IMG/VR virus record: IMGVR_UViG_2711768005_000011
Reading direction: 5' to 3' (one strand)
DNA: 4,346 nucleotides
DNA from: a virus
Lineage: Duplodnaviria > Heunggongvirae > Uroviricota > Caudoviricetes
Shown: positions 1 to 4,346 of the stretch, one piece after another
How the letters are laid out: every line of letters begins with the position of its first letter
How positions within the stretch are numbered: the first letter of the stretch is position 1
The notes under the pieces: model-generated
What the model saw: only the letters and a program-made list of their open reading frames with translations
What the model was told of the DNA's origin: nothing
Databases searched by the model: none
Translations under genes and position numbers: made by a program

Positions 1-41
1 GCTTTGAACTCTTTAGAGTAACGTTGGGTTTTTCTGCTCAT
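1..41 (-). CDS. IS3-family transposase OrfA, N-terminal 13 codons only (5' partial in window)
   Basis: ATG at 41..39 on the minus strand, preceded by AAGGAG (complement of 47..52) with 6-nt spacing. Open frame MSRKTQRYSKEFKA continues past position 1 with no stop. The YSxEFK pattern is typical of IS3-family OrfA N-termini. Confidence 0.55.
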   Translation of the reverse strand, partial: MSRKTQRYSKEFK

Positions 42-105
42 TATTAGCTCCTTCTGATGCCATTCTATTTCAGGAAGGAGTGTCCGTTAAACTCAGGCTA
101 CCTCA
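1..105 (-). mobile_element. Partial IS3-family insertion sequence (IS600-like), terminal ~105 bp; rest of the element lies left of the window
   Basis: Reverse complement of 60..105 begins TGAGGTAGCC; IS3-family ends are 5'-TG...CA-3'. A strong SD plus ATG for a minus-strand ORF lies 64 bp inside this putative end. The visible N-terminus MSRKTQRYSKEFKA matches my recollection of IS600 OrfA. Boundary at 105 is inferred, not confirmed. Confidence 0.55.
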
Positions 106-394
106 ATTTGCGCTGGGAAGTGGTGCGCAAGTTGCGTCTAGTGGCGATATTTATGGTTCAGTGTGGGAAAACAACTGGTTAAGCACATGGCTGCATAATC
201 ATGTCGTTCGGGATATTCGTCTTGGCAGCATTGAATATAAAAACGTATGGCGCGACTACGGCTTTGGCGATGCGTCAGGTTATGTTTTAACAGCCGCAAT
301 TAACAGCAATGCGGATGATATTGTCGACACTGTTGCCAGAAGGCCAATTCAGAAATTGATTGGGGGAATATGGTACAACGTGGGGAGTGTTTAA
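106..394 (+). pseudogene. Tail-fibre distal (C-terminal) cassette fragment with no start of its own
   Basis: Track ORF 80..394 ends ...[18 protein letters not shown]. This C-terminus matches that of the minus-strand cassette ([18 protein letters not shown]). TAA at 392..394 sits 1 nt before the tfa ATG at 396. Upstream, the same frame hits TAG at 14..16 and TGA at 5..7, and 17..105 appears to be IS-derived, so no constant N-terminal part is attached. GTG at 80 has its SD-like GGAAGGAG abutting it, so it is an unlikely real start. Confidence 0.6.
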
Positions 395-395
395 G

Positions 396-923
396 ATGAT
401 GCACCTGAAAAATATTAAGGCCGGGAATCCGAAAACACCGGAACAATACCAGCTAACTAAAAAAGCGGGCGTGGTATGGCTCTTTTGCGAAGATGGCAAA
501 AACTGGTATGAGGAACAAAAGAATTTTCAGCCAGACACCATAAAAATTGCTTACGATGAGAACAACATCATCGTTGCTGTCAGTAAAGACGTTTCAACTA
601 TTAATCCTGAAGGGCTAAGCATAGTTGAAGTTCCTGATATTACGGCAAATCGTCACGCAGACAATAACGGAAAATGGATGTTTCTGGATGGTAAAGTAGT
701 AAAGAGGGAATATACAGAACAGGAACTGCAACAACAGGCCGAATCACAAAAGGCCGCATTGCTTTCCGAAGCTGAATCAGTCATCCAGCCGCTGGAACGA
801 GCTGTCAGGCTGAATATGGCAACAGACGAGGAACGCACACGACTGGAAGCATGGGAACGCTACAGTGTTCTGGTCAGCCGTGTGGATACGGCAAATCCTG
901 AATGGCCACAAAAGCCTGAATAA
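396..923 (+). CDS. Tail-fibre assembly protein (Mu U / e14 Tfa-type chaperone), intact, 175 aa
   Basis: ATG at 396 with GGGGAG at 382..387. Protein [22 protein letters not shown] ... [25 protein letters not shown]. Translationally coupled to the preceding fibre cassette. About two-thirds of the protein is closely similar to the convergent paralogue at 952..1485. Confidence 0.85.
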
Positions 924-928
924 AAATT

Positions 929-948
929 AAGGCCCGATAGCGGGCCTT
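929..948. terminator. Bidirectional hairpin terminator between the convergent tfa genes
   Basis: AAGGCCCG (929..936) pairs perfectly with CGGGCCTT (941..948) around a 4-nt loop ATAG. It is flanked by TAAAAATT on one side, which gives a U-run for the minus-strand transcript. It lies exactly between the stop codons at 921..923 and 952..954. Confidence 0.5.
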
Positions 949-951
949 CTC

Positions 952-1485
952 TCATTCTGGTTGTTCGGGAAACGTTACTGGCAGGCTGGAGGTGTCTGTG
1001 GATTCAACCTTCTGCGCATAGAGCATCCACTCGGTTAATTTTTGTTTATTCTCATCGGAAATGATGCCCAGCTGTAGCTGAGAGTCCCACAGCTGGGTTT
1101 TATCCCTGACGAGCTGCAGCAGGCTCTGCTTTTCATTTTCCGCTTGTTGCCTTTGCTCTTCCTCGGTATAAGTTCGCTTTATCACCGCACCATCTTTGAA
1201 CATCCAGTTGCCCGAAATATCAGCCCGGCGATTTGCTGTAATATCAGGCAACTCAACGACACTTAAACCTTCTGGATTAATTGCTGATACATCCTTGTCT
1301 ATAGCAATAATTATTCCCTCAACTGTGTAAGCCAGTTTTATTGTATCCTCCTGAAAGTTTTTTAATTCCTCATGCCAATTTTTTCCATCTTCGGACCATA
1401 ACCAGATAACATCAAAATTCTTTGTTAGCTGGTATTGTTCAACGGTTTTTGGATTACCTGCGACAATGTTTTTTAAATGCTGCAT
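952..1485 (-). CDS. Tail-fibre assembly protein (Tfa/U' paralogue), intact, 177 aa
   Basis: Track [25 protein letters not shown] ... [30 protein letters not shown] at 1485..1483 lies 2 nt after the TAA (1490..1488) that ends the minus-strand fibre cassette. The N-terminal two-thirds is closely similar to the + strand Tfa. Confidence 0.85.
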
Positions 1486-1487
1486 GA

Positions 1488-1786
1488 TTATACCTGCGAT
1501 ACGTTATACCATGTTCCGTTAATTAACTTTTGTATTGGTCTGAATACTGCCGGATCATCACCATCGACTTCACCGATAATACCAAGCCCCGTGATTACAT
1601 GGCCTGATTTTTCATACATCACGCCTTTCTTCATGGTCTAAACAACTCGTGTGCCAAGTCTGACATCTCTCACATAGCGGGAATCAAAGTTACCGTAATC
1701 CGAGGGATTAACACGTCCCGTAATATTTATGGTTTTATTACTTTGAATGCTTCCGGAGACAAAGCGCATAACATGGACGTTATTAG
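1488..1786 (-). pseudogene. Side tail-fibre alternative cassette, C-terminal portion (downstream of the IS5 insertion), with an in-frame amber codon
   Basis: Same frame as the fibre segment on the other side of IS5 once IS5 and one TTAG copy are removed. Reads NNVHVMRFVSGSIQSNKTINITGRVNPSDYGNFDSRYVRDVRLGTRVV, then TAG (1640..1638), then [49 protein letters not shown], then TAA at 1490..1488. The conserved C-terminal motif lies beyond the amber codon. Confidence 0.7.
1783..1786. repeat. IS5 target-site duplication, left copy (TTAG)
   Basis: TTAG immediately left of the IS5 inverted repeat; identical TTAG at 2983..2986. IS5 is known to make 4-bp duplications at YTAR-type targets. Confidence 0.85.
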
Positions 1787-2982
<1,196 letters not shown>

Positions 2983-2986
2983 TTAG
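2983..2986. repeat. IS5 target-site duplication, right copy (TTAG)
   Basis: TTAG immediately right of the IS5 right inverted repeat; matches 1783..1786. Confidence 0.85.
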
Positions 2987-3614
2987 CATAAACATCCAGA
3001 TTACCATCGCCTTTTTGTTTAAAGCCCGTGTCATTATCACCCAATACAATCGAATTACCGCCAAGAGCACTGGATGTTCCGATACCCAGTGCACCATTCA
3101 GTTGACCACCAGATAACGGCAGTGCACCAACATCTCCTGCTGAAGGTTTTCTGGTGGTGTAAAATTCGGACCAGTCGGCTTCAAAACCATAACCATCACG
3201 GGCTGAACGATAAAAAATACCGCCATTTTTATAATTAATCCGAAACTGAGCTGCAGGACAACTTCCTTCTCCCATATAAAAATGAATAATTAACGTTGAT
3301 GCACCACTAATAGTTGCGTTATAGGCTCCGCTACTCCAGTTCCATCCAACTGCTTTATCATTCGCAACGGTGCTTCCTGTTTTCCCTAAGGCAAACGCAC
3401 CAACATGACTTGCTTTTAATGTGATATCGGAGGAACCATCAAAAGCCACATTGCTTATTTTCCTGGCAGTTTTTAATTTTGCAGCTGTAGAAGCATTGCC
3501 GGATAGTTCACCAGAAAGGCCACCGCTGAATGTTTGTCGATTAGTCCAGGTATTCGCTGTACTGAGTAACGGTATTTTCTCCCCGCTTGTGCCGAGTTCT
3601 CGTAAACCGAGGTT
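2983..3614 (-). pseudogene. Side tail-fibre alternative cassette, N-terminal portion of the variable region (from the crossover site to the IS5 junction)
   Basis: Minus-strand frame opens inside the crossover site (in-frame TAA at 3617..3615) and reads NLGLRELGTSGEKIPLLSTANTWTNRQTFSGG ... FDGSSDITLKAS ... GDGNLDVYA up to the IS5 junction. Track ORF 2874..3449 is the lower part of this frame; its last ~37 codons are IS5 sequence. It resembles lambdoid side tail-fibre (Stf) C-terminal regions as I recall them. Confidence 0.75.
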
Positions 3615-3622
3615 TTAGATAA
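3597..3622. other. Gin/Pin/Cin/Hin-family recombination crossover site (gix/pix-like), right boundary of the invertible segment
   Basis: TTCTCGTAAACC GA GGTTTTAGATAA is a 26-bp imperfect palindrome with the AAACC-NN-GGTTT core characteristic of serine-invertase crossover sites. It lies ~55 bp upstream of the invertase start, and the minus-strand fibre cassette frame begins in its inner half. Confidence 0.8.
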
Positions 3623-3676
3623 TGGCGGTTTCTGGCCTGCATGGCATGATTTGTGCTTTTGGACGGGAGATTCAGC

Positions 3677-3916
3677 GTGCTGATTGGCTATGTAAGGGTA
3701 TCAACAAATGACCAGAATACAGACCTGCAACGAAACGCTCTTGTTTGTGCAGGATATGAACAAATATTTGAAGATAAATTAAGCGGAACAAGGACAGGCC
3801 GACCTGGATTAAAACGTGCTTTAAAGCGCCTTCAAAAAGGTGACGCACTGGTTGTCTGAAAACTGGACTGACTGGGGCACTGTATGCGGCATCTTGTCGT
3901 GCTGGTGGTGGAAGCC
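3677..3916 (+). pseudogene. pin: Serine DNA invertase (Pin/Gin/Cin/Hin family), N-terminal ~60 codons intact then disrupted by stops
   Basis: GTG at 3677 with GGGAGA at 3663..3668. Reads VLIGYVRVSTNDQNTDLQRNALVCAGYEQIFEDKLSGTRTGRPGLKRALKRLQKGDALVV, a recognisable invertase N-terminus with the catalytic-Ser region. Then TGA at 3857..3859 where W is expected, KLD, TGA at 3869..3871 where R is expected, and LGHCMRHLVVLV. A full-length invertase would be ~190 aa. The ATG at 3653 used by the ORF track has no SD and is probably not the start. Confidence 0.8.
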
Positions 3917-4003
3917 TAGAAAAAGTATCGGGTGTTGCTGAACCGTGTTGATACATCAACTGCACCTGATATTGAGTGGCCTACGAACCCTGTCAGGGAG
4001 TAA
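3917..4003 (+). pseudogene. Remnant of the 3' end of a tail-fibre assembly (tfa) gene, in frame with the invertase fragment
   Basis: Same frame as the pin fragment reads EA, TAG (3917..3919), then KKYRVLLNRVDTSTAPDIEWPTNPVRE and TAA (4001..4003). This parallels the C-terminus of the intact Tfa in this window ([25 protein letters not shown]), with the conserved Trp codon replaced by TAG. Confidence 0.5.
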
Positions 4004-4017
4004 TCATTGGGATTATG

Positions 4018-4050
4018 CCGCAGCACGTCTTAAGCAAGAACGTGCTGCGG
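4018..4050. terminator. GC-rich stem-loop, possible terminator between convergent transcription units
   Basis: CCGCAGCACGT (4018..4028) pairs perfectly with ACGTGCTGCGG (4040..4050) around an 11-nt loop. It lies between the tfa-like remnant stop (4003) and the stop of the convergent minus-strand ORF (4058..4060). A T-run at 4061..4066 follows on the + strand, but 10 nt from the stem. Confidence 0.4.
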
Positions 4051-4060
4051 TTGGATGCTA

Positions 4061-4346
4061 TTTTTTCCCTGAAGCGGAAAACATTACTACAGTACCTTGA
4101 ACCTTGGTTTTAACATTCTCGAAATGCTCTGAGAGTATATGTGTTAAGCCTTCTTCGGAATCTTTTGTGTTTGAAAAGATGCCTTTCTGATTGTAAATGC
4201 GCATCAGTTTTTGACCGAAGCTATTGTGCACAACTCCATCGCCAAGAATTGTGGCTCCGTATAGAGTTCCATCGTCAGTTAAGGCCTGCGCCGCATTGCG
4301 TATTACACAGCTTTTTGTAGATATATTTCCAGGCAGGCAGTGAAGA
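4061..4346 (-). CDS. Hypothetical protein, C-terminal ~95 codons (5' end beyond the right edge of the window)
   Basis: Uninterrupted minus-strand frame from the window edge to TAG at 4060..4058: LHCLPGNISTKSCVIRNAAQALTDDGTLYGATILGDGVVHNSFGQKLMRIYNQKGIFSNTKDSEEGLTHILSEHFENVKTKVQGTVVMFSASGKK. The other two minus frames are closed. No family recognised. Not in the ORF track because no start codon lies in the window. Confidence 0.55.

Follow-up and report, generated by a model that had tools for sequence, protein, structure and literature searches.

A copy of IS600 at the probable joint of a large prophage deletion, next to a defective tail-fibre inversion module in Shigella sonnei

Results

We analysed a stretch of 4,346 nucleotides (the window), which is the whole of the draft contig CWVK01000234.1 (GCA_001256455.1). 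At its left edge, positions 1..105 on the minus strand form the left (IRL) end of IS600, with 100% identity over 105 bp. IS600 records matched this stretch at 105/105 (E = 1e-47) in a total of 408 plasmid records from Shigella and E. coli, a match far above chance. The matched records were annotated as 'IS600 ORF1', as is the case in pCP301, or as 'IS3-like element IS600 family transposase'. The annotated IS600 copies in pCP301, pWR100 and others agreed with the window at 105/105, and the stretch equals bases 1..105 of a full IS600 of 1264 bp in a Shigella sonnei chromosome (locus L004). Judged by these identities, 1..105 is genuine IS600 of the IS3 family, as had been proposed in a first-pass annotation made from the window alone. 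IS600 belongs to the IS3 group and was first described from S. sonnei. As the window is an entire draft contig, its left edge is an assembly break within a multi-copy IS repeat.

The structural details given for this end in the first-pass annotation were present as described. A minus-strand reading frame with a Shine-Dalgarno (SD) sequence and an ATG starting at 41 runs off the left edge, and this is the start of IS600 orfA. The ATG is the complement of 39..41, the frame reads MSRKTQRYSKEFK followed by a partial GC(N) codon, which specifies alanine, and the window holds just the first 13 codons before orfA leaves the contig edge. The SD sequence (AAGGAG, 53..48, minus strand) lies 6 nt 5' of the ATG. 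The TG terminus at 105 was found as well: 101..105 reads TGAGG when reverse-complemented, and the minus strand from 105 inward reads TGAGGTAGCC..., the IRL end of IS600. A promoter-like site at 90..62 on the minus strand points inward to orfA and is the sole one near the junction. The plus-strand frame of the adjoining fibre piece is indeed open back to a TAG at 14..16, where it closes; this TAG is without biological meaning because the stretch is IS sequence read antisense.

Among the matches listed, the junction between IS600 and the fibre piece is carried by eight S. sonnei chromosomes, all of them long sequences of 4.8 Mb, of which at least three are finished. Their loci match window positions 1..1786 and 2983..4346 at 99.9-100%. 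Locus L004 is from S. sonnei CFSAN030807 (GCA_002442535.1) and locus L010 is from an S. sonnei assembly (CP109775.1). The IS600 at the locus is complete in the S. sonnei chromosomes, with 1264 bp and imperfect terminal inverted repeats (TGAGGT...ACCTCA), and full copies in these relatives show 99.5-99.8% identity with the copy in pCP301 across 1244 bp. The other end of the L004 element reads ...ACACCTCA, and over the first 40 positions its two ends agree at 23, TGAGGT and GGACACT among them. In this copy orfA (bases 65..367) encodes 100 aa with a Pfam HTH_Tnp_1 domain (E = 1.5e-20) and orfB, in the -1 frame, encodes 272 aa with HTH_21 and rve (E = 8.7e-26). The slippery site AAAAAAAG (A7G) is found at base 316. 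Identity to the reference, TG...CA ends and orfA/orfB frames with a slippery site of the A6G type were thus all found, as in the IS3 family. The pCP301 copy was rejected as the source of the IS600 right end, as a different element, probably IS2 to judge from the adjoining IS2 ORF1, interrupts it at base 1244. The true right end was taken from the S. sonnei chromosomal copies.

A 3-bp target duplication, proposed as a check in the first-pass annotation, was not found around the locus copy. Its flanks are AAT on the IRL side and GTT on the IRR side in six relatives, and the two rearranged relatives have TCC or GGA. A neighbouring IS600 copy in the same prophage has GGA on either side. The reference element and the locus copy are alike in sequence, but the locus copy is without the duplication, as at a deletion or recombination joint. 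The absence of the duplication reflects later deletion or recombination in the history of this copy and is no argument against its identity as IS600.

The IS600 end is followed by a 3' tail-fibre remnant (106..394, plus strand), recognised by homology as the receptor-binding tip of the plus-strand cassette, with 95 codons and a stop. The product of 107..394 is 97% identical to residues 375..469 of a 469-aa fibre in a Mu-like prophage of E. coli E24377A. With window 1..400 as the query, intact E. coli fibre genes matched at 97-99.7% from base 106 and never earlier, and a three-way alignment placed the switch in homology exactly at 105/106. The fibre tip is truncated by IS600, so it has no N-terminal partner within the window, as had been foreseen. 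The suggestion that IS600 hints at a Shigella host also held, as the identical locus is found in S. sonnei chromosomes and the junction is spanned by none of 5,426 complete E. coli genomes. An exact 40-mer over the 105/106 junction gave 0 matches in the species-representative genomes, a set in which Shigella is presumably not separate from E. coli.

Across the junction runs a hybrid ORF of 104 aa (80..394, plus strand), in which a GTG and nine codons of antisense IS600 lead into the fibre remnant. The assembly collection has it as a called gene in 450 blocks, and it adjoins IS600 in the places listed. With a draft contig this short and ending in a repeat, the junction might be thought to be a chimeric mis-join of short reads. 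However, the identical junction stands in at least eight independent long chromosome sequences and the junction ORF in those 450 blocks, which leaves a mis-join with practically no probability.

The hybrid ORF itself is best regarded as a product of gene calling. The SD sequence of its GTG is badly spaced, and the promoter scan gave no outward (plus-strand) promoter-like site upstream of it. Its conservation among isolates is found because S. sonnei is clonal. We consider it highly improbable that the IS600 end drives or permits expression of the hybrid ORF and the following tfa gene, with an orphan tip and its chaperone kept for a new use. If true, the orphan tip and chaperone could complement or retarget superinfecting phages or tailocins. 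Transcription of the hybrid ORF and tfa from an outward promoter in the IS end was among the candidates and was dropped, as the scan gave just the inward minus-strand site.

The remainder of the window has the layout of a fibre inversion module. The tfa of the plus cassette is intact (396..923, plus strand, 175 aa; Pfam Caudo_TAP, E = 7.9e-37), and so is the tfa of the inverted cassette (952..1485, minus strand, 177 aa; Caudo_TAP, E = 4.8e-34). The inverted fibre tip is present in two parts. Its distal part (1488..1786, minus strand) was assigned with the translation of the uninterrupted S. sonnei copy, and its proximal part, which extends to the crossover site (2987..3596, minus strand), has a Pfam gp37_C match and a frame that is continuous in the IS-free S. 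sonnei loci. The inverted tip contains an in-frame TAG at 1640..1638 (minus strand), approximately 50 codons before its end (...RLGTRVV*TMKKG...). The same TAG was seen in all S. sonnei loci examined and is an inactivating lesion separate from the IS.

The two parts of the inverted tip are separated by ISKpn26, an IS5-family element of 1196 bp (1787..2982, plus strand). It was assigned by its identity to an annotated plasmid copy (1196/1196) and has Pfam DDE_Tnp_1 (E = 7.7e-36) and DUF772 domains. As in its family, the element is flanked by a 4-bp duplication, TTAG, at 1783..1786 and 2983..2986. ISKpn26 was absent from all eight S. sonnei loci, which have an empty site there with a 4-bp overlap with the window; compared with these loci the insertion is unique to the isolate. 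A 191-aa ORF over the right ISKpn26 junction (2874..3449) had a single record, the window's own contig, and a 72-aa ORF over the left junction was not on record.

Beyond the inverted tip lies the right crossover (gix/pix-like) site (3597..3622, minus strand), the only one in the window. It gave one match to the crossover repeat of E24377A, with 0 expected by chance, and agrees at 23/26 positions with TTATCCAAAACCTCGGTTTACAGGAA. Each S. sonnei locus (20 kb each) has one such site, and the intact loci L002 (E24377A) and L012 have two. Next to it are codons 1..67 of a pin/gin-type serine invertase (3677..3878, plus strand; Pfam Resolvase N-terminal domain). Homology to the E24377A locus stops at 3878. 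The remnant has TGA stops at codon 61, found in S. sonnei, and at codon 65, which is common to the 64-aa remnant of E. coli 504239, as compared with a recombinase of 193 aa in E24377A. Because the codon-65 stop is shared with 504239, the recombinase was lost before IS600 arrived, and the truncation is older than the Shigella lineage.

The invertase remnant is joined to the 3' fragment of another tfa (3899..4003, plus strand). This was assigned via an alignment at 96.5% and corresponds to the 504239 feature 'tail fiber assembly protein, missing N-terminus'. The last feature is the 3' part of a class I SAM-dependent methyltransferase gene (4058..4346, minus strand), which runs off the right edge and was identified by Pfam on the full S. 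sonnei gene and by the 504239 annotation. The right contig end at 4346 is inside this gene, where the sequence is unique and continuous in closed relatives. No repeat was seen at 4346, and the break may be due to another isolate-specific IS insertion or to a coverage gap.

An intact counterpart of the module was found in E24377A. Positions 3880..8266 of locus L002 are an intact Mu-like G-segment with a 469-aa fibre, a tfa, an inverted tfa, an inverted tip, a 193-aa recombinase and Com, and it is a useful working reference for the fibre tip. Its two crossover repeats of 41 nt lie at 4376..4416 and 7307..7347; the left repeat falls at fibre codon ~167, and the recombinase gene adjoins the right one. 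Since the left repeat is at codon ~167, the IS600 joint lies approximately 600 bp inside the invertible segment and not at its border.

The locus in the window resembles the Mu G/Gin, P1 C/Cin and e14 P/Pin systems in having two opposed cassettes of tip and tfa (106..923, plus strand, and 952..3596, minus strand), a crossover site and an adjoining gene of the pin/gin type. Unlike these systems it has one site instead of two in inverted orientation, an invertase of 67 out of ~193 codons and no constant N-terminal fibre part, and it carries a nonsense codon and an IS in addition. With one site, no recombinase and no constant part the locus is not a working member of this group and can neither invert nor make a fibre. 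As read from its sequence, the inversion switch has several independent lesions and no longer works.

The contig stops at IS600 base 105, and we infer the arrangement on the far side in this isolate from the relatives. Six of the eight S. sonnei loci have ISSso4 (IS21 family) on the IRR side, represented by 286 bp of its left end. In L004 this piece (8477..8762) has TTTGGCAT-type terminal repeats and the start of istA. It sits at codon ~18 of a lambdoid lysozyme gene (L004 8428..8480) and is itself cut by IS600. Outward from the lysozyme start, the order is ydfR (DUF1327), a holin, a nanS-like esterase, a second IS600, a DNA methyltransferase, Q, RusA and DUF968. ISSso4 in the lysozyme gene and IS600 in ISSso4 are nested IS scars.

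The layout of L004 849..8480 was similar to that of Stx-converting phages, with the Q antiterminator, an N6_N4 DNA methyltransferase, IS600, a 617-aa nanS-like esterase, the holin and ydfR. No stx genes were seen in this left arm (849..8480), and the best phage matches to the holin region were largely Stx-converting phages.

Compared with L004 (about 1..10026), two relatives differ in what lies beyond the locus copy. In L008 the 3.5 kb between two direct IS600 copies has been lost together with one copy, which is a 4.7-kb loss and takes out the nanS-like gene, the holin, ydfR and the lysozyme remnant. In L006 the left arm of the prophage is inverted, with one end of the inversion in the locus IS600 copy, which implies a third, inverted IS600 further upstream. 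In total the relatives show three different arrangements beyond this copy, and it is an active recombination substrate within the species.

In the first-pass annotation, the IS was proposed to set the cassette apart from the constant fibre region and from the left crossover site, with its other end to be sought about 1.26 kb upstream. The length agreed with the 1264 bp found in the relatives. However, in the relatives the 5' part of the fibre gene was not beyond it, the far flank being ISSso4 and lysis genes, and the proposed arrangement was not supported. A simple insertion of IS600 into the fibre gene, with the constant part, the left site and the 5' part of the variable region continuing directly past its other end, 1.26 kb upstream, would fit a window that ends inside the IS, and IS600 does insert with 3-bp duplications, as at the neighbouring copy with GGA on both sides. 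Yet 8/8 S. sonnei loci have no fibre sequence at the far flank, where ISSso4, a different prophage region or a deletion is found instead, the flanks AAT and GTT do not match, and neither the fibre 5' part nor a second crossover site was found within 10 kb of IS600 in the S. sonnei loci. On these grounds a simple insertion is very unlikely.

The closest counterpart of the whole arrangement was found in E. coli 504239 (NZ_CP025859.1, about 57-107 kb). This genome has an intact lambdoid prophage in a disrupted ompW, beside yciEFG and trpABCDE. The gene order is int ... DUF968, RusA, Q, tRNAs, lysis, terminase, portal, head, tail, J, lom and stf (1057 aa), and stf is followed by a tfa, an inverted tfa, an inverted tip, the 64-aa recombinase remnant, a tfa fragment and a class I methyltransferase. 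Two crossover sites are present, the left one 1.17 kb before the stf stop. Identity to S. sonnei is 96.5% from the right crossover site onward and 98.7% in the trp operon; similarity in the left arm is weak or partial.

The 504239 prophage is like the S. sonnei locus in its position at yciEFG/trp, in the right-hand block and in overall gene order. In contrast to S. sonnei, it keeps approximately 27 kb of lysis, head and tail genes and the full stf with the left crossover site. It has no IS600, and its lysis module and fibre tips are different alleles from those of S. sonnei. By this comparison the 504239 prophage is a cousin of the S. sonnei prophage and not its ancestor.

Discussion

We consider that IS600 very probably marks the place at which a lambdoid prophage at ompW, beside the trp operon, was rejoined after a large deletion. 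The IRL side of the IS leads into the last 95 codons of a side tail-fibre gene and, in six of the relatives, the IRR side into the 286 bp of ISSso4 in the lysozyme gene. With 504239 as the yardstick, about 27 kb would have been lost, from the lysozyme gene to stf codon ~961. The lost genes would comprise the rest of the lysis cassette, terminase, head, tail, J, lom and the constant part of the fibre. The deletion would also have taken the left crossover site, along with ~290 codons at the start of the invertible segment. Because the lysis module and the tips of 504239 differ from those of S. sonnei, both the origin from a single prophage and the size of ~27 kb are inferences from gene order and chromosomal position. 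In the isolate studied here, CTGACTAAC-type ISSso4 sequence, or the variant flank of L006 or L008, would be expected after the right end of IS600.

Two routes to the deletion can be proposed. The joint would arise if two IS600 copies in direct orientation, the first in the fibre tip and the second in ISSso4, underwent homologous recombination, and also if IS600 promoted an adjacent deletion. The ISSso4/IS600 joint was absent from other contexts in the plasmid collection, and the E. coli genomes gave one two-piece match over 623 bp, which was not the same joint. As the joint was found in no other context, the two routes could not be separated. Either would leave a permanently defective prophage with its fibre inversion switch frozen and inert.

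The joint could instead have brought together two elements, a Mu- or P1-like fibre cassette and a lambdoid remnant, through an IS600 inversion or translocation. The closest intact match to the block of tip, tfa, inverted tfa and recombinase is in the Mu-like prophage of E24377A and in P1-like plasmids, and an IS600-mediated inversion has taken place at the same copy in L006. However, the lambdoid prophage of 504239, at the same ompW/trp site, carries the same terminal block at 96.5%, with the right crossover site, the pin remnant with its stop at codon 65, the tfa fragment and the methyltransferase. The shared block indicates that the cassette is native to the lambdoid prophage at the ompW/trp locus, and we regard a fusion of two elements as unlikely. 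Fibre tips swap between phage types, and similarity of the tip says little on origin. A Mu-like origin of the cassette, suggested by the E24377A match, was dropped in favour of a lambdoid one after the syntenic 504239 prophage was found.

A deletion joint formed by IS600 agrees with what is known of Shigella genomes. IS600 is one of five IS types that have expanded in all Shigella, and the IS expansion has led to pseudogenes and to structural variation from strain to strain, with ISSso4 listed for S. sonnei (Hawkey et al. 2020, PMC7373316). The locus is one instance of the IS-driven genome degradation described there (PMC7373316) and shows no difference from it. It represents ordinary IS-driven prophage decay, which is a known kind of event and nothing novel.

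The finding places the contig in Shigella sonnei and explains the position of its left end, which falls in a multi-copy IS. The fibre inversion module is a fossil, and annotations should not present it as a phase-variable tail-fibre system that works. The locus can also serve as a worked example in which IS600 locks a prophage remnant and then keeps generating structural variants between isolates.

ISKpn26 belongs to another layer of change at the locus. The element was assembled through in a short-read contig and is therefore probably single-copy. The list of 12 IS types for S. sonnei 53G (PMC7373316) does not include IS5/ISKpn26. It was probably acquired recently, possibly from a plasmid. 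The insertion could serve as an epidemiological marker, and it hints at past contact with an enterobacterial plasmid.

Follow-up and report, generated by a model that had tools for sequence, protein, structure and literature searches.

Two tail fibre assembly (tfa) genes that face each other across a hairpin, alike over most of their length and different at their ends, raise several questions: to which kind of element does such a pair belong, can the two genes recombine with each other, and which part of a Tfa protein goes with the fibre tip next to it? We addressed these questions for a 4,346-nt stretch of the virus record IMGVR_UViG_2711768005_000011 (Caudoviricetes), the whole of which is referred to below as the window. 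Its tfa genes very probably represent the putative chaperone genes U and U' of an invertible host-range segment of the Mu G / P1 C / e14 P / Shigella B type, with a switch that is inactive here. The segment terminates what is left of a lambdoid prophage in a chromosome of the Shigella type.

Gene content of the window and identity of the tfa pair

The window contains the following features (strand in brackets where one applies):

1-105: end of IS600, truncating the + strand fibre gene (99% match to IS600, thousands of E. coli records)
106-394 (+): Sv-type fibre tip, the 3' end of the fibre gene paired with the + strand tfa, stop codon at 392-394 (conserved fibre end in the translation)
396-923 (+): tfa, U-type, 175 aa (match to PF02413, Caudo_TAP)
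929-948: intergenic hairpin AAGGCCCG-ATAG-CGGGCCTT, conserved, between the two tfa stop codons
952-1485 (-): tfa, U'-type, 177 aa (match to PF02413, Caudo_TAP)
1488-1786 (-): Sv', the alternative fibre segment, 3' part, with a TAG at 1638-1640 (frame continuous with 2987-3612 once IS5 is removed)
1787-2982 (+): IS5 inserted in Sv', transposase ORF 1855-2835 (terminal inverted repeats; DDE_Tnp_1/DUF772)
2987-3612 (-): Sv' variable segment, 5' part, starting at the crossover site (gp37_C domain match; frame-1 translation)
3597-3622: gix/pix-type crossover site TTCTCGTAAACCGAGGTTTTAGATAA (23 of 26 bases as in Mu gixR)
3677-3916 (+): pin' pseudogene of a Din-family serine invertase, first 80 codons (PF00239, Resolvase; alignment to K-12 PinE)
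3917-4003 (+): 3' remnant of a third, lambdoid-type tfa, last 27 codons, fused to pin' by a deletion (homology)
4058-4346 (-): 3' part of a class I SAM-dependent methyltransferase gene, given for context only (annotation of the homologous E. coli prophage loci L001 and L002; Methyltransf_12/25 domain matches at this gene in the sister locus L005)

Both tfa products were assigned to the Caudo_TAP family in a Pfam profile search (E-values of 8e-37 for 396-923 and 5e-34 for 952-1485; 126.8 and 117.8 bits for the two ORFs, curated cut-off 22.1), and the + strand Tfa matches Mu U (PDB 5YVQ_B) with an E-value of 1e-93. In BLASTP the two proteins align with each other end-to-end, with 98 of 177 positions identical (55%, E-value 9e-70), and all of the motifs that the original prediction had listed are found in this alignment. 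Both exact proteins are present in more than 1,000 contigs, annotated as Shigella tail fibre assembly proteins; the exact + strand Tfa occurs in thousands of assemblies, with Shigella sonnei or Shigella as source names. A mis-called ORF pair or a chance similarity was rejected outright in view of the BLASTP E-value, the two Caudo_TAP matches and the annotation of these proteins in so many contigs. An alignment of the U/U' region against species-representative genomes returned a single locus, in Salmonella diarizonae.

The similarity of the two genes is unevenly spread. In a codon-aware alignment, residues 1-125 are identical to 68% (64% at the DNA level), and from residue 126 to the end the values are 26% and 37%, the latter being about random. 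The identity in 45-nt windows falls sharply, from 0.58 to 0.33, at about nt 345-360. The earlier description of convergent paralogues centred on a hairpin, alike in their N-terminal two-thirds and diverged in the C-terminal third, is thus accurate. As DNA, the inverted homology amounts to 375 nt at 64% identity, with a longest exact run of 17 nt, and the inverted repeat formed by the two genes is weak at this level. Differences between U and U' at the codon positions 1, 2 and 3 number 36, 26 and 72, which indicates that the similarity is held by protein-level selection and that no DNA repeat is maintained.

The pair as the probable core of an invertible segment

With positions 106-1786 as a query, the stretch 341-1541 proved to be ~80% identical at the nucleotide level to sequences of P1, P7 and Mu that are annotated as invertible segments, and likewise to D6, SfMu and several P2-like and Yersinia Mu-like phages. 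The annotated order in Mu and P1 is Sc, crossover site, Sv-U facing U'-Sv', crossover site, gin or cin, and the order in the window is equal to it. Two opposed sets, each consisting of a C-terminal fibre segment and a tfa gene, are present (106-923 on the + strand, 952-3612 on the - strand). In both sets the fibre and tfa genes are adjacent and in the same orientation, the stop of Sv being at 394 and the start of U at 396, the stop of Sv' at 1488 and the start of U' at 1485. Since the two sets of tip and Tfa face each other across a shared hairpin, the paralogues make up an imperfect inverted repeat. In an intact element of this kind, a Din-family serine invertase (Gin, Cin, Pin) would recombine two 26-bp sites, one within the fibre gene and the other beside the invertase gene, and inversion would set one of the two [fibre tip + Tfa] sets behind the constant 5' part of the fibre gene and its promoter. 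The original prediction had seen the arrangement correctly but had missed that the two genes probably form the U/U' core of a G/C/P-type segment, from which the arrangement follows.

Decay of the window copy

The switch of the window is inactive: neither the constant part of the fibre gene nor the left crossover site remains, Sv' carries IS5 and a nonsense codon, and pin is truncated. The fibre gene begins abruptly at position 106, its 5' part and the left site having been removed by IS600. No second gix-like site was found in the window, nor in the sister locus L005, where 6 kb of upstream sequence were covered. The left site is retained in L006, L012 and L001-L003, which are intact relatives, and in L006 it lies 600 bp upstream of the point equivalent to position 106. 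With its single crossover site, the locus no longer functions as such a segment and represents what is left of one.

The lesions on the other side are of several kinds. The IS5 copy is flanked by a target duplication (TTAG at 1783-1786 and 2983-2986). All eight sister loci (L005-L012), which are 99.5-100% identical to the window over the aligned stretches, are without IS5, and their alignments to the window overlap by exactly this 4-bp duplication. The nonsense codon of Sv' at 1638-1640 replaces a glutamine codon (RVV*TMKK, compared with RVVQTMKK in L001) and is also present in the sister genome L012. Up to nt 3867, the pin' pseudogene has 94.7% nucleotide identity with the invertase gene of L003, which is intact; pin' has nonsense codons at 3857 and 3869, followed by a deletion after codon 80. 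An invertase encoded elsewhere in the genome may act in trans. Only the two ~0.5-kb tfa ORFs remain intact, both fibre genes being disrupted. We considered taking the intactness of these ORFs in a dead prophage as a sign of selection and set this aside for such short genes in a clonal lineage.

Inversion at the crossover site in related genomes

Inversion at the sites is evident in the lineage of the window, not in the window itself. The loci L006 and L012, both of which carry the exact + strand Tfa, have intact fibre genes and identical Tfa proteins, and the segment of one is inverted relative to that of the other. Aligned to L012, the window falls into two pieces, both of which contain 3602-3626. 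The half-sites of L006 are TCTCGTAAACCGAGG / TTTTAGATAATGGC and TCCTGTAAACCGAGG / TATTCGATAACGGC; in L012 the right half-sites are swapped, the exchange being located exactly at the core of the site. The E. coli loci L001 and L002 likewise have opposite orientations, with half-sites exchanged at the core. A pin fragment of only 60-64 aa is left in all four of these genomes (L006, L012, L001, L002), so that the inverting enzyme acted either in trans or earlier. Segments of this kind in cryptic prophages can be flipped by Pin enzymes acting in trans: this has been shown for e14 with PinQ, PinR and PinE, and natural strains have e14 in both orientations (PMC12529663).

Two modules in each Tfa protein

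The + strand Tfa consists of an N-module (~aa 1-105) and a helical C-module of the U class (~aa 106-175). An AF2 model, built on database homologues and used for the domain boundary only (pLDDT of the N-domain about 60-70), places this boundary at ~aa 105, between a mixed alpha/beta N-domain and a C-domain with two confident helices (108-138 and 144-161). The boundary coincides with a switch in conservation and lies just past the natural crossover points at codons 96-100. Across loci, C-modules of one class are 89-100% identical at the nucleotide level; the N-modules are mosaic, with 64-96% identity. The window U is 73-74% identical to the U genes of Mu and P1 up to ~nt 315 and 96-100% identical from there on; for its C-part the values are 95-100%. 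The window U' belongs to the same lineage as U' of the Yersinia phage vB_YpM_5; compared with U' of Mu and P1, its C-part is 91-98% identical at the nucleotide level and high identity begins at ~nt 226. A patch at nt 46-105 of the window U' gene is 96% identical to Mu U and only 60-67% to Mu U'.

Within one locus, the N-parts of U and U' share 68-70% of their amino acids and the C-parts 24-28%, in the window as well as in Mu, P1 and the E. coli prophages L001-L003. Judged by these sequence comparisons, an N-similar, C-different profile is common to Mu, P1 and every related locus examined and is no peculiarity of the window; the C-terminal difference is an ancient class difference common to Mu, P1 and all relatives. 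The two C-domain classes would thus be old, discrete and nearly invariant, staying with the slot and not with the tip, and the similarity of the N-terminal two-thirds would reflect related tips and protein-level selection.

The original prediction had also drawn attention to the third tfa remnant (3917-4003), which it held to resemble the + strand copy. It is closer to this copy, with 12 of 21 residues identical to U and 7 of 21 to U', but a special link to it is not borne out: the remnant shares 15 of 22 residues with K-12 TfaP and 25 of 26 with a second remnant that lies 1.35 kb downstream in the sister genomes. PGAP annotates the homologous stretches in L001 and L002 as a partial tail fibre assembly protein. 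From these comparisons, the remnant is the generic Tfa C-terminal motif that was kept in U and lost from U'.

The module that goes with the fibre tip

For 16 fibre/Tfa pairs, the C-terminal 90 residues of the fibre were set against the N- and C-modules of the neighbouring Tfa. Tip identity follows the identity of the N-module (Mantel r 0.74, p 2e-4, a value that overstates independence, as the 16 pairs are non-independent and were picked by similarity) and is only weakly related to that of the C-module (Mantel r 0.23). The match between tip and N-module is imperfect: the Sv' tip of the window is 93% identical to the 'a' tip of vB_YpM_5, and the corresponding N-modules share only 78%. This pair of tips also speaks against a C-terminus tuned to the tip, as the Tfa beside the vB_YpM_5 tip has a U-class C-module and that of the window a U'-class one. 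A Mu-U'-type N-module (91-94% identity) was found in 14 of 115 full-length database homologues with a U-class C-module. One of these 14 chimeras, P0106, which occurs in 293 blocks of the assembly collection on ~112-kb phage-plasmid-like contigs, thus joins a U' N-module to a U-class C-module; the last 90 residues of the fibre adjoining it are 99% identical to Mu S'. The reciprocal chimera is found in phage Tongde, where a Mu-U N-module is combined with a U'-class C-module beside a P1-S-type tip. The Sv tip of the window shares 53% with the tip adjoining the Tongde Tfa that resembles the window U.

The distribution of the tip in databases was also examined. There are 24 E. coli records in which at least 80% of the stretch 106-923 (the Sv tip with the whole + strand tfa) has a counterpart of at least 95% identity. 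Most of the ~950 other matching records align only from position 371, i.e., with the last 24 nt of the tip and tfa, at ~81% identity.

The Mu Tfa paper reportedly assigns fibre binding to the N-domain and trimerisation to the C-domain. The Tfa N-domain (~aa 1-105) travels with the fibre tip and, by the published structure, would bind it. The literature and the co-variation together suggest that the N-domain is the specificity module, the one going with the tip. The original prediction had instead regarded the C-terminal part as tuned to the cognate fibre tip. For the idea that the diverged C-terminal third of each Tfa recognises its own tip it can be said that, within one locus, the C-thirds differ most (26% aa identity) and each Tfa stands beside a different tip. 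Nevertheless, this reading is very improbable: near-identical tips (93% and 99%, as above) go with different C-classes, loci with widely different tips have almost the same C-modules, and the tip correlates with the C-module far less than with the N-module. Furthermore, according to PMC9608196, which cites the work on Mu, the N-domain is the part that binds the fibre and the C-domain the part that mediates trimerisation. The Mantel values and the natural chimeras contradict the proposal that the C-terminus is the tuned part, and we retain the N-domain in this role.

Recombination between the tfa genes and conservation of their centre

The proposal that the facing tfa genes could recombine without an invertase has to be judged separately for the window and for the family. 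In the history of the family, exchange within the N-terminal homology has occurred: U and U' of vB_YpM_5 have exact tracts of 62 nt and 27 nt in common, and the U'/U chimeras are clean single crossovers with junctions at ~nt 288-300, near the domain boundary. The known chimeras could have arisen either within one segment or between co-infecting phages. For the window, the same proposal would mean that the inverted homology is a live substrate for RecA-dependent inversion, an event that would flip the central core and yield chimeric tfa genes. The 375 nt of inverted homology at 64% are real, and family exchange, including the Mu-U-type patch in the window U', speaks for it as well. However, the strict-identity block needed to initiate recombination reportedly was put at about 23-27 bp by Shen and Huang in 1986. 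A review gives at most 30 identical bp for this block (MEPS) in bacteria (PMC8918686); the longest run of the window (17 nt) is below it, and the identity of its U and U' over nt 1-345 (66%) is the lowest of the seven within-locus pairs that were correctly aligned, Tongde being left out. Mismatch repair would abort a heteroduplex at 34-36% divergence. We searched for recombinants of the window alleles with two synthetic reciprocal U/U' chimeras joined at nt 330 and obtained no full-length match above 85% in 5,426 complete E. coli genomes (Shigella excluded), an indirect test as regards the lineage of the window. The arrangement is the same in all eight sister loci, and the known chimeras could equally stem from different phages recombining with each other. 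A live substrate in the genome of the window is therefore very unlikely, and the proposal holds for the past of the family only.

The centre of the pair is highly conserved. The tfa genes converge on a 28-bp spacer with a hairpin whose stem is 8 bp long; its two strands fold with energies of -16.4 (+ strand, z -3.2) and -21.4 kcal/mol (- strand, z -5.2). The hairpin is terminator-like; a T-tract follows it on the - strand alone. A scan of the window against Rfam returned no family at threshold. The 76 bp from 900 to 975, comprising both tfa 3' ends and the hairpin, have a mean column identity of 96% with Mu, P1 and L001-L003. One explanation would be that the C-modules and the hairpin form a deliberately conserved core with a function of its own, either as near-identical flanks that let unrelated phages swap [tip + N-module] cassettes by homologous recombination, or as a non-homologous spacer that prevents an unstable long palindrome of two similar N-module arms. 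It would fit with the 89-100% nucleotide identity within a class across Mu, P1, P2-like and lambdoid prophages amid variable flanks, with crossovers mapping at the edge of the core, and with the two C-classes being at random-level nucleotide identity (37-39%) in every locus. Still, trimerisation helices that are under strong constraint as protein and have recently spread horizontally could account for this conservation, and the N-module arms are anyway too diverged for a cruciform. We consider a core function of this kind unlikely. A broader proposal, that facing tfa paralogues drive an invertase-independent diversification by gene conversion of N-modules, crossovers at the N/C boundary and C-modules plus hairpin as anchors or spacer, seems to us possible but rather doubtful. 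In this case parts of both copies would become alike through gene conversion between the facing N-modules, the 62-nt tract of vB_YpM_5 would represent one conversion event, and the patch would still be visible in the window U'. Crossovers at the N/C boundary would move [tip + N-domain] cassettes between slots and between unrelated phages, and the two ultra-conserved C-classes with the hairpin would serve as fixed recombination anchors or as a palindrome-breaking spacer.

Comparison with known systems

The G segment of Mu (S-U / S'-U', gin) is closely similar to the window: the gene order and orientation are equal, the stem-loop of the hairpin is identical, the + strand Tfa is orthologous to U with a C-module that is 95% identical at the nucleotide level, the C-module of the - strand Tfa is 94% identical to that of U', the site agrees with gixR in 23 of 26 bases, and the invertase gene directly adjoins the right site on its outer side. 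The window differs from Mu in its host element, a lambdoid prophage remnant and not a Mu-like phage, in its N-modules and tips, which are different alleles (73-79% nucleotide identity), and in its decay, i.e., the absence of the left site, of the constant fibre part and of most of the invertase, together with IS5 and the nonsense codon in Sv'. The C segment of P1 and P7 (cin, cix) likewise has a U/U' pair, with 99% nucleotide identity in the U C-module and an N-similar, C-different profile (70% and 24% aa identity); unlike the window, P1 has longer Sv and Sv' and an intact Cin with an enhancer. The Min region of p15B is a multi-segment, shufflon-like version. The GenBank record of P1 gives 93% identity between the U/U' region of this phage and the pinB locus of Shigella (D00660). 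The P segment of K-12 e14 (stfP-tfaP / tfaE-stfE, pinE) resembles the window in being a chromosomal switch of a cryptic prophage with convergent tfa genes and an adjacent pin. However, TfaP (137 aa) and TfaE (200 aa) are other Tfa lineages, the crossover sequences are different, and e14 is still invertible, whereas the window copy has a single site and no invertase.

As in the two-domain model of Tfa (PDB 5YVQ), a variable, fibre-binding N-domain is combined with a helical C-domain, and the co-variation across the 16 fibre/Tfa pairs agrees with this. The model differs in that the C-domain is described as conserved family-wide; here there are two classes with 26% aa identity, each of them nearly invariant.

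The finding is real but ordinary, since the U/U' core of Din-type switches is already known. Its main use is the correct annotation of the locus, i.e., of the U/U' core, the orphan gix-type site, the pin pseudogene and the lesions caused by IS600 and IS5. A side result is of modest value for the engineering of host range in phages and tailocins: the unit to transplant would be the fibre tip with the Tfa N-domain, whereas Tfa C-domains of the U and U' classes seem able to replace each other. This is in line with the two-domain model of Tfa in the literature, to which the natural chimeras add.

Possible recombination signatures in the facing tfa genes

The two facing tfa genes, U (window 396-923, + strand) and U' (952-1485, - strand), and the hairpin between them were compared with their counterparts in related loci at the following features:

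L016 3489-4016 and 4045-4578, convergent U and U' genes of Yersinia phage vB_YpM_5
L019 640-5528, fibre and chimeric Tfa locus of phage-plasmid-like contigs (about 112 kb)
Window 937-940, 4-nt hairpin loop (ATAG)

The U and U' genes of vB_YpM_5 match perfectly over two tracts, one of 62 nt and one of 27 nt (gene nt 46-135), with 57-87% identity in the remaining N-part, and these tracts look like the product of recent gene conversion between the inverted paralogues. In L019, the Tfa downstream of the fibre gene is a chimera, with a U' N-module up to nt ~288 and U-class sequence thereafter. Here the fibre gene is single and non-invertible and carries a Mu S'-type tip (99%); the conserved hairpin follows 3' of the chimeric Tfa, and homology to G-type segments extends only slightly beyond the point that corresponds to the U' stop codon. 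The hairpin loop itself is ATAG in the window, in Mu and in the E. coli relative L001, ATAT in L003 (another E. coli relative), and CTAT, the exact reverse complement of ATAG, in P1 and the E. coli relative L002. A loop that is flipped while its stems stay identical suggests that the quasi-palindrome underwent template switching or inversion.

Insertions, nonsense codons and deletions in and around the segment

Outside the tfa pair, the window was compared mainly with the sister loci L005-L012 of Shigella-type genomes:

Window 1-105, IS600 end, adjoining the fibre tip at 106 (L005 counterpart, 4490-5710)
Window 1638-1640, TAG nonsense codon in the fibre-tip segment Sv' (- strand)
Window 1787-2982, IS5 in Sv' (target duplication, 1783-1786/2983-2986)
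Window 3857-3871, two TGA nonsense codons in the invertase pseudogene pin' (+ strand)
Window 3906-4052 and L005 9360-9507, tfa 3' remnant copies

IS600 adjoins the fibre tip in the window, and on its other side, as seen in the sister genomes, lies the prophage lysis region (holin, DUF1327). An IS600-associated deletion has therefore taken out all that lay between the lysis genes and the fibre tip, so that the left gix-like site and the bulk of the fibre gene are lost. The IS5 insertion looks recent and strain-specific; all eight sister loci lack it and are otherwise 99.5-100% identical to the window over the aligned stretches.

At the other end, the tfa 3' remnant has a second copy in the same orientation, about 1.35 kb away and with 89% nucleotide identity; the gene between the two (- strand, from window 4058) encodes a class I SAM-dependent methyltransferase. 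Both TGA codons of pin', corresponding to W61 and R65 of K-12 PinE, lie upstream of the deletion that took the remainder of the gene, so pin' may have been inactivated before this deletion.

The Sv' TAG codon (Q at the same place in L001) is also present in L012. Since the segment is inverted in L012, a full-length fibre gene is joined there to the broken Sv' tip, giving ORFs of 875 and 48 aa.

Follow-up and report, generated by a model that had tools for sequence, protein, structure and literature searches.

The closest described relatives of the locus studied here are the invertible segments G of Mu (invertase gene gin), C of P1 (cin) and P of e14 (pin). In these segments, two opposed modules, each made up of a variable fiber cassette and a tfa gene, lie between inverted sites of about 30 nt, next to a serine invertase gene, and a constant N-terminal part of the fiber is fused alternately to either cassette. 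The prophage analyzed here has the same arrangement, with a constant part of 621 aa and with the adjacent serine invertase gene present, but as a pseudogene. It differs further in that the fiber is a lambdoid Stf-type fiber of a defective prophage with an amber codon in one cassette, and in that the segment in the contig under study cannot invert, one crossover site having been lost to IS600.

The cassette itself has relatives in other settings. The gpH fibers of Yersinia phage L-413C and P2-like relatives (Peduovirus) are 93-95% identical to the fiber of the window over the last 102 residues (95% for L-413C gpH, in a stretch that includes the 49 codons downstream of the amber codon), and the tfa/gpG gene directly follows, as it does here. 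These fibers are intact, carry Gln (CAG) where the window has TAG, and have other N-terminal parts and another context, that of a P2-like myovirus versus a lambdoid prophage. Mu S, considered together with Tfa (PDB 5YVQ), is a more distant relative: SRYVRDVRLGT and an RP[IV]-type stretch at the C-terminus are shared, and the likeness covers the C-terminal domain only (last 76 residues of the window's fiber aligned to Mu S residues 424-502; E 5e-17). Mu Tfa binds the distal fiber and ensures its correct folding and trimerization (PMC9608196). An orthologous fiber, intact and 442 aa in length (WP_425350119.1), is found in Escherichia coli NCTC86, in a prophage integrated at the same place, next to ompW/trpA; its cassette shows ~99% DNA identity to that of the window, with the same tfa neighbors and the same truncated pin and methyltransferase genes, whereas the NCTC86 region has CAG in place of TAG and lacks both ISKpn26 and IS600.

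The comparisons reported below point to a plain nonsense mutation in one of the two alternative fiber cassettes of a defective Shigella sonnei prophage, a reading to which we assign a probability of roughly 0.93.

Organization of the tail-fiber segment

The window, i.e., the whole stretch of 4,346 nucleotides that was analyzed and to which all coordinates refer unless noted otherwise, represents the invertible end of a side tail-fiber gene of the lambdoid type, and the element that hosts it is a defective lambdoid prophage of S. sonnei integrated beside trpA/ompW. Two opposed modules, each a cassette with its own tfa gene, occupy positions 106..923 (plus strand) and 3596..952 (minus strand). 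The plus-strand module retains the last ~96 codons of cassette Sv (106..394), truncated at the 5' end, with homology to the 918-aa fiber of S. sonnei 53G beginning at 106, and an intact tfa (396..923). The minus-strand module comprises cassette Sv', which carries the amber codon (1638..1640), and an intact tfa' (952..1485) encoding a tail-fiber assembly chaperone of 177 aa; both chaperone genes were assigned by the Pfam domain Caudo_TAP and the NCTC86 annotation. The proximal part of Sv' extends from the crossover site to an insertion element (2987..3596; ~99% identity to NCTC86, Pfam gp37_C). Beyond the element lie a piece of 146 nt that reaches the amber codon (1641..1786) and the orphaned end of the cassette, i.e., the last 49 codons and a TAA (1488..1637), recognized by protein identity to the C-terminus of the NCTC86 fiber; all of these pieces are on the minus strand. 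The original prediction let the minus-strand fiber frame run into the TAG. The frame is the same up to that codon, reading YVRDVRLGTRVV immediately upstream of the TAG at 1640..1638, but it is not uninterrupted, since an IS5-family element splits it; in a reconstruction with the IS and one copy of TTAG removed, 2987..3596 joins 1786..1488 in frame. At ~3165..3175 (minus strand, ...EFYTTRKPS...), the S. sonnei cassette also lacks one of the Thr codons of NCTC86 (FYTTRKPS versus FYTTTRKPS), and it shows a few further substitutions, N to K and G to S; all of these changes keep the frame and have no obvious consequence.

A pix/gix-like crossover site at the Sv'/pin boundary (3597..3626), corresponding to a 30-nt inverted-repeat arm in 53G, is the sole remaining one of the two inverted repeats in the window. 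In 53G (locus L005), the arm at 5209-5238 of that locus is paired with the arm at 8129-8158, both 30 nt long and 2890 nt apart, and the repeats flank two opposed modules of a variable cassette plus tfa. The breakpoint of the inversion between loci maps to 3602..3626 of the window. The 53G fiber (918 aa) ends in the plus-strand cassette; in AR-0426 and at locus L012 the segment is flipped, so that the fiber gene joins its constant part to the amber cassette, and the fiber ORF of AR-0426 stops at the TAG after 875 aa. The 918-aa and 875-aa fibers have an identical prefix of 621 aa and diverge at the crossover site, and read-through of the flipped amber cassette would give 925 aa. The 2.9-kb segment is thus found in both orientations among S. 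sonnei genomes (L005 versus L009/L012) and, with its paired inverted sites in 53G and two opposed cassettes with tfa genes, conforms to the Din type. Opposite orientations were also seen in a single assembly, at loci L007 and L008 near the two ends of the chromosome-sized contig UGZB01000001.1, which suggests that the cultured population was mixed.

The adjacent serine invertase gene of the pin/Gin type is a pseudogene (3677..3867, plus strand), as judged against an intact 199-aa recombinase and from the Pfam Resolvase match of its 60-aa product. After ~60 residues it carries in-frame TGA at Trp and Arg codons, and homology is gone past 3867. With these in-frame stops the pin homologue is not a functional invertase gene, so inversion, if it still goes on in S. 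sonnei, would depend on an invertase provided in trans. In the annotation of NCTC86, this recombinase is incomplete at the C-terminus in the same way; therefore, the truncation of pin predates the S. sonnei amber codon. Past pin there is a remnant of a third tail-fiber assembly gene (3909..4052), ~90% identical to the other copies, followed by the 3' part of a gene for a class I SAM-dependent methyltransferase (4058..4346, minus strand), inside which the contig stops, with nothing in the window to account for the break.

Comparison of the amber codon with homologous fibers

Reading the minus strand directly, we found the TAG at 1640..1638 and, in the same frame after it, 49 sense codons up to a TAA at 1490..1488, as had been proposed, and the translations confirm that the last 18 residues of this extension resemble the C-terminus of the plus-strand cassette. 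The chance of 49 open codons after a stop is estimated at ~1 in 10, i.e., (61/64)^49. Such a stretch alone is common by chance, and therefore the case for an amber codon must rest on homology. The homology evidence that the amber codon lies inside the original coding sequence is decisive. In a stretch of 81 nt around the codon, the sole mismatch between NCTC86 and the window is CAG versus TAG, in agreement with the substitution suggested in the original prediction; downstream of the changed base, to past the start of tfa', the two DNA sequences are identical, and the 49 downstream codons encode the NCTC86 protein and end in the same TAA before tfa'. Accordingly, the 147 nt located 3' of the TAG show no added decay relative to NCTC86. 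The spacing between stop and chaperone gene had been described as 2 nt in both cassettes. This is correct for the minus strand, where TAA is followed by 2 nt (TC) and the ATG of tfa' (1485..1483), but not for the plus-strand cassette, where the stop at 392..394 is 1 nt away from the first ATG (396) and 4 nt away from the second (399).

Beyond NCTC86, the position of the amber codon is occupied, in the fibers of three functional phages, by CAG (L-413C gpH and phage P37) or CAA (vB_YpM_39). Among the 28 database homologues retaining the GTRVV motif, the residue is Q in 27 and K in one; the underlying search of a large protein database returned 42 proteins, mostly fragments, which sufficed for this count but makes for a narrow survey. 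The 49 downstream codons are 93-100% identical at the protein level to the C-termini of functional fibers, and they are also covered by the Mu S alignment. The locus thus combines a sense codon one base away at the aligned position of the orthologue with in-frame likeness of the downstream sequence to the end of intact relatives, both of which are expected of a pseudogene created by a nonsense mutation; a single C-to-T transition converted CAG (Gln) to TAG.

We also looked for fibers that naturally end at this position, and found no independent one among the 28 homologues with the GTRVV motif. The lone protein that ends straight after the motif is a 63-aa 'bacteriophage tail protein [Shigella sonnei]' (P0032), the sequence of which starts inside the inserted element and is thus the window's own product. 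On the basis of these homologues, we therefore rejected a natural gene end at the TAG.

The distribution of the codon in E. coli was surveyed with an 81-nt query centered on the TAG in 5,426 complete E. coli genomes. Full-length matches were obtained in 133 of these genomes, the best five matches being exactly one base off each, and the exact 81-nt sequence of the TAG allele was found in none of the 5,426. A very specific 32-mer, with either TAG or NNN at the codon, gave no exact match in species-representative genomes. This collection presumably files S. sonnei under E. coli, and thus contains no S. sonnei representative; together with the specificity of the 32-mer, this makes the scans of representative genomes uninformative.

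Occurrence of the TAG allele in Shigella sonnei

The TAG is present in all 10 S. sonnei chromosomes read, two codons before the ATG of a 48-aa ORF. Three of these chromosomes are those of 53G, AR-0426 and 866, which represent genotypes 2.8.2, 2.1 and 3.1.1 according to the literature, and the allele looks fixed across at least these genotypes. A look-up of the 48-aa ORF by exact sequence gave 2201 blocks of the assembly collection and at least 1000 contigs, the source records calling it 'putative tail fiber protein (GpH) [Shigella sonnei]'. The window is a short draft contig of 4.3 kb with a repeat at its end, and a sequencing or assembly error, with CAG as the true codon and TAG as an artefact of the short contig, could be suspected on these grounds. 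Conversely, the same TAG in 10 independently assembled chromosomes and the resulting ORF on at least 1000 contigs make such an error very unlikely, and we give it practically no weight. This reproducibility, which is expected of a genuine nonsense mutation, draws on other assemblies and not on the reads of the isolate.

The undecayed sequence downstream of the TAG is what is expected for a recent mutation in S. sonnei, which we take to be a young clone. However, continued constraint would also fit the absence of decay, and it is in this respect that a functional split gene has to be considered, i.e., an 875-aa body and a 48-aa tip produced by termination and reinitiation at the ATG and assembling with Tfa' into a working tip. 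The ATG lies 3 nt past the TAG, with one codon between, and gene callers start the 48-aa ORF there, at 1634; moreover, the amber cassette is in the expressed orientation in some S. sonnei genomes. Nevertheless, the Met is ancestral (homologues have TMQKG, TMKKG or LMARG), hence it has not arisen for reinitiation, no Shine-Dalgarno-like sequence was seen upstream of this ATG, split homologues were found in no case outside S. sonnei, and the prophage is otherwise decaying. A working split fiber is thus highly unlikely, and the plain nonsense mutation is the reading that we retain for the 48-aa ORF.

Insertion elements and relative age of the lesions

Two insertion sequences affect the segment in this contig. 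ISKpn26, an element of the IS5 family (1196 bp; 1787..2982, plus strand; 100% identity to annotated copies), lies inside Sv' and encodes a transposase of 326 aa (1855..2835). It is flanked by a target duplication, TTAG, at 1783..1786 and 2983..2986, and interrupts the amber cassette, leaving 146 nt between itself and the TAG downstream. IS5 proper was ruled out as the inserted element, the identity being ~91% to the E. coli IS5 copy compared to 100% to ISKpn26. ISKpn26 is absent at all 10 other S. sonnei loci compared, and thus its insertion is a later event than the amber mutation. The fact that the short contig assembles through the element suggests that this isolate acquired it recently and possibly in a single copy.

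The other element is represented by an IS600 end at the contig break (1..105, minus strand; 99% identity to annotated IS600). Its presence leaves only the last ~96 codons of the plus-strand cassette and has cost the segment its other crossover site; neither this left-hand site nor the constant fiber part is found in the window at the location seen in 53G. The same IS600 junction is common to loci L003, L004, L006, L010 and L011, and is not present in 53G, AR-0426 or L012. The genes past IS600 vary by locus (lysis genes, Lom), with lysis-region genes lying beyond the IS at L003, which suggests IS600-mediated rearrangements of the prophage. The amber cassette adjoins pin, which is the silent orientation, and with the second crossover site lost to IS600 it is locked in this state. 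The amber cassette in this contig is thus affected by at least four lesions (the amber codon, ISKpn26, IS600 and the dead pin), and the amber codon predates both IS insertions of the window.

This state of the cassette bears directly on the possibility of suppression. The original prediction held that an amber-suppressor host would read through the TAG, which stands as a statement on decoding by the ribosome but does not carry over to the gene, as the window contains no complete fiber gene to be read through: the cassette is split by ISKpn26, silent and devoid of the constant N-terminal part. Suppressor read-through is therefore moot in this contig. Suppression could be relevant only in those S. 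sonnei strains in which the cassette is flipped on and the 875-aa fiber ends at the amber codon. Programmed or host-dependent read-through, by a suppressor tRNA or through codon context, would make production of the fiber conditional, and it is well established that a supE-type (glnV44) suppressor inserts Gln at amber codons, exactly the ancestral residue here. Conversely, a stop at this position was found in no homologue outside the S. sonnei clone, so that the conservation of the stop expected of programmed read-through among homologues that keep the extension is not seen; the window contains no tRNA genes, and the gene is also broken by ISKpn26. We consider read-through of this kind exceedingly improbable. 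A nonsense mutation without such rescue, followed by the two insertions, is the history that we prefer.

Discussion

In the mechanism that we propose, a single transition introduced an amber codon into one of the two alternative C-terminal cassettes of a side tail-fiber gene, in the distal end, which binds the receptor and depends on the chaperone; these cassettes belong to an invertible segment of the Mu-G, P1-C and e14-P type. Translation would then stop short of the last 49 residues, among them the conserved 13-residue end. Homology to Mu S places the missing residues in the C-terminal domain, whose folding and trimerization are assisted by the Tfa chaperone. The C-terminal homology, combined with a Caudo_TAP gene immediately downstream, is what is found in Tfa-dependent tips of the Mu S and P2 gpH type. 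Removal of the final 49 residues should thus prevent formation of the C-terminal domain, and the truncated fiber is probably non-functional, as judged from the loss of the Mu S-like domain and the role of Tfa. It is conceivable, with very low probability, that a flipped-on cassette still yields some assembled fiber, either from the 875-aa body and a reinitiated 48-aa tip or by low-level read-through. If either were true, the receptor-binding tip in S. sonnei would be naturally split or its expression conditional. The nonsense mutation that we favor is ordinary pseudogene formation in a decaying prophage and involves no new mechanism.

Accordingly, the amber codon adds a further inactivating lesion to a prophage that is degraded anyway, and has little biological weight in itself. 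S. sonnei is a pathogen in which the expansion of IS elements and the decay of genes are already familiar. The 48-aa ORF that thousands of S. sonnei assemblies list as 'GpH' is, under the same reading, a pseudogene fragment and not a gene. Any reuse of the amber cassette, e.g., for retargeting tailocins or phages, calls for restoring the CAG codon. The TAG allele is apparently confined to S. sonnei in the data searched, and could therefore serve as a marker of this lineage.

Follow-up and report, generated by a model that had tools for sequence, protein, structure and literature searches.

An orphan gix-type crossover site beside a dead invertase gene in a decayed lambdoid prophage of Shigella sonnei

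The DNA analysed here (the window) is 4,346 nt long and represents the entire draft contig CWVK01000234.1 of assembly GCA_001256455.1 of Shigella sonnei, the species name being taken from the source annotation of near-identical tail-fibre proteins. It carries a tail-fibre cassette of a decayed lambdoid prophage located beside the trp operon, and the cassette is the ortholog of that of prophage Phi4 in Escherichia coli EC958. The variable exon Sv is followed by the assembly genes tfa and tfa', which are convergent, and then by the second variable exon Sv', the crossover site and the invertase gene. The coordinates of all features are given in Table 1. The window was compared mainly with 20.5-kb loci from complete S. 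sonnei genomes, designated as L001-L008, which were found via a look-up of the tfa' protein.

Table 1. Features of the window (contig CWVK01000234.1), with positions counted from its first nucleotide
Feature	Positions	Strand	Remarks
IS600 end (IS3 family)	1-105	-	Terminal inverted repeat and first orfA codons; contig edge; left end of the former invertible segment
Variable tail-fibre exon Sv, 3' remnant (last 96 codons)	106-394	+	Upstream ~600 bp and partner site gone
tfa, tail-fibre assembly gene (U-like, 175 aa)	396-923	+	Pfam Caudo_TAP, E = 8e-37; length as in Mu U
tfa', tail-fibre assembly gene (U'-like, 177 aa)	952-1485	-	Pfam Caudo_TAP, E = 5e-34; length as in Mu U'
Variable exon Sv', distal part	1488-1786	-	In-frame stop at 1638-1640
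IS5 within Sv'	1787-2982	+	TTAG target duplication, 1783-1786 / 2983-2986
Variable exon Sv', proximal part	2983-3596	-	Without start codon; Pfam gp37_C
26-bp crossover site	3597-3622	+	Two 12-bp half-sites flanking core GA; invertase-proximal boundary of the segment
Dead gin/pin invertase gene	3677-3916	+	GTG start; ~80 of ~193 codons left
Presumed Fis-dependent enhancer (sis-like)	3698-3761		Homology-inferred; 15-mers 3698-3712 and 3747-3761
Tail-fibre assembly gene, 3' remnant	3917-4003	+	In-frame fusion to the invertase stump; annotated as partial in EC958 and FDAARGOS_1077
Class I SAM-dependent methyltransferase gene, 3' part	4058-4346	-	Runs off the contig

The proximal part of Sv' has no start codon because the constant tail-fibre part, Sc, is absent. 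Its translated sequence equals that of an 875-aa Sc-Sv' protein encoded by L008 from residue 614 on, and the other side of the cassette (window 106-1786) aligns with positions 11380-9700 of L002. In L008, the Sc-Sv' protein stops at the in-frame stop of Sv' and is followed by an ORF of 48 aa. This stop (window 1638-1640; L008 9846-9851) removes the last 48 codons and was present in all S. sonnei loci inspected; a variant of 925 aa (P0002), recorded on five contigs, may be the stop-free version. The methyltransferase gene at the right end was called in L001-L008, where it has methyltransferase Pfam matches, and it is annotated in E. coli, too; its fragment in the window alone gave no Pfam match. 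The 3' remnant of tfa at the invertase stump (window 3906-4052) shares 89% identity with another tfa remnant (L001 7584-7731) on the far side of the methyltransferase gene, and this gene thus lies between two direct repeats of a tfa end.

The 26-bp site consists of TTCTCGTAAACC and GGTTTTAGATAA on both sides of GA, the full 26-mer being TTCTCGTAAACCGAGGTTTTAGATAA. When aligned with gixR of phage Mu (read from NC_000929), 23 of the 26 positions are equal and three differ. With gixR as a query and up to three mismatches allowed, this was the one place matched in the window, and none of 200 dinucleotide-preserving shuffles contained a match. The bare core pattern AAACCNNGGTTT, with up to two mismatches, was matched four times against 2.4 expected, which is not significant alone. 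Compared with its own reverse complement, the site is equal at 18 of 26 positions, i.e., it is built of imperfectly inverted 12-bp half-sites and a 2-bp core. All 26 positions are identical to positions 1487865-1487890 of EC958, the published site Phi4_3prime, and window 2983-4346 as a whole shares 99.3% identity with EC958. Sv' ends at 3596 and the GTG of the invertase gene is at 3677, which places the site at the boundary between the exon and the invertase gene, with the spacing of 54 bp from site to start codon as in Mu. Furthermore, the inversion breakpoints of L008 and of five other S. sonnei loci (L012, L014, L016, L019, and L020) fall within it. Window 3597-3622 is therefore a real gix-type crossover site of an already known system, and the description of it as intact and well conserved in the initial annotation, an earlier reading of the same DNA, is correct. 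A near-consensus core, GAACCTTGGTTT, at positions 4099-4110 was considered as a further site and rejected, as its outer half-sites mismatch, its core is TT, and it needs a private SNP at 4104. At this position, the window has T and all eight complete-genome loci have C; the SNP makes GAACCTTGGTTT, and this was judged a chance resemblance.

The invertase gene is represented by an ORF of 60 codons (3677-3859), the product of which matches positions 2-69 of 145 of the Pfam Resolvase domain. No HTH_7 domain was recognized in the stump by Pfam, while the intact invertase of EC958 prophage Phi1 has both Resolvase and HTH_7. The GTG start is that of Mu gin, from which the first 183 nt differ by six bases; the initial annotation had the first ~180 nt of the gene as retained, and this was confirmed. 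Two stops interrupt the reading frame, one at codon 61 (TGG to TGA, S. sonnei only) and one at codon 65 (also in E. coli), and after about codon 80 the frame continues into a tfa gene, of which the final ~28 codons are left. A frameshift was considered as the lesion and rejected, since on translation both the stops and the fusion proved to be in frame. The change at window 3859, which creates the extra stop at codon 61, is specific to S. sonnei in comparison with E. coli and Mu. The motif with the catalytic serine, YVRVSTNDQ, is kept in the stump (the catalytic residue of Gin is Ser9; PMC3575834), and the catalytic domain is incomplete. The cognate invertase had been reported as truncated on first inspection, rightly so. 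Both E. coli FDAARGOS_1077 and EC958 carry the same stump beside trpA/ompW, annotated in EC958 as 'recombinase family protein, incomplete', and the invertase therefore died before S. sonnei arose.

Positions 3677-3770 differ from Mu gin at a single base (3756), and within them a putative Fis-dependent enhancer is probably intact. Two 15-mers of the form G-N13-C with A/T-rich centres (3698-3712 and 3747-3761) are centred 95 and 144 bp, respectively, from the centre of the site and 49 bp from each other; many other G-N13-C 15-mers are present nearby. The Mu enhancer is located inside the invertase gene, and in Salmonella the distance from hixL to the proximal Fis site is about 100 bp (PMC3798978). 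By homology, the candidate enhancer has the placement typical for its class, within the beginning of the invertase gene and at a distance of about 100 bp to the crossover site next to it. The base at 3756, within the distal candidate Fis site, is an A specific to S. sonnei in comparison with E. coli and Mu.

Two insertion sequences are present in the window. Alignment of the window to L001-L008 breaks at 1786/2983 with an overlap of 4 bp, at the IS5 copy that interrupts Sv'. The transposase of this element has Pfam DDE_Tnp_1 and DUF772 domains, and its E. coli match is annotated as IS5. An ORF of 191 aa that is fused across IS5 is on record on CWVK01000234.1 only, and a look-up of a 72-aa ORF across the IS5 junction gave no record. 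IS5 is absent from all eight complete-genome loci, and its insertion appears to be private to this isolate.

The second element forms the left edge of the contig. Window 1-105 is 100% identical to IS600 copies in L001-L007, and the full element is annotated in E. coli genomes as 'IS3-like element IS600 family transposase' (99.6% identity). No target duplication was found at the flanks of IS600, which fits an IS-associated deletion. Loci L003, L004, and L006 match the window at 100% over positions 1-1786 and, IS5 aside, differ from it by one or two bases over 2983-4346. In L001 and L003-L006, the junction of IS600 and Sv coincides to the base with that of the window. Past IS600, loci L001, L003, L004, and L006 encode lysis genes, a second IS600, a DNA methylase gene, and the antiterminator gene Q, and this gene order is collinear with a lambdoid late operon minus the head and tail genes. 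These genomes have neither tail genes nor the constant tail-fibre part, and with the partner site some 600 bp of Sv are gone as well. The Sv exon of L002 and L007 runs 599 bp further to a second site, TTCCTGTAAACCGAGGTATTCGATAA, inside a gene for a 918-aa side-tail-fibre protein. This Sc-proximal site is at positions 11980-12005 of L002, and in L002, L007, and L008 the partner is 2.9 kb from the site described above.

There is no second site in the window, where the next-best 26-mer mismatches at 10 positions. The absence of a partner had been stated in the initial annotation, together with a mismatch of the only candidate at 12-37, and both observations stand: positions 12-37, within the start of IS600 orfA, have 15 mismatches when read directly and 16 when read inverted. 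The five truncated complete-genome loci were scanned by half-sites over 20.5 kb, i.e., 10 kb on each side, and no partner was found; the scan returned the known site and one chance-level match with a wrong core, and 0.65 such matches are expected per shuffled locus. The earlier expectation that the partner, if it survived, would be located beyond the IS3-like element is not supported, as near-identical complete genomes have lysis genes after IS600 and no site within 10 kb. An inversion that flips both IS copies is not supported either, and the two elements differ (IS600 at the edge and IS5 in Sv'). A search for a second site had been proposed as a way to recognize a relic, and the result in the near-identical complete genomes, with none within 10 kb on either side, marks the site as a relic in this lineage. 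As judged from these genomes, the contig itself stopping in IS600, the partner was very probably deleted rather than moved. With no partner left in cis to invert with, the site in this lineage is a non-functional relic.

One of the truncated loci has a different arrangement past IS600. The stretch of L005 from 12600 to 20300, located between two IS600 copies and containing the lysis genes, the methylase gene, and antiterminator Q, is inverted relative to L004. This arrangement is opposite to that in L001, L003, L004, and L006 and resembles an IS600-mediated inversion.

According to a different explanation, the partner survives elsewhere in the chromosome, either rearranged beyond IS600 or as a site of another prophage, and an invertase supplied in trans would produce large inversions carrying the IS elements. 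Rearrangement mediated by IS600 does occur at the locus, as in L005, the site and the presumed enhancer are intact, and near-identical sites of Phi1 and Phi4 coexist in the single genome of EC958. However, the gene order past IS600 is what a simple loss of the late region would leave, five complete genomes are without a site within 10 kb on either side, and among the 120 best tail-fibre relatives none is named S. sonnei and has the length of an IS600-truncated Sc-Sv fusion. Survival of the partner is thus considered unlikely. It is similarly improbable that the orphan site is a live substrate for a Gin/Pin-family invertase acting in trans in S. sonnei and occasionally recombines with sites or quasi-sites of other prophages. 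If it were, large chromosomal inversions or deletions would be expected, and a site-specific route would be added to the IS-driven rearrangement of the genome.

The function of the site was read from relatives with both sites, in which two orientations of the segment were found. Loci L002 and L007 represent orientation A; in orientation B, represented by the S. sonnei loci L008, L012, L014, L016, L019, and L020, the 2.9-kb segment is flipped with respect to the constant tail-fibre part and the invertase stump. The sites of A and B genomes are exact reciprocal hybrids; positions 6 and 17 of the 26-mer bound the interval of exchange, which has the central GA in it. Exchange confined to the core of the site, with reciprocal hybrids as the products, is the signature of a serine invertase and not of general recombination. 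The flank on the invertase side is identical and gap-free over 724 bp in A and B genomes, and the inversions therefore postdate the death of the invertase. Three drafts (L011, L015, and L017, all scaffolded assemblies) contain A-type and B-type junctions, both on contiguous sequence, which is an indirect indication of mixed cultures. Among 5,426 complete E. coli genomes, the locus with the same dead invertase has Sv' beside the stump in 239 and Sv in 145. These counts were obtained with balanced junction queries; an earlier pair of queries was dropped, as the threshold of 80% coverage could be reached even with an intact invertase. Strand exchange thus occurs in orthologous copies that retain the partner, and the site is recombination-proficient.

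Several further observations concern the records of this locus. E. coli NZ_CP023849.1 (4/0) has the segment in the opposite orientation to NZ_CP023844.1 (4/1-1) and NZ_CP023826.1 (4/4), at nearly the same coordinate, although the names of these strains suggest siblings. In L013 and L018 (GCA_900160265.1 and GCA_900160435.1), redundant and oppositely oriented contigs of the cassette are joined via single Ns, and scaffolding is evidently misled by the invertible segment. Draft contigs with tfa' are mostly 2-5 kb long (3176 of 4765 index blocks).

It could be argued that the site became inert upon the loss of the invertase, and that the two orientations arose by homologous recombination between inverted repeats or are artefacts of assembly. 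Inverted homology does exist between the halves of the segment, with tfa and tfa' about 68% identical, and several drafts have obvious scaffolding errors around the segment. In every genome typed, however, the exchange falls in a 12-bp interval centred on the core dinucleotide, with perfect reciprocal half-sites, and both states are present in finished genomes. RecA-dependent exchange is not efficient over an imperfect inverted repeat as short as 36 bp. The inverted repeat around the sites is imperfect and no longer than 36 bp (PMC4134206). Moreover, both states were seen in PacBio reads of one EC958 culture, the authors of which excluded adapter artefacts (PMC4134206). An inert site is hence very improbable. 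Finally, a chance likeness inside tail-fibre coding sequence has negligible probability: the short core pattern alone is indeed not significant, but the full 26-mer matches Mu gixR where no shuffle does, is identical to a published and experimentally observed crossover site, and sits where inversions break in relatives.

The preferred reading, to which a probability of about 85% is assigned, is that the site is the invertase-proximal crossover site of a decayed cassette resembling the Mu G segment, left as a relic after deletion of its partner, and that in relatives with both sites the segment is flipped in trans. In an intact cassette, a dimer of the serine invertase binds each of two inverted 26-bp sites, and Fis binds the enhancer inside the invertase gene. 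The invertase then cuts at the central GA and swaps the half-sites, so that about 2.9 kb flip and the constant part Sc is joined to Sv or Sv'. The local invertase had died before S. sonnei arose, with the site remaining a good substrate, and flipping in relatives with both sites may have continued by an invertase supplied in trans. A deletion associated with IS600 would have removed the head and tail genes along with Sc, the partner site, and 600 bp at the upstream end of Sv, and IS5 would have landed in Sv' later. Invertases of the Gin/Hin/Cin/Pin family complement one another. The initial annotation had invoked this for an invertase of another prophage, and such action in trans is realistic, as both orientations and reciprocal hybrids occur in S. 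sonnei and E. coli genomes that share the dead invertase. It has also been proposed for the orthologous Phi4 of EC958 from PacBio reads (PMC4134206). Flipping of the segment in relatives fits a trans-supplied invertase. When plasmids were searched with Gin by tblastn (at least 5000 records), no S. sonnei plasmid was among the 40 matches listed. Likewise, no protein named S. sonnei was among the homologues listed as matches, nor among the members of ten large clusters, and an intact invertase of S. sonnei was thus not identified among the matches listed.

The closest known system is prophage Phi4 of E. coli O25b:H4-ST131 EC958, the crossover sites of which were listed by Forde et al. 2014 (PMC4134206). 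Both orientations of its segment were present in PacBio reads of one culture; the Phi4 invertase was noted to be severely truncated, and the Phi1 invertase was proposed to invert the segment in trans (PMC4134206). The Phi4_3prime site together with the six bases of printed flank is the reverse complement of window 3591-3622, and Phi4_5prime is the S. sonnei partner site as found in L002. The truncated invertase gene fused to a tfa remnant, the methyltransferase gene, and the trpA/ompW neighbourhood are also shared. Phi4 has both sites, however, and its 3.1-kb segment flips in culture, whereas in the lineage of the window a deletion behind IS600 has very probably removed the 5' site and the constant part. 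Unlike Phi4, the window has IS5 in Sv' and the extra stop at codon 61 of the invertase gene, and the distal part of the segment (tfa, tfa', and the end of Sv') is only about 73% identical between the two.

The cassette resembles the G segment of Mu in gene order, in the lengths of U and U' (528 and 534 nt, 28 bp apart), and in the GA core. It differs from Mu in the constant part, which in relatives is the N-terminal domain of a lambdoid side-tail fibre (Pfam phage_tail_N) and not Mu S, and, in the window, in the dead invertase and the missing site. A G-like segment of a Shigella chromosome that is joined to a different constant region and inverted by heterologous invertases, the B segment of Shigella boydii, was reportedly described by Tominaga et al. 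in 1991 (J Bacteriol 173:4079), and its pinB gene is said to be active. The window, with its invertase stump and half-deleted cassette, differs from that system, the two being compared by their descriptions. The H segment with hin of Salmonella, the C segment with cin of P1, and the P segment with pin of e14 also depend on serine invertases that require Fis and an enhancer and act on 26-bp sites (PMC3798978). Their sites are more distant in sequence from the site in the window, and Salmonella hin controls a promoter and not tail-fibre exons.

For the orthologous Phi4 of EC958, the crossover site and the truncation of the invertase are already published, as is the proposal that inversion takes place in trans. 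The literature searched for invertases, inversion, and prophages of S. sonnei contained nothing on this locus. The additions made here are modest. The same cassette is present in S. sonnei, and isolates with two sites have both orientations despite the dead invertase. The invertible cassette also explains the contigs of a few kb obtained at this locus in short-read assemblies. In the lineage of the contig, the partner was very probably lost by an IS600-associated deletion and the cassette was frozen, which would make it a small example of IS-driven decay.

Follow-up and report, generated by a model that had tools for sequence, protein, structure and literature searches.

What gene occupies the outer edge of this tail-fiber/invertase module, and what might it do for a lysogen? 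The window analyzed here, a 4,346-nucleotide stretch of a Caudoviricetes virus (IMG/VR record IMGVR_UViG_2711768005_000011), ends on its right side in a minus-strand open frame whose protein was not recognized in a first-pass annotation made from the sequence alone. Read from 4346 to 4061, this frame runs for 95 codons without a stop, translates as LHCLPGNISTKSCVIRNAAQALTDDGTLYGATILGDGVVHNSFGQKLMRIYNQKGIFSNTKDSEEGLTHILSEHFENVKTKVQGTVVMFSASGKK (C-terminal end ...VVMFSASGKK), and closes at a TAG codon at 4058 to 4060, the end of the ORF by direct reading of the sequence. The clean frame of about 95 codons that had been claimed is therefore present, and the ORF listing gave just its inner 57-amino-acid part (4058 to 4231) because the frame passes beyond the window edge.

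Identity and distribution of the frame at the window edge

The frame (4061 to 4346, minus strand) is, with near certainty, the 3′ part of ybcY, which encodes a class I SAM-dependent methyltransferase. Along with the translation and a family alignment, nucleotide identity leads to this assignment: window positions 3906 to 4346 are 98.9% identical to the Escherichia coli K-12 DLP12 DNA comprising the tfaD 3′ end and ybcY (b0562), and identity to phage and prophage copies reaches 99 to 100%. At the protein level, the 95 visible residues correspond to residues 128 to 222 of a 222-amino-acid protein that thousands of genomes encode, differing at a single polymorphic position, and because of this match the frame is not a chance opening. 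These codons (128 to 222) make up about 43% of the gene and span motif IV (LHCLPG), strands β5 to β7, and the family-specific region GATILG...HN.FG.KLM..YN.KGIFSN..D. With the other 127 codons and the promoter beyond the right edge, only a C-terminal fragment is in view, as had been noted. The accompanying concern that the frame might close just past the edge with no start is not relevant to the gene itself, which is full length in all close relatives examined.

A megablast search with window positions 3600 to 4346 against all complete RefSeq E. coli genomes found the region in hundreds of genomes. Counting coding sequences at ≥80% coverage and ≥95% identity, ybcY is present in 3,799 of 5,426 complete E. 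coli genomes (about 70%), with up to 4 copies per genome. RefSeq annotates the full 222-amino-acid ORF as “class I SAM-dependent methyltransferase,” and a 2025 phage record labels the same gene YbcY. What looked unrecognizable from the letters alone is thus a common, annotated accessory gene that was already known, rather than a new system. Phage records carry it rarely (15 of 50,697, all from Escherichia phages), and the phages examined, ev243 and PhiR26_1, have lambda-like gene layouts. In bacterial strains NCTC86 and EC958, ybcY marks one end of a lambdoid prophage integrated into ompW, beside the trp operon. In the literature searched for ybcY, b0562, and STM1638, these genes appeared as neighbors, as promoter entries, or in a negative result, and no report of function was found; the only functional mention was that deletion of ybcY in K-12, where the gene is already a pseudogene, left Hha toxicity unchanged.

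The ybcY gene of K-12 DLP12 and its intact alleles (WP_000240999 and WP_134388450; PHROG 2132) are the same gene as the window's. K-12 DLP12 shares the arrangement of a tfa end, antisense ybcY, a promoter, and a tfaX-type tfa remnant. It differs in prophage site (the DLP12 site versus ompW/trp in the closest relatives of the window), in left neighbor (a whole tfaD versus a pin remnant fused to a tfa end), and in the state of the gene itself, as ybcY of K-12 is a pseudogene, with an ATG-to-ATA change at Met5 and a 2-nucleotide deletion, whereas the visible part of the window's copy is intact.

The pseudogene in K-12 fits a reading in which the window's copy would likewise be functionless at present, a decaying leftover from a defective prophage. 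Its adjoining genes are dead (pin by two nonsense codons and a truncation, stf′ by an IS5 that splits it), and truncated or duplicated ybcY variants exist in databases (P0001 and others). Since the neighboring module has decayed in this way and the 5′ 127 codons lie outside the window, the copy could be broken upstream. Relic status is nonetheless unlikely. All 95 visible codons are intact and only one residue separates them from the commonest allele, of 40 copies drawn at even steps from the E. coli ranking, 39 carry a methyltransferase annotation (the K-12 copy is the sole listed pseudogene), and dN/dS is 0.10 to 0.15 between the phage allele and homologs with 75 to 83% identity. A dN/dS value of about 0.1 implies that the family is maintained by strong purifying selection.

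Two kinds of database entry are unusual. P0001 (265 amino acids, E. coli) is a ybcY allele in which an internal stretch of about 43 residues is tandemly duplicated (AALHGQFDSISMFYLLHCLPG...YGAT repeated), an instance of the sporadic decay that affects some copies while the others are intact. Two short contigs (L027 and L036), binned to “Bacillus sp.” and “Planococcaceae” metagenome-assembled genomes (MAGs), contain ybcY DNA that is 99 to 100% identical to that of E. coli, most likely due to bin contamination.

The decayed tail-fiber module and the ybcY cassette

Convergence of the edge gene on an invertase and a tfa remnant, another feature of the first-pass annotation, was confirmed by the sequence and by the annotation of NCTC86, with both remnants lying on the plus strand directly to the left. 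The first (3677 to 3905) is the N-terminal portion, about 76 codons, of a dead pin-type invertase, identified from the sequence, the ORF list, and the label “recombinase family protein, incomplete” in relatives. It contains two in-frame TGA codons (3857 to 3859 and 3869 to 3871) and is truncated near 3905, where it is fused to the second remnant. This tfa 3′ remnant (3906 to 4003) retains the last 30 or so codons of a tail-fiber assembly gene, including the TAA stop at 4001 to 4003, and was assigned on the basis of the NCTC86 annotation, identity to the K-12 tfaD 3′ end, and the repeat alignment. At the 99.4%-identical NCTC86 locus, a “recombinase family protein, incomplete” and a “tail fiber assembly protein, missing N-terminus” are annotated on the plus strand just left of ybcY. 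Two in-frame TGA codons, truncation, and fusion to the tfa 3′ end leave pin dead, and the tail-fiber inversion switch is therefore frozen. Upstream of the dead pin, positions 3597 to 3622 hold what we take to be a gix/hix-like crossover site, TTCTCGTAAACCGAGGTTTTAGATAA.

Other rearrangements are visible farther left in the window. An IS5 copy of about 1.2 kb (1787 to 2982, transposase ORF 1855 to 2835) sits inside the minus-strand tail-fiber gene stf′, flanked by a 4-bp TTAG target duplication at 1783 to 1786 and 2983 to 2986. The junction between IS5 and stf seen in the window was absent from complete RefSeq E. coli genomes, IMG/VR contigs, and JGI metagenome contigs, and none of the near-identical loci examined had the window's arrangement left of ybcY. 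The tfa/tfa′ pair and adjoining stf ends (371 to 1786) match NCTC86 (L001 6673 to 8088) only in reverse, with 92% identity, so that relative to NCTC86 either the invertible segment is locked the other way round or its alleles are swapped. RefSeq also lists a 45-amino-acid “hypothetical protein” on the plus strand (WP_001309429.1, window 3976 to 4113), which is probably a spurious gene call because its frame crosses the hairpin described below and overlaps the ybcY 3′ end in antisense.

Between the convergent tfa remnant and ybcY lies a G+C-rich hairpin common to both (4017 to 4050), with a stem of about 15 bp and one bulge. In a 76-nucleotide context, its minimum free energy is −28.6 kcal/mol on the plus strand and −25.4 kcal/mol on the minus strand, with a z-score near −4 on either strand, and none of 200 shuffled sequences folded as stably. 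The earlier description of a strong hairpin was accurate in this respect, while its distance from the frame required correction, from 8 nucleotides to 7 (4051 to 4057, between the hairpin and the stop codon). A T-run begins 10 nucleotides past the stem on the plus (tfa) strand and none follows on the minus (ybcY) strand; a simple consensus terminator scan of the window flagged the hairpin on neither strand. On the other side of ybcY, a second copy of the tfa end with its hairpin (the latter at about 10460 to 10500 in the NCTC86 locus, L001) is 89% identical and has no ORF abutting it. Because of this second copy, the hairpin is assigned to the tfa 3′ repeat unit and not to ybcY. Its role is probably to terminate the late operon or to stabilize 3′ ends, and for ybcY it has no U-tract.

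This duplicated unit defines the cassette. The equivalent position in related prophages, a comparison that had been suggested earlier, is occupied by ybcY in the close relatives examined; in every one of them it runs antisense to the late operon, between two direct copies of the tfa 3′ end plus hairpin. The NCTC86 copies map to L001 at about 9300 to 9455 and about 10355 to 10503 (89% identical), and in K-12 the flanking tfa ends belong to tfaD and tfaX. We infer that these duplicated ends are homology arms through which ybcY moves by recombination between tfa-bearing phages, explaining its spread. The left arm of the cassette corresponds to the tfa remnant in the window.

Upstream of ybcY, just past the window edge, lies a sigma-70 promoter, TTGATT-17-TATAAC; K-12, phage ev243, and NCTC86 all have this exact sequence. 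In K-12, this sequence is listed for ybcY among constitutive RpoD promoters, together with an H-NS site (PMC3946193), and H-NS binding could mean that ybcY is usually silenced. The −10 element abuts the annotated ATG, and all homologs, as well as the PHROG profile, begin at Met5 of annotated YbcY. Based on this promoter position and the family alignment, Met5 was taken as the start, and the real product is probably a 218-amino-acid protein translated from a transcript with a very short leader.

Judged from its layout, ybcY is well supported as cargo of the moron type, equipped with its own promoter and with tfa homology arms. It is oriented against the late genes, has that promoter and a hairpin 7 nucleotides past its stop, and is patchily distributed among phages and genomes. 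Like the classical lambdoid morons and lysogenic-conversion genes, such as lom, bor, and ompT/appY in DLP12, ybcY would represent independently transcribed cargo in the same prophage region, and in phages ev243 and PhiR26_1 no more than about 3 kb separates it from ompT. Those genes encode envelope proteins with established phenotypes, whereas YbcY is a cytoplasmic-type enzyme. The proposal that the tail-fiber end of this module carries cargo was thus well founded, in that an antisense gene flanked by tfa ends is found there in a lambdoid prophage.

Domains, motifs, and predicted fold of YbcY

Profile searches and structure prediction, both of which had been recommended for the unrecognized protein, place YbcY in a methyltransferase family. 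In Pfam, Methyltransf_12 scored 37.7 bits against a cut-off of 30, and Methyltransf_23, Methyltransf_25, and Methyltransf_11 were also above their curated cut-offs. Full-length YbcY matches PHROG 2132, which is annotated as unknown function, over residues 5 to 222 (E = 1.2e−156). Scores for NCBIfam equivalogs were far below cut-off, at 14.6 bits for PmtA (cut-off 390), 16.5 for RquA (175), and 17.5 for CpaM (180), and the resemblance to PmtA, UbiG, and RquA is one of fold only.

An alignment of 30 homologs at 56 to 89% identity contains about 60 invariant positions. Among these are the SAM-binding loop of motif I, D59-I-G61-V-G63-T-G65 (DIGVGTG), which is encoded beyond the window edge, and two aspartates that align with the corresponding UbiG positions, D81 (MDLN, at the end of β2, the site expected to contact the ribose hydroxyls) and D106 (HDVF, motif III, expected to contact adenine). 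The pairs H105-D106 and H129-C130 are conserved across the 30 homologs, with LHCLPG as the post-β4 motif. Family-specific motifs are YDWWVL...SN..AW.C at the N terminus and, at the C terminus, the GATILG-containing region that is visible in the window.

The AlphaFold2 model of YbcY (pLDDT 90.7, pTM 0.87) has a seven-stranded methyltransferase sheet with an aromatic-rich N-terminal helical lid. With this sheet and matches to curated family models, assignment of YbcY to the class I (Rossmann-fold) SAM-dependent methyltransferases can be considered secure at the level of predicted fold and sequence. Foldseek searches of the PDB returned a phosphatidylethanolamine (PE) N-methyltransferase first (8ys9, E = 6e−12, TM-score 0.62 to 0.65), followed by juvenile-hormone acid O-methyltransferase (JHAMT), phosphoethanolamine methyltransferases, NodS, SgvM, and UbiG, while sequence and profile searches of the PDB reached only JHAMT (2e−5) and UbiG (2e−3). 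For example, PmtA (8ys9), JHAMT (7ec0), UbiG (4kdc), Coq5, and DhpI all share the Rossmann-type SAM-binding core and N-terminal helical lid with YbcY, but identities are 12 to 21%, TM-scores are 0.53 to 0.67, and no substrate-binding residues are matched. Since similarity is spread evenly over many enzymes and substrate-binding residues do not correspond, no substrate can be transferred to YbcY. No strongly amphipathic segment was found in a search for a membrane-binding helix (maximum hydrophobic moment 0.40).

These features also bear on the kind of substrate. Orphan DNA methylases are often carried by temperate phages, and a SAM-dependent methyltransferase in a prophage could be such an enzyme, either an anti-restriction orphan or part of a restriction-modification system protecting phage or host DNA; it would also suit restriction-type cargo beside an invertase, like mcrA in e14. 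That YbcY methylates DNA is nevertheless extremely improbable, as the 218-amino-acid protein contains neither (D/N/S)PP(Y/F/W) nor PCQ, has no extra domain according to Pfam and the AlphaFold2 model, leaves no room for a DNA-recognition domain, and has no DNA methylase among its top structural matches. The e14 analogy was considered in its own right, and an HNH or McrA-type restriction endonuclease was rejected, as Pfam finds methyltransferase families only and no HNH domain. The statement that the edge protein is not an invertase and lacks an HNH/McrA signature was correct on both counts.

Modification of tRNA, rRNA, or protein, by which YbcY might tune host translation or alter a host or phage protein, is rather improbable. 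Wherever a better-ranked structural match has an assigned function, it is an enzyme acting on a small molecule or lipid, and JHAMT and UbiG are the only sequence-profile matches. In addition, the protein of the E. coli phage allele has a neutral pI of 6.9, one distant homolog is fused to a cytochrome P450, and the aromatic-rich invariant N-terminal lid (Y24, D25, W26, W27, and W37) suggests a hydrophobic pocket.

Homologs, genomic context, and proposed function

Homologs of YbcY extend far beyond E. coli prophages. A word-indexed search returned 2,294, an exhaustive search of 50%-identity representatives returned 797 at E ≤ 1e−10, and 270 relatives were confirmed when species-representative genomes were scanned; these belong to Enterobacterales, Pasteurellaceae, the Pseudomonas syringae group, Xanthomonadales, and Oxalobacteraceae. 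Across Gammaproteobacteria, the homologs at 50 to 68% identity are not prophage genes but stand alone on chromosomes or in islands. Salmonella STM1638 and the other chromosomal family genes match YbcY at this level over their full length, are all monocistronic, and share its invariant residues, which include YDWWVL, DIGVGTG, HDVF, and LHCLPG. Cluster look-ups name the distant relatives just “class I SAM-dependent methyltransferase” or, automatically, “UbiE.” Besides the P450 fusion, another distant homolog, from a lichen-fungus MAG, is fused to RCC1, and the two fusions are weak hints of small-molecule chemistry.

Unlike the window's gene, STM1638 is not phage-borne; it is flanked by a PMT_2 glycosyltransferase gene on one side and by the small RNA gene rydC, followed by cybB, on the other. 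STM1638 (56% identical; L006 7001 to 7663) is about 120 nucleotides upstream of rydC on the same strand (7784 to 7849; Rfam RF00505, 86.6 bits). RydC is an activator of cfa, the gene for another SAM-dependent lipid methyltransferase, and the adjacency of STM1638 and rydC is probably a coincidence.

The family gene is monocistronic in the contexts examined, and no partner conserved across lineages was found among 139 nearest neighbors from 72 loci. The Enterobacter homolog adjoins liv transporter genes, and others lie in islands with IS elements, PerC, or adhesins. An esterase partnership was considered and rejected, as the four α/β-hydrolase or esterase neighbors (in phage ev243, Enterobacter, Erwinia, and an E. 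coli island) are not mutually homologous and the systematic count of the 139 nearest neighbors showed no enrichment. At 13 loci of the Pseudomonas syringae group (L061 to L102), a 230-amino-acid ECH_1 enoyl-CoA hydratase-like gene follows about 110 to 260 nucleotides downstream on the same strand, usually followed in turn by a CorA-like transporter gene. In six Proteus species (L078 1823 to 3709 and five other loci) and one E. coli island (L021 5618 to 7470), an IbrA-like gene (PAPS_reduct plus DUF3440) and a partner of about 212 amino acids adjoin the family gene. Both were rejected as operon partners; each is lineage-specific synteny, restricted to Pseudomonas in the first case and to Proteus and a single E. 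coli island in the second.

Location in a prophage cargo hotspot beside tail-fiber genes, and the IbrA-like PAPS-reductase/DUF3440 pair beside some homologs, might also fit a role for YbcY in anti-phage defense, superinfection exclusion, or counter-defense. Such a role is very unlikely. The best PADLOC match was mad2, at E = 0.017 and 12 bits (PADLOC-DB 2.0), partner genes are not conserved across lineages, and most homologs occupy ordinary chromosomal neighborhoods outside mobile elements. The restriction, anti-phage, or toxin function anticipated for this position was not borne out, given the PADLOC result, the lack of DNA-methylase motifs, and a small-molecule methyltransferase fold. As to the identity of the gene, the readings that invoke DNA methylation, RNA or protein modification, relic status, defense, and expression with small-molecule methylation are not mutually exclusive.

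Taken as a whole, the best explanation, and a probable one, is that ybcY encodes a 218-amino-acid class I methyltransferase, carried as a self-contained lambdoid moron, that methylates a small molecule for the host. Judging by its sequence and model, a small molecule or lipid is the most likely, if unproven, substrate. In the proposed mechanism, ybcY would be expressed in the lysogen, and YbcY would transfer the methyl group of SAM to a small, probably hydrophobic metabolite, a lipid head group, or a xenobiotic. Methylation may be on oxygen or on nitrogen, by analogy with UbiG, JHAMT, or PmtA-type enzymes, and its conditional benefit would go to the host rather than to the virion or phage DNA. 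We infer this combination of lysogen expression and methylation to the benefit of the host with somewhat better than even confidence.

A more specific and doubtful extension is that YbcY is a lysogenic-conversion enzyme, methylating an envelope lipid, a quinone, or an exogenous small molecule such as a toxin, signal, or antimicrobial, and thereby altering host fitness or susceptibility to phages. If true, this would explain why a lone gene with tfa arms has reached about 70% of E. coli genomes and why strong purifying selection retains it. Lying between two tfa 3′ ends, ybcY illustrates how a moron can be packaged with homology arms of its own for spreading across tail-fiber modules. With this distribution, ybcY is among the most widespread of E. 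coli prophage cargo genes, and its family spans many Gammaproteobacteria.
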